Shown piece by piece: positions 1 through 64,000 of a stretch of 64,000 nucleotides of DNA. This stretch comes from Candidatus Poribacteria bacterium (lineage in GTDB: Bacteria; Poribacteria; WGA-4E; WGA-3G). The first letter of the stretch is position 1; each line of letters opens with the position of its first letter. A program made the translations under genes and the position numbers. The DNA lies in NCBI GenBank assembly GCA_965242965.1, contig OZ251518.1, positions 2,240,001 through 2,304,000 on the forward strand. Reading direction: 5' to 3'. The notes under the pieces were generated by a model. That model ran no database searches. It worked only from the letters and a program-made list of their open reading frames with translations, and was not told where the DNA came from.

Positions 1-1
1 A

Positions 2-1630
2 GAGGGACGCTACATCGTCCTCTTCGCGCCGCGCCAAACGGGGAAGACGACGTTCTTCTACAACGCGCTTGACGCACTCGTCGCCGAGGAATCGGACTAT
101 TTCCCGATCCAACTCAATTTTGAGGTGTATGAAGGCGTGGAACCTGCCGAATTTTACGCCGACTTCCACCAAGATATTCTGATGGAAATTGAGGACATGT
201 TCCAAAAGCGCGGCATAGAACCCACTGCGGCGTTAAGCGAATTCTTAACGCAGGCGCAAATAACCAACCATCTCTCAATGGGAAGGTTTTTTGAGAAGTT
301 GACACGTCTGCTCAGCCAGCAGGCAGCAGACGCACCCTTGCGAGGGACAGGTATTCGCACCACGGAATCTGGGGAAATAAACGGAGGAATCGCAGCCCCA
401 CCGCGATTTCCTCGGATTGTCCTCATCATTGACGAATTTGACGGCATCCCTCCCGCCGCGGCGAAGGGTTTTCTTCACACTCTCCGCCGCATTTACCTCA
501 CGCGAGGGGAGCGATGTATCCACAGCGTCGGCATCGTCGGCGTGAAAAGTATCAAGCAACTCAACTACGATAGGACTATCTCGCCGTTTAATATCCAAGA
601 TGAGTTCGCTTTGCACAACTTCACACTGGCGCAAGTGGAAGAACTCCTTGGGCAATATACCGCAGAAGTCGGACAACCGTTCGCCGCTGACATGATTGCG
701 GCACTGCACCGGCAGACAGGCGGACAGCCGTTCCTCGTCAACCGCCTCGCGCAGATACTCACCGAGGAGATGGCTATCCCGAAAGACGTGCCCATCACCC
801 TCGCGCACTTTGCGAAGGCACACACTGCCATCCTTGAGGAAATTAACGTCAACATTGAACACCTGACTACCAATATTCGCCGAGACCGGCGGTTTCAAAA
901 CCTCCTCATGGAAATCGCCACGTCGGAGAAAGCGGTGACTTTCAACCCGCGCAACGAAGTCATGCGTGAACTTGCAACCTATGGCGTTATCACGCAAGGC
1001 TCCGATGGGCAGTGTGAGATTGTCAATCCGATTTATCACCATCGCATCCTGCAGGCGTTCCAACCGGCCATCAACGGATTGGAGGACGATTACTTCCCCG
1101 AAGACACCGGCGCAGAATTTTCGGATTACCTCACCGCCGATGGACAGATTGACCTGACATCGCTGCTGGACAACTTCCGGGATTTCATCGCACGCATCGG
1201 GTTTCGGGTTCTGCAGGTGCCGGGCATTCCAAAGGAATCCGTTGGGCAATACCTGCTCGCCACATATCTTGATGCGTTTGTGCAGTTCGTGCGGGGTGAC
1301 ATGTATCTGGAACTGCCAACCGGCCGCTGTCAGATGGATTTAGTGGTGTTCCACAACGGCCGCAAATATGTCGTTGAAATCAAGGTATGGAACAGCGAGA
1401 AGCGGTATGAGGGAGGCAAACAGCAGCTGGCTGCCTATCTCAAATCGGAGGGGGTTTCGGAGGGCTACTATGTGGTGTTCGATCGCCGTGAAAACCCAGA
1501 ACCCCGCGTAGAGACGGAGACGATAGACGGGTTGCGGATTCGGAGTTATGTTATACCGGTGTTGCAGGAGCGGCCGTCAGATTTATCGGAGGAATTGGAG
1601 GGATATGGGACTTATACCAAATGCCGTTGA
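2..1630 (+). CDS. AAA-like ATPase with C-terminal PD-(D/E)XK nuclease domain (5'-partial)
   Basis: The frame is open from the window start. Walker A APRQTGKT lies upstream of the called ORF. Walker B LIIDEFD, SPFNI and TGGQPFL motifs; C-terminal MDL...VVEIK...QL..Y nuclease motif. Confidence 0.8.
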   Translation, partial: EGRYIVLFAPRQTGKTTFFYNALDALVAEESDYFPIQLNFEVYEGVEPAEFYADFHQDILMEIEDMFQKRGIEPTAALSEFLTQAQITNHLSMGRFFEKLTRLLSQQAADAPLRGTGIRTTESGEINGGIAAPPRFPRIVLIIDEFDGIPPAAAKGFLHTLRRIYLTRGERCIHSVGIVGVKSIKQLNYDRTISPFNIQDEFALHNFTLAQVEELLGQYTAEVGQPFAADMIAALHRQTGGQPFLVNRLAQILTEEMAIPKDVPITLAHFAKAHTAILEEINVNIEHLTTNIRRDRRFQNLLMEIATSEKAVTFNPRNEVMRELATYGVITQGSDGQCEIVNPIYHHRILQAFQPAINGLEDDYFPEDTGAEFSDYLTADGQIDLTSLLDNFRDFIARIGFRVLQVPGIPKESVGQYLLATYLDAFVQFVRGDMYLELPTGRCQMDLVVFHNGRKYVVEIKVWNSEKRYEGGKQQLAAYLKSEGVSEGYYVVFDRRENPEPRVETETIDGLRIRSYVIPVLQERPSDLSEELEGYGTYTKCR

Positions 1631-1643
1631 TTCGTATCGGCTC

Positions 1644-1718
1644 TGTAGGACAAAATCTCCCGATTTTGACTGTTCGGGCTCCCGATGTCACTCACATCGG
1701 AGGGTTGCGAGCCCGAAC
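1644..1718. repeat. Degenerate GTAG-type palindromic repeats between convergent genes
   Basis: gtaggacaaaatctcccgattttgac and gttcgggctc...gagcccgaac hairpins resemble the window-wide repeat families. Confidence 0.5.
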
Positions 1719-1828
1719 GACCCAGATTCATTTGGTATTCCCCCTATCTCCGTCCTCCGAACTTTGGAGAATAGCTTGAGGGATTGGGACATGGAGGTTT
1801 AATTCCGCAGCAACCGTTGAGGCGACAC

Positions 1829-3031
1829 CTATCCCTTGGCCGTTGAGGTCTGAACCTGCTCAATTGCATACTTAAAAGTTTCCTGATAAACGGTGCTTTT
1901 GAGTCGGCTTTCAATGAAAGTTTTAAGCTTACCAGCCTTTTCCGCTTCGCGCGCGCTTCGCGCCTCAAAGTTGAGGGCATACAGGTTATGACAAGCCCGA
2001 CGATGGATATGGTTTTCGCCATCTCGATCTTCGAGATAGTCTAGGTAGGAAAGTGCTTCGGCTTCATTGTGAATGTCCCGATCTTCTCCCTTATCCCAGT
2101 CTTTGATGGCAAACCCCTCTTCATCTATTAACTGCAGCAAACGCCTTGCAAAGTGACGGCGGGTTTCTTCATATTTTTTCTCGTCTTTTGCTCTCTCGCG
2201 AGCGGAAAACCGAGTCCAAGGAAAACCCGGTAATTGCACATTTTTGAATGCCGCGCTGAGGATCCATGTCTGTGAATCCACCGTGTTGGCACCGCAATAA
2301 AAAGCAAAGAGCATCAGCAGCGCAGAGCCGAGTGAAAAACAGTGGATATGTGCATCTGGGAACAGTTGCCGTGCCTTGCAAAGGATCTTAATTACCTTTC
2401 GTTTACTCCCGTTGCGCGCGAGCGGTGCCAAACTTCCGATGCCAACGATAGGAGGATCGTCCCCCCAGATCTTGACAATCTCCTCACAGCAACGCTTAAG
2501 AGTTTCGTCATCGTGGCCATGAAGCACCGGCATGAGTTGAAAGTCGCTGGGTAACTCCCCGTTACGAGAGGTGAATTCATCAAACATTCTACGGGTGTTC
2601 GCTAGCGTGTTTCCCCAACGGATGCTTATCTCTTCATCTGCGGATTTAGGGAGAAAAGGATGATCGAGCACGACAGATACATCCACCTCGCAGGCAATTC
2701 CAAGGTTCAGAACATCAAGCGCGTCAATGCTAATGTCTGCATGCTTCTGGAAGTTAAAGCCGCCGGAGTCAAGCATCACCGGTCCGTCAAACTTGATGTG
2801 CTCGTGAAGTTTGGCTTGCCCTTTTCGGATTTCCGATGCAACTTGCCGAGTTCGGTGATTTGCTAGAAAGTCGTAGGCGTTCACGAGGATGGCTTGGGTA
2901 CCCGTCATCTCCCACGGCGGAAGACGCAGGCCTGCGCGCGGATAATCGCCTACCCGATAACTCGCAAAAAGGTTCGGGATTTCCAAACGCTCCCTTGAAA
3001 AGACCTGTGAGTGTGTCACGTCCGGATCCAT
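1829..3031 (-). CDS. tRNA-guanine transglycosylase-like protein (archaeosine-TGT/DpdA-like)
   Basis: Motifs MLDSGGF, LDHP, PVLHG, GIGSLAP, HIHCFSLG, GANTVDSQTW and HNL, i.e. a TGT TIM barrel with the three catalytic Asp positions. Confidence 0.85.
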   Translation of the reverse strand: MDPDVTHSQVFSRERLEIPNLFASYRVGDYPRAGLRLPPWEMTGTQAILVNAYDFLANHRTRQVASEIRKGQAKLHEHIKFDGPVMLDSGGFNFQKHADISIDALDVLNLGIACEVDVSVVLDHPFLPKSADEEISIRWGNTLANTRRMFDEFTSRNGELPSDFQLMPVLHGHDDETLKRCCEEIVKIWGDDPPIVGIGSLAPLARNGSKRKVIKILCKARQLFPDAHIHCFSLGSALLMLFAFYCGANTVDSQTWILSAAFKNVQLPGFPWTRFSARERAKDEKKYEETRRHFARRLLQLIDEEGFAIKDWDKGEDRDIHNEAEALSYLDYLEDRDGENHIHRRACHNLYALNFEARSAREAEKAGKLKTFIESRLKSTVYQETFKYAIEQVQTSTAKG

Positions 3032-4197
3032 TAAAGTCCTCCTTCTTCGACAATCTTTTTTACCCGGTCCCGCATTCTGGGCAAAAAATATCCAGGCAAC
3101 ACACCAAGTTGAGACCCCTCAACTTCTTGTCTCAACGAATGGTACTCCTCGGCGGCAATGTCCTTTATCATAGATTCTAACTCATGATACCGCCCGGGCT
3201 TCCCTTGCTTTTCGTGCTTCTTGAGATACGCCTCATACTTGTTTCGTCCACTGTTCAAGTAGTCTGACACGTACTCAATCGCGAGATTGAGGGAGTCAAT
3301 AGGTTGAAGATCTATCGGTTCGCCTAAGCGCCGCTCAATAGCCGGATATTGCCTAAGGTCTTTCGGTTCCGGAATCGTCGCGACGACAAAGAAGACGCGC
3401 TCCTTTAGCACATCAAAAAAATGCCGCAGGTCTTGCGCATACCGGGCCTGGCGCGAATAAGTGCGACCTTCAAAAATCTCCTCAAATTCGTCAAACAGCA
3501 GGACGATGCCGTCGCAAAGACCGAGTTCTTTTAACACGCCAAGCAACCCATTCAAGAACCGCATTGCGAGTGACGGACTCGTAATGTCAGAAGGGGGAGT
3601 CCCATCGTGAGTTAATAGATTCTTATCCGCGGATAGGAGTTTTTGCCCTTTCAGCCAACGCACGAAGGTTTCCGCACGCCGCTCACTGTAAATAGGGAAC
3701 AATTCACTCTGCTCAACGAGAGCTCTAACCGCTTTTAAGATTTCGGACGCGGGTTTAATTTCCGCTGAGAGTTCGCCAATCTTTCTCGGTGTCGTTTGCA
3801 AAATCGTCAGCAGATCTCCCAAGAATAACTCAGACAGCCTATCGACAATTTGTACGTGGATGTCAAAGTAACTCTCGCCGGGGTTAGAGATATAGATTGG
3901 GTGAAGGCTTCCAATGTATCTACTCTGTCTCGCTTCATCAGTTAAGCGTTCAAAGTAGCGCAGGATATTTGTCTTTCCTGCACCACTCTCCCCGTTAATC
4001 CGCAGCCGTTTTGCCGTTGAGGAGAAATCCTGCAGAATAGTGACAAATTTTTCTTTTATCTCACCTTGGTCGCTACAGACATCAAAACCTGTTTCACCGT
4101 AGCCCGGAAACGGATTTTCAAGGAGAAAATACTCCTCATAGGGATTGTCTACGGATTTACGTTGAAATAGTTCCTCAAAGTCTTTTTTGAGTGTCAC
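3031..4197 (-). CDS. P-loop AAA+ ATPase
   Basis: ENPF, Walker A GESGAGKT, Walker B LLFDEFEE and Arg-finger-like PAIERRL. GTG start follows GGAGG and overlaps the upstream TGA; the stop overlaps the downstream ATG. Confidence 0.85.
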   Translation of the reverse strand: MTLKKDFEELFQRKSVDNPYEEYFLLENPFPGYGETGFDVCSDQGEIKEKFVTILQDFSSTAKRLRINGESGAGKTNILRYFERLTDEARQSRYIGSLHPIYISNPGESYFDIHVQIVDRLSELFLGDLLTILQTTPRKIGELSAEIKPASEILKAVRALVEQSELFPIYSERRAETFVRWLKGQKLLSADKNLLTHDGTPPSDITSPSLAMRFLNGLLGVLKELGLCDGIVLLFDEFEEIFEGRTYSRQARYAQDLRHFFDVLKERVFFVVATIPEPKDLRQYPAIERRLGEPIDLQPIDSLNLAIEYVSDYLNSGRNKYEAYLKKHEKQGKPGRYHELESMIKDIAAEEYHSLRQEVEGSQLGVLPGYFLPRMRDRVKKIVEEGGL

Positions 4198-5117
4198 TTT
4201 GCCACCTCCCATCGAATCAATTTAACCAGTTTGCCGTTGACGCGCATCCCATCCACCAGATAGCGGTGCTCAATCCACTCCGGTTGATGTGACTTTCCAC
4301 CGAGGAGTTCAGCAGCCAGGCGTTCTCGCAGAATCTCTTTTCTCGGCCGTATAGAGATGATTCGGAAACGTCCCGAAACTACACGCCGAATCGTCGCCGG
4401 CGCAAGTCTGATTTCCCCCGGGCAATTTTCAACAAACTGGTTGAACTTCATCTCAAAAGCCTGAAAGGAGATCTGCAGTTTTTGACACACGCAATGTGCC
4501 AAACGCCCCAAGTTCGCGTAACCCGAAGTCTTATCTGCCTGATGATAACCCTCAATGCAGACTTCTTTGAAGTCTTCTAATGAGGGACGCGCTGCATCCC
4601 ACTCGCCACCCCAATAGAGTTCATCTCCAAACGGTGAACGGTAGGCGTGTCCCACCGCTACTGCCCACCTCCAAAAGGTGTCAAAGGCAACAAAGGTAAT
4701 GCCATATTCTTCCTTTAAGAAACGTCCCAAATTCCTTTTATCTGTCTTAGACTGACGCTGCGGAATCTGAATCTCTTTCTTGTCCTTCAGGCAATCAAGG
4801 AAACTTGCGTAAGGCGGATAATTCCTCAAACCTTCATTCATCGGCAACAAATGAGCTCCAGAGTCCCATGCGTCCATAAACGTACGATAATTCTCGGTAA
4901 GACCTAAGACACGAGAATTTCCAGCACTGGGTGTGATCCACTTGGCTGCCACAAAAACGCGCAAGATATCCCGCACCCGACGCTCAAGGTGCTTGACTCG
5001 GCCTTGACTCTCAATGATTTCGTGGAACGTATCCAGAGAGAGTTGGCTTTCACAACGACGGTGTGTCTCAATGCCATCGGCAACGGAAAGTAACTTGTTC
5101 ACCGAGATCGGATCCAC
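4194..5117 (-). CDS. Hypothetical protein, possibly winged-helix DNA-binding
   Basis: 307-aa ORF with RBS GGAGGG, translationally coupled on both sides. The fold is a guess from the helical/basic pattern. Confidence 0.6.
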   Translation of the reverse strand: MDPISVNKLLSVADGIETHRRCESQLSLDTFHEIIESQGRVKHLERRVRDILRVFVAAKWITPSAGNSRVLGLTENYRTFMDAWDSGAHLLPMNEGLRNYPPYASFLDCLKDKKEIQIPQRQSKTDKRNLGRFLKEEYGITFVAFDTFWRWAVAVGHAYRSPFGDELYWGGEWDAARPSLEDFKEVCIEGYHQADKTSGYANLGRLAHCVCQKLQISFQAFEMKFNQFVENCPGEIRLAPATIRRVVSGRFRIISIRPRKEILRERLAAELLGGKSHQPEWIEHRYLVDGMRVNGKLVKLIRWEVAK

Positions 5118-5120
5118 TTG

Positions 5121-6212
5121 TTATTCCCTCCGTATTTCTAGCACATCGTGTGCAAAGAATCCCGCCTGCGCTTCTGAATAGTAATTGAGTTCGTATGAAA
5201 GTTCCTCGTTCTTAAGGTGAATTGTGCTGAAGACCTGCGTCAAATCCCACAGTAGGTAGTGTATAGGCGTTAGCACCAATCCGCCGTTATGGGAGTCGTA
5301 TCGGACTGAACTTATCTCCTTAGGTAAGGATGGGACTGGGACACCGACATGAAGGCTGCCTTGGTCTTCCAAGGTTGCAAGCGAAGCCATATCCTTATCG
5401 CCGGTGAGCAGATATACACCCCTGTGAATCCCTCGGTCTCGCTTGAGGTTCTTCACGCTTTCAATAATCAGCCGATCCACTTGCGCGAACCTCCCTAAGT
5501 GTTCCGGAAGCGTGGTTAGCATTTCTACAGGCCGCCATTGGCGAATGTGGTTTAATTCGCGGCTAATGGCCGTGATCTGTGGGCGTTTCCCAAGCACACT
5601 GCAATTCTTAAGTTGAGGTTTCTTACCGTACCAGATTTCCTTCAACGCACCCGCCTGTCGCTGCACCTCAGTCATCACGAAAACCGGGACAACTGTCCAA
5701 ATCTGAACATCCCGCAGAGTTTGGTGAAGAAAAGATACTGCCCCTCGGCGCAGGGCGCTAGTATCAGCGACAAGCGTCAAGTAGCCGAATCTTGATAGCC
5801 GCTTCATCACTTCCTGAAACTGCATCTCAACAGTCTGTTCTTCCATAGTCTGTTCTTCCATCAGGCAAAACTCTGGACGGAGAATTCCAGTTCGGACTAG
5901 ACTATCGGCGAGTTGATTAGGAATAACGCTTAGGGCTTTCTCCACCCTCGCCTTCTTGGATTGCTTTTGCTGCCCCTTTTCTGCCAATGCAGAAAAACAG
6001 TTCTCAATCTGTTGAGCACTCACAGGACGAAAAGTGAAAGGAACAATCGGATAGGTTCGCGCCGTTTCCTCGGAGGCATCAATCGTGATGTCACCCAGTT
6101 TCACATATTCGTCTTCCGATAAATGAGTCCCATCTGTATAGGAAACTTCCCATTCGCCGCTGAATCGGTATTCAGCAATGAACTCATCTAATTTTAGAGC
6201 TCGCCTATCCAT
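5121..6212 (-). CDS. PIN-domain nuclease
   Basis: LVADTSAL, VVPVFVMTEV, VDRLIIE and LLTGDKDM supply the PIN acidic tetrad. Confidence 0.8.
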   Translation of the reverse strand: MDRRALKLDEFIAEYRFSGEWEVSYTDGTHLSEDEYVKLGDITIDASEETARTYPIVPFTFRPVSAQQIENCFSALAEKGQQKQSKKARVEKALSVIPNQLADSLVRTGILRPEFCLMEEQTMEEQTVEMQFQEVMKRLSRFGYLTLVADTSALRRGAVSFLHQTLRDVQIWTVVPVFVMTEVQRQAGALKEIWYGKKPQLKNCSVLGKRPQITAISRELNHIRQWRPVEMLTTLPEHLGRFAQVDRLIIESVKNLKRDRGIHRGVYLLTGDKDMASLATLEDQGSLHVGVPVPSLPKEISSVRYDSHNGGLVLTPIHYLLWDLTQVFSTIHLKNEELSYELNYYSEAQAGFFAHDVLEIRRE

Positions 6213-6612
6213 CAGAAATTCTCACTTCGTAGTCAGAATGCGGGGAGTGATTCTGCAAAATCTCCGTTACCACAGCAGATAAAATGGTGCTTGACTTCAA
6301 CACCGAGGTGGAAACACTCTCCGTATCTGGAGATTCTTCCGTGTCCGTTTCGAGATTTGTGAGTTGAGAAATCACCCGATCTTTTAACGGATCTGGCAGA
6401 TAGAAATCAACGGTCTTTGGACCTGATACGGGTTCACTAGTCTCCGGATCTATTGAGTCCAATTCCTCCACGTGCTTTTTAAGGCAACTCAAAGGAATTA
6501 CGACTGGTTCACTAAAATCCTGCCACTCCTGAAAATCAAGGATGGAAAGGTCTGGCACGTCATAAGGCTCGATTACTTCCTGTGATGTGCGATGAAAAAT
6601 TTCCACTTTCAT
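6205..6612 (-). CDS. Small acidic protein with possible ribbon-helix-helix C-terminus
   Basis: First gene of the operon; overlaps the PIN gene start. KTVDFYLPDPLKDRV...LSAVVTEILQNH resembles CopG/RHH. Confidence 0.55.
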   Translation of the reverse strand: MKVEIFHRTSQEVIEPYDVPDLSILDFQEWQDFSEPVVIPLSCLKKHVEELDSIDPETSEPVSGPKTVDFYLPDPLKDRVISQLTNLETDTEESPDTESVSTSVLKSSTILSAVVTEILQNHSPHSDYEVRISDG

Positions 6613-6642
6613 CCGGATGTTGACTCCACTTACTGAAAGAAC

Positions 6643-6671
6643 ATTTTAGCAAAAGTGCCCGATTTTTGCAA
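6643..6671 (-). promoter_or_regulatory. sigma70-type promoter of the PIN/ATPase/TGT operon
   Basis: Minus strand TTGCAA-N17-TAAAAT with TGn extension, about 30 bp upstream of the ATG. Confidence 0.6.
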
Positions 6672-6818
6672 GAAAAAAATTCGGAAACCGTCGCTATCTA
6701 TTTTCTACAACAGAACTATTTAGTCATCCGGACGTTGCGCGGCTATAGCGAGTTCCCCGTTTGAACCGCGCGAGGGGAACCGAAAACCGAACGCTAAATG
6801 CATTCTGCTAATGAATTA

Positions 6819-6848
6819 ATTATACCACAAAAAGTGAATTAATGTCAA
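6819..6848 (-). promoter_or_regulatory. Second minus-strand sigma70-type promoter
   Basis: TTGACA-N18-TATAAT with TG extension. Confidence 0.5.
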
Positions 6849-7112
6849 ATTTATTTCGGAAAAATCTGGATTCGCCGAAAATTGACACCCTTTAACTTTT
6901 TTCATCATAGTTTTCCCGATTTTCTAGACATCACATTCACTATTGACATGTTACGTTACCATAATAACACACACCCAACGCAAATGTCAAATTTTTCTTC
7001 TCAAAAATCCATTTTCCTTGCAGCTATTTTCGCTTTCATGCTATACTACTGCAAATCGCCACTGCCGAAACCAGGGTTTTTAGCAACTTTTTATCCCAAC
7101 ATCACAAAAAAA

Positions 7113-7141
7113 TTGCAAATTATTCGGAAGTGTGGTAAAAT
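7113..7141 (+). promoter_or_regulatory. sigma70-type promoter of arc
   Basis: TTGCAA-N17-TAAAAT with TG extension, followed by GAGGAG RBS and ATG at 7183. Confidence 0.65.
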
Positions 7142-7182
7142 GTATTTCGTAAAGTCATCCCCTTCCGCCTGAGGAGACGTTC

Positions 7183-8982
7183 ATGTACGCCAAAAATACT
7201 AAATACGCCGGGAAACACCCCGAGCAAGTCCAGTTCGTTGAAGATGACGAAGAACTGGAGGAAGAACTCGAAGAAGCCGAAGAATACGCAAATAGCTCCG
7301 GCTACTCATTGCAACTGATTCACCACATCATCTCCGAAACACCTGTCGAAGACCGGCGACGAAGATGGCTCCTAGAACTCCGCCGTTCTATCCTCAGCGA
7401 TGAAGGTGAATTCCAAGAACGCGTCCAAGCCATCCAGCGTGAGGCTCTCCGCATACACGCCGAAATGGAGGAGCAGATCGAGCAACTCACCTCTCCCGCT
7501 AATCGCATCGGGACACTGCTCGGACTGCCCAAGGAAGATGTCGCACGCGTCATCGTCGGCGGCTCCGAATACTACGCAAACCTCGCACCCGAACTGAACC
7601 CGGCTGAACTCAGAAAGGGATACAGCGTGTTGCTGAACGACGCATTTGTCGTCGTCGGAGAACTCGGGTATAGCGATGCCGGCCCTATCGTTAAAGTCGC
7701 TGACGTGCTACCCGACAACCGCATTCGCATCGGCGGCGAACCGAACGCGCAATCCGCTATCTTGGAACTCGGCGCAGAACTCGCCGATGCCAAACTGAAG
7801 CCGGGAGATGAAGTGCGCATCGACCTGAATTTTCGTGTCGCAATCGAGCAGATAGCCGCCAAAGAAGCAGACCATTACGCGCTAGAAAAGGTGCCGGAAA
7901 TCCCGTGGTCGAAGGTGGGTGGACTTGACGAAACCATCCAACTTATCAAGGATACCATTGAACTGCCCATCCTCCACCCGGAACTCTTCAAGCGGTTTCA
8001 ATACAGCGCGCCGAAGGGATTCCTACTGCACGGACCGCCGGGATGCGGCAAGACGCTCATCGGGAAGGCAACCGCGCATAACCTCACCGAACAACTGCGC
8101 AGCGAAACCGGCGAGGAGATCGAGGGGTGTTTCCTTCACATTAAGGGACCCGAGATTCTCAACATGTGGCTCGGCGAATCTGAACGGAAAGTCAGGGAAA
8201 TCTTCCAAATGGCACGTGAAAAACGGGAAGAAGGGAAACTCGCTTTTGTCTTCATTGACGAAGCAGAATCGATTCTAGGCACCCGCCGCGCACTCCGTTC
8301 ACACAGCATCTCGAACACGCTGGTACCGATGTTCTGCGCGGAGATGGACGGAATTGAATCCCTGCACGACGTGGTCATCATCCTCGCAACAAACCGGCCA
8401 GATCTGATCGATCCGGCGATTCTGCGCCCCGGACGCATTGATAGAAAAATCAAGGTGAAGCGTCCCAACGCAATAGCGGCGAAGGATATCTTCCGCATTT
8501 ATCTCACGCCGGAACTGCCGCTCATCCCAGAACGCGAAACGGAAGACGAAGTCGCAGAGGATGCGGCAGACTACGGCACGGAAAAACTCGTCGCAGACCT
8601 GATTGGACAGGTAGTTCATGAGATGTTCCGGGAAGACGAGGACAACCGATTCTTGGAAGTCGCACTCCGCAGCGGGAGACGCGATATTCTCTACCGCGGG
8701 CATCTCTGCAGCGGCGCGATTATTGAATCCATCGTGCAACGCGCGAAGGAGTCCGCACTGAAACGCGCAATTCGGGAGCCGGAGAGGGAGGCAGGCATCA
8801 CACGCGCAGACCTGTTGGACGCGCTCAGTGCCGAATACAGCGAAAGCGAAATCTTTCCACCGACAGAAGCGACAGAGGACTGGCTCAAACTCCTCGACTA
8901 TGAACCGGAGAATGTGGTGAAGGTTACGCCTATCCGAACGGAGAAACGCGAACGCCGCAAGACTGCAAGTCGGGTGATTTAA
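7183..8982 (+). CDS. arc: Proteasome ATPase ARC/Mpa
   Basis: Coiled coil and OB region, GPPGCGKT, IKGPEILN, FIDEAES and DPAILRPGRIDRKI; located in a proteasome locus. Confidence 0.93.
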   Translation: MYAKNTKYAGKHPEQVQFVEDDEELEEELEEAEEYANSSGYSLQLIHHIISETPVEDRRRRWLLELRRSILSDEGEFQERVQAIQREALRIHAEMEEQIEQLTSPANRIGTLLGLPKEDVARVIVGGSEYYANLAPELNPAELRKGYSVLLNDAFVVVGELGYSDAGPIVKVADVLPDNRIRIGGEPNAQSAILELGAELADAKLKPGDEVRIDLNFRVAIEQIAAKEADHYALEKVPEIPWSKVGGLDETIQLIKDTIELPILHPELFKRFQYSAPKGFLLHGPPGCGKTLIGKATAHNLTEQLRSETGEEIEGCFLHIKGPEILNMWLGESERKVREIFQMAREKREEGKLAFVFIDEAESILGTRRALRSHSISNTLVPMFCAEMDGIESLHDVVIILATNRPDLIDPAILRPGRIDRKIKVKRPNAIAAKDIFRIYLTPELPLIPERETEDEVAEDAADYGTEKLVADLIGQVVHEMFREDEDNRFLEVALRSGRRDILYRGHLCSGAIIESIVQRAKESALKRAIREPEREAGITRADLLDALSAEYSESEIFPPTEATEDWLKLLDYEPENVVKVTPIRTEKRERRKTASRVI

Positions 8983-8994
8983 CGGTTTGCCGCT

Positions 8995-9245
8995 ATGTAT
9001 CGGGACAGGGATGTCCCTCCTACGGCGCGGGAATTCCCAGTAGGAGAGACCTAATCTTGACCCGTTCGGGTGCAGGCGCACCCGAACTACGCGCTTGGGA
9101 CATCCCAGTAGGAGAGACCTCCTGGTCTCGATTTCCGCTGATGTATCGGGACAGGGATGTCCCGCCTACCGGGGATGCGGAGAGTATCGGGACAAGGATG
9201 TCCCGCCTACCGGGTAGGAGAGACCTCCTGGTCTCGATTGCTGCA
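8995..9245. repeat. Cluster of GTAG-type REP-like palindromes
   Basis: Copies of atcgggacagggatgtcc..cctac and gtaggagagacctcctggtctcgat in both orientations. Confidence 0.85.
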
Positions 9246-9310
9246 TCGCGCGGGACCCTGGCCATCGCAATAATTCAACATGAGGAGGCGCACAGAGGAA
9301 CTCAAAACCT

Positions 9311-10831
9311 ATGCAAAGAATCTTTGGAATCGAAACGGAATATGGCATCACGCTTGAAAATGCGGAGCACATCGACGCGGTCAAAGAATCCATCGCGCTG
9401 ATCCAGAGTTATCGGCGTGAGGACTTCCGGCCGATGTGGGACTACGGCGGCGAAGACCCGTTTCGTGATGAGCGCGGCTTCCGGGCGAAGACGCTCTCCA
9501 ATCATCCCGATGAGAAGGAGGCGGAGAAACGCGACCGGCTGCACAATCTCTCCTTCGCGGAAATCAAGAGCGACCGGATTCTCGGCAACGGCGCGCGACT
9601 TTACAATGACCACGCGCATCCGGAGTATTCCACGCCGGAATGCTGCAGTCTGTTCGATCTGGTGGCGCACGACAAAGCAGGCGAACGTATCCTGCAGCGA
9701 TGCGCCGAAACCCGCAGCGAGCACCTCGGAAAGCGCGTGTTGCTTTACAAAAATAATACCGATTTCCACGGGCATAGCTACGGCTGCCACGATAACTATC
9801 TCATGGCACGTGAGGTGCCGTTTGAATACCTCAAGGAGTGCATTCTACCGTTCTTCGTCACGCGGCAGATTTTCGCCGGTGCTGGGAAACTCGGCATTGA
9901 AACGGAAGCCGGGCTCGCGACACCGGGGCATTTTCAGTTGGCGCAGCGTTCTGATTTCTTTCACGTTGAAGCAAGTATCGACACGATGCACCAGCGTCCC
10001 ATCTTCAATACGCGAGATGAGCCGCACGCCGATGCCACTAAATATCGCAGACTGCACGGAATCGTCGGCGATGCAAACATGTCTGAATACGCAACAGCGT
10101 TGAAAATCGGCACAACCGCGCTCGTTATCGCGCTGATCGAGGCACGCAAAATTCCAATGGAATTGGCTCTCGCGAACCCGATTGACACCATCAAAACTAT
10201 CTCGCACGACCAGGGATATCGGTGGCTCGTCACAACGGCAACGGGAAAGACGATGTCCGCGATCGACCATCAGCGTGAATATCTCGCCATTGCCAGCAAG
10301 TATTTTGCCGAATCGGACGTTGCGCACCAATACGAAGAATTCGAGTTTGACTGGGTGCTAACTGAATGGGAGGATACGCTAAACACCTTGGAGAAGGACC
10401 CGATGTTGCTCACCGACCGGCTCGATTGGGTGGCAAAGAAATGGCTCTTGGAAACCTTCGCCGAGGAAGAGCAACTGGACTGGGATGACCCGTGGCTGCA
10501 GAGTCTCGACCTGGAATACCATAACGTCGATCAAGAGGAGAGTCTCTTCTATGGGGTGCCGATGCGGCGCGTTGTGACTGACGAACAAATCGACGCGGCC
10601 ATCCATGCACCGCCGGCAGGAACGCGTGCCTATTTCCGCGGCAACGCCATCAATCGGTTCAACGAATGCATCAAGGCAATCCAGTGGGATAGCATTACCT
10701 TCCAGGTCAACAGCCGCCCTGTCTCAGTGGACATAGCCGCGCTCGCCGATGCCGAAATCGCCAGCCGCTATAACAAGACGCTTGACGAATCACCGAACGT
10801 TGAAACGTTGATTGAAAAATTAGGATTGTAA
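9311..10831 (+). CDS. dop: Dop-like depupylase/deconjugase (PafA2 family)
   Basis: RIFGIETEYG, Dop loop WDY..EDPFRD.RGF, NGARLYNDHAHPEYSTPEC and YRRLH.IVGDANMSE. Confidence 0.88.
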   Translation: MQRIFGIETEYGITLENAEHIDAVKESIALIQSYRREDFRPMWDYGGEDPFRDERGFRAKTLSNHPDEKEAEKRDRLHNLSFAEIKSDRILGNGARLYNDHAHPEYSTPECCSLFDLVAHDKAGERILQRCAETRSEHLGKRVLLYKNNTDFHGHSYGCHDNYLMAREVPFEYLKECILPFFVTRQIFAGAGKLGIETEAGLATPGHFQLAQRSDFFHVEASIDTMHQRPIFNTRDEPHADATKYRRLHGIVGDANMSEYATALKIGTTALVIALIEARKIPMELALANPIDTIKTISHDQGYRWLVTTATGKTMSAIDHQREYLAIASKYFAESDVAHQYEEFEFDWVLTEWEDTLNTLEKDPMLLTDRLDWVAKKWLLETFAEEEQLDWDDPWLQSLDLEYHNVDQEESLFYGVPMRRVVTDEQIDAAIHAPPAGTRAYFRGNAINRFNECIKAIQWDSITFQVNSRPVSVDIAALADAEIASRYNKTLDESPNVETLIEKLGL

Positions 10832-10883
10832 CAACCGTCCTTTTCAGCACCTTTCGGTGCAACATGTTTACAGGAGGAATCTG

Positions 10884-11090
10884 ATGGAAATGGAAAAGGA
10901 ATCTATCATTACGCAGCTTGAACGCAAGCAGCGAGATACCAAACCGATCGGCCCCGGCGATGGCGATGGGGACAACGGCGGCCCCAAACGCCAGAACGTC
11001 AACCGGCCTGATACGCAGGAACTGCTCAAACGCATGCGCCGGGTCGACAAGGACCAGTCGCGGCGTTACCGCCAGCGGACCGGCGAGTGA
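10884..11090 (+). CDS. ubact: Ubiquitin-like protein UBact
   Basis: 68 aa with AGGAGG RBS, between dop and prcB. C-terminus LLKRMRRVD...RYRQRTGE fits UBact R[T/S]G[E/Q], not Pup GG[E/Q]. Confidence 0.92.
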   Translation: MEMEKESIITQLERKQRDTKPIGPGDGDGDNGGPKRQNVNRPDTQELLKRMRRVDKDQSRRYRQRTGE

Positions 11091-11107
11091 GGTGCAGCCC
11101 GCACCAG

Positions 11108-11297
11108 AACGTAGCGCGAGGGCCTGTCCCTCGCGAACCTACAATCTGAAGAAACGCACCGAGGAAGCCATCGAGACCGGGAGGTCTCTCCTACCTCGCG
11201 AACGCGCAGCCTGCACTGGCCCGTAGCGCGAGGGCCTGTCCCTCGCGAAGACGCAGCCCGTATCGGCCCGTAGCGCGAGGGCCTGTCCCTCGCGAAC
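11108..11297. repeat. GTAG-REP cluster
   Basis: Three copies of cgtagcgcgagggcctgtccctcgcgaa plus one atcgagaccgggaggtctctcctac. Confidence 0.9.
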
Positions 11298-11320
11298 CCA
11301 GAATATAAAGAGGAGCACCT

Positions 11321-12199
11321 ATGAATCACATCGCGACCGAGAGGACTCTCCTACCGGGCGAAAACAACCACAAAGGCGACTTTCTCAGCCTCTTAAATCA
11401 CGCGGGAATTAAGACCGGGGGCACGTCTCCCGCCAACGTTTCCGCGTCAGATGCCGTAGCAAGCGAGATTGAAATCGCGCACAGCACCACGGTCATCGCC
11501 GTGCGCTATCGTGACGGCGTGATGATTGCCGGTGACCGGCGTGCCACCGCCGGCACCGCTGTCATCTACGACAAGGCGGAGAAAGTCCTCCAGATTGACA
11601 ACTATTCTGTCCTTGCCATCTCCGGTTCGCCCGCGATTGCTTATGAAATCGCGCGGATATTGGAGCATTCGTTCCAATACTTCCGCCGCAGCCAACTCCA
11701 AGAATTGAGCCTAGAGGGCAAACTGCGGATGCTGTCGCGGCTGATTCGGGACAACCTCGCCATGGCACTTCAGGGCATCGGCGGTGTCATTCCAATCTTT
11801 GCGATTTACGACGTAAACGCTCAATCCGAATCCGAATCCGCCGAGGATCGCGAACCGTCCGCAAAGAACAGCGGCAAAATCTTCTTCTACGATGCCCTCG
11901 GTGCGCACTTTGAGAACGTCGATTTCGCCACCACCGGCTCCGGCTCCATCTGGATTCGTGGTGTGCTACGTTATCTCAACCAATGGGGAGAAACGCGCCT
12001 AGAAGAAATGGACGAACAGCAGGCGACGATTACCATTTTGCGGCTTCTTGACACGGCAAGCGAATATGATGCCGCCACGAGCGGCTATAACGCGAAGGCG
12101 AAGATCTTCCCAACCGTAAAAACCGTCACACAAGATGGAATCAGGAACGTGTCCGATGAATATCTTGAGGAATGTTACGCAGAATGCGGCCCGCAATAA
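11321..12199 (+). CDS. prcB: 20S proteasome beta subunit
   Basis: HSTTVIA, AGDRRATAG, EK, LSLEGK, TGSGS and YDAATSG. Confidence 0.92.
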   Translation: MNHIATERTLLPGENNHKGDFLSLLNHAGIKTGGTSPANVSASDAVASEIEIAHSTTVIAVRYRDGVMIAGDRRATAGTAVIYDKAEKVLQIDNYSVLAISGSPAIAYEIARILEHSFQYFRRSQLQELSLEGKLRMLSRLIRDNLAMALQGIGGVIPIFAIYDVNAQSESESAEDREPSAKNSGKIFFYDALGAHFENVDFATTGSGSIWIRGVLRYLNQWGETRLEEMDEQQATITILRLLDTASEYDAATSGYNAKAKIFPTVKTVTQDGIRNVSDEYLEECYAECGPQ

Positions 12200-12258
12200 A
12201 GCACGGAAGACGAAAACGCACCTGCCTGAAAATAGCATAACAACTGGAGATTAAGGAC

Positions 12259-15200
12259 GTGAAAAAGAAAGAGAATGTCGTCACGAGCCTCAGTGTGGAG
12301 GTGCTAGGTGCAGTCTTACCACGCGCCGCAGGCTGGGAAGTTGAAGAACAGGAAAATGTCCTAGATAGAAGCGCGAAGCATCCCGACATTGTCGTGACGC
12401 GGTTAGGACATGAAACCGTCGCCATCGATGCCAAGTGGCAGGGTGCGGCAAATCGGGGGGAGGCACATCTCAAGGAGGTCTGCGCGAAATACAAGGGACA
12501 AACGCTGACTACCGATTTCCGCGGCAAGAGCGCGGCGTTAACGACGGTGATGGTGATTCGGTATCCCGAAACCTTCAAACCTTTAAGACGGTGGGAGCTC
12601 ATCGAGGCTGTGAAGGCCGCCGATGACATTGAGTATGTGCTGGTGGGATTGTCAAAAGGGACGGATTACCGATTTCCTCAACACGGTTTCGCTAAAGGAA
12701 CGCTGAGTGACATCGCCAACGCCATTCGGTTCGGCGCAGTGCCGAGTGCGCGGATCCAAGATGCCGCAAGACAAATGGGCACCGCGGTGAAGGACGCAGC
12801 AAGTGAACTACACAAGGTGGCCAACGAACGTCAGGCTGTCGCCGCTGGATTGAACGAGATCTTGGGCGGTGAATGCGGTGAGCATGGTGAGCAGATGGCA
12901 CGAGTCGGATGCTTAATCATCATGGACGCGTTCGTTTTTCAAAACGCTCTCGCCGGGAAACCGCAGATGGAAACGGTGCGGCCGCCTGCCTACTACAAGA
13001 CGAACGGCATCGATTTGGCGGAAGTGGCGCGGGATTGGGATGCCATCCTTAAAGTCAACTACCATCCCATTTTCAACGACGCGCGGCGAATGCTCAACGC
13101 CGCACTCTGCTACGATGAAGAAAAAGCCGAGACAGTGTTAGCTAACCTGTGCAATTCCGCCTGTGAACTGATTAAGTCGCATCTGCCACAAATCCACGAA
13201 CTGGCAGGCGAGGTATTCCAGACGCTGCTCGTAGACAGAAAAGAGGTGAAGGCGAACTACACGCTACCAGAGAGCGCAACGTTAATATCGGCACTCGCAT
13301 GTCCAGGCATACAGGAAAATGCAACGCTTGAGACACTGCCGAAAGTTGCCGACTATGCCTGCGGCACCGGTGCCTTGCTCAACGGCGTTTACAAACGCGT
13401 CCAGCACCTGTGGGAGGAACAGAAAGGCGAGAGTAGTGTCGATATCCACCGCTACATGTTGGAGAACAATCTGGCGGGTTGCGATATCTTCTCTCACTGC
13501 ACACACCTGACGTTCTCGGCGATGGCGAGCGCGCATCCCGAAGTGACACTCGGCGCAACGCGGGTTATCACCGCACCCTTTGGCAAGACGAGAAACGGTT
13601 TTAAAACCGGGTCTTTGGAACTGCTGGATAACCAACTACTTGCCGCCAACATGGAAGTTTTGGGCAAACAGGCGAGCGGTAGCGACATCGCAACGGCGGA
13701 ACTCAAGCGCGAGTTCCCCAACGGCGAAATGGACATCGTTATTATGAACCCGCCGTACCTGACGAACAGCGCGGACAACGCTGCGAAAAATCCGAAACGG
13801 GTATTCGGTTCAGAATTCCGCAGTAAGGAAGAGCAGGAACTGATGCTTGAAGAACTTGGCAAAAAGCCTGCAGCGTATGGACATGGCAAAGTCCCGTATT
13901 CCTATTTTGTGGAACTGGCACATAGCAAACTGCGCGCCAGCGGGCGGATGGCATTTATTCTGCCAGTGTCAATTTTCAATATTCCAGCCTTTAAGAAAAT
14001 CCGCAAGATGTGGGCGACGCAGTACCACAACGTGAAGGTGGTGACGATATCGCAATATAGCGGACACGACAGCGCGTTCTCCGCCGCGACGAGCTTGGCA
14101 GAATGCATGATAATCGCTGACAAGGGCGTTGGTAAAAACACAGGGCGGGCGATGTTCGTATCTCTGAATGAACGTCCCGACAACTCGCTGACTGCCAATG
14201 CATTGGCGGAGCAAATTGGGGAGCGGGTGCTTACTCGGCGATTGGAAGATACCGCGCTTGGGGGAGACATCTTTAACATTGGCAGCACCAAAATTGCCAA
14301 TGCATTAGATTGTCCCATTAATGATGAGGAGTGGGAAGTTACCCGACTTAAGGCAATGTCACTGGCGCAAATTGTTTATCATTTGCGTCACGGCACCCTG
14401 CGCTTGCAAGGCATTTCCGATGCAATAGCCCTCCCAATCTGTCCGTTGGGCGCGGTGGGCAAAGTCGGGGCAAGCGATCCTGATATCAAACAACCGGGGC
14501 GGCGAGGTGCTTTTGAACTCCGTGAGAACGCAGATGGAAGGGCGAGAGAGGGATACGATACCCTTTATCAAGTAAAAAAACTTACGCTGCAGCGTTCGAT
14601 GAGAGTTGTGCCAGACCACAAGGCACTCATCAAGCCACGAAACGTGGAAAAGGCACATCGAATTCTGCGAGAACATAATAGCCGAACCCATTATCACATG
14701 TTTCTGCGCTTTAACGCGAATTCGGTGGCAGCGCATTATACCGAGTCACCGTCGATAGCTTGCGGTTCAATAACCAATCTGAAGTTGGCAGATCCGCGGT
14801 ATGATGCAGCGTGGACGCTGTGGACAAATTCGACGCTGGGTTTACTTTGCCACTGGGCGGTTGCTGGCAAGCAGCAGTCTGGGCGAGGTAAGTTAAATTT
14901 AACGGCGTTGGAGCATGTCCCAACTCTGGATGTGCGGAAACTGTCTGACGAACAACTTGACGCAGCAGATCGCGTATTCGCCGATTTGAAACATGCACGG
15001 ATGCTGCCATACAACGAATGCCGTTGGGACGCATGGCGACATGTGCTAGACGCGCGACTCCTGACAGAGGTGCTTGGGATTACCGATAGCGCGATCCCCC
15101 ATGCCATGCAAACGCTGCGAACAATGCTGTCCGACGAACCGAGCATCGCTGGAACGAAAAACAGCAAGGTAGACTTGGCAGAAGAGGGTGAGAAGCACGG

Positions 15201-15330
15201 CTACGCCGACGATGCTGAAGCACTAGCAACGCAACAATTAGCATTACAAATGCGCGGCATCGAGTTACCCGATGCAGCCGCAGAATTTGAAAAGGCAAAG
15301 GCGGAACGCAAGGCACGAAACGCCGCCTAG
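12259..15330 (+). CDS. Type IIG-like restriction endonuclease-N6 methyltransferase fusion
   Basis: N-terminal PDIVV...IDAK (PD-(D/E)XK); NYT, ADYACGTGALL (motif I) before MNPPY (motif IV), i.e. gamma order; C-terminal TRD-like region LWTNSTLG. Confidence 0.8.
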   Translation: MKKKENVVTSLSVEVLGAVLPRAAGWEVEEQENVLDRSAKHPDIVVTRLGHETVAIDAKWQGAANRGEAHLKEVCAKYKGQTLTTDFRGKSAALTTVMVIRYPETFKPLRRWELIEAVKAADDIEYVLVGLSKGTDYRFPQHGFAKGTLSDIANAIRFGAVPSARIQDAARQMGTAVKDAASELHKVANERQAVAAGLNEILGGECGEHGEQMARVGCLIIMDAFVFQNALAGKPQMETVRPPAYYKTNGIDLAEVARDWDAILKVNYHPIFNDARRMLNAALCYDEEKAETVLANLCNSACELIKSHLPQIHELAGEVFQTLLVDRKEVKANYTLPESATLISALACPGIQENATLETLPKVADYACGTGALLNGVYKRVQHLWEEQKGESSVDIHRYMLENNLAGCDIFSHCTHLTFSAMASAHPEVTLGATRVITAPFGKTRNGFKTGSLELLDNQLLAANMEVLGKQASGSDIATAELKREFPNGEMDIVIMNPPYLTNSADNAAKNPKRVFGSEFRSKEEQELMLEELGKKPAAYGHGKVPYSYFVELAHSKLRASGRMAFILPVSIFNIPAFKKIRKMWATQYHNVKVVTISQYSGHDSAFSAATSLAECMIIADKGVGKNTGRAMFVSLNERPDNSLTANALAEQIGERVLTRRLEDTALGGDIFNIGSTKIANALDCPINDEEWEVTRLKAMSLAQIVYHLRHGTLRLQGISDAIALPICPLGAVGKVGASDPDIKQPGRRGAFELRENADGRAREGYDTLYQVKKLTLQRSMRVVPDHKALIKPRNVEKAHRILREHNSRTHYHMFLRFNANSVAAHYTESPSIACGSITNLKLADPRYDAAWTLWTNSTLGLLCHWAVAGKQQSGRGKLNLTALEHVPTLDVRKLSDEQLDAADRVFADLKHARMLPYNECRWDAWRHVLDARLLTEVLGITDSAIPHAMQTLRTMLSDEPSIAGTKNSKVDLAEEGEKHGYADDAEALATQQLALQMRGIELPDAAAEFEKAKAERKARNAA

Positions 15331-15407
15331 CCGAATTAATATATGCGAGACGAACGAGACCGTAGTTCGGGAGCACCTGCTCCCGAATGGAATCGCAAAG
15401 GAAAAAT

Positions 15408-16184
15408 ATGCGAGACGAACCCTATCGCTGGATAGAAGCAATTCAAGACAGGCGCGATTATATCGAAGACCAGCTCCGACTCGGTAGTCCTGTTGTCGGA
15501 CTCGGCTATAACGAAGGCATGGTGATGCTGACTATCGGCAGGGGCCAGCGGAAAATCTTTGAGGTGCATGACAGGATTGCCCTCTCCGCTATCGGGCATC
15601 CGGCGGATATTGAACGTCTCCGGATGCTTGTGACAGATACCGCCAGCGTCCAAGGTTTTCAAAACGCCACGGAGGATGTCAACCTCCATCGCTTGACAAA
15701 CTTTGTCTTGGCGCATACCTTCAAACAGGCGTTTGAGTCAATTGTCGGTGAGGCGTTCATTATCAAAATGTTGCTCGCCGAACTCGGCAACGCGCCTGAA
15801 CAGAACCGTTGGACCTTGATTAACTACGATGGCAATGTCCGGACAGACACCGTGGCTTCAGTCATCGGCGGCACGGAGGTGATTGAGGAGCGGATGCAAA
15901 ACTACCTTGCCACCGCGCCCGCGCAGACATCTCTGGATTTGAACGCCGCGTTGCAATTCGGACTGGAAACGTGGGCAGTCGGCAGGGAATTAAGCCTCCG
16001 TGACAGCGAAGATTCGGAAGAAGAACCCGACATTGACGCGTCGCAGATGCGCGCAATAGTTGACGACGCGCTGGAAGATGGCACAATTGAGGCAGGGGTT
16101 TTAGAGACGCTGCAGCGCGGCTCGAGCAAATTCCGCCTCCTCAGTTCGGAAGAAATTGAGGCGGCATTGGAAGCGTGGCATTAA
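15408..16184 (+). CDS. prcA: 20S proteasome alpha subunit
   Basis: EPYRW..A..DR.DYI...L..GSPVV, RKIFEVHDRIA and G...DIE.LR. Confidence 0.9.
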   Translation: MRDEPYRWIEAIQDRRDYIEDQLRLGSPVVGLGYNEGMVMLTIGRGQRKIFEVHDRIALSAIGHPADIERLRMLVTDTASVQGFQNATEDVNLHRLTNFVLAHTFKQAFESIVGEAFIIKMLLAELGNAPEQNRWTLINYDGNVRTDTVASVIGGTEVIEERMQNYLATAPAQTSLDLNAALQFGLETWAVGRELSLRDSEDSEEEPDIDASQMRAIVDDALEDGTIEAGVLETLQRGSSKFRLLSSEEIEAALEAWH

Positions 16185-16193
16185 CGAACACGG

Positions 16194-16447
16194 CCGTAGG
16201 AGAGACCTCCTGGTCTCGATGCCCGTAGCGCGAGGGCCTGTCCCTCGCGATTGTTGTAAATACCGCCCGCGGTCCCGTAGCGCGAGGGCCTGTCCCTCGC
16301 GATGCAAACCGAACCGTGAAACCGTAGCGCGAGGGCCTGTCCCTCGCGATCGTTGTAAATAACGCCCGTGAAACCGTAGCGCGAGGGCCTGTCCCTCGCG
16401 ATCATTCGGCGATTCAAGCATGGCGGGGGACAGGCCCCCGCCCTACG
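16194..16447. repeat. GTAG-REP cluster
   Basis: Four copies of ccgtagcgcgagggcctgtccctcgcgat plus gagacc- and gggggacaggcccc-type variants. Confidence 0.9.
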
Positions 16448-16495
16448 ATGTGAGAGAGTTTCTTGACCCAACAAAACGTAACGACATCCGAAAAC

Positions 16496-17935
16496 ATGAA
16501 AAACCGAATCTTTGGCATCGAAACTGAATTTGGCTGTATGATGCAGCAGGAAGGGACGCGCGGTTCCTCAGAAGGCATCGCGGCGCGCGTGCGCGACTAC
16601 GTCTTCAACGCGCTGGAACTCGGCATCCGCGATATCCACTACCGCGACTGGGGAGAACCGCCCGGCAACGGCGGATTCCTCTTCAACGGCGGCCGCCTCT
16701 ACATTGATATGGGGCACTTGGAATACGCTACGCCCGAGTGCGGTTCGCTGTTTGAGCTCATCGCTTACGACAAGGCGATTGAGCGCGTCATTGTTAGGAT
16801 ATTAGAGGGAACAGGGTTACGCACCGCCTTCTTCAAAAACAACATCGACCACTTTACGGGCGCGACGTTTGGCTGTCACGAAAATTTCCAGGTCAGCCGA
16901 AGAGTGCCGTTCTATAAAATCGTCATCCCGACGCTCTTAGCGTTCTTCGTCACCCGGCAGATTTATGCAGGTGCCGGCAGAGTCGGCGCGCACGATGAAA
17001 TGGGCGAATACGCCGGCATTTATGGCGATTTCGAGGCTTTGCCCGACTACCAGATCTCGCAGCGCGCGGACCACATCGTCACCGAAATTTATGAGTGGAT
17101 TCAGTTTAGTCGCGCCATCATCAACACGCGCGATGAACCGCTCAGCGATTTCACGAAATACCGCAGGCTCCATCTCCTCGTCGGCGATTCCAATATGTCG
17201 GAATTCGCAACCGCGCTGAAGGTAGGCACCACCGCGCTGCTCCTCGCCGCCCTTGAGGAATTCCATCGGCAGCACGGTGAGAAACTCCCGCTCCCCGATC
17301 TCGTCCTCGCCGATCCGGTTTACGCTATCCGGCACGTGTCGCGGGACAGCACCTATGATTGGACGCTGGAATTGGCGACCGGCAAAACCGTCCGCGCCAT
17401 CGACTTGCAACGCGAATACCTCGATTTTGTCCAGAAATATGTCTCTGACACTCAAGAACCGGAAACGGCGTGGGTGTTAACCGAATGGGAGCAGGTGCTG
17501 GATGACTTGGAGAAGGACTGGCAGCTCGTCACCGACCGGGTTGATTGGGCAGCAAAGAGAATGCTCCTTGAGACGTTCATCGCGGAGGAAGGACTTGACT
17601 GGGATGATCCGTGGATTAAGAGCCAAGATTTGGAATACCATAACATTCATCCGGAGGGTGGGCTCTACTACGCGCTAGAAGAACAGGGCTTCATGCAACG
17701 GATTGTCACGGATGAACAGATAGAGCAGGCAATTGAGCATGCGCCAGAGGATACGCGCGCCAAGGTCCGCTCGTTTTTGATGCATAACCTCTACGAAAAT
17801 CGGATGCCGTGCATTGTCGATTGGCATCACGTTTACGCCGGGCATACGGAATGCTTTGAGATAAAAGAGCCGTTTGATACCGATTTGTCGGCGGCGCGCC
17901 GATGGCTTAAGAGGCTTCGGAAATCGCGGAAATAG
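16496..17935 (+). CDS. pafA: Pup/UBact-protein ligase PafA
   Basis: RIFGIETEFG, FLFNGGRLYIDMGHLEYATPEC, GCHENF and YRRLHLLVGDSNMSE; no Dop loop. Confidence 0.88.
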   Translation: MKNRIFGIETEFGCMMQQEGTRGSSEGIAARVRDYVFNALELGIRDIHYRDWGEPPGNGGFLFNGGRLYIDMGHLEYATPECGSLFELIAYDKAIERVIVRILEGTGLRTAFFKNNIDHFTGATFGCHENFQVSRRVPFYKIVIPTLLAFFVTRQIYAGAGRVGAHDEMGEYAGIYGDFEALPDYQISQRADHIVTEIYEWIQFSRAIINTRDEPLSDFTKYRRLHLLVGDSNMSEFATALKVGTTALLLAALEEFHRQHGEKLPLPDLVLADPVYAIRHVSRDSTYDWTLELATGKTVRAIDLQREYLDFVQKYVSDTQEPETAWVLTEWEQVLDDLEKDWQLVTDRVDWAAKRMLLETFIAEEGLDWDDPWIKSQDLEYHNIHPEGGLYYALEEQGFMQRIVTDEQIEQAIEHAPEDTRAKVRSFLMHNLYENRMPCIVDWHHVYAGHTECFEIKEPFDTDLSAARRWLKRLRKSRK

Positions 17936-18062
17936 AAAAGCACCGGCACTTTAGCAGATTTTTTTGCTTAAGGCTGGTTTATTGCGTTTTCAATATGATA
18001 AAATAGTGTTGTCAATGCAAAAAAAATGCTTGACATCATCCTACAAAGAAGGTATCATTTTT

Positions 18063-18974
18063 ATGCCACAACAATACGACAACACTGTGAAATATATCAT
18101 ATTTGAACACGCCGACGAGTTCGCACGGTTCGTCCTCGGTGACCTAAACGTTAAGGTGCTTGCAAACCTTGAGTCGGAGCAACCAACGCTCAAAGCGCAT
18201 CGGACAGATTGCACCATGCGGGTGCAATTCCCCGATGAAATCGCTATCTTTCATACCGAGGTGCAAACCCACACCAGTGGCAAACCCATTGGCATGAGAC
18301 TCGCCGGCTACAACGGCTTTCTCACCCACGCCCATGAAATGAACGTCTATTGCAACGTCCTCTACTTGCATCCGAGGGCAGGACGCAACGACACCGGGCT
18401 CTACGAATATGGGCGCGGCACGGACTATGAATTCAAACTCCGCTACAAGGTGATTCGCCTGGCGGATTTTGAAGGGGAAGCCATCTTAGAGATGCAGGCA
18501 CCGGGGCTGTTGCCGTTTACACCGTTGATGAAACCGCCGGCGCGGATGCAACCAGACCGGTGGTTAGAGAAATGTTTTGATGCGATTGCGACATCTCGGA
18601 CAGACGAGACGACGCAGCATCTGTTATTTGAGGCGGCGGGTGTATTGGGCGGGTTAGCACATGACCCGCACCGTATCCGTCATTTCTTACCGGAGGGTAT
18701 CATGTTAGAATCGGCTTTTGTCCAACTTTACATGGATGAGGCACGCGACGAGGGAAGGGCCGAGGGAAGGAACGAAGGACGGGACGAGGGGAGAATTGAT
18801 GCCATGACTGACGCTATCTTGGCGTTGCTTGGCACGGAATTCCACCCCGATGCAGTGCAGACGCTGCAACCGAAACTCGCCGAAATCAAAGATTTGCAAC
18901 GTCTCCAGCAGTTGCATCTCGCCGCGGCGCGTTCGGAGAGCCTCGAAGCGTTCATGCAGCACCTCGGCAAATAG
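18063..18974 (+). CDS. Rpn/YhgA-like PD-(D/E)XK nuclease
   Basis: YDNTVKY, RTD, FHTEVQT, MRLAGY, GLLPF.PL and EGRxEGR repeats near the C-terminus. Confidence 0.8.
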   Translation: MPQQYDNTVKYIIFEHADEFARFVLGDLNVKVLANLESEQPTLKAHRTDCTMRVQFPDEIAIFHTEVQTHTSGKPIGMRLAGYNGFLTHAHEMNVYCNVLYLHPRAGRNDTGLYEYGRGTDYEFKLRYKVIRLADFEGEAILEMQAPGLLPFTPLMKPPARMQPDRWLEKCFDAIATSRTDETTQHLLFEAAGVLGGLAHDPHRIRHFLPEGIMLESAFVQLYMDEARDEGRAEGRNEGRDEGRIDAMTDAILALLGTEFHPDAVQTLQPKLAEIKDLQRLQQLHLAAARSESLEAFMQHLGK

Positions 18975-19020
18975 CCGAAACCGAAACCGAGGCATCCGTC
19001 ATTTCTTACCGGAGGGTATC

Positions 19021-19257
19021 ATGTTAGAATCCGCTTTTGTCCAACTTTACATGGAAGAAGCACGCGACGAAGGGGAAATTGAAGCCCTGACTGACGCTGT
19101 CTTAGCGTTGCTCAGCACGCAATTCCACCCCGAGGCAGTGCAGGCTCTGAAACCAAAACTGGAAGAGATTGACGATGCGCAACGTCTCCAGCAGCTAGTC
19201 CTCGCAGCTGCGCGTTCGGAAAGCCTTGAAGCGTTCATGCAGCACCTCGGCAAATAG
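19021..19257 (+). CDS. Stand-alone diverged copy of the Rpn C-terminal domain (putative RpnS-like antitoxin)
   Basis: GGAGGG-tatc-ATG is duplicated from 18692-18704. MLESAFVQLYM...AARSESLEAFMQHLGK matches the Rpn C-terminus. Confidence 0.7.
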   Translation: MLESAFVQLYMEEARDEGEIEALTDAVLALLSTQFHPEAVQALKPKLEEIDDAQRLQQLVLAAARSESLEAFMQHLGK

Positions 19258-19341
19258 CAGAAACCCAAACGCACGCAATGCCCGATAGGTTTGGCTGACG
19301 CAATTTCTACCGAAACCCAAATCAGACAGGGAGAACTTATC

Positions 19342-20772
19342 ATGTTATCCAAGGAACGCAGCTTGCAACAACGGCGCAAGCGGAGCCGGCAAACAGCTGA
19401 CATTGCACCAGCAAACGCTCACGAACGCTTTGCGCCAATACAAAATACCGATTGCGAAGGATTTTATCGCAGAGATTTTATCAAGGCAGGCGTGCTCGGC
19501 TTGTTCGGGCTCAGCCTCACCGACTTGTTCCGACTGAAAGCTGCTGCGAACCCAGGCACGGAAGCGCGAGAGGCTGTCCCTCGCAATACCACCGCGAACG
19601 ATGGACGAGCGCAATCGGTTATCCTCCTATGGCTAGGCGGCGGACCGAGTCATCTCGATATGTGGGACCTAAAGCCGGAAGCACCCGAAGAAATCCGCGG
19701 GCTTTTCAAGCCGATTTCTACGAACGTCGCCGGCATCCAGATCAGCGAGCACATGCCGAAACTCGCGCAACAAATGGATAAGTTGTGCATTATCCGTTCA
19801 ATGACATCGCCGGAGGCGGCGCACGAACGCGGCACACACTACATGATGACAGGCTATCAACCGCTACCGGGTTTCGCCGTGCCGGGGTACGGTGCCGTTA
19901 TCTCTAAACTCAAGGAGCAGCGGAGTGCCTTGCCTCCCTATATCGCTGTCCCCGCGCCGGTCGCGTATGGCGGCGGCGGATTCCTCGGCGCGTCCCTCGC
20001 ACCCTTCTCACCGGGGGGAAATCCGGCGAGCAAGAACTTCAAGGTGCGCGATTTACAGCCGCCGAAAGGGGTATCCTTTGAACGCGTTGAACGCCGACGC
20101 TCCTTGCGGCAAGCCGTCGATGCCGCCTTCAAAAAGTATGAGACAGGCAATCCTACTGCGAAGGCAGTGGATAATTTCTACACCGCCGCTTACAACCTGA
20201 TGAGCTCTTCCGACGCGCGCGCCGCGTTTGAGCTCAACAATGAACCAGGGAGCATGCGCGATGCCTATCAGCGTAACTCTTTCGGACAGAGCTGCCTGCT
20301 CGCGAGGCGACTCGTAGAAGCGGGTGTCAACTTCGTCACCGTGAGCAACGGCGGTTGGGATAACCACAATAGCATTTTCTCCACGCTGCCCGGTAAACTC
20401 TCGCAGTTTGACCGGACGGTGGCTACGCTTGTCGATGACTTGGCGAACCGCGGCCTGCTAGACACCACGCTTGTCATCGCGATGGGCGAATTCGGCAGAA
20501 CACCGGTAATTAACCGGAACGGCGGCCGGGACCACCACGCGCGCGTCTTCTCCATAATGTTAGCAGGCGGCGGCGTGCAGGGCGGCCAAGTCATCGGCGC
20601 GTCCGATCCGAACGGGATGGAACCAGCCGAAACACCGGTGCGTCCGGAAGATCTCGCGGCGACTATCTATCACAGCCTCGGCATCGATTACAACCAAAGT
20701 CTGGAATCGCCTGACGGTGTCCGCATCGTGCTTTCGCGCGGCGGCAGACCGGTTCGCGGTGTTTTGGCGTAA
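19342..20772 (+). CDS. DUF1501 family protein (Tat-exported)
   Basis: RRDFIKAG Tat motif, GGPSHLDMWDLKP, CLLARRLVEAGV, GWDNH, GEFGRTP and GRDH. Confidence 0.92.
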   Translation: MLSKERSLQQRRKRSRQTADIAPANAHERFAPIQNTDCEGFYRRDFIKAGVLGLFGLSLTDLFRLKAAANPGTEAREAVPRNTTANDGRAQSVILLWLGGGPSHLDMWDLKPEAPEEIRGLFKPISTNVAGIQISEHMPKLAQQMDKLCIIRSMTSPEAAHERGTHYMMTGYQPLPGFAVPGYGAVISKLKEQRSALPPYIAVPAPVAYGGGGFLGASLAPFSPGGNPASKNFKVRDLQPPKGVSFERVERRRSLRQAVDAAFKKYETGNPTAKAVDNFYTAAYNLMSSSDARAAFELNNEPGSMRDAYQRNSFGQSCLLARRLVEAGVNFVTVSNGGWDNHNSIFSTLPGKLSQFDRTVATLVDDLANRGLLDTTLVIAMGEFGRTPVINRNGGRDHHARVFSIMLAGGGVQGGQVIGASDPNGMEPAETPVRPEDLAATIYHSLGIDYNQSLESPDGVRIVLSRGGRPVRGVLA

Positions 20773-20791
20773 TTGCAATACGCTATCCAAG

Positions 20792-21781
20792 ATGAAACCC
20801 TATTTCTTCGTCTTAACGCTGCTGTTGCTCATCACACCCGCGTATGCGGCGCAATCGCCTATCTGGACACTCCAATTTAGTCCAGATGGGAAGACTCTCG
20901 CAGTCGGCAAATATCAGTGGATTGAGGTGTGGGACTTGGAGATGCAGCAGCGCATCCATACTTATGAACCGCACGCCGGTGCAGTGCGGTGTCTGACGTT
21001 TTCACGCGATGGAAAAAAGTTGTTCGCGGGCGGCGGGATAGCCGCGCGAAGCGGCGAGTTACGCATCTGGGATGTCGCATCTGAGGCACTGCTTAATACG
21101 CTTGAAATTCACGCCGATACGATTGAGTCCATCGCCATCAGTCCAGACGAAACGAAATTGTTAACGGCGAGCATGGATGAATACAGTGCTGTCCTCAACA
21201 TCGCGCAAGAAGGGGAAGAGAGTCAAGATACGACATGGCTCAGCCAACACGTCGGACGCGTGCTTTGCACATTGTATCACCCTGCCGGCACCTACTTTGC
21301 AACGGGCAGTGAGGATAAAACGATTAAGGTGTGGCACCCTGAAAACCACACCGTCCTTGTCAATTTTGACGGCAACGACGAGGCAGTCTACAGCCTTGCT
21401 TACGCGGCAGGCGATGGACTTATCGTCTCCGGTTCCGCCGATAACACCGTCCGTTCATGGCGTGTGACAGTCGGCGATGAGGCTTACACCGGCGCGCTAG
21501 TTCGTGAATATAACGGGCACCAGGGCCCCGTCTACAGCGTTGACTGTGGCGTGTGGAATAACCAAGAGGTTATCGCCTCGGGCAGCGCGGATACTTCCGT
21601 GATGATTTGGCATCTGCGTTCCGGCAACCGGCGCCGCACCTTTGACGAACCTACCGATGCCGTTTACGCCGTGCAACTCAGTCCAAACGGGCGACTCATT
21701 GCCGCGGGCGGACGTGATGGCGTAGTGCGCATCTGGCGTATCGGCAGCTCGCAATTAATCCACGAGTTTAAGGGAGAGTAA
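20792..21781 (+). CDS. Secreted WD40 repeat protein
   Basis: Signal peptide; repeated H...V..L.FSPDG..LASGS.D.T..W units. Confidence 0.9.
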   Translation: MKPYFFVLTLLLLITPAYAAQSPIWTLQFSPDGKTLAVGKYQWIEVWDLEMQQRIHTYEPHAGAVRCLTFSRDGKKLFAGGGIAARSGELRIWDVASEALLNTLEIHADTIESIAISPDETKLLTASMDEYSAVLNIAQEGEESQDTTWLSQHVGRVLCTLYHPAGTYFATGSEDKTIKVWHPENHTVLVNFDGNDEAVYSLAYAAGDGLIVSGSADNTVRSWRVTVGDEAYTGALVREYNGHQGPVYSVDCGVWNNQEVIASGSADTSVMIWHLRSGNRRRTFDEPTDAVYAVQLSPNGRLIAAGGRDGVVRIWRIGSSQLIHEFKGE

Positions 21782-21782
21782 G

Positions 21783-24668
21783 ATGAGAAAGAGCATCGTC
21801 TTTTTAATATCTGTCATCTTCCCGGGCCTCCTTTTTGCGCAAGGAAACCAGCCGCGCCTCAATTCTCTATTTCCTGCAGGTGGACAAGTCGGCACCACAG
21901 TCGAGATGAAGGTGCAAGGTGCAGATTTAGAGGGCGCGCATACGCTTATCATTGAGGGAGAACCCGGCATCAGCGGCGAACTTCACGCGGGCGGCGGCGA
22001 AATTGATAACACCCATCAACCGCTCTTTGAGGCGAATTGTGGGCAGTGCCACGAACTCCGTTCCCCCAATAACCGCTCCATGACACCGGCGCAGTGGGAA
22101 GCCACCGTGCAACGGATGATTGCGGAAAAAGGGGCAGAGATTCGTCCCGATGACGCGCGCAAAATCGCCGACTATCTCAAATCGGCGGCGAGAGCCAGCG
22201 GCGGGTTGACTGCACAACTCTCCATATCTCCCGATGCCCCCATCGGCCCGCGCGAGGTGCGCATCGTCGGTAAAAACGGCTCTTCCACCGCCTGGCCCTT
22301 TGAAGTCAGTCACGCCGCCGAAACGCTTGAGACAGAATCGAATAACCTCCCCGAAACCGCCACCGCTATCCAACTGCCGTGTATCATCAACGGCGCAATT
22401 AACCCCGGCGGCGACGAAGATTACTACGTTTTTGAAGGCGTTGAAGGCGAACGATGCGTTTTCAGCGTGAAGGCGTATCGCCTTAACAATGTGAGCCAGC
22501 AATTTTTCAATCCGACGCTTTCGTTGTTTGATGCAACCGGCGCGGAACTCGCGCGGAGCAACGGGTTCTATAGCCTCGATCCGCTTATTGACTACACATT
22601 GCCGGCGGATGGAACATATCTGCTCCGCCTCCGCGACCTGCTCCATCGCGGCAATCCGGATGCAGTCTATCGTTTGACAGGCGGCGCGCTTCCTTACAAT
22701 ACCTATCTTTTCCCTCCCGCCGGAAAAATAGAGGAGGTTATCCAAGCGACGCTCGGCGGCGAAAATCTGCCGGAAACGAAGTGGCAGGTTGAACTTGACA
22801 GCCAACTCGGACTTAAGCATATCCGAACGCCTTACGGCATCTTCCCGTTCATCGCGAATAACCTCCCGGAGGCAGTGGAAGAAAAGCGCGAGTTTGGGGT
22901 AGCGGCAGGGACAGAGAACACGGGCGCGGCTAACGGCGGCAGCGAATCCGAAATCCTTTTTGAGACGAAATGCACGGCGTGCCACGAACTCCGCTCACCT
23001 GCTAATCGCGCGCTATCCGCAGACGAATGGACGCAGACTATCACGCGCATGACGGCGAAAGAGAACGCCGACATCACAGCAACAGAACGCGACCGGATTA
23101 TCGCTTTTGTTGCACAGGAAGCACGCCGACTCGGCGAACTCATCGCACGGCAATTGGAACAGGCACAAGAATTTGTCACACCCGGCGGACTCAGCGGCCG
23201 CATATCAGAATCGGGCGAAGTTGACTATTATCGGTTTACCATTTCAGAAGGCGCGCGCCTCGGACCGTGGTGGGTAATTCATCCGTTTGATAACACGAAT
23301 GAGACAGGATTTGACACCGTCTATCCGCCGGAAGTGGAGATAGATTTTGACAAGGAATACGTCGGCAAAGATGGCCGGAAAATCGCGTGGTATCGCACGA
23401 ATCGGCGAGGCGAAAACCTGTTCTCCAACGTCCCTGAAGACGATGTCACCGGCTACGCTGTCACCTTCCTAGAATCTGACCGGGACCAGGACTATCTTTT
23501 ATCCCTCGGTTCTGATGATACAATCAAAATCTGGGTGAACGACCGGCTCATTTTCAGCAAATATGTGCATCGTCCGCTGCGGCGCGCAGATGATGTCATC
23601 CAACTGCCGGTGAAGAAAGGCAAGAACAAAATCCTCTTCAAAATCACCAACGGCTACGGCCCGTGGGGATTTTTCGCCGATATCGGTGGCTATTCCATTG
23701 AGTTATCCGCGGAACAACTGAATTCGCCGCTCAGTCCCTCCCTCACGCTGCTCAACGCCGCAGGGGACGTGTTGGCAAATAACGCAGGCGCAGGCGGTAG
23801 ACGGAACGCCATCATCGATTACAGTTTTACGCAACCGGGCATTTACGCTGTCCGCATTGAGGATATCGCAGGCAAAGGCGGCGCGGGATACCTCTATCAC
23901 CTCAACGTTCGTCCGACGACTCCCGATTTCGCCATCTCTGTCACCCCGGATAATCCGAACATCGGCAGGGGCGGCACCGTGCTTTTAGAGGTATCTTTGC
24001 AACGCCGAGTCGGGTTTACCGAACCCATCCGACTTTCTGTTGTGAACTTACCCGCTGGCATCACCGCGAGTGAGAGCGCGATTCTCTCCAGCGGCGGCAC
24101 TAACGTCGGTTACCTCACCTTAACCGCCGCTCCCGATGCTGAATTAGCGCATAGTGTCGTTCAAGTCATCGGCACTGTGACGACTGCAGCCGGACAAACC
24201 CTCCAGCGCGCCGCGACACCCGTTGAGGTATATCGTATTCAGAATAACCCCTTGACGGTGCAACGGAAGAATGTCGTCGTCAGTGTGACAGAGGCTCAGC
24301 CGTTGCGCCTCGCAACGGTACCGGAGGAAATCACGATAACCCCCGGTAGTCCCGTGGACGTCGTCGTCAAAGTGGAGAGGCAATCTGGCAATCGTCAGAA
24401 TCTGAATCTTACCGCTGTTGGCTTGCCGAACGGCGTGCGGCTTCAGCGGCGCACGACTGTCCTTCAAAAGCATCAGATAGAGACGACGCTAACGCTCGTG
24501 CCGAACATCATCGCCACCGGCAGCAACGAATTGCGGCGCAATCCATTCATCGGCAATCCGCAAGTGTTGCCTTACACCATCGTTATCAACGCCGCCGTTG
24601 GCCAGCGTCGCGTAGGAAGCAGTCCCGCGATAAAGTTATGGCTCGGTATTGAACCCACGGTGCCTTAG
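21783..24668 (+). CDS. Secreted PPC-domain scaffold protein with two c-type heme domains
   Basis: Signal peptide, FPAGGQVGT, E.ESNN, G.I...D.DYY.F and DP.IDYT; CGQCH and CTACH heme motifs; LGSDD..KIWVN (PA14-like). Confidence 0.8.
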   Translation: MRKSIVFLISVIFPGLLFAQGNQPRLNSLFPAGGQVGTTVEMKVQGADLEGAHTLIIEGEPGISGELHAGGGEIDNTHQPLFEANCGQCHELRSPNNRSMTPAQWEATVQRMIAEKGAEIRPDDARKIADYLKSAARASGGLTAQLSISPDAPIGPREVRIVGKNGSSTAWPFEVSHAAETLETESNNLPETATAIQLPCIINGAINPGGDEDYYVFEGVEGERCVFSVKAYRLNNVSQQFFNPTLSLFDATGAELARSNGFYSLDPLIDYTLPADGTYLLRLRDLLHRGNPDAVYRLTGGALPYNTYLFPPAGKIEEVIQATLGGENLPETKWQVELDSQLGLKHIRTPYGIFPFIANNLPEAVEEKREFGVAAGTENTGAANGGSESEILFETKCTACHELRSPANRALSADEWTQTITRMTAKENADITATERDRIIAFVAQEARRLGELIARQLEQAQEFVTPGGLSGRISESGEVDYYRFTISEGARLGPWWVIHPFDNTNETGFDTVYPPEVEIDFDKEYVGKDGRKIAWYRTNRRGENLFSNVPEDDVTGYAVTFLESDRDQDYLLSLGSDDTIKIWVNDRLIFSKYVHRPLRRADDVIQLPVKKGKNKILFKITNGYGPWGFFADIGGYSIELSAEQLNSPLSPSLTLLNAAGDVLANNAGAGGRRNAIIDYSFTQPGIYAVRIEDIAGKGGAGYLYHLNVRPTTPDFAISVTPDNPNIGRGGTVLLEVSLQRRVGFTEPIRLSVVNLPAGITASESAILSSGGTNVGYLTLTAAPDAELAHSVVQVIGTVTTAAGQTLQRAATPVEVYRIQNNPLTVQRKNVVVSVTEAQPLRLATVPEEITITPGSPVDVVVKVERQSGNRQNLNLTAVGLPNGVRLQRRTTVLQKHQIETTLTLVPNIIATGSNELRRNPFIGNPQVLPYTIVINAAVGQRRVGSSPAIKLWLGIEPTVP

Positions 24669-24787
24669 GTAGGCAAGACCTCGGGACTCGATGCAGCAAA
24701 ACCTGAATTGAAAAAATATTCACGACGACGAACGCAGAACCAACGAAAATGATGCATCTGCGGCCGTCCTATTTATGTGAGGTGGAA

Positions 24788-27700
24788 ATGTCAGCAGGAT
24801 ATTATAGAGCTCCAACAATTGCGCAAAATACCATTGTTTTTGTGTGTGAAGACGATTTGTGGACTGTCCCTGTCAGCGGCGGTATCGCACGTCGGCTCAC
24901 GTCAAACCTCAGCGCGGTAGGTTCACCCCGCTTATCTCCAGATGGAAAACACCTCGCCTTCGCCGGCAGCGAAGAGGGCCCTACGGAAGTCTACGTCATG
25001 CCGGCTGTCGGTGGCGAAGCGAAACGGCTCACCTATCAAGGGAGTAACGTCAACATCGTTGACTGGACTCCTGGGCAGGCCAGCGTTTACTACTCCAGCA
25101 GCGCGGGTTCGGCGTTTGACCCGTGGATATGGAGTGTCCCTGCCGAGGGCGGCGAACCGAAACGTCTCCCCTACGGGCCAGCAAATCACATCACCTTCTG
25201 CGAAGAAGGCGGCGTTATCCTCGGCAGATTAACCCGCGACCCGGCGCGATGGAAACGCTACCGCGGCGGCACCGCCGGGCAGCTCTGGATTGACAGGGAT
25301 TGCAACAGCTTCTTTCAACTCCTCACGCCGGCGGAGGGAAATTTCACTACGCCGATGTGGATAGGCGAACGCGTCTATTTTATTTCGGACCACGAGGGAG
25401 TCGGAAATATCTATTCCTGCCTCCCGGACGGCGATGATTTGCAACGCCATACGCACCACGAGGACTACTACTGCCGCGCGGCGCACACCGATGGCACGAA
25501 CATTGTCTACCACGCCGGCGCAGATTTGTGGGTGTATGAACCCGATACCAAGGCAAATTTCCAGGTCAGCGTTGAATTCCACAGCCCGCGTATCCAACGG
25601 CAACGGAAGTTCGTCAGCACGACGAAGTATCTGCAGGACTACACACTCACGCCTGACGGACACGCCCTGGCGTTGACGGTCCGCGGCAAACCCTTTACGA
25701 TGGCGAATTGGGAAGGCGCAGTCCTCCAGCACGGACAACGAGACGGCGCGCGGTATCGCTTCACGCAATGGCTGAACGATGGAAAACGCATCGTGACGCT
25801 CTCCGATGCCGCGGGCGAAGAAGCCCTTGAAATCCACACGTGCGATGGCAGCGAGGCACCGGTGCGGCTTGACACTCTCGACATCGGGCACGTCCGACAA
25901 CTCGCAGTCTCTCCGAAGAAAGCCCGGATTAGCATCATTAACCACCGGTTTGAACTGCTGCTCGTTGATTTAGAGACGCAGGAGGTGCGCGTGCTGGACA
26001 AGAGCCACCACAACCGCATCCGCAGCGCGGCGTGGGCACCCGATGGCAATTGGCTCGCCTACAGTTTCCCTGCGACAGAGACTACCGCCTCCATCAAACT
26101 CTGCAAAATCGAAACCGGTGAGACGTGGTTCGTCACGCAACCGGAATTCACGGATGGCGCGCCAGCCTGGGATCCGGCCGGAAAATACCTTTACTTCCTC
26201 TCCGCCCGCGAGTTCAACCCCGTTTACGACGCGCTGCACTTTGACCTCGGGTTCCCACTCGCGATGCGTCCCATGCTCGTTACGTTGCAGAAAGAACTCC
26301 CGAACCCGTTCATTCCGCAACCCCGGCCGCTTGAAGAGCTGAAGGATGACGAGAATACCTCAAATAACGGAGAGCGAGAGCCTGTCCCGCGCGATGATGC
26401 CTCTGACAGCACTGATAACGATGACAGCACTGATAGCGATTCGGCAGAGGCGAGGAAAGACGAAGACAAACCGATTTGCATTGAATTGGATGGTATCACG
26501 CAGCGCGTCGTCGCGTTTCCGTATCCGCAGGGAAGATACGGACAGATTGCCGGCATTGAAGGCAAAGCGATTTTCACCGCCTACCCGATGCGCCACACGC
26601 TTCCTGTGCCGGGTGCCGCCGATAGAGAAGAGGCACCGAAAGGCACTCTCCACGCCTACGATTTCAAGGAGCAGAAGAAGGAGAAACTTGCCTCTGGTAT
26701 CACTTCGTTCCAGCTCTCCCGCGATGGTAAGACGCTTGCTTATCGCGCCGGTGGCAGACTGCGCGTGCTCAAGGCAGGCAAAAAGGCGGAAGATGAACAG
26801 AAACCTGAAAATCGCGGCAGACCGAATCGACAGAACGGTTGGATCGAACTCAGCCGCGTCAAGGCATCCGTTGTCCCTTCAAGCGAATGGCATCAGATGT
26901 ATCGCGAGGCGTGGCGGCTCCAGCGCGATTACTTCTGGACAGCCGATATGTCCGGCGTGGATTGGGAGCAGGTGTATCAACGCTACTTGCCGCTGCTGGC
27001 ACGGGTTGCGACTCGCGCTGAATTTTCTGACTTGATGTGGGAGATGCAGGGTGAACTCGGCACTTCACACGCCTATGAATCCGGCGGCGATTACCGCAGC
27101 GCGCCGAACTACGCGCAAGGCTTCCTCGGCGCGGATTTCACATACGATGCCGAGCAGCACGGATACCGCATCGCGCGCATCCCGCACGGCGACGCATGGG
27201 AATCAGCCAAAACTTCGCCGCTCAACGCACCCGGCATCAATCTCAGCGAGAACGACATCTTGCTGGCAATCGGCGGACAGCCGGTGAGCCAAACAGTCAC
27301 CCCCGGCGAACTGCTCGTCAACCTCGCGGGACAAGAGGTGCAAGCCACCTTCCAAAACGCAGAAAGCGGCGAGAAACGCACCCTCACCCTCAAGGCACTC
27401 CGCAGCGAACGCGAACTTCGGTACCGCGACTGGGTATCCCGAAATCGGCACTATGTCCACGAGAAAACCGATGGAAAAGTCGGATACGTCCACATTCCCG
27501 ACATGGGAGGACGCGGTTATGCCGAATTCCATCGCGGCTTCCTCGCCGAGGTAAGTTATCCTGCCTTAATCGTCGATGTGCGATATAACGGCGGCGGACA
27601 CGTCTCGCAACTCATCTTGGAGAAGCTGTCGCGCCGGCGCATCGGATATGATGTGCCTCGCTGGGGCACGCCGCATCCTTACCCAGATGCATCCGTCCTC

Positions 27701-28096
27701 GGGCCAATGGTGGCAGTCACGAACGAAAACGCCGGTTCCGATGGCGACATCTTCTCACACTGCTTCAAACTGATGGAACTCGGTTTGCTCATCGGGAAGC
27801 GGACCTGGGGTGGCGTTATTGGCATTTCGCCGCACCAAGGATTTGTCGACGGCGGCGGCACAACACAACCGGAATATTCCTTCTGGTTTGAGGATGTCGG
27901 TTGGAGCGTTGAGAATTATGGCACGGACCCGGATATTGAGGTAGATTACCGGCCGCAAGACTATCTTGACGAATGCGAGCCCCAGTTGGACCGCGCAATA
28001 GCGGAAATCCTCCAACAGTTGGAGGAAAACCCGCCGCAACTCCCCGACTTCGGCGAGCGGCCGCAGTTGACACTCCCCACGCTTCCGAAAACGTAG
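24788..28096 (+). CDS. Tricorn protease (S41B)
   Basis: WKRYRGGTAG, GELGTSH, GYVHIPDM, DVRYNGGG, AGSDGDIF, GKRTWGG and VENYG.DPD. Confidence 0.95.
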   Translation: MSAGYYRAPTIAQNTIVFVCEDDLWTVPVSGGIARRLTSNLSAVGSPRLSPDGKHLAFAGSEEGPTEVYVMPAVGGEAKRLTYQGSNVNIVDWTPGQASVYYSSSAGSAFDPWIWSVPAEGGEPKRLPYGPANHITFCEEGGVILGRLTRDPARWKRYRGGTAGQLWIDRDCNSFFQLLTPAEGNFTTPMWIGERVYFISDHEGVGNIYSCLPDGDDLQRHTHHEDYYCRAAHTDGTNIVYHAGADLWVYEPDTKANFQVSVEFHSPRIQRQRKFVSTTKYLQDYTLTPDGHALALTVRGKPFTMANWEGAVLQHGQRDGARYRFTQWLNDGKRIVTLSDAAGEEALEIHTCDGSEAPVRLDTLDIGHVRQLAVSPKKARISIINHRFELLLVDLETQEVRVLDKSHHNRIRSAAWAPDGNWLAYSFPATETTASIKLCKIETGETWFVTQPEFTDGAPAWDPAGKYLYFLSAREFNPVYDALHFDLGFPLAMRPMLVTLQKELPNPFIPQPRPLEELKDDENTSNNGEREPVPRDDASDSTDNDDSTDSDSAEARKDEDKPICIELDGITQRVVAFPYPQGRYGQIAGIEGKAIFTAYPMRHTLPVPGAADREEAPKGTLHAYDFKEQKKEKLASGITSFQLSRDGKTLAYRAGGRLRVLKAGKKAEDEQKPENRGRPNRQNGWIELSRVKASVVPSSEWHQMYREAWRLQRDYFWTADMSGVDWEQVYQRYLPLLARVATRAEFSDLMWEMQGELGTSHAYESGGDYRSAPNYAQGFLGADFTYDAEQHGYRIARIPHGDAWESAKTSPLNAPGINLSENDILLAIGGQPVSQTVTPGELLVNLAGQEVQATFQNAESGEKRTLTLKALRSERELRYRDWVSRNRHYVHEKTDGKVGYVHIPDMGGRGYAEFHRGFLAEVSYPALIVDVRYNGGGHVSQLILEKLSRRRIGYDVPRWGTPHPYPDASVLGPMVAVTNENAGSDGDIFSHCFKLMELGLLIGKRTWGGVIGISPHQGFVDGGGTTQPEYSFWFEDVGWSVENYGTDPDIEVDYRPQDYLDECEPQLDRAIAEILQQLEENPPQLPDFGERPQLTLPTLPKT

Positions 28097-28194
28097 ATTG
28101 AATGGGAGAGAATGGCGTTCAGAGCCGCCTGAATCAAATGAGTGTAAGGAGGGATGTCACCCAGGGCCGTCCGTGCACTATCGAGAAATGATCA

Positions 28195-28530
28195 ATGCGT
28201 AATGCACAACCGCGAAAACTGCGCACCTTCTATACACGAGATGGACGCGCGCCATTCACCGAATGGTTTAAAGCCATTCGCGACAGAACCACCCGAAGGC
28301 GGATTAATTCCCGGCTGAATTCCGTTAAATCTGGAAACTTGGGGGATGTCAGAGCGGTTGGGGAAGGGGTTCAGGAACTGCGCTTGCACTTCGGCGAAGG
28401 CTATCGCATCTATTTTCGTGAAGTCGGAAACACAATTATCCTGCTGCTGTGTGGCGGGGACAAATCGTCGCAGTCCAGGGATATTGAGCGAGCCAAGACT
28501 TATTGGCGTGAATACAAGGAGAGACACTGA
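28195..28530 (+). CDS. RelE/ParE-like addiction module toxin (HI1419 family)
   Basis: GNLGD...VGEGV.ELRLHFG.GYRIYF and LLCGGDKSSQ.RDI.RAK.YW. Confidence 0.92.
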   Translation: MRNAQPRKLRTFYTRDGRAPFTEWFKAIRDRTTRRRINSRLNSVKSGNLGDVRAVGEGVQELRLHFGEGYRIYFREVGNTIILLLCGGDKSSQSRDIERAKTYWREYKERH

Positions 28531-28967
28531 TGAGTGACACACTAGATTTGAACGACACGCTAGATTTGAGCGACACCGGAGATTGGCACGAATACCTTGT
28601 TGAACAACTTACCGACCGGGAGGAAGCGATCGGCTTTCTCCACGCGGTCATGGAAGACTTCCAACTCTTCGGCAATACTCTTGCTGTGATGTCCGCAATT
28701 GAGAGCGTCGTTGAGGCACAAGGAGGCATTGCCGCGCTTGCAAAGCAAACCGGTGTAGCCCCGCAAACTTTCTTGGATGTGTTAGTCAGCGACGAAGCGC
28801 ACCACTGCCTCAGCACGCTTCAGACGCTGCTGAACACATTCGGATGTCGGATTTCTATTGAGCCGCTAAGGCAGTTTGAAACAGAGGCGGAAACCTCTCC
28901 CGTGTTAGGCACATCCGTAACCGAGGGAGGGCATCTGGCTGTCGCAGCGGAAAGTCCCGTCCCTTAG
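28530..28967 (+). CDS. Addiction module antidote protein (HI1420-like HTH)
   Basis: Overlaps the toxin stop; L.D.EEA...L, AQGGIAALAKQTGV and LSTL..LL..FG. Confidence 0.85.
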   Translation: MSDTLDLNDTLDLSDTGDWHEYLVEQLTDREEAIGFLHAVMEDFQLFGNTLAVMSAIESVVEAQGGIAALAKQTGVAPQTFLDVLVSDEAHHCLSTLQTLLNTFGCRISIEPLRQFETEAETSPVLGTSVTEGGHLAVAAESPVP

Positions 28968-29115
28968 GCCCGTAGCGCGGGGGCCTGTCCCCCGCGATCG
29001 CTGCATGGCGAGGGACAGGCCCTCGCCCTACGATGAAGGGTGACGTTTTTTCCCGTAGCGCGGGGGCCTGTCCCCCGCGATCATGAATGGCGAGGGACAG
29101 GCCCTCGCCCTACGG
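28968..29115. repeat. Paired inverted GTAG-REP doublets (BIME/REPIN-like)
   Basis: Two doublets of ccgtagcgcgggggcctgtcccccgcgat and atggcgagggacaggccctcgccctacg. Confidence 0.9.
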
Positions 29116-29180
29116 TTCAAAAGACTGTTTTAACGTTTCAAAAAACTGTCTACAGAAGACATCGCCTAGCAAAATAGGCA

Positions 29181-29258
29181 TGCCATTTTGGCACACATAT
29201 CCCTCATTCGCCTGCCAATGCGTCAAATTGTCACACTTCTACGCCTGCCAGAATGTCA
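29181..29258. promoter_or_regulatory. Three (T/C)GYCA-N3-TG(G/T)CA boxes, putative upstream activator sites
   Basis: TGCCAtttTGGCA at 29181, CGTCAaatTGTCA at 29221 and TGCCAgaaTGTCA at 29246, upstream of a sigma54 promoter. Confidence 0.55.
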
Positions 29259-29300
29259 CCATTTTTGCGAAGACTGCGTGTTTACACAGGTTTCCCGAAT

Positions 29301-29316
29301 TGGCACGGATTTTGCT
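29301..29316 (+). promoter_or_regulatory. sigma54 -24/-12 promoter of groESL
   Basis: TGGCACG-gatt-TTGCT is an exact match to the consensus. Confidence 0.8.
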
Positions 29317-29415
29317 ATATACTTAATTGTGTTATGCGGGTGCCACAACCACGCACCCGATATTTTTGTCAACGTGCTTTGCCAGCACATCCTACATAAG
29401 GAGGAATCGAAAACA

Positions 29416-29706
29416 ATGGCACTTGTACCTCTTGGCGATCGCATTCTCGTCAAACGGTCTGAAGAAGATGAACAGACTACCAGCGGGGGGATTATCATCC
29501 CGGACACCGCAAAGGAAAAACCGCAGGAAGGCGAAGTCGTCGCCGTTGGAAACGGCCGGCTGCTAGACAGCGGTGAGCGTCAAGCCGTTGATGTCACCAT
29601 CGGTGACCTGGTGCTTTTCGCCAAATATGGCGGCACCGAGGTAACTTACGATGGGACGGAGTATCTGATCTTGCGCGAGGATGACATCCTGGCCAAGGTG
29701 AGTTAA
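29416..29706 (+). CDS. groES: Co-chaperonin GroES
   Basis: [30 protein letters not shown] and KYGGTE; AAGGAGG RBS. Confidence 0.98.
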
Positions 29707-29766
29707 GCACCGCGGTCTTCATTGCGCGCAACCGCGCGCAGGCAGATCGCCCAATTGATTCTCTGA

Positions 29767-31437
<1,671 letters not shown>

Positions 31438-31460
31438 AGCGAATGCCATCATTCGCTGTC

Positions 31461-31491
31461 CCGTAGGCGTGGTTTCCAACCGCGCCTACGG
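31461..31491. repeat. GTAG-flanked hairpin after groEL (REP or possible terminator)
   Basis: ccgtaggcgtggtttccaaccgcgcctacgg. Confidence 0.6.
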
Positions 31492-31525
31492 CGTTCATTC
31501 TACGTAGAAAATAGGACACTTCATC

Positions 31526-32197
31526 ATGGAACATCAAAAGGAGCTCTGGGCACTCTATCACATGCTCGGACAGACAGCAGAACTCACAGAAGAGCCGGCT
31601 CTTGAAGGCGGCGAATCCCGATGCATTGCGCAATTCAACAACGCGCTGGCGCGGTTGCAAACTCTCAATGCGGTGCCGGGGGGACTCTTTGACGAACTAC
31701 CAGCAGATGCCACTCTCGCCGACATCAGTTTCGCGTGTCGGCAACTCGCCGCGTTCCTCGCGCCGAACCTCACCAAAGAAGCGGAACCGGAAACCGCTAC
31801 ATTCCAATGGCCCGAGTGGATTCGCGCCTTGAAGAAAGACGTGCTTTCGGTTGACAAAGCCGCGGAGATCATCGCCGGATTGGGTATCCCTGGGCTCGTC
31901 TTGCTTGTCGCAACGTCAGCGGCAGGCGTAGCGGGTGCGGCAGGTGTTACCGCCGGTTTAGTAGCCCTCGGCCCGGGCGGCGTGCTTGGCGGAGTCGCTA
32001 TTCTGCTCGCGTCAACGTTTATCGGCAGTGCGTTAGCGAAGTTTGGGTTTGAGGAGCTCTTCAAACGGGTGCTTGACAACCTGCGGGAAAAGGGGATGAC
32101 AGACGCGGCGATTTTGGAGAAGATTGAGGGGTATCCGATTTCCAAGGAGTTGAAGCGGAGTTTGCGGGAGTCTATGGCTTCTCGCGGTGATGCCTAG
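31526..32197 (+). CDS. Hypothetical protein with Gly/Ala-rich hydrophobic (glycine-zipper-like) C-terminal half
   Basis: RBS AGGA; GLGIPGLVLLVA...GAAGVTAGLVALGPGGVLGG. Confidence 0.7.
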   Translation: MEHQKELWALYHMLGQTAELTEEPALEGGESRCIAQFNNALARLQTLNAVPGGLFDELPADATLADISFACRQLAAFLAPNLTKEAEPETATFQWPEWIRALKKDVLSVDKAAEIIAGLGIPGLVLLVATSAAGVAGAAGVTAGLVALGPGGVLGGVAILLASTFIGSALAKFGFEELFKRVLDNLREKGMTDAAILEKIEGYPISKELKRSLRESMASRGDA

Positions 32198-32243
32198 TTC
32201 ATTTCTGTAGTTTGGGCTCGCCCGAGCCCGAACCGGGTTAGAA

Positions 32244-33251
32244 TCAGGCAAGTTTGACCTAATCCGTCAACGGATCCCTACATTCAAGCGAAGGGTTTTT
32301 GCCATGGATGACGGTGGCGAAAATTGATACCGAGATTTGATAATACGGGAACCTCTTAACACTGACTCGGTCTATATCCGCGATCGAGTTCATATACCAA
32401 TTAAGAGCGTTTCCAAGCGGTACCGCCTCGTTCAACATCGGGACGTTTTCGATGCATTAGCGGCAGCATTGGGGCAAATTGTCCCAGATGTCCAGTCGCT
32501 CGATCCTAAACTGAAGCTCACCGAGTATGGCGAAAGGATGTGGGTTAATTTTACCTTACCCAATTATCGCCTAAATGAAGGGGAAAACTCTCCTATCGTT
32601 CTCGTGGTGAATGGTTTAAATTCGGTAGATGCAACCGCATCACTAGATATTAAGTTAAGTTGGGTTGATAACGATTCTGGCATCCGAATACCGTACGGGA
32701 TGGTATCCGGATATTGGAAGCAGGTGAATTTCAGGAGAAAACACCTGAAAAAGAAAAAACAATCGGAAACGGTTGATTCTGAAGGAATCGCGGAATTTTC
32801 TGCAGAAATCAGAGGATTCTTAACGTCGCACCTTCACCAACTTACAACGGAACAAAGTCGATACAAAAGGTGGGTCGAGGCATCGGTAAGTTGGGGACAA
32901 CTTGTCGGTTGGATTGACAATGACCTGAAGAAAAAATGGGGATTGGGCTCAGCTGTAAGAGCCTATCATATTGCCAAAACAGGACATGACGTTCGGGTTG
33001 AAACTCTTGATAAAGAAAAAGAAGCGAATATCAAGCCAATCAAGCCATCCGAACATGAAGTTGTCCTGGCAAATGAAGTCCCCTACGACTTCGCGCCGGT
33101 AGAAAATGCCTTCCATGTTAGTCAAGTTCTCGGTTGGATTGCTAGCCGGCAAGGCACAATACCGGGGCAGCTTAAATGGATGGATATTCCGCCCCTAATG
33201 GAGTCCTTGTTGAAACGGGAGAAACAGCTCGCGCTGAGACTTGGAGGATAG
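32244..33251 (+). pseudogene. DUF932-like protein, probably disrupted at the 5' end
   Basis: VSKRYRLVQH, LTEYGERM and NSVDAT.SL. The frame continues upstream through an in-frame TGA (32325-32327) to a repeat at about 32207-32233. Confidence 0.55.
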
Positions 33252-33406
33252 TGCAGTTAGTTTACGGGCTGCATTTGCGTCAACTCTCAAAGCGGCAGAG
33301 ATTCCCGTATGCACAACGTCGCATGCGGACAACGCACTGCATCGTGGAACGTTCGGTGCGGTACCACTCGGAAGATTATCCCTAGGGATTACGAGAAGGA
33401 CAGAAT

Positions 33407-34150
33407 ATGGAATTTCAGATCAACGAAACCGAAAAGCAGATTGCCATCTTTTTGCCGATGACGACTCCGACAGGGAAAGCACGCGTTAAGCGGCCGATTG
33501 AGGAACAGCAGGCAGAACCACTCGCAACTCGGCAGCAAACGCTTGAACCCGATGACTATATTGAATGGCAGATTGCTTACGAAACGAGCGACGAGACTGA
33601 ACCTTCTGCTTTAGAAGAAGTGCAGTTCACAAAAGGACAGGAAACTCGTTACGGGGCTGAACTCACTCGACTTCTCGTCGAGTCAAGGCACCTCGGCCTT
33701 CTCTTGCAACAAGACTTTGAAGAGTTAAAGGAATTAATTGGCGCGCCGCTCACAAACGGCATTGAAGAATCCGATAGAATCCTCTTAAGACACTCACCGG
33801 GGGATCTGCTCGCGACGAGACACGGGTTCGCACGGTTCGTTCTTGAGGTGCCGTTTTATGAAAAACGAACCCCCGAGTACGCCATCCAGATTAGCATCTC
33901 AAAAAAGCAACGGGCTGTTGGAAACCAAGCTATGGTTTACGTGTGTTTGCCTATTGCGCATTGCACGTCACGTTCCGCGGAGAATTCCTTCATCGGGCGA
34001 ATAGCAGACGTGAAAGAGGAGGCGACGTATTGCATCACTTCCGCAAACGTGAGTCTGATTATCGATGCAATTGTCGCCTTCGCGATTGCTTCCCAAAACC
34101 ATCGGGAGGATTTTAAACGCATCTTTGAAAAGGTTGAGGCCCTTCCATGA
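33407..34150 (+). CDS. R.PabI-family restriction DNA glycosylase
   Basis: LPMTTPTGKARVKR, YIEWQIAY, ELT, KQRAVG.Q.MVY.CLP and FAIAS.NH..D; coupled to a methylase. Confidence 0.8.
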   Translation: MEFQINETEKQIAIFLPMTTPTGKARVKRPIEEQQAEPLATRQQTLEPDDYIEWQIAYETSDETEPSALEEVQFTKGQETRYGAELTRLLVESRHLGLLLQQDFEELKELIGAPLTNGIEESDRILLRHSPGDLLATRHGFARFVLEVPFYEKRTPEYAIQISISKKQRAVGNQAMVYVCLPIAHCTSRSAENSFIGRIADVKEEATYCITSANVSLIIDAIVAFAIASQNHREDFKRIFEKVEALP

Positions 34151-34926
34151 AAACTAACCGCATCATCACCGGCGATGCATGCCACGAATTGCCCAAACTC
34201 CCCGATAACAGCTTCCAAGCCATCATCGCTGACCCGCCCTACTACAACGTCCTCACCGAGGAAGCATGGGATACACAATGGCACTCCGAAGAGGCTTATC
34301 TTGCCTGGTCTCTGCAGTGGGCGCGGGAGTGTATGCGGCTATTGAAAGACGATGGACTCTTTTTCTGCTTCGGGCAACTCGGCAAGCGCGAGCATGTCTT
34401 CATCCATCTCATGTCGCGCCTCTGCACCGAATTTCAGTTCCATGACCTGGTTATCTGGGATCGAGCAGTCGGATACAACGAACGCCGCGATAGTTTCACG
34501 CCTGCATACGAAATGATTCTGGTGCTCCGCAAAAGTGAGCAGGTGAAATTTATCAAGGATGCCATCCGCATTCCTTACGATGAGGAGACGATTGCGGCAT
34601 ATCTCAAGGACAATCGCTACAAGGACAAAGCCGCGCGGCATCAGCATCTGCTGGCGGGTAAATATGCAACAAATCTGCTGCGCGTTCCGAGTCTGAAAGG
34701 GAGCTCCAAAGAGAAGTGTGGGCATCCGAGTCAAAAGCCTTCCGGGCTCATTGAGAAGTTGCTTCTCTGTTCAACGGAGGCAGGCGATCTGGTGCTGGAT
34801 CCGTTTTTAGGTTCAGGGACGACAGCAGTTGTTGCGCAGACGCAGGAAAGAGACTGGCTGGGAATAGAGCGCAATCCGTGCTATGTGAAGATAGCAATGC
34901 GGCGTTTGGAGGAGCGGCTTCTCTAG
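34147..34926 (+). CDS. Beta-class N4/N6 DNA methyltransferase
   Basis: IIADPPY precedes HPSQKP and VLDPFLGSGTT; ATGA overlap with the upstream gene. Confidence 0.92.
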   Translation: MKTNRIITGDACHELPKLPDNSFQAIIADPPYYNVLTEEAWDTQWHSEEAYLAWSLQWARECMRLLKDDGLFFCFGQLGKREHVFIHLMSRLCTEFQFHDLVIWDRAVGYNERRDSFTPAYEMILVLRKSEQVKFIKDAIRIPYDEETIAAYLKDNRYKDKAARHQHLLAGKYATNLLRVPSLKGSSKEKCGHPSQKPSGLIEKLLLCSTEAGDLVLDPFLGSGTTAVVAQTQERDWLGIERNPCYVKIAMRRLEERLL

Positions 34927-34968
34927 CGTGCCGGCCGCTCTCCTTTTCAAGCGTGATCTTTCGCAGCT

Positions 34969-35003
34969 CCGCTTGTTCGGGCTCAGGCAAGCCCGAACTA
35001 CAG
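34969..35003. repeat. GTAG-type hairpin
   Basis: gttcgggctcaggcaagcccgaactac. Confidence 0.6.
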
Positions 35004-35017
35004 AAGTTAATGAGCGG

Positions 35018-35584
35018 CTACGCCTCCGCGGCGGATACCAAGTCAAGTTCCGTGAGAAAGGACAGCACACTTTCAATGTCCTCCTCACTCACGTACCATC
35101 CATATTCTTTGGCGACTTGGCGGACCTCTTCAACGGTGCTTTTCTCTCTCCAATTGACAATGTAATGCACCTTCGCGGCGATGAAGAGTTGGTTGAAATC
35201 GTGGGAGATAGGCTGCGCGTTGATACGGTCCAGGGCATCTTTCCATTTTGGAAAATCCTGTTCCTTCTCAATGTCGCTCCACACCTCGTAGGCTTCCTCG
35301 GTTAAGGAATAGGTGTGTCGGCGAATTTCACCGAAGACACTCCGGTGGGGCGAAGCCGTTTTGAAGGACTCTGTCTCTTCCCTAACGAATCCGTGCCCGA
35401 CTAAACTCGCGAGCTGCCCCGCAACTGCACTACTGTAGGGACCGTAGCGATGTGCGGTGAAGTCTAAATTGACTCCCACCAAGACAGATGAGAAATAGAG
35501 TTTCTTTTGCAGGAGCGTTCTCCCGCATAACCCCTCTTCTCCTGCCTCGTTGATAACGAGGAGGATGACATCCATCGTGTACAT
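35018..35584 (-). CDS. YwgA/SocA(DUF4065)-like winged-helix protein
   Basis: GRTLLQKKLYF, F.AHRYGPYS and Y.LTE; AAGGAG RBS. Confidence 0.65.
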   Translation of the reverse strand: MYTMDVILLVINEAGEEGLCGRTLLQKKLYFSSVLVGVNLDFTAHRYGPYSSAVAGQLASLVGHGFVREETESFKTASPHRSVFGEIRRHTYSLTEEAYEVWSDIEKEQDFPKWKDALDRINAQPISHDFNQLFIAAKVHYIVNWREKSTVEEVRQVAKEYGWYVSEEDIESVLSFLTELDLVSAAEA

Positions 35585-35729
35585 GTTGTCTCCTTTTAAT
35601 CAGAACGCAAAATGTCTTGAATTTCTACCTCACGTTCCAACAGGTCCTGTTTTTTCGCCAGATCGAGTGGCGCGTAAACCTGCACGGCCTCTGCTGCCCT
35701 GATTCAGGCAACCCACGCCGAAATCGCCC

Positions 35730-36344
35730 TTATTCGCTCGCGCCGGCATCTGACATTGTCAATTCAAACACGGTGTTCAACACGCCGAAAAGTCCCGGCA
35801 AATTATCTACACTAAAACCGGTCCGGTTTTGCGTAAAGGCATCGCCGACAAGCCGCCCAAATTGCCACCATATTCCATCGGTGACAATACCATACACAGG
35901 CAAAGCCGCATCGTCATTGATTTTCTGGGCTGCCACCAATTCAGCAAGACATTGGCCCCAGCCCATCTCAAAATCGTTTTTCTTCGCCTCAACCAGAATA
36001 ACTAAGGGCTTCCCAACTACAGGGCGGCCTAACGCAGACCGGGTAGAGACGAAGTAATCCGGGGTGCCGCTCAATGTCTCATTGCAAAAGATGGATTTCT
36101 TTATCCAGAGCGCGTAGCGATGCGCGTACGCCTTGTAGACTTCCTTCAAAATAGGAAAAATAGCTGCCTCACACCGCGCGCCCTCAGACGCGAAAACATC
36201 AACGTGTTGCCTTGTCCACTCGAAATCCTCAAGGAAATGCGCCGATGGGTTTGATCCTTCACTGTGGAGGAAGTCACTTTCCGTATACGTAATCTGAAAT
36301 TTTTCTAGGACTTCAGACACATTTTTAAAATCGCTGAAAGCCAT
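35730..36344 (-). CDS. Hypothetical PD-(D/E)XK-fold protein
   Basis: LSGTPDY, LVEAKK..FE.GWGQCLAELVAAQ and YGIVTDG..WQF. Confidence 0.7.
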   Translation of the reverse strand: MAFSDFKNVSEVLEKFQITYTESDFLHSEGSNPSAHFLEDFEWTRQHVDVFASEGARCEAAIFPILKEVYKAYAHRYALWIKKSIFCNETLSGTPDYFVSTRSALGRPVVGKPLVILVEAKKNDFEMGWGQCLAELVAAQKINDDAALPVYGIVTDGIWWQFGRLVGDAFTQNRTGFSVDNLPGLFGVLNTVFELTMSDAGASE

Positions 36345-36437
36345 AAATGTCACCTTCCTAGCTATTATGATAACACTTTTGACAGATGCATGTCAACTGA
36401 AATTTATTGCGAAATTGTGAAAACTAAATTGTTCTGA

Positions 36438-37607
36438 TCACAGCGCAAGATGTGTCTCACATGCGCGGAGCACCGCCGAAACCGCAATCGTATGCATGCA
36501 CGGCGAGGTGCCATCCGACAACGCCTTGCATCCATACTCAAACCCTAAATTGAGACACGGACTACACGAGAACCCCTGCGCATGAAGCACTGTCGCATTA
36601 ACTGCCCACGGACCCCACTGCGCCGAATGGGTGGGACCATGCAACGCGATGACTGGCGTGCCTGCCGCAGCGGCGAGATGCATCGGGCCGCAGTTGCCAC
36701 TAATGACGAGGTTAGCGTGCGAGAAGAGCGCGGCGAGTTGATTGATACGCGTTTTTCCTGCCAACATCACCGGACGCTGCTTCGTCTCCGACGCAATCTG
36801 TTGTGAGACTTCTACCTCGTCCGGCGCGCCGGTCAGGATAATCTGTGCATCATAGCGCGCGACGAGGGCATCCGCTAATTGGACATAACGTTCTAGTGGC
36901 CAGCGTCGGCGAGGTTCGCCGCGTCTGCCTGCTTCCGGGTGCAGCACAACGATAGGTTTGTCCTCCCCAACGTCTTTCCCGTAGGCGAGATTTCCTTGTA
37001 TCAATGCCTGTTCCAGGGTCTCCTGTATCCACTTTCGTTCCGCATCGCTCACCCAAACTTCCAGATGTGTGCCTTGCGGTGGACATTCCAGCCGATAACC
37101 CAGGTCTAAAAAATTCAGCACTTCATGCCGCCCTGGCGTGTGCGGAACTACCTCGGTGAAGAGGAAGTGTCGATGCTGTCCATTAGCACTGAATCCGATG
37201 CGCATCGGCGCGCCGCTGGCATAGGCAAGCAACGCACTCAGGCGCGGCCAATGCTCTAAATCGATTGCCCAATCGTAACGTTCGCGGCGAAGGGTAGCGA
37301 GGAGTTCATAAGAAATGCCGCCGCGAAAGGCGACGCGCGCGTCAATGTAGGGACAGTGCGCCAAATAGTCCAGATTTATGGGTGAGGCGAGTATCGTGAG
37401 GTGGGCATTCGGGAAGCGGTGCCGGATTGCGCGCAGCGTTGGCACCGCTAAAATGGTATCGCCTAAGGCAGAGAGTTGGATAACTAGGATTTTGTTGGGA
37501 GATGCAGTCCGACTAGGGGATGCACGCCTGCGGAAGCCGCCGAGCAAAAAGCACAGCGGGATGCCGAGGTACCGGTCTAACTGTTTTTGAAGATGATTGG
37601 ATTGCAT
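36438..37607 (-). CDS. Glycosyltransferase family 9 (heptosyltransferase-like)
   Basis: ILVIQLSALGDTIL, RRWP, LAGKT, GPMHLAAAAGTPVIALHGPT and CSPC. Confidence 0.92.
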   Translation of the reverse strand: MQSNHLQKQLDRYLGIPLCFLLGGFRRRASPSRTASPNKILVIQLSALGDTILAVPTLRAIRHRFPNAHLTILASPINLDYLAHCPYIDARVAFRGGISYELLATLRRERYDWAIDLEHWPRLSALLAYASGAPMRIGFSANGQHRHFLFTEVVPHTPGRHEVLNFLDLGYRLECPPQGTHLEVWVSDAERKWIQETLEQALIQGNLAYGKDVGEDKPIVVLHPEAGRRGEPRRRWPLERYVQLADALVARYDAQIILTGAPDEVEVSQQIASETKQRPVMLAGKTRINQLAALFSHANLVISGNCGPMHLAAAAGTPVIALHGPTHSAQWGPWAVNATVLHAQGFSCSPCLNLGFEYGCKALSDGTSPCMHTIAVSAVLRACETHLAL

Positions 37608-37715
37608 GTTTTTGTTGTTCGCGAGGCGTTCGCATAGCGGTGTTGGTTCAATAAAGCCGTCATTGAGGTTGTCAATGACTGGATTTTTGTTGCTAATTTT
37701 TATCACTTTATCGGT

Positions 37716-37993
37716 TTAAGTGAGGGTGTTTCATAACTCCGTTTCGGTATTTATCCTGCCTTGGAGGATGGGCGAATACCGGAGGGCATCGGGCCCACCT
37801 CTGTAGTTCGGGAGCGCCCGCTCCCGAACGGGTCAGGATCAGGCGATCCTGACCTACAGGGGTGAGGAGGTCTGACAGCCAAACGGATGGCGAGGGACAG
37901 GCCCTCGCCCTACGTGAAGGGGCGGCGTTTTTTCACCGTAGCGCGGGGCCTGTCCCCGCAACGTTGAGCGATTTATGAAACCCCTTCGTTTAA
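37716..37993. mobile_element. MITE-like element copy A
   Basis: Terminal inverted repeats ttaagtgagggtgtttcataa / ttatgaaaccccttcgtttaa enclose GTAG hairpins; near-identical copies occur elsewhere. Confidence 0.75.
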
Positions 37994-38070
37994 GTCCAAT
38001 CAATCTCAAACATCCAGAGCCAGATGCCAAAGTGATTTTGTTCGTGAGCGAATCCGCCTTATGCGTCTGT

Positions 38071-38367
38071 CTATAAATCGGTGCACCTGCCTGCCCGTAG
38101 ATTTTCACGGACTTTTTCAGCGAAAGCGTCAAGTTTTCCGGCTTTCACATCTGCCTCAAACTGCTGTGTCCACGCTTCCCAATCAGCCTCTAAGGCTTCA
38201 TGCAGTTCATGCTCAAGCGATTTCAGCAGTGCCGCTTTTGTGCGTTCCTGACATTTGACTTCGGGAACTTCCGGGATCCACCCAATCCATCCCTCGCCGT
38301 TTCTACGGATATGGGCAATATAGGATTCGTCAAATTCCAGATTCCGGATAGTCTGCACTTGTTTCAT
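38071..38367 (-). CDS. HicB-like antitoxin domain with a second antitoxin-like tail
   Basis: AGGAGG RBS; Y.A.I...G.GWIGWIPEVP.V.CQ..T...L, then WTQQFEADVKAGKLD.FA. Confidence 0.6.
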   Translation of the reverse strand: MKQVQTIRNLEFDESYIAHIRRNGEGWIGWIPEVPEVKCQERTKAALLKSLEHELHEALEADWEAWTQQFEADVKAGKLDAFAEKVRENLRAGRCTDL

Positions 38368-38422
38368 GGAACCTCCTATGTTCTCACGTTCGTCTTTGGA
38401 CATCCTCCCCTCACAAATTGGA

Positions 38423-38983
38423 CTACTCCGCAGTGGCATAGCCATACAACTCAAACTCGGCGATTTTGGCGAGTGCAGTAATCGGACCGCTGACATAAGT
38501 GACATACTGCCCGCGTTGGTTTTTGCCGCCTTTGACGTTATCGCGTTTCAGTGCGGCATCATCTGTCGTGCCCCGCACCACCAATTTCACGCCTGTTGTC
38601 TTAACAACCTTCCTGAGTCGGATATCAAGGATTTTTTGCGTGTTGCCCCGCGCCTCATGAATTTTATCCCATTCCCCCTGCGAGTTCAACGCCATCAGCG
38701 TGAATTCCTCCAGATTCGGCGAGTGGATCACGATGCGATAGAGTGACTTTTCCACCGGTAAAAAGACAGTCGCCTCTGATGGCACGCCGAGGTCTGTCCG
38801 AAAATCACCTGAACCCTTTTTGCGTCGCGATTTCCCGACAGTCTCCAACCGCCCATCAATGATACCCGGGTCATTCGCTGTTGCACCGGGTAGGCGCGCG
38901 TAGTTTTCACTCCACTGCTGGCCAAGTGTGCAACCGTAGCACAGAAGCAGCAGGACGAGACTCATGTTTCGTTTCAGTTTCAC
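38423..38983 (-). CDS. Lipoprotein with discoidin/galactose-binding-like domain
   Basis: Lipobox LLCYGC, IIDG and C-terminal IAEFELYG. Confidence 0.65.
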   Translation of the reverse strand: MKLKRNMSLVLLLLCYGCTLGQQWSENYARLPGATANDPGIIDGRLETVGKSRRKKGSGDFRTDLGVPSEATVFLPVEKSLYRIVIHSPNLEEFTLMALNSQGEWDKIHEARGNTQKILDIRLRKVVKTTGVKLVVRGTTDDAALKRDNVKGGKNQRGQYVTYVSGPITALAKIAEFELYGYATAE

Positions 38984-38985
38984 GC

Positions 38986-39987
38986 TCAGTTCCTCCTCGG
39001 ATTTAATTCTTCAATCGCCTGAAGGATGTCGCTTTTCTCCAATTTTCGCAAGTTAAACTGCAATTCTTTAAAGAACGGCACCAAATCCACGCCTGCGGCT
39101 TTGCTGAAGTAGTAGACGAGAAAACTGTTATTCATCGTGCCCGGGAGCCTTTGGTGGAGCCGGTCTGCTTCCATCATCCGGAAAACCCGGATGTAAAAAT
39201 CGTCGCCGTAATCTTCACGGAGTTTTGAGACGATGGAGTAGGAGTAGTTATACCGCCAGCGCGTGAGCGGACCGCCTGTCAGCGGACTCGTACCGGTGTG
39301 CCCCTTCCAGTCCTCAAGCGCGTTGACACCGTCAAGGTTGAGTTTTAAATCCCTGTCTAGATGGAGTTTGGTATGCGAGTTACCTTTCGCATACTCCGCC
39401 TGAATGAGCCCGGCAAGTCCCTCTGAAAACCACGTTGGAAGGAAATAGATATTGGTGAACGCGTGCGTTAATTCATGCGCCCTCACGTCATGCTGTTCAT
39501 ACATAGCGATCGGGAAATTCATCGTGATTTCGGTGACGAATTTCAGATAGGCACCGTCCTGATATCCTTGGCGATAACTGGTTCCGGTAGTCGCCGCGCT
39601 CCTGGTCCCCCGATAGACATCATACAAAGTCACGTGAATTTTATGTTTCGGTTGAAAGCCGAAGTAGTCGTTCATCGCATCGTAGAGGCTCTCCATGTAT
39701 CCGAGCGCGCTGAGCGCGAAGGTGTGCCGTTCTGCCGGCGTATCAAACGCCTCCAGCACGCGTAAATCTTCGTTGAAGGTGAGGGTATAGTGGTCACTTT
39801 CCCCGAAGAGCGCGTCCGGTGCAATCTGAATGTTTGCCGACGAAGGCGCGAGCATGAGCGTGTCAGCAGTCCGCTCTTCAATCAGGCGTGCCTCTCGCTT
39901 CTGTTGCGCCTCCTGCAAAGCGGTGCATCCGCTGAAAAGGGACGTTACCGCGATGAAAAAGAGTAAAGTTGCGATTCTGTGTTTCAT
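38986..39987 (-). CDS. Lipoprotein zinc metallopeptidase (gluzincin-like)
   Basis: Lipobox LFSGC; AHELTH followed by PTWFSEGLA. Confidence 0.8.
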   Translation of the reverse strand: MKHRIATLLFFIAVTSLFSGCTALQEAQQKREARLIEERTADTLMLAPSSANIQIAPDALFGESDHYTLTFNEDLRVLEAFDTPAERHTFALSALGYMESLYDAMNDYFGFQPKHKIHVTLYDVYRGTRSAATTGTSYRQGYQDGAYLKFVTEITMNFPIAMYEQHDVRAHELTHAFTNIYFLPTWFSEGLAGLIQAEYAKGNSHTKLHLDRDLKLNLDGVNALEDWKGHTGTSPLTGGPLTRWRYNYSYSIVSKLREDYGDDFYIRVFRMMEADRLHQRLPGTMNNSFLVYYFSKAAGVDLVPFFKELQFNLRKLEKSDILQAIEELNPRRN

Positions 39988-40009
39988 AGTTTATTTTTTT
40001 ATTTTAATC

Positions 40010-40113
40010 GGCGGGGGACAGGCCCCCGCCCTACGGTATTTCAAGGGGCTTGGTATCTGCGCCGTTGCATCAAGAACGTGAGACAGGTCCCCGCCCTACG
40101 GTATCTCTACGGT
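40010..40113. repeat. GTAG-REP remnants
   Basis: ggcgggggacaggcccccgccctacgg and a truncated copy. Confidence 0.7.
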
Positions 40114-40116
40114 ATC

Positions 40117-41508
40117 TCAATGGGCTGATGGCAGCGGCACTGCCTTCGTTTTGTCGCCGATGCGCCGCATGGTGATGTCCTGTTCAAGCGTCGGATCGGG
40201 GAGGCCGGTTTCGGTGAGACGGCGTTGCAGGAACGCATCCATATCGCCGCGCAAGCGCGCAACCACATTATCCGCTTCCTCTGCGAGATTGTAGACTTCG
40301 TCCGGGTCATCCTCTAAATCGTAGAGTTCTATTTCCGGCGTATTATAGACAGCCGGCGTGCCGCCCGTTTCAATAATCAACTTCCACTGCTTGGTTTGCC
40401 ACCCGCGCTTCTTCATCCAGCCGCACTCGGTGAGGTAAATAGCATCCGCTGTGCCATCGTGCGAACCACTCTCCATGACAGCCCGCAAACTTGCGCCTTC
40501 CATTTTTTCGCGTTCTGCAAGTGTGGATTGCCCGGCGTAATCCAATAGCGTCGGCGCGATATCCTTCAGGCTGACTAAGCCGTCCAACCGCTGGCCGCCA
40601 GCAATCAAATCAGGACAGTGGACGATGAGCGGCACGTGACAGTTAGTCTGATAGAGTCCGTGATGGTCATACCAAAGTTCATGTTCGTCCAATTCTTCCC
40701 CATGGTCGGCGGTAATGACAAGGAGCGTTTCCTCCAGCAGCTCGGCATCTTGCAAATATCGGAAGAGTTGCGCGAGGCACGCATCCATATACGCGATGGA
40801 GGCATCATACTGCGCGTTGACATACCGTCTGTCTGTCCACAACCGCGCTTTGTTCAAATTCGGGGAAAGGGTGTCCGCATCGCCAGGGTCCGGCGTATAC
40901 ATCCACTGCCGGAAATAGTCGGTGAACGGTTCGCATGCGTAAACGGCATCCATGCTGCGGTTGCTCGGGTCGCACTCGTCGCCGCTATAAAACATCTGCT
41001 CAAACGGCATCGGCGGCAAATAAGGCGTGTGCGGGTCCCAATAGTGCAGAAACGCAAACCACGGTTTGTCTTGTGCCTGCGCAATGTCTAACAGTTGCAT
41101 CGCTGTCTGATTGACTGCCTCCGCCTTGCGCGCGCCGCGATAACGGGTCTCCCACTGATACCCGCGGTAATGCTCATCTGAAAAGCCGCGTTGAAACCAA
41201 CGTCCGAGGTTATCCGCCGCCACGGTGAAATAGCCTGCTTCGTTCAGCAATTCCGCAACGGTTTTGACGTTCGTCTCCAACTCAAGACTACCGCCTTGTG
41301 TGATGATCTGGTGTGTCAACACATCTTTCCCGGTAAACATCGTCGTATGCGCGGGATGCGTCGGGATGTGCGGGCTGATACAGCTCTCAAACAGCGTCGA
41401 TTTTTCTGCGAGCGCGTCCAGATGCGGGGTTGTCAAATTGCTATGTCCGTAGCAACTCATGCTAGCGGCACGCAGCGTGTCTAATGAAATCAGAATGATA
41501 TTGCGCAA
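40117..41508 (-). CDS. Sulfatase-like hydrolase (alkaline phosphatase superfamily)
   Basis: NIILISLDTLRA, THPAHTTMFTG, HYWDPHTPY, ITADHGE and ELYDL..DP.E..NL; TTG start after GGAGG. Confidence 0.9.
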   Translation of the reverse strand: MRNIILISLDTLRAASMSCYGHSNLTTPHLDALAEKSTLFESCISPHIPTHPAHTTMFTGKDVLTHQIITQGGSLELETNVKTVAELLNEAGYFTVAADNLGRWFQRGFSDEHYRGYQWETRYRGARKAEAVNQTAMQLLDIAQAQDKPWFAFLHYWDPHTPYLPPMPFEQMFYSGDECDPSNRSMDAVYACEPFTDYFRQWMYTPDPGDADTLSPNLNKARLWTDRRYVNAQYDASIAYMDACLAQLFRYLQDAELLEETLLVITADHGEELDEHELWYDHHGLYQTNCHVPLIVHCPDLIAGGQRLDGLVSLKDIAPTLLDYAGQSTLAEREKMEGASLRAVMESGSHDGTADAIYLTECGWMKKRGWQTKQWKLIIETGGTPAVYNTPEIELYDLEDDPDEVYNLAEEADNVVARLRGDMDAFLQRRLTETGLPDPTLEQDITMRRIGDKTKAVPLPSAH

Positions 41509-41532
41509 AAGTTTGCACCTCCCCAGCATTCC

Positions 41533-42390
41533 TCATTTTCCAAAATGTTGCGCGATGTGCGTCAAATCCAAAATGTTAATCGCGCCGTCCCGATTCACAT
41601 CCGCCGCCCGATTCGCTTCCGTAACAGGAGCTCCGAAATGTCCTGCCACGAAAACCAAATCCAAGATATTGACATTGCCATCGCCGTTTACATCAACCGG
41701 TGCATCCGAAGCGTTAAGGATTAGCGTAGAACTTGCAACAGTAACCGCCAACGCTGCATCTTCAACATCGGAGAGATGTATATTAAGCAAGGTAAAGGTA
41801 GGCGCGTTTGCCTTCAGCACCTCAAATGTGAACGTGACAAGCGTGCCATCGGCATCCGATGCGACATCAGGGACTGATGAAGCCAGAATGGAGATACCCA
41901 GCGGATTTTCGCCTGGCACTACTAGTTCTCCCGGCGAGGGTTCTTCTCCTGAAACCGCCGGCCCTTCCAGCGAGGGCTGCTGCAGGTTGATGAGCACCTG
42001 TTCTATCGTGAGTTCCTCGTCTCCGAATTGAACGGAAGGACCTGTCGATGTTTCGCCGCCTGTGATGAGCGTAACTTCGTAACTCCCATCCGCGCGCAAT
42101 TGAGGTGCTATCCATATACCACCCTCTGGGAGGTAATCTCCCGGGGTTGCGCTGATATATCGCAACACATCCGCGTCAAAGGCGAGGAGCAATGCATATC
42201 CTGCAACGCCTTCCCCACCGGCGATGTTCACGCTTACCTCTACGTGTTCGCCGACAGTCAGCGGACTCCCGCCTGTCGCCGCTAGCGAAACCTCCGCCTG
42301 TCCATAACCGTTCGTCGCGACTCCCAAACATGCCACGCACGCCAAAAGGAGAAGGACAAGTTTCAGGTTCGGTGGTGTTAAACTTTTCAT
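41533..42390 (-). CDS. Secreted cohesin + dockerin-like protein
   Basis: Signal peptide; V.V.I..G..VAGY...LAFD..VL.Y...PGDYL and DGTLVTFTFEV; tandem DVNGDG.VNILDL and DVNRDG.INILDL. Confidence 0.8.
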   Translation of the reverse strand: MKSLTPPNLKLVLLLLACVACLGVATNGYGQAEVSLAATGGSPLTVGEHVEVSVNIAGGEGVAGYALLLAFDADVLRYISATPGDYLPEGGIWIAPQLRADGSYEVTLITGGETSTGPSVQFGDEELTIEQVLINLQQPSLEGPAVSGEEPSPGELVVPGENPLGISILASSVPDVASDADGTLVTFTFEVLKANAPTFTLLNIHLSDVEDAALAVTVASSTLILNASDAPVDVNGDGNVNILDLVFVAGHFGAPVTEANRAADVNRDGAINILDLTHIAQHFGK

Positions 42391-43523
42391 TACACATCTC
42401 CTTTCATGGGCTGCGCGCCGCGGATGGCTTCGCACAAGTAGGTAATTCCTTCCGGAATGTCGTCAACGTGGCAATAGGCATACGCGAGGCGAATGGCTTT
42501 AACCTGTTCACTCGCGTAGTGAAACGCGCTGCCGTTGCTGTATCCCACACCTTTTGCCGCAGCAAGTTCCTGCAACTTATTCAAATCAGTCTCTGGCGGC
42601 AGATCGATCCAGAGGAAAAGTCCCCCGCGGGGCCGCGTCCACGTGCAGAGTTCGCTGACGTGTTCGTCAAGCGTTTCAACGACAGCGCGGCATTTCGCGC
42701 CGACAGCGGCGTTCGTCTTGACGAGGTGCGCCTCAAGGTGCTCCATGAAAAATTCGGCGACGATGGCACTCGCCAGCGCGCTCGTGCCGCCATCCCACCG
42801 ATTCTGGTGGATTTGCCCGTAATAGGGTTGCCTAGCGACGAAATAGCCTTGCCGCACGCCCGCGCCTAAAATTTTGGAGAACGTGGCGATGAAAATCACC
42901 CGATTTGACGTATCCAACTTAAAGAGCGATGCCGGGGTCGGCGTAGACGTAAAGTCAATGTCGCCGTAGCAATCGTCTTCAACGATGAGCGTATCGTATT
43001 CCTGCGCCAGCTCCAACATGCGGTGCCGGCGTTCCAGCGACAAAATCGCGCCCGTTGGGTTCTGGTGGTTTGAAGTGGTATAGATGAGCGAGGGCCGGAT
43101 ATCTTGTGCCTTGAGCTCCTTCAACTTCGCCTCCAGCGCGTCCATGTCCATGCCATCAATATAGTCCATCGGCACACCGACGATATTCGCCTTGAAATGC
43201 CGCATGATGCCAAGGGTGCCGCTGTAGGTGTATTCCTCGGTTAGCACCGTGTCCCCAGGGCGGATCAGCGTGCCAAGCACCAATTCAAGTGCCTGCATAG
43301 AGCCGGAGGTAATCGAGATGTTATCAATAGGCAGGGGAATGCCTTCGCGCCGCTCAAACCGCATTGAGGCGAGCTCGCGCAGCCCGCTATAGCCGGATTC
43401 ACCCGGATAGTTCACCAGGTCACCGCCGAGTTTCCGGAGTGCCTTCTCACTCGCGGCGATGAGCCCTTCCGTTGGGAACGTATAAGGGTCTGGCCGGCCG
43501 CCGGTAAACGCAAAATCTTTCAT
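42390..43523 (-). CDS. PLP-dependent aminotransferase class I/II (2-aminoadipate/MocR-like)
   Basis: ITSGSMQAL, HQNPTG, IVEDDCY, TFSKILGAGVR and PRGGLFLW. Confidence 0.92.
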   Translation of the reverse strand: MKDFAFTGGRPDPYTFPTEGLIAASEKALRKLGGDLVNYPGESGYSGLRELASMRFERREGIPLPIDNISITSGSMQALELVLGTLIRPGDTVLTEEYTYSGTLGIMRHFKANIVGVPMDYIDGMDMDALEAKLKELKAQDIRPSLIYTTSNHQNPTGAILSLERRHRMLELAQEYDTLIVEDDCYGDIDFTSTPTPASLFKLDTSNRVIFIATFSKILGAGVRQGYFVARQPYYGQIHQNRWDGGTSALASAIVAEFFMEHLEAHLVKTNAAVGAKCRAVVETLDEHVSELCTWTRPRGGLFLWIDLPPETDLNKLQELAAAKGVGYSNGSAFHYASEQVKAIRLAYAYCHVDDIPEGITYLCEAIRGAQPMKGDV

Positions 43524-43559
43524 AGTGCTCTCCTTACAAAAACCGTTTGCCATTTATTA

Positions 43560-43858
43560 TCAGGCTATTTCATAACTCCGTTTCGATATTTATCCTGCCT
43601 TGGAGGGAGGGCGAATACCCGAAGGCATTGGGCCCACCTCTGTAGTTCGGGATCGCCTGATCCCGAACAGATCAAGATCAGGCGATCTTGACCTACAGGA
43701 GTGATGAGGTCTGCCAGCCAAACGCATGGCGAGGGAAACCCGCTCGCATGCGCGTATGGCATGCGAGGACCCACGCCCTACGTGAAAGGGCGGCGTTTTT
43801 TCCGCAGCGCAGGGCCTATCACCTCGACGTTGAGCGATTTATGAAACACCCGCATTTA
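43560..43858. mobile_element. MITE-like element copy B
   Basis: tttcataactccgtttcg...cgttgagcgatttatgaaacacccgc; same orientation as copy A. Confidence 0.75.
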
Positions 43859-43893
43859 TTATAGCAGCATTCGCAAAAAAAGACAAGTCTCAA

Positions 43894-44877
43894 TTACGAG
43901 GCGCATTGCACAACCTGTCCTGTTTCGGCGGAGCGATACGCCGCGGCTAAAATTTCGTTCGTCCTTAACCCATCGTCTCCGCTGGCAATCGGCGCGGTGC
44001 CGCGATGCACGCATGCCGCAAAATGCTCAAACTGATGCTGATAAAGGTCTTCGTATGACGAGGCGATGCGCGCAGGTTCGCCGCCGAAGTGGGTGCGGAT
44101 TTGCCAGCCATTGTCGTTCTCTACCCAGACGGTGCCTTCTGTCCCGTAGAGTTCTAGCACGATGTCGCACTGCGCGACAGAGAAACTGAGGTCAGTGAAC
44201 GCCTGAGCACCGTTCGTGAAACGCATTAGGATACCCCCTGTCTCCTCAACGGCGTAGTTGTGGATTGCGCTATTGCAAAACGCGCTGACTGCCTCCACCT
44301 CGCCGATGAGATAGCGAAGCAAATCGACGCTGTGCGCACCAAGATCCATGAAGCATCCCCCGCCGCTTTTTTCCGGTTGCGCGCGCCATTCATCATCTGC
44401 CAACTGATACTGCTTCAGAAACGGCATTCTAGCGTGGACTATCTGTCCGAAATGTCCCTCGTCTACCCATGCACGAATCTGCTGGAAGCAGGAGTGGAAC
44501 CGAAAGAGGAAGCACACCTGCAAATGCACGCCGTTGGCTTCGCAGGCGGCGAGCATCTGTCTGCATTCCTGCGGCGTGAGAGCCATCGGTTTATCGCACA
44601 ACACGTGTAAACCGCGCTCTGCTGCGGCGATAACCTGTTCGCAATGCAAGTAGACAGGCGTTGAGACGTAAATTGCGTCCAGCGCGTCGTCAGCCAAGAG
44701 CGCGTCAACGTTGGTATAGGCGGCAGTCGCGCCGTAGTCAGCAGCGAGTTGTCTTGCGCGATTGGCATCGCGGGAGAGGAGCGCGTGTAATTCTGCGCCT
44801 TCTGCCTTTTGGATAGCAGGCATTGCCCGGCGTTGCGCAACACTTCCCGCGCCAAGCACGCCCCATTTTAAGTTCAT
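43894..44877 (-). CDS. Gfo/Idh/MocA oxidoreductase
   Basis: WGVLGAG.VA, DAIYVSTP, HVLCDKPMA and SGGGCFMDLGAH. Confidence 0.93.
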   Translation of the reverse strand: MNLKWGVLGAGSVAQRRAMPAIQKAEGAELHALLSRDANRARQLAADYGATAAYTNVDALLADDALDAIYVSTPVYLHCEQVIAAAERGLHVLCDKPMALTPQECRQMLAACEANGVHLQVCFLFRFHSCFQQIRAWVDEGHFGQIVHARMPFLKQYQLADDEWRAQPEKSGGGCFMDLGAHSVDLLRYLIGEVEAVSAFCNSAIHNYAVEETGGILMRFTNGAQAFTDLSFSVAQCDIVLELYGTEGTVWVENDNGWQIRTHFGGEPARIASSYEDLYQHQFEHFAACVHRGTAPIASGDDGLRTNEILAAAYRSAETGQVVQCAS

Positions 44878-44995
44878 TGGTTTCAATTCCTCTGTTTTTT
44901 TCGTATAGTGCGTCTGTTTTGTTAGTGTAAAAGTATACACGATTTTCGAGCATCTGGCAAGTTAAAATTGTGTTATCCAAACAACTCTTGTTAAA

Positions 44996-45345
44996 ACGTA
45001 GGGCGGGGGCCTGTCCCCCGCCATGGTCAAGACCGCGAGTTACGGCGACGCGCTATTAGGCATTGAGCGTCACCCCTGTAGGTCAGGATCGCCCAATCCT
45101 GACCCGTTTGTGATCAGGCGATCACAAACTACAGAGAGTAACGAAAAAAACGTCTCTTGTTCTCTTCAGGTCCGTAGGACCTAAGACGGCATCTTGACGA
45201 TGGAGCACGCGGGGGAAACCCGCTCGGATGCGCGTATGGCATCCGAGGGCCCCGCGCTACGGGAACATCGAGACCAGGAGGTCTCTCCTACCAATGCATA
45301 CCGAAATGCATCGAGACCGGGAGGGAGCACCTACCAACGCGCTAC
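44996..45345. repeat. Mixed GTAG-REP cluster
   Basis: At least five hairpin variants, including gtagggcggggg, gtaggtcaggatc, ggatgcgcgtatggcatcc and gagacc types. Confidence 0.85.
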
Positions 45346-46103
45346 TAGGCTAATAACAAATGCACACCAGTTGCAAGCAGGAATCCGAGGACGATTCTGG
45401 AAAAGAGCCGCTCCGGCACACGGTTATTGAGCGAAATCCCTGTCAGCACGCCGAGCCCGATAAAGGGAAGCAAAGCAACCGCCTCAGCCAGAATCTCGAA
45501 AGAGAAGAGTTCAAGTTGTGCATAAAACGGGATTTTGACGAAGTTCAGCAAAAAGTAGATGGCAGTTGTCGTCGCGACAAAAGTCGTATTGCCTAAGCGT
45601 TGCGGGAGGAGATACATGACAACAACGAGTCCTCCCATGTGCGCGAGCGTCGTGAAGATGCCGGTAAGCACACCAGCGGCAAATCCTTGCCACGCTTTGA
45701 AGGGATTGTAACCGTATACCGAACTCAATGTCCCTTTTGCGATGCGCGGTTGCCAATAAGGACGCGCCAATTCTAACAGCGCGAACAGACAGGCGATGCC
45801 GCCGATCGCCTTCTTCAGATGAACGTCGGAAATATCCTTTAAAATCAGGCTGGCGACAGCGATGCCGAGGATAGAGCCCGGTATTAAACGCCAGATGCTC
45901 TGCCGGTGCCACTTCTTCCAATAGTGTCGCAGCGAGAAAACGTCTGTCGAAAAGAGCAGCAGGAGCATCAGTCCGACGACACTGCGCGCCGAACGGAAGT
46001 GCGTGAACATCGGGACGACAACCATCCCGATGCCGCCGCCGAAGCCTGCTTTGCTCACACCGGTGAGCCATGCGCCGAAGCATAAGATAATCACTTCAAA
46101 AAT
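45345..46103 (-). CDS. TauE/SafE (TSUP) sulfite exporter family membrane protein
   Basis: GVSKAGFGGG, LLL..D, TTLAHMGG and LNFVKIPFY; multiple hydrophobic helices. The start is uncertain (ATT at 46103 or GTG at 46094). Confidence 0.88.
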   Translation of the reverse strand: MFEVIILCFGAWLTGVSKAGFGGGIGMVVVPMFTHFRSARSVVGLMLLLLFSTDVFSLRHYWKKWHRQSIWRLIPGSILGIAVASLILKDISDVHLKKAIGGIACLFALLELARPYWQPRIAKGTLSSVYGYNPFKAWQGFAAGVLTGIFTTLAHMGGLVVVMYLLPQRLGNTTFVATTTAIYFLLNFVKIPFYAQLELFSFEILAEAVALLPFIGLGVLTGISLNNRVPERLFSRIVLGFLLATGVHLLLA

Positions 46104-46125
46104 AGTGGTGCCTCCTCTGGCACGG

Positions 46126-46154
46126 AATATAGCACATTTCGGTGGAATTGTCAA
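46126..46154 (-). promoter_or_regulatory. sigma70-type promoter of the TauE gene
   Basis: TTGACA-N17-TATATT with TG extension. Confidence 0.65.
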
Positions 46155-46256
46155 ACGCGCATCGGCACCAGCCCGATCTTGACATGGTTATAAATGCCAG
46201 AATTTTCAGACGCGTGCGAATGGCGCGAATAGGTAGTCTTGACAGAAAAAAAAGAT

Positions 46257-46285
46257 TTGACATTCGGGTTGAAATGTGGTATAAT
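46257..46285 (+). promoter_or_regulatory. sigma70 promoter of rpsU
   Basis: Perfect TTGACA-N17-TATAAT with TG extension. Confidence 0.85.
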
Positions 46286-46329
46286 ATACGTAACTAGTTT
46301 TATATCACGCTACAAGGAGGAATCTGAAA

Positions 46330-46551
46330 ATGGTTCAAGTAGAAGTTAACGTGGACTCCGGTGAAGCGTTTGACCGCGCCCTGGCACGTTTTAAGAAGAT
46401 GTGCGGGAAAGCGGGGATCGTGACAGAAATTAAAAAACGCAGCTTTTATGAGAAGCCGAGCGAGAAACGGCGGCGCATCGAGATGAAACGGCAGCGGAAA
46501 GTCAAACCGCGCACGATGGAATACCGGCCGCGCTATAACAACGGCCGCTAA
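46330..46551 (+). CDS. rpsU: 30S ribosomal protein S21
   Basis: E.FDRAL.RFKK.C.KAGI..E.KKR.FYEKPSEKRR. Confidence 0.97.
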   Translation: MVQVEVNVDSGEAFDRALARFKKMCGKAGIVTEIKKRSFYEKPSEKRRRIEMKRQRKVKPRTMEYRPRYNNGR

Positions 46552-46571
46552 CGCGCCGCGAGGAGGCACAC

Positions 46572-47090
46572 ATGACGACAGTTCTGCCTACGGATGAGAC
46601 GGTAGAGAACTACAAAGGGCAGCTCATCCAGTATTGCCAAGAGCGCGGCCTCGGTCAGCCTGTTTATACCGAGACGCAGCACGGGCCGGCGGACTCGCCG
46701 AGTTGGCACGTTACCATCAGTTACGGGGACTGCACGCATGAGACACCGGAACTGGTTCCCGGTTCAAAAAAGTTCGCGCACCAAGTCGCCTCCAAGCAGG
46801 TGTTGGAGGAGATCGATTCTCGGCGCGAAAACTTTTTGGCTGGCGAGGTGAAAACTGAGTCCGCGCCGGCCACCGAACCGCCACCCACGCCGACGGTTGC
46901 CATTGAAGTGCCGATTGACATCGTCGCAAGCGCGATGACGATTGCGAACGAACGGTTGACAGCATCGCAACCGACGCGATACCGCACACTCTCCGATGCA
47001 GAATTCTCGCAGAAACTGGCCCGATTGACGCTCCAAATCGTCCGAGAACTCGTCGAGAAGGCTCAACAAGACGAGATTACGTTGATGTGA
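46572..47090 (+). CDS. Stand-alone double-stranded RNA-binding (dsRBD) protein
   Basis: NYKGQL.QYCQ..GL..PVY....GP...P.W.VT...GSKK.AHQ.AS...L; strong GAGGAGG RBS. Confidence 0.8.
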   Translation: MTTVLPTDETVENYKGQLIQYCQERGLGQPVYTETQHGPADSPSWHVTISYGDCTHETPELVPGSKKFAHQVASKQVLEEIDSRRENFLAGEVKTESAPATEPPPTPTVAIEVPIDIVASAMTIANERLTASQPTRYRTLSDAEFSQKLARLTLQIVRELVEKAQQDEITLM

Positions 47091-47398
47091 GGGTGTTTCA
47101 TAAATCGCTCAACGTCGCGGTGACAGGCCCCCGCGTTATTGCCGGTAGGAGAGACCTCCTGGTCTCGATGAGGTAAGGCGTGCCCGCGCCTGACATGTTT
47201 GTGCTCGGACGCTTGCAAACGACAGCGGGTGTCTCTCCTACAGGGACATTGCTCGCATCGAGACCGGGAGGTCTCTCTTACGGGGACATCACTTGCATCA
47301 AGACCGGGAGGTCTCTCTTACCAAGAGGGCGCGGGAGTCGCCTGCTCTCCAAGGGGAATAAATAAATACCGAAACGGATTTATGAAACACCTTCACTT
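47086..47398. mobile_element. MITE-like element copy C (mosaic interior)
   Basis: Same termini (gagggtgtttcataaatcgctcaacg ... ataaataccgaaacggatttatgaaacacc), but the interior is made of gagacc-type REPs. Confidence 0.7.
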
Positions 47399-47537
47399 TG
47401 ATGTAACGCTGCTATCCGGCGGGGCAGGCACCCTTGCTGCCTGCCCTTTTCCTTTGACAAGCAAACTCGGTTGATTGAAGTCTCCCGAATTCGACACCGT
47501 AGCAATGTGTATTGAAACATAACTGCTACCGCCTCTA

Positions 47538-48773
47538 TCACAAAAGCGATTCAACCGTGACGTTTTTCAAGGTTTCCACCTGAATGCGCTGGAGCTCCCG
47601 TAATATCCGCGTTCCCTCTGGGGTAACAGGCAGTGTTGATGTGAAATGTTCGGAAAGCCCGCCTTCAACAACGTCAACAACCTGAGCGAGGGTGATGTCG
47701 CTGAGCACCTGCGCGGGGAGATAGCCTGTCGTGTCGCCTTCAACTTCATAGATGAGCCCCGCGGTTTTGAAGCGTCTGAAACAGTTATCTACCACTTCTG
47801 CCGGGATACCCGATAGGGTGACAATGTCATCTGTGGAGCATGCGCCCTTGCCACGGTGGAAGCGTTCCGCTACTACGAGGAACAGCGCAATCGCACCGGC
47901 AACGTTGATATAACTGACTTTTTCATCAGCCGGCATCGCGTTCGGGTGCTCGTTCCTACCGGAGTGCTGCACGGCGTTCGTTACTTCCGCACCGAGTAGG
48001 ATGATAACCCAGGTGGCGTATGTCCAAATGGCGAGAATCACAAGCAGTGCCAATGCCCCGTAGATTTCGTTATAATTTTTCCAGACGAGTTCAAAATAGC
48101 GTCCGAACGGGAGGCGCGCAATTTGGAACAGCGTGCCCGCGATGAGCGTCCCGATGAGTGCCGGCCCCCATTTCACGGACGTATTCGGCAGCGCGATATA
48201 CATCAGCAAAAAGATGCAGTAAAACAGCATCCAGGGGAATACGTGAGAGAAGAGCCAACTGTTGGCAGTTGAAAAAAAGAGCCAGATTAAGAGCGGGCCG
48301 AGGGACAGCAGCGTGTAAAAGACAGCGTATTTCTGGAACGCTTGGAGGAGCGGCAGCCGCCGACGCGCACCCCAGATGTCGTTGAAGTGCTGTTCAACCG
48401 ACATAAACAGCATCGTTGAAACCAACAGGAAAAATAGAAACCCACCGACGCTGAGGCTACCGAGGTTTTTATTCGTAAATTCCGTGAGACGTGAGACAAT
48501 CTCCTCGGCACCGTACCGCGGTAGGAAATTGCCGAGTGAGGCTATCAGTGGGGACTCTTCGTTTTCAACCACACCGAAGGTTTTGAGTAAGAACAGCGCG
48601 ACCGCGGACAACGGCACAAGGCAGAGGAGCGTATTGAAGGCGAGCGATGAAGCTTGCTGAAGGCACTTGTCCTCAATGAATTGATGCCACACATTTGCAC
48701 TGATGCGCCACGTATAGGTGTAAAACGCGCGGAAACGCCCGCGAAACTTTTCCATAATGTAGAGAACGCTCAT
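47538..48773 (-). CDS. YihY/BrkB family membrane protein with C-terminal Rrf2-like winged helix
   Basis: ASSLAF.TLL.LVP, FNDIW, Y..LPN, YGALA and IILLGAE; tail G.I...GYLP....DITL. Confidence 0.9.
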   Translation of the reverse strand: MSVLYIMEKFRGRFRAFYTYTWRISANVWHQFIEDKCLQQASSLAFNTLLCLVPLSAVALFLLKTFGVVENEESPLIASLGNFLPRYGAEEIVSRLTEFTNKNLGSLSVGGFLFFLLVSTMLFMSVEQHFNDIWGARRRLPLLQAFQKYAVFYTLLSLGPLLIWLFFSTANSWLFSHVFPWMLFYCIFLLMYIALPNTSVKWGPALIGTLIAGTLFQIARLPFGRYFELVWKNYNEIYGALALLVILAIWTYATWVIILLGAEVTNAVQHSGRNEHPNAMPADEKVSYINVAGAIALFLVVAERFHRGKGACSTDDIVTLSGIPAEVVDNCFRRFKTAGLIYEVEGDTTGYLPAQVLSDITLAQVVDVVEGGLSEHFTSTLPVTPEGTRILRELQRIQVETLKNVTVESLL

Positions 48774-48909
48774 CCGTTAACGAACGGGACTTCGGACGGC
48801 ACTGTTTTCAACCGCGCCTACCGGGTTCGTTCCGCGTCAGGCATAACACAATCAAAAACCGCTCTGAGCCGATGAAATCAGAGCACGAAAAGGCAGACTG
48901 GCTGAAAAG

Positions 48910-49629
48910 ATGCTCCACCAACGTCCTGATTTTATTGCGCGGCTCAAACGCCGAATGAGACAAAACCGACTGCTCGCTCCCTTCATCGGATGTCCCTATC
49001 CTGCATCCCGCTGGAACAAAAGTGTGCGCCGCGTCCTTGACTACTGCGGAAACGACGCGACTATCCTCGACCTCGGTTCCGGCATTCGCCGCCGCTCACC
49101 CAACATTATTAACCTTGAAATCGAAGCAGGCACCGAAGTCGATGTCATCGCCGATGGACACCTCTTGCCTTTCAAAGACGAAACTTTCGATGCCGTTATC
49201 TCCGAAGCCGTGCTTGAACACGTTCGTTCCCCAAACCTCGTCGTCGCAGAGATGTATCGCGTGCTGAAGCCGGGAGGGGTTGTCTGCGTCGCTGTGCCTT
49301 TCCTTCAAGGGTATCACGCCTCGCCGCACGATTATCAGCGGTGGACGTTGCCGGGCATCGTTGAACTCTTCGCGGCGTTCTCTGAAGTGGAGAGCGGCGC
49401 GTGCGCCGGGCCAACGGCTTCCCTGCACTGGATTTTCCGTGAATATGTCGGGATGCTCTATTCCTTCGGGAGCCTCGTATTCGGGAAACTCATCTCGCTC
49501 ATTGTCGGGTGGATTACATTTCCGCTGCTGCTGCTAGACAGGATGCTCCTCTGGCACCCGCACGCGCACATTCTGGCATCGGCGGTTTACTACCTCGGAA
49601 AGAAGCCATCGCTTGAACGTGAATCGTAA
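48910..49629 (+). CDS. Class I SAM-dependent methyltransferase
   Basis: ILDLGSG, LPFKD.TFD, AVLEHV, RVLKPGG and PHDYQRWT. Confidence 0.9.
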   Translation: MLHQRPDFIARLKRRMRQNRLLAPFIGCPYPASRWNKSVRRVLDYCGNDATILDLGSGIRRRSPNIINLEIEAGTEVDVIADGHLLPFKDETFDAVISEAVLEHVRSPNLVVAEMYRVLKPGGVVCVAVPFLQGYHASPHDYQRWTLPGIVELFAAFSEVESGACAGPTASLHWIFREYVGMLYSFGSLVFGKLISLIVGWITFPLLLLDRMLLWHPHAHILASAVYYLGKKPSLERES

Positions 49630-49645
49630 TGTGCAGTTCCCCTAA

Positions 49646-49795
49646 ATCGAGACCGGGAGTTTCTCCAAATCGAAACCGGGAGGTCTCTCCTACTGGGGGA
49701 GTGACATCCTTGTCCCGATATGCGTTTGGGTAGGAGGGACATCCTTGTCCCGATGCTGAGGAGGGACATCCTTGTCCCGATATATCTCTCCTACG
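49646..49795. repeat. GTAG-REP cluster between convergent genes
   Basis: Three gacatccttgtcccgat units and two atcga.accgggag units. Confidence 0.8.
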
Positions 49796-51608
49796 GTGCC
49801 CACTCACTCGCCTTGACATAATAGAGGAATCCGATGCACATCTCATCTGTCGTCTTTTCGCCCCAGCCGACAGGGACAGGCGGTTCGTGCGGATTCACAG
49901 GATTCTCCGCGGAATTGTCAAAATGCGCCACTAACTCCACCTGCGTTCCTTCCGGCAAGAAGAGCGGTTCGCGGTAGTGGTAAATATCCTGCCAATTGAA
50001 ATCCCAATCCTGAATCCAAATCAAATCGTGCTGTTTTCCCTCTGGCGTTGTGGCGATGAGCCGCATATCCCGTCCGAGCAGATGCATGTGCGGCATTGTG
50101 GCGAGGAGATAGGCATCCCTCTTGATGCGCCGCGATGCCAACACTTCGTGCCAACTCGCGCCAGCCGGTATCTCAAATTCCGAATTAATCGCCGAGACGA
50201 TGTGCAACTCCGCTGTCTCCGGGGTTTTCGAGAAGTAGATTCCCAAACGCGACCGGTCGAATTCAGTGTGTCCCGTGCGGTAGTAATGCACCTGCATGAC
50301 GATGTCCGCGCCTTTCGGCAATAGATAGCCAACTCCCGCAGGCAGAACCGAGGGGGTTACGCCCGGAGCCCAGCCGCCAAGCGTTCCCGCATCGTCAAAA
50401 CCGGGGCCTGTGCCTTCTGTCACATAGCCCGGCTTCTCGTCTTGCGCGTCCAATTTGCGCGCCTCGCCGTTCACATCAAGGTAAGCGATGACGTGATGCA
50501 CCGTTTTCCGATTCCCCGGTTGCACGTCAACGGCTTGCACATACATATCCTGTTCAAAATCCGTCGGTATGATAAAGTGGCGATATTCGTCCTCGCCTTC
50601 CGGTCCTATCTCGTATTCCACCGGCATTTCGACAATCCAATCTGGTTCGCCGAGGGCCCAACCTTCAGGAAATTTCGGGGCAGGTGGGACTGCGTCTAGT
50701 TCTCCTGCAGGCGCGCCTGTTTCAACCCATCGAGAAATCGTCGCAATCTCGGTATCGGTGAGGCGGCGTTCGTTTTTGAAGTGTCCGTAACCGGCGGCAG
50801 GTTTCCACGGCGGCATCAACCTTGCTTTCGTGTATGCGGCAATTTCTGTCGCCCATGCCTGTGCATCGCCATAATCTACAAGTGAAAACGGCGCGACTTC
50901 GCCTTGCCGATGGCACGACTGGCATTCACGTTGCAGTATCGGCGCGATGTGCTCGCTATAGGTAACCTCCACCGGCACCCCTCGCTCAGAGATATGGAGC
51001 GTGCAACCGAACGATGGAACTTCACGAACCGACACGGGGCCGCCGTTCACCACAGCATCCAGAGCGTCTTTCAGATAGTGATGCTTCACCCGCGTCTCGT
51101 AACGGTTGTCATCAATCGGGCCTCGGTAGCGCAGCGTGCCTTCTGCATCAACGACGATGGCTTGCGGTGTCATCGTCGCACCGAGGTGGCGAGCCAGTTG
51201 TCCGGTTGCATCCTTCACAATCGGGAATGCGTAGCCCGCCTTTGCGATGTAGGTTTTTATCTCCGCTTCCGATTCGTTGGTGTTCGGATACACGGCGACA
51301 AAATGAACCTGCTTCTCGCCAAATTCGGCGTGCAAGCGATTTAACCGCACGGCGTAGCGTTGCGCGACAGGACATTCTGTCGCGAGGAACACGAACGCGA
51401 CGTTTCCTTGCGTTTGGAGCGTCTCACCTGTCAGCGTTTTGGCAGTGATATCCGCCACCTTTGTGCCGACAGGCACATCGTTTGCGTGCAGCGATGCTTC
51501 TTGGATAACGCGATGTTTATTCGTAATCGTCCATTCAGATGCCGCCTGCACGAAGCCCAGTGGCAGTGTAAGTAGCAGTAAAAAGGTTAAGAGTTGTGAT
51601 TGTTTCAT
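49791..51608 (-). CDS. Secreted redoxin + cytochrome c + copper type II ascorbate-dependent monooxygenase-like fusion
   Basis: FLATECPV and YRGPIDD...GC (redoxin); CQSCH and MPPW (heme c); VHHVI, QVHY, PHMHLLG and DEMC (Cu ligands). Confidence 0.85.
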   Translation of the reverse strand: MKQSQLLTFLLLLTLPLGFVQAASEWTITNKHRVIQEASLHANDVPVGTKVADITAKTLTGETLQTQGNVAFVFLATECPVAQRYAVRLNRLHAEFGEKQVHFVAVYPNTNESEAEIKTYIAKAGYAFPIVKDATGQLARHLGATMTPQAIVVDAEGTLRYRGPIDDNRYETRVKHHYLKDALDAVVNGGPVSVREVPSFGCTLHISERGVPVEVTYSEHIAPILQRECQSCHRQGEVAPFSLVDYGDAQAWATEIAAYTKARLMPPWKPAAGYGHFKNERRLTDTEIATISRWVETGAPAGELDAVPPAPKFPEGWALGEPDWIVEMPVEYEIGPEGEDEYRHFIIPTDFEQDMYVQAVDVQPGNRKTVHHVIAYLDVNGEARKLDAQDEKPGYVTEGTGPGFDDAGTLGGWAPGVTPSVLPAGVGYLLPKGADIVMQVHYYRTGHTEFDRSRLGIYFSKTPETAELHIVSAINSEFEIPAGASWHEVLASRRIKRDAYLLATMPHMHLLGRDMRLIATTPEGKQHDLIWIQDWDFNWQDIYHYREPLFLPEGTQVELVAHFDNSAENPVNPHEPPVPVGWGEKTTDEMCIGFLYYVKASEWAP

Positions 51609-51651
51609 GCGAATTACTTCCTCCAAAAGTTTTTTGTGTTCTCATGCAATT

Positions 51652-51680
51652 ATTATATCATAAACCGGTGGATATGTCAA
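51652..51680 (-). promoter_or_regulatory. sigma70 promoter
   Basis: Perfect TTGACA-N17-TATAAT on the minus strand. Confidence 0.8.
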
Positions 51681-51693
51681 ATGGAAAAAAGAT

Positions 51694-51722
51694 TTGCATT
51701 TTGTATCAAAATGTGGTATCAT
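51694..51722 (+). promoter_or_regulatory. Divergent sigma70-type promoter
   Basis: TTGCAT-N17-TATCAT with TG extension, directly before MITE copy D. Confidence 0.55.
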
Positions 51723-51732
51723 CTTATTAGAG

Positions 51733-52035
51733 GTCGGGGTGTTTCATAAATCGCTCAACGTCGCGGGAACAGGCCCCGCGCTGCGGTGAAAAAAACGCCG
51801 CCCCTTCATGTAGGGCGAGGGCCCTCGGATGCCACACGAGCATCCGAGCGGGTTTCCCTCGCCATGCGTTTGGCTAGCAGACCGCCTCACCCCTGTAGGT
51901 CAGGATCGCCTGATCCTGACCCGTTCGGGAGCGGGCGCTCCCGAACTACAGAGATAGGCCCGATGCTTGCTGGTATTCGCCCGCCCTCCAAGGCGGGATA
52001 AATACCGAAACGAAGTTATGAAACACCCTCATTAA
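51733..52035. mobile_element. MITE-like element copy D (inverted relative to A)
   Basis: ggggtgtttcataaatcgctcaacg ... gttatgaaacaccctcattaa. Confidence 0.78.
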
Positions 52036-52181
52036 AGGCATCACCGCGTCCAATTCAGCCGCTTCCGTGAGATAGAGCGGGTTTGGACAGGGGTAGCCAT
52101 TTTTAACGAGGAAACGATGGCAAATTCACCTAAACTACTTGGTGTTAACCACAACTTTGCCAGCGTCACAAGGAACAGATT

Positions 52182-55100
52182 ATGCCGACAGACTATAAAA
52201 ACATCAATCCAAAAATCAATCTGCGTAGTGTCTTCACGCGGCTTGCCGGGGACAAAGCGCATTTCGTCTATGAACTCATCCAGAATGCTGACGACAGCGA
52301 GAGTCAGTGTTTGGAGATGCACATGGAGACAGATTCCTTGCTAGTTTGGAATGATGGGCGCGCCTTCACCGAAAAAGATGTTCACAGCATCTGTTCAGTA
52401 GGTTCAAGTAATAAGGACCTGACCCAAATCGGTAACTTCGGCATTGGTTTCAAGGCAGTCTATAACTACACGGATCTTCCGGAAATCTACTCTGGAGAAG
52501 AGCGTTTTCGTATCCGCGACCTCACAGACCCCGAGGGTATTGATGGGGTGGATTCGTGGATTCAAACGCTGGTAGACGAAGGCAAAACAGTCTTTCGCTT
52601 GCCATTTAGAGATAGAGCAGATCTTGCTCTTCTGAGGGATCGACTCGGCAATTTCCAAAAGCGAACCCTACTCTTCCTGCGCCATCTAAAAACGGTTCGA
52701 TGGTATGACGATTGCAACGGCCGCGCGGGCTCTTATTCTTGTCATTCCCACCCTCATGGGACGGTTCAAAACGCGTCGCAAGTTGAACTAAACGTGTCAA
52801 TAAACGGTGAAAGCCGACTGCCGGAAACTTTCCTCGTCTTCCATAAAGCAGTTAAACCCCCTCAGGCGATGATTAATGAGGTTCTGCTGCAAGCGGAAGA
52901 TGACGAGGAACGAGGACGTATTGAGCGAGAATCAGACAAACAACAGCCGATTGAAGTAGCGTTTGGGCTAACTGATGCCCGAATTACATCAATGGATAGG
53001 GGTAAGTTGTTTGCCTACCTTCCAACCGACAAAGAGACGCACCTCCGATTCATCATTCAGGCACGGTACCAGACAACTCCCGCTCGTGACAATATTCCAA
53101 CGGACAGTCCATGGAATGACTGGTTAGTGCAGGAAACCGCCAATTTCCTTCCTGACATATTGGAACAGTTGAAAGCGGGAGATTTGCTGGACCCGGCATT
53201 TTTTAACGTGCTGCCTCTGGAAGAAGACAATGTGCCGTTGGAGTTTGCGCCTATCGCAACAGCAGTGCAGCAGGCGATGAAGGAGCGTCCCTTTGTCCCG
53301 ACTAAGGGCGGCGGGTATGCCAAAGCCGAAAACGTGTTCTATCCCCACGCCGAATCCCTGCAAAATCTTGTTGAATGCGATTGGATACACCCGAACAGCA
53401 ACTGGTTGCATCCTGACATCCGCGATGTAGAAGAGTTCCGTCGGTGCTTTAACCTAATGCGTGAGGCAGGCGTAAAAGAGATCAGCGTCAGTCAAGTCTT
53501 ACGTTGGCTTGAAGAGCAGTCTCCTGACTGGTTTGCCGGGAAACCTGTTGAATGGCTGCGCGCCTTGTATGCCTATTTGAACCAGCAGAAGTCTGAATCG
53601 GCACGGATAAAAAAGCTGCCTCTGGTTCGTCTCGAAAATGGACAGCACGTCTGTGCCGGCGATGAGTTGGCGTTCTTCCCTCCCGATACGGATGAGGCCC
53701 GTGAAGAAGTCGCACCGTTCATCAGCGAACTGCCTATTCTGCAGTCGGCACTCCTTGAAATTGACGGTGATGAGCATGGCGAGATGAAAACCTTCTTGAG
53801 GAAACTAGGCGTTCGGCCGTTGTCCCCAAAAGCGATGATTAGCGAATGGATTTGTCCAAAATACGATAGAGACGACAAACCTTCCGCTGCGCAAAACCGG
53901 ATGCATGTCCGTTACCTTTTTAAAGTTTGGGATAAGATTTCGGAATCAGAGCAGGTAGATATTCAGAACCTGCCGATTCTGTGGGCTTATCACGGAGAGC
54001 AACGAGAAACCGCTGATTTTGTCGTGCCTTGCGATGCCTATCTGCCGGAAGCCTACACCGGTGATGCGGATTTGGAAACCTACTTTTCCGCGTGCAACGA
54101 GGACATTTGGTTCGTAGACGGTGGGTATCTGGAGAACAACGACGCGGAAACTTGGCTCCGGTTTTTGAAAGGAATTGGTGTTAAGGATACGCCGCTGGTT
54201 ATTAAGAACTGGCCTGTCACGGACGCAAACTTTCGGAACTTTAGTCTCGACCGGGAACATACCAGGTATCCAGCCAAGCAAACTATTGAAGAATCTTACT
54301 TCCATGGTTTATTGGAAGTGTTGGATAAAATTAGCAATCACGGCGAAACAGGTTTTTCTCAAGTCCTCTGGAGAATTTTGGTTGGAGCCGTTTCAGCACA
54401 CGGCCGGGACACCTTATTCCATGTTAATTATCGTTGGTTCTTTCGCTGGGATCGATCAAAGACCTCTAGGTATCCTACACCATTCTATCGCCAACTCAAG
54501 GAAGCAGCTTGGCTTCCGGACGAACAAGGTAATCTTCGTCTTCCCTCAGAGTGTTTTGCGCCAACTCCTGAAAACCGCCGACTCCTAGGAGATAGCGTCG
54601 CTTACCTGCACCCCGAATTCGATCTTAGCGACGAAACTGCACGATGGCTGGCTGAGAAGTTGGGGGTCCATCTCAACGCAAATACCGAAAGTGTCCTCAA
54701 CTGTCTTCAAAACCTAAGTGGCACAACAGTATGCGTTAAGGATATTGAACCCCTCTATCGGTTCCTTGAACAACGGCAGCGCGCACGTCCACGCGAAAGC
54801 TTCCAAGAAAAACCTCTCATCTTCGCTCCGAATCCAGAACCACGCTGGTGGCGAGCGGATGAAGTGTTTTGGGAAAAGGAGGATTTAGTCTTCGGTAACG
54901 CTCGGGGGTACCTATCAGAACATTATCCGGAGATGCTAAAGCCGTTTTTCACCGCACTGGGAGTTTCGGAACGAGCTGCTCCGTTGGACTATGTCCGCCG
55001 CATCCAAGAAGTCACGGACAAAGAAGACGCTAACGATGCGGAAGTTCGCGAGCGGGTTCAGACGCTTTACCGGCGACTCTGGCAGTCTTTACAAGAAGGC

Positions 55101-56342
55101 GAAAATTGGACAGAAGACGAAGAATGGGAGCAGGCCCGCGATGGCAAATGTTGGCTCGGTAAGCAGGGAGACGAATGGGGATTTTTCCCCGCCGATGAAT
55201 TGGTTTGGAACAATCACGCTTATTTCGCCGAGCTTTTTGAAGGCAAGGTTCCATTTTGGACGTTTCCCGATGATTTACGTGCGCTTGCGGAGCATCTAAA
55301 CGTAGAACCTTGTTCTCAAGCCAATGTTGCTTTTCGCCCTTCCGGCGATGAAGAAAAAGACGACGACTGGTCGAAGAGGGTGCGAAATTTGCTCGCGGAC
55401 ATTCAGGTTTTCTTTGAATCACCACTTCTATGTGGGGAGGATAAGTCTGCTGAAGTTTTAAACAGCGTGTCGGTTTGCTTAACTGAAGAACTCATGGTAA
55501 CTTACACGTTGAAAGGCACGCCTGTTACCGATCAAGAAAATCCGCGCCAGAGTTTTTTGGACACGACAGGGCACGCCGAGACGCTCTGGCTAGGCCTCGG
55601 GGCCGACGAAGACGAATACGCCGAACTTATCGGGGATGCCTTACAGGATTATTTTGATGTCCAAGAGTTGCGGGGGTTTGTTGAGGATTTACTCACAAAA
55701 TCCCGCGACAAGGTGCTTGCTCGCTGGAAACAGCGCGGACTTCAGACAGATCTTTGTGCATCTCCCTCGGATCCAGATCCTGAAGATGCTGCAGAGGAAC
55801 CGCCAGAAACGTTTAAAGAACCCGAAAGTGAATATCCGCAACCTGCACCGGATGAATCTGAACCGAGCCCGGAGGACCCAAGTTCGCCGGGAGGCCAGAG
55901 ACACGGCGGTGCCGGTAGGAAAAGCAGAATTTTTGGCGTAGTACCCCAGGTCCCCTCGCCTCCCCACTATCGGCCAGGCAGTGGCGGGGGAGGCGAGGGA
56001 CCAGAACATTATGAACTAAAAACTTACCTCGCGGATAATCCCTCTCTCTTTGGAGAAGGGTTGGAATTGGTTGCCGTCGAGTATACGTTTCCATCAAACG
56101 ATCGAGTGGACATCTTATTTGAGGATGCCGCAGGAACTCCTGTCACCGTAGAGGTAGAAACAGACCAGCCTGCCAGCGGAATTTGGCAAGCCGTGAAGTA
56201 TAAACATCTTGCCGCCGTTGAATACGGGATACCGTGTGAGCAAGTCCGCAGCATCCTCGCCGCGCCAGTAATCTCCGAGGATATTAAGCAGAAGTGCAAA
56301 CGATTGGGAATTGAGCCTATTGAGGTCTCTTGTAAATCCTGA
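52182..56342 (+). CDS. Sacsin/No-vein-like GHKL ATPase protein with C-terminal NucS-like nuclease domain
   Basis: ELIQNADD, WNDGRAFT, IGNFGIGFKAVY, TVFRLP and LFAYLPT; tail LK.YLADNP..GL.LV.VEY.F...RVDILF.D...VEVE...Q..KY. Confidence 0.85.
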   Translation: MPTDYKNINPKINLRSVFTRLAGDKAHFVYELIQNADDSESQCLEMHMETDSLLVWNDGRAFTEKDVHSICSVGSSNKDLTQIGNFGIGFKAVYNYTDLPEIYSGEERFRIRDLTDPEGIDGVDSWIQTLVDEGKTVFRLPFRDRADLALLRDRLGNFQKRTLLFLRHLKTVRWYDDCNGRAGSYSCHSHPHGTVQNASQVELNVSINGESRLPETFLVFHKAVKPPQAMINEVLLQAEDDEERGRIERESDKQQPIEVAFGLTDARITSMDRGKLFAYLPTDKETHLRFIIQARYQTTPARDNIPTDSPWNDWLVQETANFLPDILEQLKAGDLLDPAFFNVLPLEEDNVPLEFAPIATAVQQAMKERPFVPTKGGGYAKAENVFYPHAESLQNLVECDWIHPNSNWLHPDIRDVEEFRRCFNLMREAGVKEISVSQVLRWLEEQSPDWFAGKPVEWLRALYAYLNQQKSESARIKKLPLVRLENGQHVCAGDELAFFPPDTDEAREEVAPFISELPILQSALLEIDGDEHGEMKTFLRKLGVRPLSPKAMISEWICPKYDRDDKPSAAQNRMHVRYLFKVWDKISESEQVDIQNLPILWAYHGEQRETADFVVPCDAYLPEAYTGDADLETYFSACNEDIWFVDGGYLENNDAETWLRFLKGIGVKDTPLVIKNWPVTDANFRNFSLDREHTRYPAKQTIEESYFHGLLEVLDKISNHGETGFSQVLWRILVGAVSAHGRDTLFHVNYRWFFRWDRSKTSRYPTPFYRQLKEAAWLPDEQGNLRLPSECFAPTPENRRLLGDSVAYLHPEFDLSDETARWLAEKLGVHLNANTESVLNCLQNLSGTTVCVKDIEPLYRFLEQRQRARPRESFQEKPLIFAPNPEPRWWRADEVFWEKEDLVFGNARGYLSEHYPEMLKPFFTALGVSERAAPLDYVRRIQEVTDKEDANDAEVRERVQTLYRRLWQSLQEGENWTEDEEWEQARDGKCWLGKQGDEWGFFPADELVWNNHAYFAELFEGKVPFWTFPDDLRALAEHLNVEPCSQANVAFRPSGDEEKDDDWSKRVRNLLADIQVFFESPLLCGEDKSAEVLNSVSVCLTEELMVTYTLKGTPVTDQENPRQSFLDTTGHAETLWLGLGADEDEYAELIGDALQDYFDVQELRGFVEDLLTKSRDKVLARWKQRGLQTDLCASPSDPDPEDAAEEPPETFKEPESEYPQPAPDESEPSPEDPSSPGGQRHGGAGRKSRIFGVVPQVPSPPHYRPGSGGGGEGPEHYELKTYLADNPSLFGEGLELVAVEYTFPSNDRVDILFEDAAGTPVTVEVETDQPASGIWQAVKYKHLAAVEYGIPCEQVRSILAAPVISEDIKQKCKRLGIEPIEVSCKS

Positions 56343-56364
56343 TTCAGACAGTTTTCGCGAAGAT

Positions 56365-56656
56365 CGTTGCACGGCGAGGGACAGGCCCTCGCCCTACGGT
56401 ATCCTGACGCGAAGATCGTTGCATGGCGAGGGACAGGCCCTCGCCCTACGATATCCCGACGCATTGGGCGGCCACGGCGAGGGACAGGCCCTCGCCATAC
56501 GATACTGAAAATGCCCCCCAAATACGGAGCGCGGGGACCCTCGGATGCCATACGCGCATCCGAGAGGGTTTCCCCCGCAATGCCGCCGATCCAAAATACG
56601 GAGCGCGGGGGCCCTCGGATGCCATACGCGCATCCGAGCGGGTTTCCCCCGCGATG
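56365..56656. repeat. GTAG-REP tandem cluster
   Basis: Three copies of ggcgagggacaggccctcgcc.tacg and two copies of a ~77-bp unit containing ctcggatgccatacgcgcatccgag. Confidence 0.88.
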
Positions 56657-56684
56657 CCTCCACCTTACAAACACCTGATAGCGG

Positions 56685-59600
56685 TTAAGGATTATCCAAT
56701 TCTTCCAATATTTGCTGCACCAGCATCCGAAGCCGCTCATCTTTTGAGGGACGCTCCGCCTCCGGAGTCGGCGGCGTTGCAATAGATGGGGATGCCGCTT
56801 GTCCTAAAAACATCTGCTGGATTGCGCCTTCAAACGACGTATCCCACGCGAGTGCTTTGTTTGCTGCCTTGACGACTACTGCTTCTAGCTTCGGCCGGTT
56901 CTGCACCGGGTCGTTGCCGTTATCTTCCTCTGCCTGCGCATCTTTTTTCGGGACGGTGTAAATCGGCTCAACGTAAAAGATACCCTCCTCAATTGGGATA
57001 ACGTGCAGATTGCCGCGGATGACATCGTTCGCCTTCTCCCATTCAAGGAAACTGCGGGAAAGATGCTTATTAATATCGTCTTCCACCTGCTTAGGTCCCT
57101 CAACACTCACCTGGTTAGACAAAATATAGACGATGCGTTCTCCGTAGTGCGGTGCATCGCAGCGCGCCACCATCCACGCCTTCATATAGTTCACTTTCCT
57201 CGGCGGCGTAAAGGGAATGACGTTGACAAACTCCATCTTCTCCTCGCCCGGCAGCTTGAGCATCGCATAGTAGGGCATCATCTCCTGGTCTGGCACAGCG
57301 GAATAATATGCCTCTTTCGGGATTTTCCACTGCTTATCCTTGTCATAAAAGGTTTTCGCATCACGGACGTGATAGTCGCCATACATTTTCGCTTGGATGC
57401 GGGTGAGGTAATCGGGGAAGCGGAGATGCGCCTGCAACCCAGCCGGCATCTCGTCTATCGTTTTGAATAACTTCGGGAACGCGCGCCGATAGGCATCCGT
57501 AATCCACTCATCGTCCTTAATCGCGTAGAAATTCACCTCGCCGGTGTAGGCGTTGACAACCGTCACCCCCGCGTTCCTGATGTAATTGAATTTCTTAAAC
57601 CGCGGTTCCGCATATAACTCACTATCGGGGAGCAGCGAGGTATCGTCTTTGTAAAATTGCGCGTTCGGGTAATGCCGACTGGTGACGTAGAAATCGATAA
57701 TCCAATAGAGGTTACCGTCGTTGATGACAATATAAGGGTCTGCATCATAGTTAAGAAACGGCGCGATATGCGACAGCCGATCGGTGACAACGCGATTCCC
57801 CTGACGCGTGCCGATCTTCCGCCAGAACATAATCCGGCTCTCCGGTGTAATCGCAGGTTGGCGCAGGATACGGAAGAAGTCAAACCGCAGCGCGAAACAG
57901 AACCGTCGAAACCACCCACTTAACGCGACACCGCCGCTGCCATCGTAGTGATACGTCCCCTCCAGATAAGGCGGCGTGTGCCATTCTTCGGAATCCAGCA
58001 GCTGGTTGAGTTGTGAGTCGCCCGTTCCTAAATCGACTTTCCGGGTGACGTTATGCTCACTCTCGCGAGTGTTCGCGATGACATAGTCCTGCGTCATCTC
58101 GCCGTAATAGATGCGCGGTTGGGAGACGTTCAACTGCGCTGTATAAGCACGTTTGATTTTGATGGGCACATCCTTCACCCATAAATTGGGCAACCCTGTC
58201 CCTTCCAGAAATTCGTTAACCGGGGCGACGCAAACTCCGTAGCCGTGCGTAAAGGTTAGTTTCAGTTTGGACCATTCCTTTGTATCAGGGCTCGGTTCTC
58301 GCGCGGCGATGAGGACTTGTCGGTATTGTGCTGACACATCGCGAGGGACAGGCCCTCGCGCTACGGATTCAGATGTTTCTGGCAGTTCGCGAGGGACAGG
58401 CTCTCGCGCTACGGAATCAGGTGTTTCCGGCACATCGCGAGGGACAGGCTCCTGCTCTACGGAACCAGGCGTTTCTGGCATCGCGCTTCCATCACCAATC
58501 CGATACCTATCGACATCGGTATACGGATGAAAGTCGTGATGCACCTCAATCTGAGCATCGCGGAGGACGTTATAGAGGACGCGCCTGTCCCAAAGTTGGA
58601 TATTCGCCTTGACTTCTTCGTTGCGGTTGATTATCTCCAGCGTCGCCTCGCCTTTCTCATAATCCTTTTCGACGATGCTGTCCAGGTCAAACGCGTTGCG
58701 CGTGTATTCAATGTGCTGAGCGATGTGAGGTGCCTCTTTGGCGGCAGGCGTGTTTCGGACATCCCACCAATACACGGCGAGCGGATAGGCGTGAATCAGC
58801 ACGCCGTAACCGACAAGCCACATCCCTGCGGTGGCATACCACAAAATCCGTTTCCGCCAAAAGAGATTCAGCAGCACCGCAACGCCGACTCCGAGGAGGA
58901 TGCCACAATAAAGCCGAGTCGCGCCTTCAAATTGGACATCAACGTAGAAGAGTCCATGAACAGTGGTAAGTCCCTCCGAAAACGGAGTTGTGTAGACTTT
59001 GTTCCATAGATTAACGAAACTGCGCCATATCCCTGTTGCGAGCAACATGAGCCATAGCATGGAGCCGTGGATGACGATATATTTCTTGACGCGCGTCATC
59101 GTGCGCGCATCGCGCCGATAGTAGAAATTGTAAAGCAACCCGACAACTGCACACGTTACCCACAGCAGTGCCTTTACCCAGAGACTTACCCACTGATGAA
59201 CGGGGAAGTTGAAGAGATAGAAACCTACCGGGTTGCCGAATATAGTGTCGCTTTCCGGGGCAGCTGCATCGTCCGCAAGTTCAAGAGGGACAGGCACTTG
59301 CGCTACGGAATCAGGCATTTTCTCGATAGGGCGATACAGGTAACGGATGGCGGCATCGTCTAAGAGTAACATCGGCACAGCCAATACCACCGCGGCGAAA
59401 AAGATAAGGCAAAAAACGGTCCAGTGGAAAGAGACGGTGCGGGTGTGCGTCCATCGCCGAAATTCGCGCGATTCCGGGCAGAGGCGATTGGCGATGGCGG
59501 CGTTCGCGTTCATAAAACCGAGTGCCACGAGGAAAAATATGCCGAAGATGCCCCAGCGCGTCTGATGAAGTTTCCAGAAGACATCAACGTATCCGACGCT

Positions 59601-59816
59601 TTCAAACCAGAGATGTTCGGTATAGAGATAGGCGAGCGGCACGATGTTGCTGATGGCGATGATACCGCTGAGCCCCCACAGCAGGTATGCCTGCAGTTTG
59701 GCGGCACCGCGGCGGTGCCTGTCCTTCCGACGATACAGGAAAATTCCCCCGACGAACGTAACGATGCCGAGGAGGCTGCTGATGAGTATTTGTGAGATGG
59801 CGAAGTTGACTGACAT
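56685..59816 (-). CDS. UPF0182 family membrane protein
   Basis: LWFESVGY..VF, GFYLF..P, NI.LWD, DVDRY, THGYG, PRIYYGE, FNYIRN, VNAYTG, PYYAM and VIRGNL.VIP. Confidence 0.92.
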   Translation of the reverse strand: MSVNFAISQILISSLLGIVTFVGGIFLYRRKDRHRRGAAKLQAYLLWGLSGIIAISNIVPLAYLYTEHLWFESVGYVDVFWKLHQTRWGIFGIFFLVALGFMNANAAIANRLCPESREFRRWTHTRTVSFHWTVFCLIFFAAVVLAVPMLLLDDAAIRYLYRPIEKMPDSVAQVPVPLELADDAAAPESDTIFGNPVGFYLFNFPVHQWVSLWVKALLWVTCAVVGLLYNFYYRRDARTMTRVKKYIVIHGSMLWLMLLATGIWRSFVNLWNKVYTTPFSEGLTTVHGLFYVDVQFEGATRLYCGILLGVGVAVLLNLFWRKRILWYATAGMWLVGYGVLIHAYPLAVYWWDVRNTPAAKEAPHIAQHIEYTRNAFDLDSIVEKDYEKGEATLEIINRNEEVKANIQLWDRRVLYNVLRDAQIEVHHDFHPYTDVDRYRIGDGSAMPETPGSVEQEPVPRDVPETPDSVAREPVPRELPETSESVARGPVPRDVSAQYRQVLIAAREPSPDTKEWSKLKLTFTHGYGVCVAPVNEFLEGTGLPNLWVKDVPIKIKRAYTAQLNVSQPRIYYGEMTQDYVIANTRESEHNVTRKVDLGTGDSQLNQLLDSEEWHTPPYLEGTYHYDGSGGVALSGWFRRFCFALRFDFFRILRQPAITPESRIMFWRKIGTRQGNRVVTDRLSHIAPFLNYDADPYIVINDGNLYWIIDFYVTSRHYPNAQFYKDDTSLLPDSELYAEPRFKKFNYIRNAGVTVVNAYTGEVNFYAIKDDEWITDAYRRAFPKLFKTIDEMPAGLQAHLRFPDYLTRIQAKMYGDYHVRDAKTFYDKDKQWKIPKEAYYSAVPDQEMMPYYAMLKLPGEEKMEFVNVIPFTPPRKVNYMKAWMVARCDAPHYGERIVYILSNQVSVEGPKQVEDDINKHLSRSFLEWEKANDVIRGNLHVIPIEEGIFYVEPIYTVPKKDAQAEEDNGNDPVQNRPKLEAVVVKAANKALAWDTSFEGAIQQMFLGQAASPSIATPPTPEAERPSKDERLRMLVQQILEELDNP

Positions 59817-59876
59817 TTTTTATTTTTCCAAAGGGAGTCGGACGCAATAACGGTTCCGCATCAGAACAATCTCATT

Positions 59877-60188
59877 TATACGAGGGTGTTTCATAACTCG
59901 CTCAACGTCGCGGGGGAACCCGCTCGGATGCGCGTGTGGCATCCGAGGGCCCCGCGCTGCGGTGAAAAAAACGCTTCCCCTTCACGTAGGGCTGTAGGAA
60001 AACCTGTCCCTCGTCATGCGTTTGGCTGGCAGACTGCATCACCCCTGTAGGTCAAGATCGCCTGATCTTGACCCGTTCGGGATCAGGCGATCCCGAACTA
60101 CAGAGATGGGCCCAATGCCTTCTGGTATTCGCTCGCCCTCCAAGGCAGGATAAATACCGAAACGGAGTTATGAAACACCCTCATTTAT
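59877..60188. mobile_element. MITE-like element copy E
   Basis: gagggtgtttcataa ... ttatgaaacaccctc is a perfect 15-bp TIR; the interior resembles copy D. Confidence 0.8.
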
Positions 60189-60946
60189 ACATAAGGCGCG
60201 ATGCACTCAGGCGAATCGTTCATCGGACGATTGACAAACCGCGACACCGGGTATGCCTCCATCTCCTCACTCGGATAGGGAACGAGGAGCGGCTGCAACG
60301 CCTCCGCTGACTGTTCCTCGGATGCGAGCCACTGCGCGTAGGCATCTGTCGGTAAAATCACCGGCATCCGGTGGTGAACCTGCTTTAACAAGGCGTTCGG
60401 CGCGCACGTGATGATGGTGCAGGAACGCACCGGCTCCTCCATCTCATCTGTCTTCCATACCTCCCATAACCCGGCAAACGCGAACGGCTTCTCGGATTGG
60501 AGCCGAATGTAGATAGGCTGTTTCAGCCTGGCGCCCGGCACCTTCTGCCATTCGTAGTATCCGTCAGCGACGATGAGGCACCGTCGCCGTTTATAGGCAG
60601 CGCGGAAGGAGGGTTTCTCGGCTAATGTTTCTGAGCGCGCGTTAATCATTCGGTTTCCGATTTTCGGGTCCTTCGCCCAAGAAGGGATGAGTCCCCAGTG
60701 GAAGAATTCGATTTGTGGGGAGGGCAGTGACTCGCGAGGGACAGGCCCTCGCGCTACGGTATCCGAAGCGTTTCCCGCGGGCGTGACGGTATCCGAATCA
60801 TTTCTCGCGGGCGTGTTGGTAATGACAGCGACATCTTGCGTCGGCGAGATGTTATAGCGCGGCGAGAGTCGCATCGGTATCTCAATGTCAAAGAAAGTTT
60901 GTGCTACCGTTTCCGTTTCGCTTGCGAGGGTAAATCGTCCGCACAT
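60185..60946 (-). CDS. SOS response-associated peptidase (SRAP/YedK/HMCES)
   Basis: MCGRF, RYNISP, WGLIP.WAKD, INARSET, RRCL..ADGYYEW and HHRMPVIL. Confidence 0.96.
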   Translation of the reverse strand: MCGRFTLASETETVAQTFFDIEIPMRLSPRYNISPTQDVAVITNTPARNDSDTVTPAGNASDTVARGPVPRESLPSPQIEFFHWGLIPSWAKDPKIGNRMINARSETLAEKPSFRAAYKRRRCLIVADGYYEWQKVPGARLKQPIYIRLQSEKPFAFAGLWEVWKTDEMEEPVRSCTIITCAPNALLKQVHHRMPVILPTDAYAQWLASEEQSAEALQPLLVPYPSEEMEAYPVSRFVNRPMNDSPECIAPYV

Positions 60947-61009
60947 GGTGTCTCCTCCTTTCTAGGGTTTCGGTAGGCTCGGTGACAAACCGCGCTCTCC
61001 AAACGAGCA

Positions 61010-61849
61010 TTAGGTATCCGCTTTGGGTTGCGGCACGAGAATATCATCGCGCCAGCGGAGGCGGAATGAGGGACGCACGAGTGCTTCCGGTGATTGCAGC
61101 GTCAAGCCGCCATCCGCTGTCAAGACGATGCCGGTGACGAAATCTGCCTCATCGGATGCCAAGAAGAGCGCGGCATTGGCGATGTCCTCCGGCTTGCCGT
61201 ACCGTCCGATGGGATAGCAATCGCGCGAGGCTTGTTCCTCCAGCGTGTCCTCGGCGAGGGAGAGTTCGCCGCGTTCTCCAACAATCTGGCCGGGTGCAAT
61301 GGCGTTCGCGCGAATTCCCTCTCTGCCGTAATCAAGCGCGATGCTGCGCGTCAAGGCATTCAACCCACCTTTCCCCGCGCCGTAAAGTCCGAAGCCGGGG
61401 TTCGTAATCGTGGCGTTGACGGTAGAGATAAACACGAGACTGCCGCCGCCGTTGCGAGTCATTTCAGGGATACAATGCTTCGCGCCGAGCCAAGGACCGC
61501 CGAGCGTCACACCGAGGCTCTCGTTCCATTCCTCTAGTGTAAATTCAATCGCTTTTTTGGTGTAGGAGTGCGCGGCGTTATGGACAAGCGTCGTAATTTT
61601 GCCGTAGTTAGCCAACGCTGTTTTGACGAGCGTCTGCCACGTCATCTCATCGGCGACATCGCCCATCACGGCGACGGCTTCACCGCCTGCTTTCTGAATC
61701 TTCGCAACGGTTTCAGCCAATTTTCCTTCTCGGCGGCGGGTATTGACGACTACCTTCGCGCCTTCGCGTGCGAACCGGTAGGCGGTGGCTGCGCCAATGC
61801 CGCCCCATGCCGCCCCAGCGACAATAGCAACTTTTCCTTCAAGTCTCAT
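61010..61849 (-). CDS. Short-chain dehydrogenase/reductase
   Basis: LEGKVAIVAGA..GGIG, LVHNAA, YGAGKGG, GIRANAIAPG and ADGG. Confidence 0.93.
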   Translation of the reverse strand: MRLEGKVAIVAGAAWGGIGAATAYRFAREGAKVVVNTRRREGKLAETVAKIQKAGGEAVAVMGDVADEMTWQTLVKTALANYGKITTLVHNAAHSYTKKAIEFTLEEWNESLGVTLGGPWLGAKHCIPEMTRNGGGSLVFISTVNATITNPGFGLYGAGKGGLNALTRSIALDYGREGIRANAIAPGQIVGERGELSLAEDTLEEQASRDCYPIGRYGKPEDIANAALFLASDEADFVTGIVLTADGGLTLQSPEALVRPSFRLRWRDDILVPQPKADT

Positions 61850-61868
61850 CGTTATCTCCCCTCTATTG

Positions 61869-62020
61869 AATGATAATAACCGTCTCGGCCCCCGTAGCGC
61901 GAGGGCCTGTCCCTCGCAATGCCCTGTTGATAATAACCGTCCCGGCCCCCGTAGCGCGAGGGCCTGTCCCTCGCGATCGTGCAGGCCGTTTCCGTAGCGC
62001 GAGGGCCTGTCCCTCGCAAC
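61869..62020. repeat. GTAG-REP tandem cluster
   Basis: Three copies of ccgtagcgcgagggcctgtccctcgc; the first two sit in a ~57-bp tandem unit. Confidence 0.88.
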
Positions 62021-62034
62021 GCCGTAATGCCGCA

Positions 62035-63396
62035 CTACGGACAACATGGAAAACGTTTATGCCATTCGATCGCCTGCTGATAGGCATCCGCAATGTGAAT
62101 CAACCGTTTTTCGTCCCACCACATGCCTGCGAACTGCATCCCGATTGGAAGTCCTGCTTCAGTGAACCCGCACGGTACAGAAATCGCAGGCAAACCGAGC
62201 AGATTAAAAATCCGAGTCTCCTGTGTTAACCGGGGCCGAATTTCGTTTGAGTTGCTCCCCTGAATTAGCGGCGCGGGGATGGGCGTAGCAGGCGTTAACA
62301 GCACTTCAACCTTCCGGAACGCTTCCACAAATTCACGGCGTGCTGCATCTCGCGCGCGGACCGCGGTGACGTAGTCAAATGCCGAAAGTTCAAGTCCCGC
62401 CTCAAGGAGTTCACGGACATCTGCACCGTAATCCTCTCGGCGCGCGAGGAGTTGTTCACGATGGAAATGGGCTGCCTCCGCCATTAAAATCGTGAGGGCA
62501 GCGTGATGTGCCTCCGGCACCGAAGGCATGGATACCTCAATGAATTCAACGCCTAACTCTTCAAGCACCTGTATCGCTGTCTCAATCGCCGATGCCACTT
62601 CCGCGTCCAGATTCTCAAAAAAGTGCGCTTTGTGCAAGCCTACCTTCATGCCAGCGATGGGTTTCCCGAGGTCGGCGGTGTAATCCGAGACAGGTGGCGC
62701 GTCGTCCACGAGGACATTCATCAGCATTGCAACATCGCGCGCCGTGCGGCACATCGGCCCGATGCAATCCAGCGACTGCGCGAGCTCTACCACGCCGTGC
62801 AAACTAATTCTTCCATACGTCGGTTTCAAGCCGACGATGCCACAGAGCGAGGCGGGGATGCGCACGGAACCGCCGGTATCCGTGCCGAGCGCGCCTGCAC
62901 AGAGTCTCGCGGCGACAGCGGCACCCGAACCGCCGCTTGAGCCGCCAGAGACGTGCGCTGTGTTCCACGGGTTGCGCGTCGCGCCGAAGTGCGGATTCTC
63001 TGTCGTTACGCCGAACGCATGTTCGTGCAAGTTCGTCTTCCCGATGATAATCGCGCCGGCGGCTTTCAGGCGTGCGATGACGGTTGCGTCTCTTACGCGG
63101 TTAGACATCGCGCCTCCGAAATTTTTCGCACCGCAGGTAGTCTCTGTCCCGGCGATGTGGATGATATCCTTCACGGCGATGGGTATCCCGCTGAGCGGAC
63201 CGGGGTTTTCGCCTCGGTGTATCTCTGCCTCTATTTCCTTCGCGCGTTGCAGGTTCTCCTCGTAGCACAGCGAGATAAATGCGTTGAGTTGCGGTTCGCA
63301 CCGTTCGATCTGCGCGAACGTCGCCTGAATCAGTTCTGTCGGCGAGATGTCGCTGCGCGTGAGTTCGGCGATGGAGTGTGTTAGGATGTCAGTCAT
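62035..63396 (-). CDS. Amidase signature family enzyme
   Basis: GPLSGIPIAVKD, GKTNLHE, GGSSGGS and GTDTGGSVRIPA..CG.VGLKPTYG. Confidence 0.93.
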   Translation of the reverse strand: MTDILTHSIAELTRSDISPTELIQATFAQIERCEPQLNAFISLCYEENLQRAKEIEAEIHRGENPGPLSGIPIAVKDIIHIAGTETTCGAKNFGGAMSNRVRDATVIARLKAAGAIIIGKTNLHEHAFGVTTENPHFGATRNPWNTAHVSGGSSGGSGAAVAARLCAGALGTDTGGSVRIPASLCGIVGLKPTYGRISLHGVVELAQSLDCIGPMCRTARDVAMLMNVLVDDAPPVSDYTADLGKPIAGMKVGLHKAHFFENLDAEVASAIETAIQVLEELGVEFIEVSMPSVPEAHHAALTILMAEAAHFHREQLLARREDYGADVRELLEAGLELSAFDYVTAVRARDAARREFVEAFRKVEVLLTPATPIPAPLIQGSNSNEIRPRLTQETRIFNLLGLPAISVPCGFTEAGLPIGMQFAGMWWDEKRLIHIADAYQQAIEWHKRFPCCP

Positions 63397-63494
63397 GATT
63401 TCGCGGTGTTGCCATCGGGTTTGTATTATTTTAACGTAATTGCGGGGAAATATCAAGAGGATTTTTGTGAGGTTCAACATGCTTGTCTGGGAGC

Positions 63495-63545
63495 AGGATT
63501 TACCAGATTAGGAAGATTAGCAAGATTATAGGATTTTCAGGATGA
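63495..63545. repeat. Degenerate 9-bp (A/G)GATT-type tandem repeat
   Basis: aggatttacc agattagga agattagca agattat aggatttt caggat. Confidence 0.45.
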
Positions 63546-63694
63546 GGGTTTCTTGTTGATGCACAAGTCCCTTTTCCGTTCCCTTCTGTAGTTTGTGCTC
63601 GCCTGATCACAAACGGGTTCTCGTTGATGGACAAGTCCCGTTTCGGGTGGTAAGGGCGGATGTCTCTCTCCGCCCATTGCACCGAAATTGGCGA

Positions 63695-64000
63695 TTAACA
63701 ACCGTCACCGTTTTTATCGCCGAGTTTGCCGCTACGGACAACATCGGTGAGGAACTCAAGAAATGCCACAGCCTGCTCAAGAATTTTGGCGAACGCCGCG
63801 CTGCGATCCAGATTATCAAGGTTGAAATGCGTAGCGGCTTTTTCATACCTTGGGTCCTCTAGGATTTCAGGATGCGCACTACTACGAGTCGTCCGCAAAT
63901 CCCAAAGAGAACGGAGAAACCGAATATGCTTCTCGCTCCCGGCGACACCGCGGCACTTGAAAGCCGATTCAAGGAGGCAGATGCTCCTTTCCCCCTTCTT
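63695..64000 (-). CDS. C-terminal fragment of a hypothetical protein with HEPN-like motif (5'-partial)
   Basis: The frame is open from 64000: ...FLRSLWDLRTTRSSAH...YEKAATHF...F.KILEQAVAFLEFL. Confidence 0.55.
   Translation of the reverse strand, partial: KKGERSICLLESAFKCRGVAGSEKHIRFLRSLWDLRTTRSSAHPEILEDPRYEKAATHFNLDNLDRSAAFAKILEQAVAFLEFLTDVVRSGKLGDKNGDGC

Follow-up and report, generated by a model that had tools for sequence, protein, structure and literature searches.

A five-gene poribacterial cassette as a possible reduced and undescribed relative of Dpd

Introduction

What does a run of five coupled genes, with a TGT-like enzyme at one end and a PIN protein near the other, do for the poribacterium that carries it? 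A sequence-only reading of the window, by which we mean the whole 64,000-nucleotide stretch of DNA analysed, had suggested a horizontally acquired defence module that matches no named system; its observation was confirmed and its interpretation is in part supported by the analysis reported here. Dpd systems mark DNA with 7-deazaguanine and thereby tell self from invader, and we give about an even chance (0.5) to the reading that the cassette, acquired horizontally and equipped with new partners, modifies and restricts DNA as a compact Dpd-like system based on 7-deazaguanine. The island, its genes and their neighbours are observed, and from these we infer the whole of the mechanism, including each reaction, its substrate and any role against phages.

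Results

The five minus-strand frames in the ORF list of the window (Table 1) are intact and translationally coupled between 1829 and 6612, as had been described: g1 and g2 share ATGGATAG in an 8-nt overlap read from the sequence, the TAA stop of g2 is followed by CAA and then by the GTG start of g3 (a gap of 3 nt), and TAATG is common to g4 and g5. The GTGA start named for g4 is present at the g3/g4 junction, where g3 stops within ...AAAGTGA, but an alternative start, the ATG at 4212, overlaps g3 by 19 nt and yields an N-terminus (MGG...) that is common to homologues. GGAGG-type ribosome sites lie 5' of g3 and of g5. The claim of a promoter of its own stands as far as a TTGACA-18-TATAAT site with 12/12 matches upstream of g1 (6848-6819, minus strand), with further sites at 6990-6961 (11/12) and 6671-6643 (9/12), but the count of such sites in the region, 8 against 5.2 ± 2.4 in shuffles, is not in itself significant. 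The same region holds a unique hairpin (6752-6781), a leader of 206 nt with a folding z of -2.5, and an element (6816-6866) with about ten similar copies in the genome; it matches no Rfam family.

Table 1. Features of the cassette and the island around it, in window positions
Feature	Position	Strand	Length	Assignment	Basis
g1	6205-6612	minus	135 aa	small acidic protein, no known family	coupled translationally to g2
g2	5121-6212	minus	363 aa	predicted PIN-fold nuclease (~residues 140-290)	AF2 model, Foldseek
g3	4194-5117	minus	307 aa	predicted tandem winged-helix protein, no known family	AF2 model, Foldseek
g4	3031-4212	minus	393 aa	predicted ORC/Cdc6-type, BrxD-like P-loop ATPase	Pfam, PADLOC, Walker motifs
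g5	1829-3031	minus	400 aa	predicted divergent TGT-superfamily base-exchange enzyme	Pfam TGT, PDB sequence match, catalytic residues
leader and promoter region	6613-6990	minus		putative	promoter-like sites, hairpin, folding
inserted island	1615-7011	none	~5.4 kb		blastn empty site, GC below flanks

The cassette lies between a conserved AAA_35/NERD gene and a proteasome-ATPase gene, and blastn revealed an empty site at the identical position in two genomes of the same genus, G002 and G001. The flanks 1-1614 and 7012-8961 (or 6997-8981), ~5.4 kb apart in the window, are separated there by only 138 bp and 98 bp, respectively. Because part of 1750-1810 resembles intergenic sequence of G001, the left edge may be nearer 1810; positions 1615-1748 were skipped by contigs in two runs. 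In 500-nt windows the GC content is 0.44-0.52 across 1751-6750, below that of the flanks (0.53-0.55 in 1-1750 and 0.54-0.59 in 7251-10000), and REP-like palindromic repeat families occupy host intergenic regions (8997-9254, 11094-11358 and 16196-16402), with none within 1829-6671, both as remarked from the sequence alone. The g5 gene is patchily distributed: 6 of 41 relatives have it, as do 18 of the 176 genomes of the phylum (9 of 31 genera), and g2 is found in 19 of the 176, with 17 genomes having both; the three discordant genomes are accounted for by contigs that end (G066, G149) or by base masking (G004). Horizontal acquisition is thus supported by the empty site in two congeners and by the patchy distribution of g5.

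That the genes should recur together elsewhere, and within defence islands, was also borne out. The order g2-g5 is kept in 23 of the 26 loci found in genomes of Poribacteria, Latescibacterota and Chloroflexota, and 23 of the 26 also have a sixth gene, g0, of the DUF6884 (DpdC) family, which in 20 stands directly upstream on the same strand; at a Saccharibacteria locus (L024) g0 and g5 are accompanied by other partners. Twelve metagenome contigs were found, and all eight that span the set carry the full g0-g5. Between the two operon subtypes identity is 60-67% for g0 and ~63% for g5, compared to ~30% for g2-g4 and 15-18% for g1, which fits a conserved chemistry module with fast-evolving partners; the TGT clades are mixed across the subtypes. 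By gene content, the flanks in most relatives are typical of defence islands, with SspD and a phosphorothioate-dependent HNH, a type III methyltransferase, HEC-03 and Cas6, as well as DndB, RmrA, DarTG, HerA and PD-T4-4. Decayed copies at L002 (IS insertion), L003, L007 and L023 (stops) fit the usual turnover of defence genes. Such flanks and decay, like the patchy distribution and the empty site in congeners, speak against a non-immune role, as a mobile module for DNA repair or housekeeping or as a selfish cassette maintained by addiction, which we hold to be the least probable account, although the DUF6884 member YfjM is linked to DNA-lesion binding in the Pfam paper and a PIN protein with a small acidic partner is toxin-antitoxin-like in layout only.

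Whether or not g5 acts on DNA, it appears to be a TGT-superfamily enzyme. It scores 58 bits against Pfam TGT, and its best PDB sequence match is the archaeosine enzyme ArcTGT (1iq8, E 1.5e-10), in which D95 aligns to the DSGG of g5 and D249 to its VDSQ; g5, the haloarchaeal TGT, bDpdA and Tgt all have D88, G90, D123, G172, G199 and D252 in common. Judged against the residue list in PMC10164549, all TGT/DpdA catalytic residues are kept and the active site looks intact. The substrate loop, G-S-L-A-P, is nearer to L231/A232 (bacterial, preQ1 type) than to V197/V198 (archaeal, preQ0 type), which leaves the choice of base uncertain. g5 falls below the cut-offs of the DpdA, Tgt and TgtA family models and is no DpdA orthologue, with 23.1 bits on the DpdA equivalog model NF041059 (cut-off 200), on which true DpdA proteins of the same phylum reach 415-423.

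A tRNA-directed reading, with tRNA as the site of base exchange by g5 and the PIN protein as a VapC-like tRNA or mRNA RNase, could draw on the fact that the top scores of g5 are to archaeosine tRNA enzyme models (1iq8 and TIGR00432, 76.6 bits) and that PIN domains are mostly RNases. These scores are, however, far under the family cut-offs (350 for TIGR00432), the host genome already encodes a canonical Tgt (532.6 bits), and the 400 aa of g5, compared to 582 aa in ArcTGT, align in the catalytic domain only, with the C-terminal tRNA-binding domains absent. The partners, a DpdC-family protein, a winged-helix protein and an ORC-like ATPase, are of a DNA type, which makes the tRNA reading very unlikely.

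The g4 product exceeds the Pfam BrxC_BrxD cut-off (24.5 bits against 22.2), matches PADLOC BrxD in part (E 6e-9), has an NPFP motif conserved at its N-terminus, and keeps Walker A (G74-T81) and Walker B (D241-E242) invariant. Its neighbour g3 has no match in Pfam, NCBIfam, PADLOC or PHROG and belongs to a family of 304 proteins that are all unnamed or 'hypothetical', none with a Pfam domain. Foldseek returned nothing at E<=0.001 for its AF2 model (pLDDT 88.6), and the weak matches are multi-winged-helix proteins (UFL1, AlkX/YcaQ, Dcc1, RPC62, FokI, SspB); the model suggests that g3 is likely a DNA-binding or scaffold subunit.

DpdA and tRNA TGTs keep a CxCxxC zinc site (PMC10164549), as does the haloarchaeal TGT, whereas alignment with the latter, bDpdA and Tgt revealed none in g5, which by sequence forms a separate zinc-site-less clade, DpdA-like by context. 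Absence of this site is shared with Cap10, a protein-directed TGT homologue, and it raises a regulatory reading: g5 would bind or transfer deazaguanine on a protein or small molecule, leave DNA unmarked, and restrain the PIN effector until the cell is infected, as an abortive-infection type system after the pattern of Cap10 in type IV CBASS or the proposed TIM-B. TIM-B-type TGT relatives have been proposed as negative regulators of diverse effectors, g5 is conserved far above its partners, and all nine subtype-A g4 proteins in alignment A4 begin M-G (mostly MGG), loosely recalling the type IV CBASS conjugation site M(G/S)G(G/S)GG. Yet subtype-B g4 proteins have no Gly at their start, neither a QueC-like conjugating enzyme nor a CD-NTase is present in the cassette or its flanks, the constant partner is of the DpdC family, whose substrate in Dpd is preQ0 that has been built into DNA, and winged-helix proteins and ORC-type ATPases are both typical DNA-engaging modules. 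We therefore regard a regulatory or protein-directed role as unlikely, if worth keeping in mind.

The PIN assignment of g2 held. Although g2 is below the Pfam PIN_4 threshold (17.2 against 21.9), its AF2 model (pLDDT 84.2) confirms the fold, as 13 of 13 PDB matches at E<=0.001 in Foldseek are PIN proteins, including 5f4h, 9jxx, 3ix7, 3i8o and the SMG6 PIN domain 2hww. All of 17 sequences share D150, E182, D246 and D272, at least 90% of them keep D274, and conserved beta-rich N- and C-terminal regions flank the PIN region. The protein may be the ATPase-controlled RNase effector first proposed, or it may act on DNA. The RHH-like label given to g1 was not upheld: g1 has no RHH signal and no match in Pfam, NCBIfam, PADLOC or PHROG, and its profile shows no similarity to that of g2. 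It is 37-66% identical within subtype A, and subtype B has a counterpart of 115-122 aa at its position.

The absence of Dpd partners noted earlier is true of the window, which holds no DUF6884 gene, but not of its relatives, and because these carry a DpdC-family gene the cassette is better seen as a Dpd variant than as unrelated to Dpd. DpdC is a DUF6884/DUF328 protein (PMC11888242, PMC12839542); the g0 proteins keep the CxxxK motif of the family (8 of 8 sequences) and mostly LSAxxG (6 of 8), and share 36-43% identity with the DUF6884 protein encoded next to a bona fide DpdA in the same phylum. The sole DUF6884 gene of the window's genome lies 1.65 Mb off, adjoins secDF and is ~28% identical. 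No DpdB, YprA-type helicase or PLD nuclease occurs in the cassette or within 3.5 kb at 19 loci, the one exception to the missing partners being a DndB-like gene at L006. In four genomes of the phylum the cassette and a DpdA-type system are present side by side.

Together with g0, further neighbours strengthen the proposed connection with deazaguanine and DNA. A YhhQ-family gene (preQ0 transporter type) precedes the DUF6884 gene in L017 and L021, and the host has QueC, QueD and QueF. Five haloarchaeal plasmids carry a triad of TGT, g3-like (~293 aa) and BrxD-like genes, the last annotated 'BREX ATP-binding', which hhalign relates distantly to g5 (probability 98.8%), g3 (89%, E 2e-6) and g4 (98.8%, E 1.3e-16), and which adjoins QueC/D/E, YhhQ, DUF6884, PLD and helicase genes. 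A modification-sensing, type IV-like reading, in which g5, g3 and g4 recognise or excise 7-deazaguanine in the DNA of modified phages before the PIN protein acts, and no base is written into host DNA, could draw on the reversibility of the TGT base exchange and would suit the window's version without a DpdC-family gene. Deazaguanine-modified DNA is common in phages (PMC10516641). YhhQ importers and QueC/D/E beside relatives nevertheless favour supply of a base over its removal, and a DpdC-family partner points to later processing of a base that is already in place, which leaves sensing distinctly improbable.

Discussion

No PADLOC model and no paper in the literature searched describes the cassette, PADLOC giving only the partial BrxD match for g4 and weak DpdA/TGT matches for g5, in line with the earlier claim of no named system. 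With Dpd (DpdA/B/C and DpdD-K) it shares a TGT-fold enzyme with equivalent catalytic residues, a mobile island within a defence context and, in its relatives, a DpdC-family partner and nearby YhhQ or preQ0 genes. It differs in that g5 is no DpdA orthologue, in lacking DpdB and the DpdD-K helicases or PLD, in the partners found instead (an ATPase of ORC/BrxD-like type, winged-helix and PIN nuclease proteins, and the small acidic g1), and in its size of ~5-6 kb compared to ~20 kb (PMC5699537).

BRIGADE, a Dpd-like system of haloarchaea, is carried by at least one triad plasmid (the Halomicrobium record of hit H4), and shared plasmids suggest that the triad belongs to it. The defining genes of BRIGADE (bioRxiv 10.1101/2025.09.15.676423) are YprA-family helicases with PLD or PD-(D/E)xK nucleases, and it is reported from halophilic archaea only; the cassette is bacterial, differs in gene order, and has a PIN nuclease instead of such helicases and nucleases. 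BRC (BREX-related capture, HerA/GNAT/TGT) likewise combines a TGT with ORC/STAND-type ATPases and lacks DpdB and DpdC, and its authors propose replacement of DpdB by an NTPase, but its core as given in PMC12839542 (PglZ, DUF6079, STAND NTPase, DUF4007, HerA) is absent from the window's cassette; a HerA gene is added only in L021, L023 and L024. Type IV CBASS and QatABCD also reuse queuosine-pathway folds for defence, and in Qat, too, an ATPase goes together with a nuclease, but the cassette has no CD-NTase, Cap9, QatC (QueC-like) or TatD. The likeness of g4 to BrxD of type 2 BREX stops at 34 bits on NF033438 (equivalog cut-off 350), with no other BREX gene present.

In the Dpd-like reading, g5 would act on the DNA of its own host and put a 7-deazaguanine, most likely preQ0 from the host QueC/D/E/F pathway, in the place of guanine. 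The g4 and g3 proteins would engage DNA and supply the ATP-dependent step given in Dpd by the ParB-like DpdB, and/or license restriction in the manner of BrxC/DpdH. In most relatives the DUF6884 enzyme would convert dPreQ0 further (to dADG in Dpd), and since this gene is missing from the window its copy would halt at the first product. The g2 nuclease may be the effector against nucleic acid without the mark, with g1, co-translated with it, acting alongside. Against this stand the failure of g5 on the DpdA model and its lost zinc site, the lack of DpdB, helicase and PLD, the window's want of a DpdC-family gene, the uncertain base, and the fact that a PIN restriction nuclease on DNA would be unusual. 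Taken with its conserved gene set and deazaguanine-linked neighbours, the cassette appears to be a pared-down relative of Dpd not described before.

Results

Organization and insertion of the cassette

All five minus-strand genes that the sequence-only reading had proposed, g1 to g5, are present at its positions, and so is every string it had named as a coupled junction between them. The g1/g2 junction reads ATGGATAG, g2 and g3 are joined by TAA-CAA-GTG, the stop of g3 holds the GTGA, with an ATG upstream of it that produces a 19-nt overlap of g3 and g4, and g4 runs into g5 through TAATG. The cassette has, as had been noticed, a lower GC content (0.44-0.52) compared to its coding flanks (0.53-0.59; 500-nt windows).

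Open reading frames of the cassette
Gene	Position in the window	Strand	Feature
g1	6205-6612	-	ORF
g2	5121-6212	-	ORF
g3	4194-5117	-	ORF
g4	3031-4212	-	ORF
g5	1829-3031	-	ORF

The proposal that the cassette has a promoter of its own stands in part: strong sigma-70-like sites lie on the minus strand upstream of g1, among them a perfect TTGACA-18-TATAAT at 6848-6819, yet the region as a whole, with 8 such sites compared to 5.2 +/- 2.4 in shuffled sequences, does not exceed the shuffles. The segment bearing this promoter (6816-6866) has about 10 similar copies elsewhere in the genome, with 77-90% identity. The leader of g1 (about 200 nt, 6613-6866, minus strand) folds better than shuffled sequences (z = -2.5; 2 of 200 shuffles as good) and contains a unique hairpin at 6752-6781. 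An Rfam scan (E<=1) detected neither a preQ1 nor any other riboswitch in this leader, and the sole match of that scan across 1500-7300 was a chance-level fstAT (25 bits, cut-off 72). As had been described, REP-like palindromic repeats are found in neighbouring host intergenic regions and are absent from the cassette. These repeats fall into at least three families, at 8997-9254, 11094-11358 and 16196-16402, and similar ones occur in the congener G002.

The cassette is an insertion in this genome. In two genomes of the same genus, G001 and G002, the AAA_35/NERD gene (window 1-1614) adjoins the proteasome-ATPase region (window ~7000-8980) with only 98 bp and 138 bp between them, respectively, compared to about 5.4 kb in the window, and their flanks are 84-89% identical to the window at the DNA level. 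Four public runs, which come from three studies and in some cases bear the label sponge metagenome, have contigs with the cassette at the same junction; the empty-site joint was not among the joints listed for these contigs, and no RNA run was among the 13 runs listed as carrying the cassette. In the contigs of two sponge-metagenome runs, 7 different nucleotides stand between 1614 and 1749, therefore related strains carry the cassette without the 134-bp hairpin-containing segment (1615-1748). The AAA_35 and NERD protein beside the insertion (window 2-1630, plus strand) matches no PADLOC model and has about 20 paralogues in the genome (56-64% identity), including tandem runs of three at C1:3585017-3589802 and four at C1:4110538-4117064.

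g5 belongs to a TGT clade that has lost its zinc site

The product of g5 matches Pfam TGT with 58 bits, and the models of the known enzyme families do not accept it: it scores 23.1 bits against the DpdA equivalog NF041059 (cut-off 200), which gives 414.8 and 422.7 bits on true DpdA genes of the same phylum, 16.9 bits against bacterial Tgt (TIGR00430; cut-off 306.75) and 76.6 bits against archaeal TgtA (TIGR00432; cut-off 350). Its closest solved relative by sequence is Pyrococcus ArcTGT, in which the Asp of the DSGG motif corresponds to D95 and that of VDSQ to D249. The catalytic and substrate residues described for DpdA are D95, D130, H181, G182, G206, G207 and D256 (PMC10164549). When g5 was aligned with true DpdA of the same phylum, the haloarchaeal TGT-like proteins and the host Tgt, D88, G90, D123, G172, G199 and D252 were invariant, with H171 and G197 invariant within the g5 clade, and g5 thus retains the catalytic and substrate residues of the TGT fold.

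The structural zinc site (CxCxxC...H) is not retained. The CxCxxC motif is present in bDpdA, the haloarchaeal TGT and the host Tgt but in none of the three g5-clade sequences of the same alignment (A6), where an insertion of about 70 residues takes its place. Among the zinc ligands only H348, which aligns with H307 of ArcTGT, is kept, and in an alignment of 18 sequences (A1) C231, C246 and C347 are the only Cys residues that are invariant or nearly so. Residues 341-348 (window ~1988-2011, minus strand) form an HxHxxxCH motif with H343, C347 and H348 invariant and H341 nearly so; judged by this pattern, it may be a candidate replacement metal site for the lost CxCxxC. The substrate loop is of the bacterial type, L-A, and not of the archaeal type, V-V. 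A quick tree separates the g5 clade from DpdA, with long branches that make the deeper placement unreliable, and the TGTs of the two operon subtypes described below are intermixed in it.

The remaining four proteins

The call of g2 as a PIN nuclease was upheld by structure. Its predicted model (pLDDT 84.2) contains a PIN domain, a Foldseek search at E<=0.001 matched it to 13 PDB entries, every one a PIN protein, and the acidic residues D150, E182, D246 and D272 are invariant, so that both the fold and the conserved acidic residues of a PIN nuclease are present. By sequence, Pfam PIN_4 reaches only a sub-threshold 17.2 bits (cut-off 21.9), and a profile search against PDB sequences returned noise (allophycocyanin, E 0.7). 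Conserved beta-rich regions lie on both sides of the domain.

In the ATPase g4 the Walker A and B motifs are accompanied by an NPFP motif conserved at the N-terminus. The protein is just above the cut-off of Pfam BrxC_BrxD (24.5 bits; cut-off 22.2), matches part of the PADLOC BrxD model, and scores 34.2 bits against the BrxD equivalog NF033438 (cut-off 350); a profile search of PDB sequences returned only TnsC, at E 0.04. In alignment A4 all nine g4 proteins of subtype A, the cassette form found in the window, start with M-G, mostly MGG (window 4198-4212, minus strand), compared to none of the seven of subtype B. This start loosely recalls the N-terminal Gly that carries 7-amido-7-deazaguanine in type IV CBASS, although the conservation may come from g3 because these codons overlap its end.

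No family in any of four libraries covers g3, nor did a profile search of PDB sequences return anything for it. Its predicted fold is that of tandem winged helices (pLDDT 88.6), and its structural neighbours are weak and all multi-winged-helix proteins. The small acidic protein g1 has no detectable family; the label "RHH-like" given to it from sequence finds no support, with no RHH match in Pfam or NCBIfam at E<=0.01. The idea that g1 is a paralogue of part of g2 was rejected (hhalign probability 0.2%). PHROGs returned no match for g1-g4, and PADLOC-DB 2.0.0 has no model for g1-g3.

Spread of the cassette and its sixth gene

Within the related genomes g5 is sporadic, being found in 6 of 41 with the window's own counted and in neither of the two congeners; across the phylum 18 of 176 genomes, from 9 of 31 genera, carry it. 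When species-representative genomes were scanned, 26 loci with close relatives of g5 were found, hosted by Poribacteria, Latescibacterota, Chloroflexota and one Saccharibacteria genome. The claim that the genes form one module is supported by their co-occurrence: g2-g5 are collinear in 23 of these 26 loci; of the other three, L007 is truncated, L010 lies at a contig end and L024 has a different set of partners. Both g5 and g2 are found in 17 genomes of the phylum, with three discordant cases that are contig ends or masked bases. Searching metagenome contigs with a g3 profile added 12 loci, and the whole collinear set is present in 8 of the 8 contigs that reach far enough. Some copies are decaying, through an IS insertion (L002), fragmentation (L003) or stop codons in g4 (L023). 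Four genomes of the phylum hold a canonical DpdA together with a g5-type cassette, and one genome holds both subtypes 88 kb apart. A viral origin was rejected: IMG/VR gave nothing in pattern scans with profiles of g5 and g2, and neither did 50,697 phage records in a tblastn search with g5; among plasmids, only 5 distant haloarchaeal matches (24-29% identity) were found.

A sixth gene, encoding a DUF6884 protein, accompanies the cassette in 23 of the 26 loci and in all 8 metagenome contigs that span the region; in 20 of the 26 loci it directly precedes g1 and has the same orientation. Two loci from Chloroflexota open with a gene for a YhhQ-family transporter. These upstream proteins carry CxxxK and LSAxxG, motifs given by Pfam for the DUF6884 family, in which DpdC has been placed ("DUF6884, e.g., dpdC", PMC11888242; "DpdC (DUF328)", PMC12839542), and they share 36-43% identity with the DUF6884 protein whose gene neighbours that of a bona fide DpdA of the same phylum. 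A DpdC-family gene is thus part of the cassette family and is lacking in the window copy: the island holds no DUF6884 gene, the 6500-7200 region shows no credible remnant (best E 0.009 over 25 residues), and the single DUF6884 gene of this genome is 1.65 Mb away, adjoining secDF. In PADLOC the DUF6884 partner matches only the candidate family PDC-M57A, of which the papers searched make no mention.

The second subtype accounts for most of the metagenome loci and for seven of the genome loci. Compared to the window its g2-g4 are about 30% identical and its g1 15-18%, whereas g5 is about 63% identical and the DUF6884 protein 60-67% between subtypes. Furthermore, DUF6884 and g5 are paired with a 614-aa protein and HerA in L024, the same pair lies downstream of a full cassette in L021, and canonical DpdA in this phylum also sits with HerA and a DUF6884 gene. 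These identities and combinations indicate that the TGT and DUF6884 proteins form a conserved chemistry module, which is joined to varied partner modules. Two short clusters, L055 (genome G060) and L056 (genome G084), in which canonical DpdA, HerA, a 310-540-aa unknown protein and DUF6884 occur without DpdB, are another compact Dpd variant.

Genomic context and distant relatives

The related loci are flanked by many defence genes, in keeping with the proposed defence role of the cassette. These include SspD with a phosphorothioate-dependent HNH nuclease, a type III methyltransferase, HEC-03, Cas6, DndB, RmrA, DarTG, HerA, PD-T4-4-like ATPases, MazF and ParE, together with IS elements. Genes for an SspD-like PAPS reductase and the phosphorothioate-dependent HNH nuclease lie directly upstream in L004 (4031-5769), L005 (3664-5695) and L025 (3916-5723), and the HNH gene alone in L006 (4827-5792), which suggests a recurring pairing of two DNA-modification-based defences. 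The host genome encodes QueC, QueD, QueF and a canonical Tgt (532.6 bits on Pfam TGT), so the host can make the bases; YhhQ was not found in it. At ~369-381 kb of contig C1 of the same genome (L049) is a third TGT-superfamily gene, a 648-aa ArcS-like protein with TGT and DUF5591 domains. Its neighbours are an 1103-aa PLD and SNF2-type helicase, an Eco57I-like methylase and two unknown proteins, and together these genes may form a second defence cluster linked to deazaguanine.

All five haloarchaeal plasmids have a gene for a TGT-like protein of 344 aa (327 aa and annotated as hypothetical in one of them, H5), followed by one for a ~293-aa protein. In three of the five operons the next gene encodes a "BREX system ATP-binding" protein; in a fourth plasmid this gene is frameshifted, and in H5 the genes that follow instead encode a 139-aa AAA ATPase and, annotated "BREX system ATP-binding", a much larger protein. 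In the Natronococcus plasmid (L047 8481-9631) the BrxD-like ATPase gene of this triad is probably a pseudogene broken by a frameshift, with two overlapping, unannotated frames of 213 and 204 aa. Profile comparison (hhalign, H5 triad not included) matched the TGT to g5 with 98.8% probability, the ~293-aa protein to g3 with 89% and the ATPase to g4 with 98.8%. Neighbours of the triad include QueD, QueE, QueC, a queuosine-precursor transporter, DUF6884, PLD, helicase, EVE and restriction genes. The Halomicrobium plasmid appears, from the adjacent numbering of protein accessions, to carry the YprA helicase named as the representative of BRIGADE, a Dpd-like class described in a preprint as reported only from halophilic archaea (bioRxiv 10.1101/2025.09.15.676423), and we infer that the haloarchaeal triad is part of BRIGADE.

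Discussion

We rate the cassette as a putative new form of deazaguanine-based DNA modification-restriction. The view that it corresponds to no named system held, as literature searches found no published description of the gene set, though supplementary tables of related papers might list it. It differs from Dpd in that DpdB, the ParB/DndB-like ATPase, is missing from the cassette, a DndB-like gene adjoining only one of 19 loci scanned (L006), and the DpdD-K genes (SNF2, DEAD and YprA helicases, PLD) are missing from the cassette and from 3.5 kb on either side of the 19 loci. BRIGADE is defined in the preprint by one or more YprA-family helicases with a PLD or PD-(D/E)xK nuclease in a haloarchaeal host, whereas the cassette and its flanks hold no helicase or PLD and its hosts are bacterial. 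Unlike the BrxD of BREX, g4 has no PglZ, PglX or BrxC alongside. Type IV CBASS and QatABCD are set apart as well, as no QueC-like Cap9/QatC, CD-NTase or TatD was found among the five proteins or in the flanks of the relatives.

The best-supported reading, by analogy with Dpd, is that of a compact Dpd-like system. In such a system g5 would write 7-deazaguanine into DNA, and the DUF6884 enzyme, where present, would mature the base. ATP-dependent engagement of DNA would be provided by g3 and g4, standing in for DpdB, whose ATP hydrolysis is described in Salmonella as required for preQ0 insertion (PMC10164549); they may also, or instead, act like BrxC/DpdH. The nuclease arm would be g2 with g1. 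Several observations count against this reading: g5 fails the DpdA model and, like the protein-directed Cap10, is without the zinc site; the cassette contains neither DpdB nor the helicases and PLD; and the window copy is without a DpdC-type gene. The bacterial-type L-A loop of g5 also speaks against it, and so does the fact that PIN domains are usually RNases.

An unlikely alternative explanation is that the zinc-site-less TGT clade is a sensing or switching element and not a self-marking writer. The ATPase and winged-helix protein would then load the TGT onto DNA, and base exchange would release the PIN nuclease. Such an exchange could be the excision of phage 7-deazaguanine, or the transfer of deazaguanine to or from a protein, for instance the Gly-2 terminus of the ATPase. 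If this were true, defence would be triggered by a transglycosylation event and not by a missing mark.

Among the restriction-modification systems known so far, canonical Dpd is described by its authors as the largest and most complex, and the reason for its complexity as not understood (PMC10164549). As a compact Dpd-like system, the cassette would be a natural five- or six-gene version and a far simpler model for self/invader discrimination by 7-deazaguanine. It would keep the base-exchange enzyme and usually the DpdC-type enzyme, with an ORC-like ATPase and a winged-helix protein in place of DpdB and a single PIN nuclease in place of the helicase/PLD machinery. The cassette is carried mainly by uncultivated phyla associated with sponges and sediments, and this may explain why it was missed. 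Furthermore, it would add a new TGT clade without a structural zinc site and, in g3, a protein family of about 300 members that carries no annotation, and it would be evidence that TGT and DUF6884 are a portable module that is combined with at least four effector sets: DpdD-K, HerA modules, BRIGADE and the present cassette.
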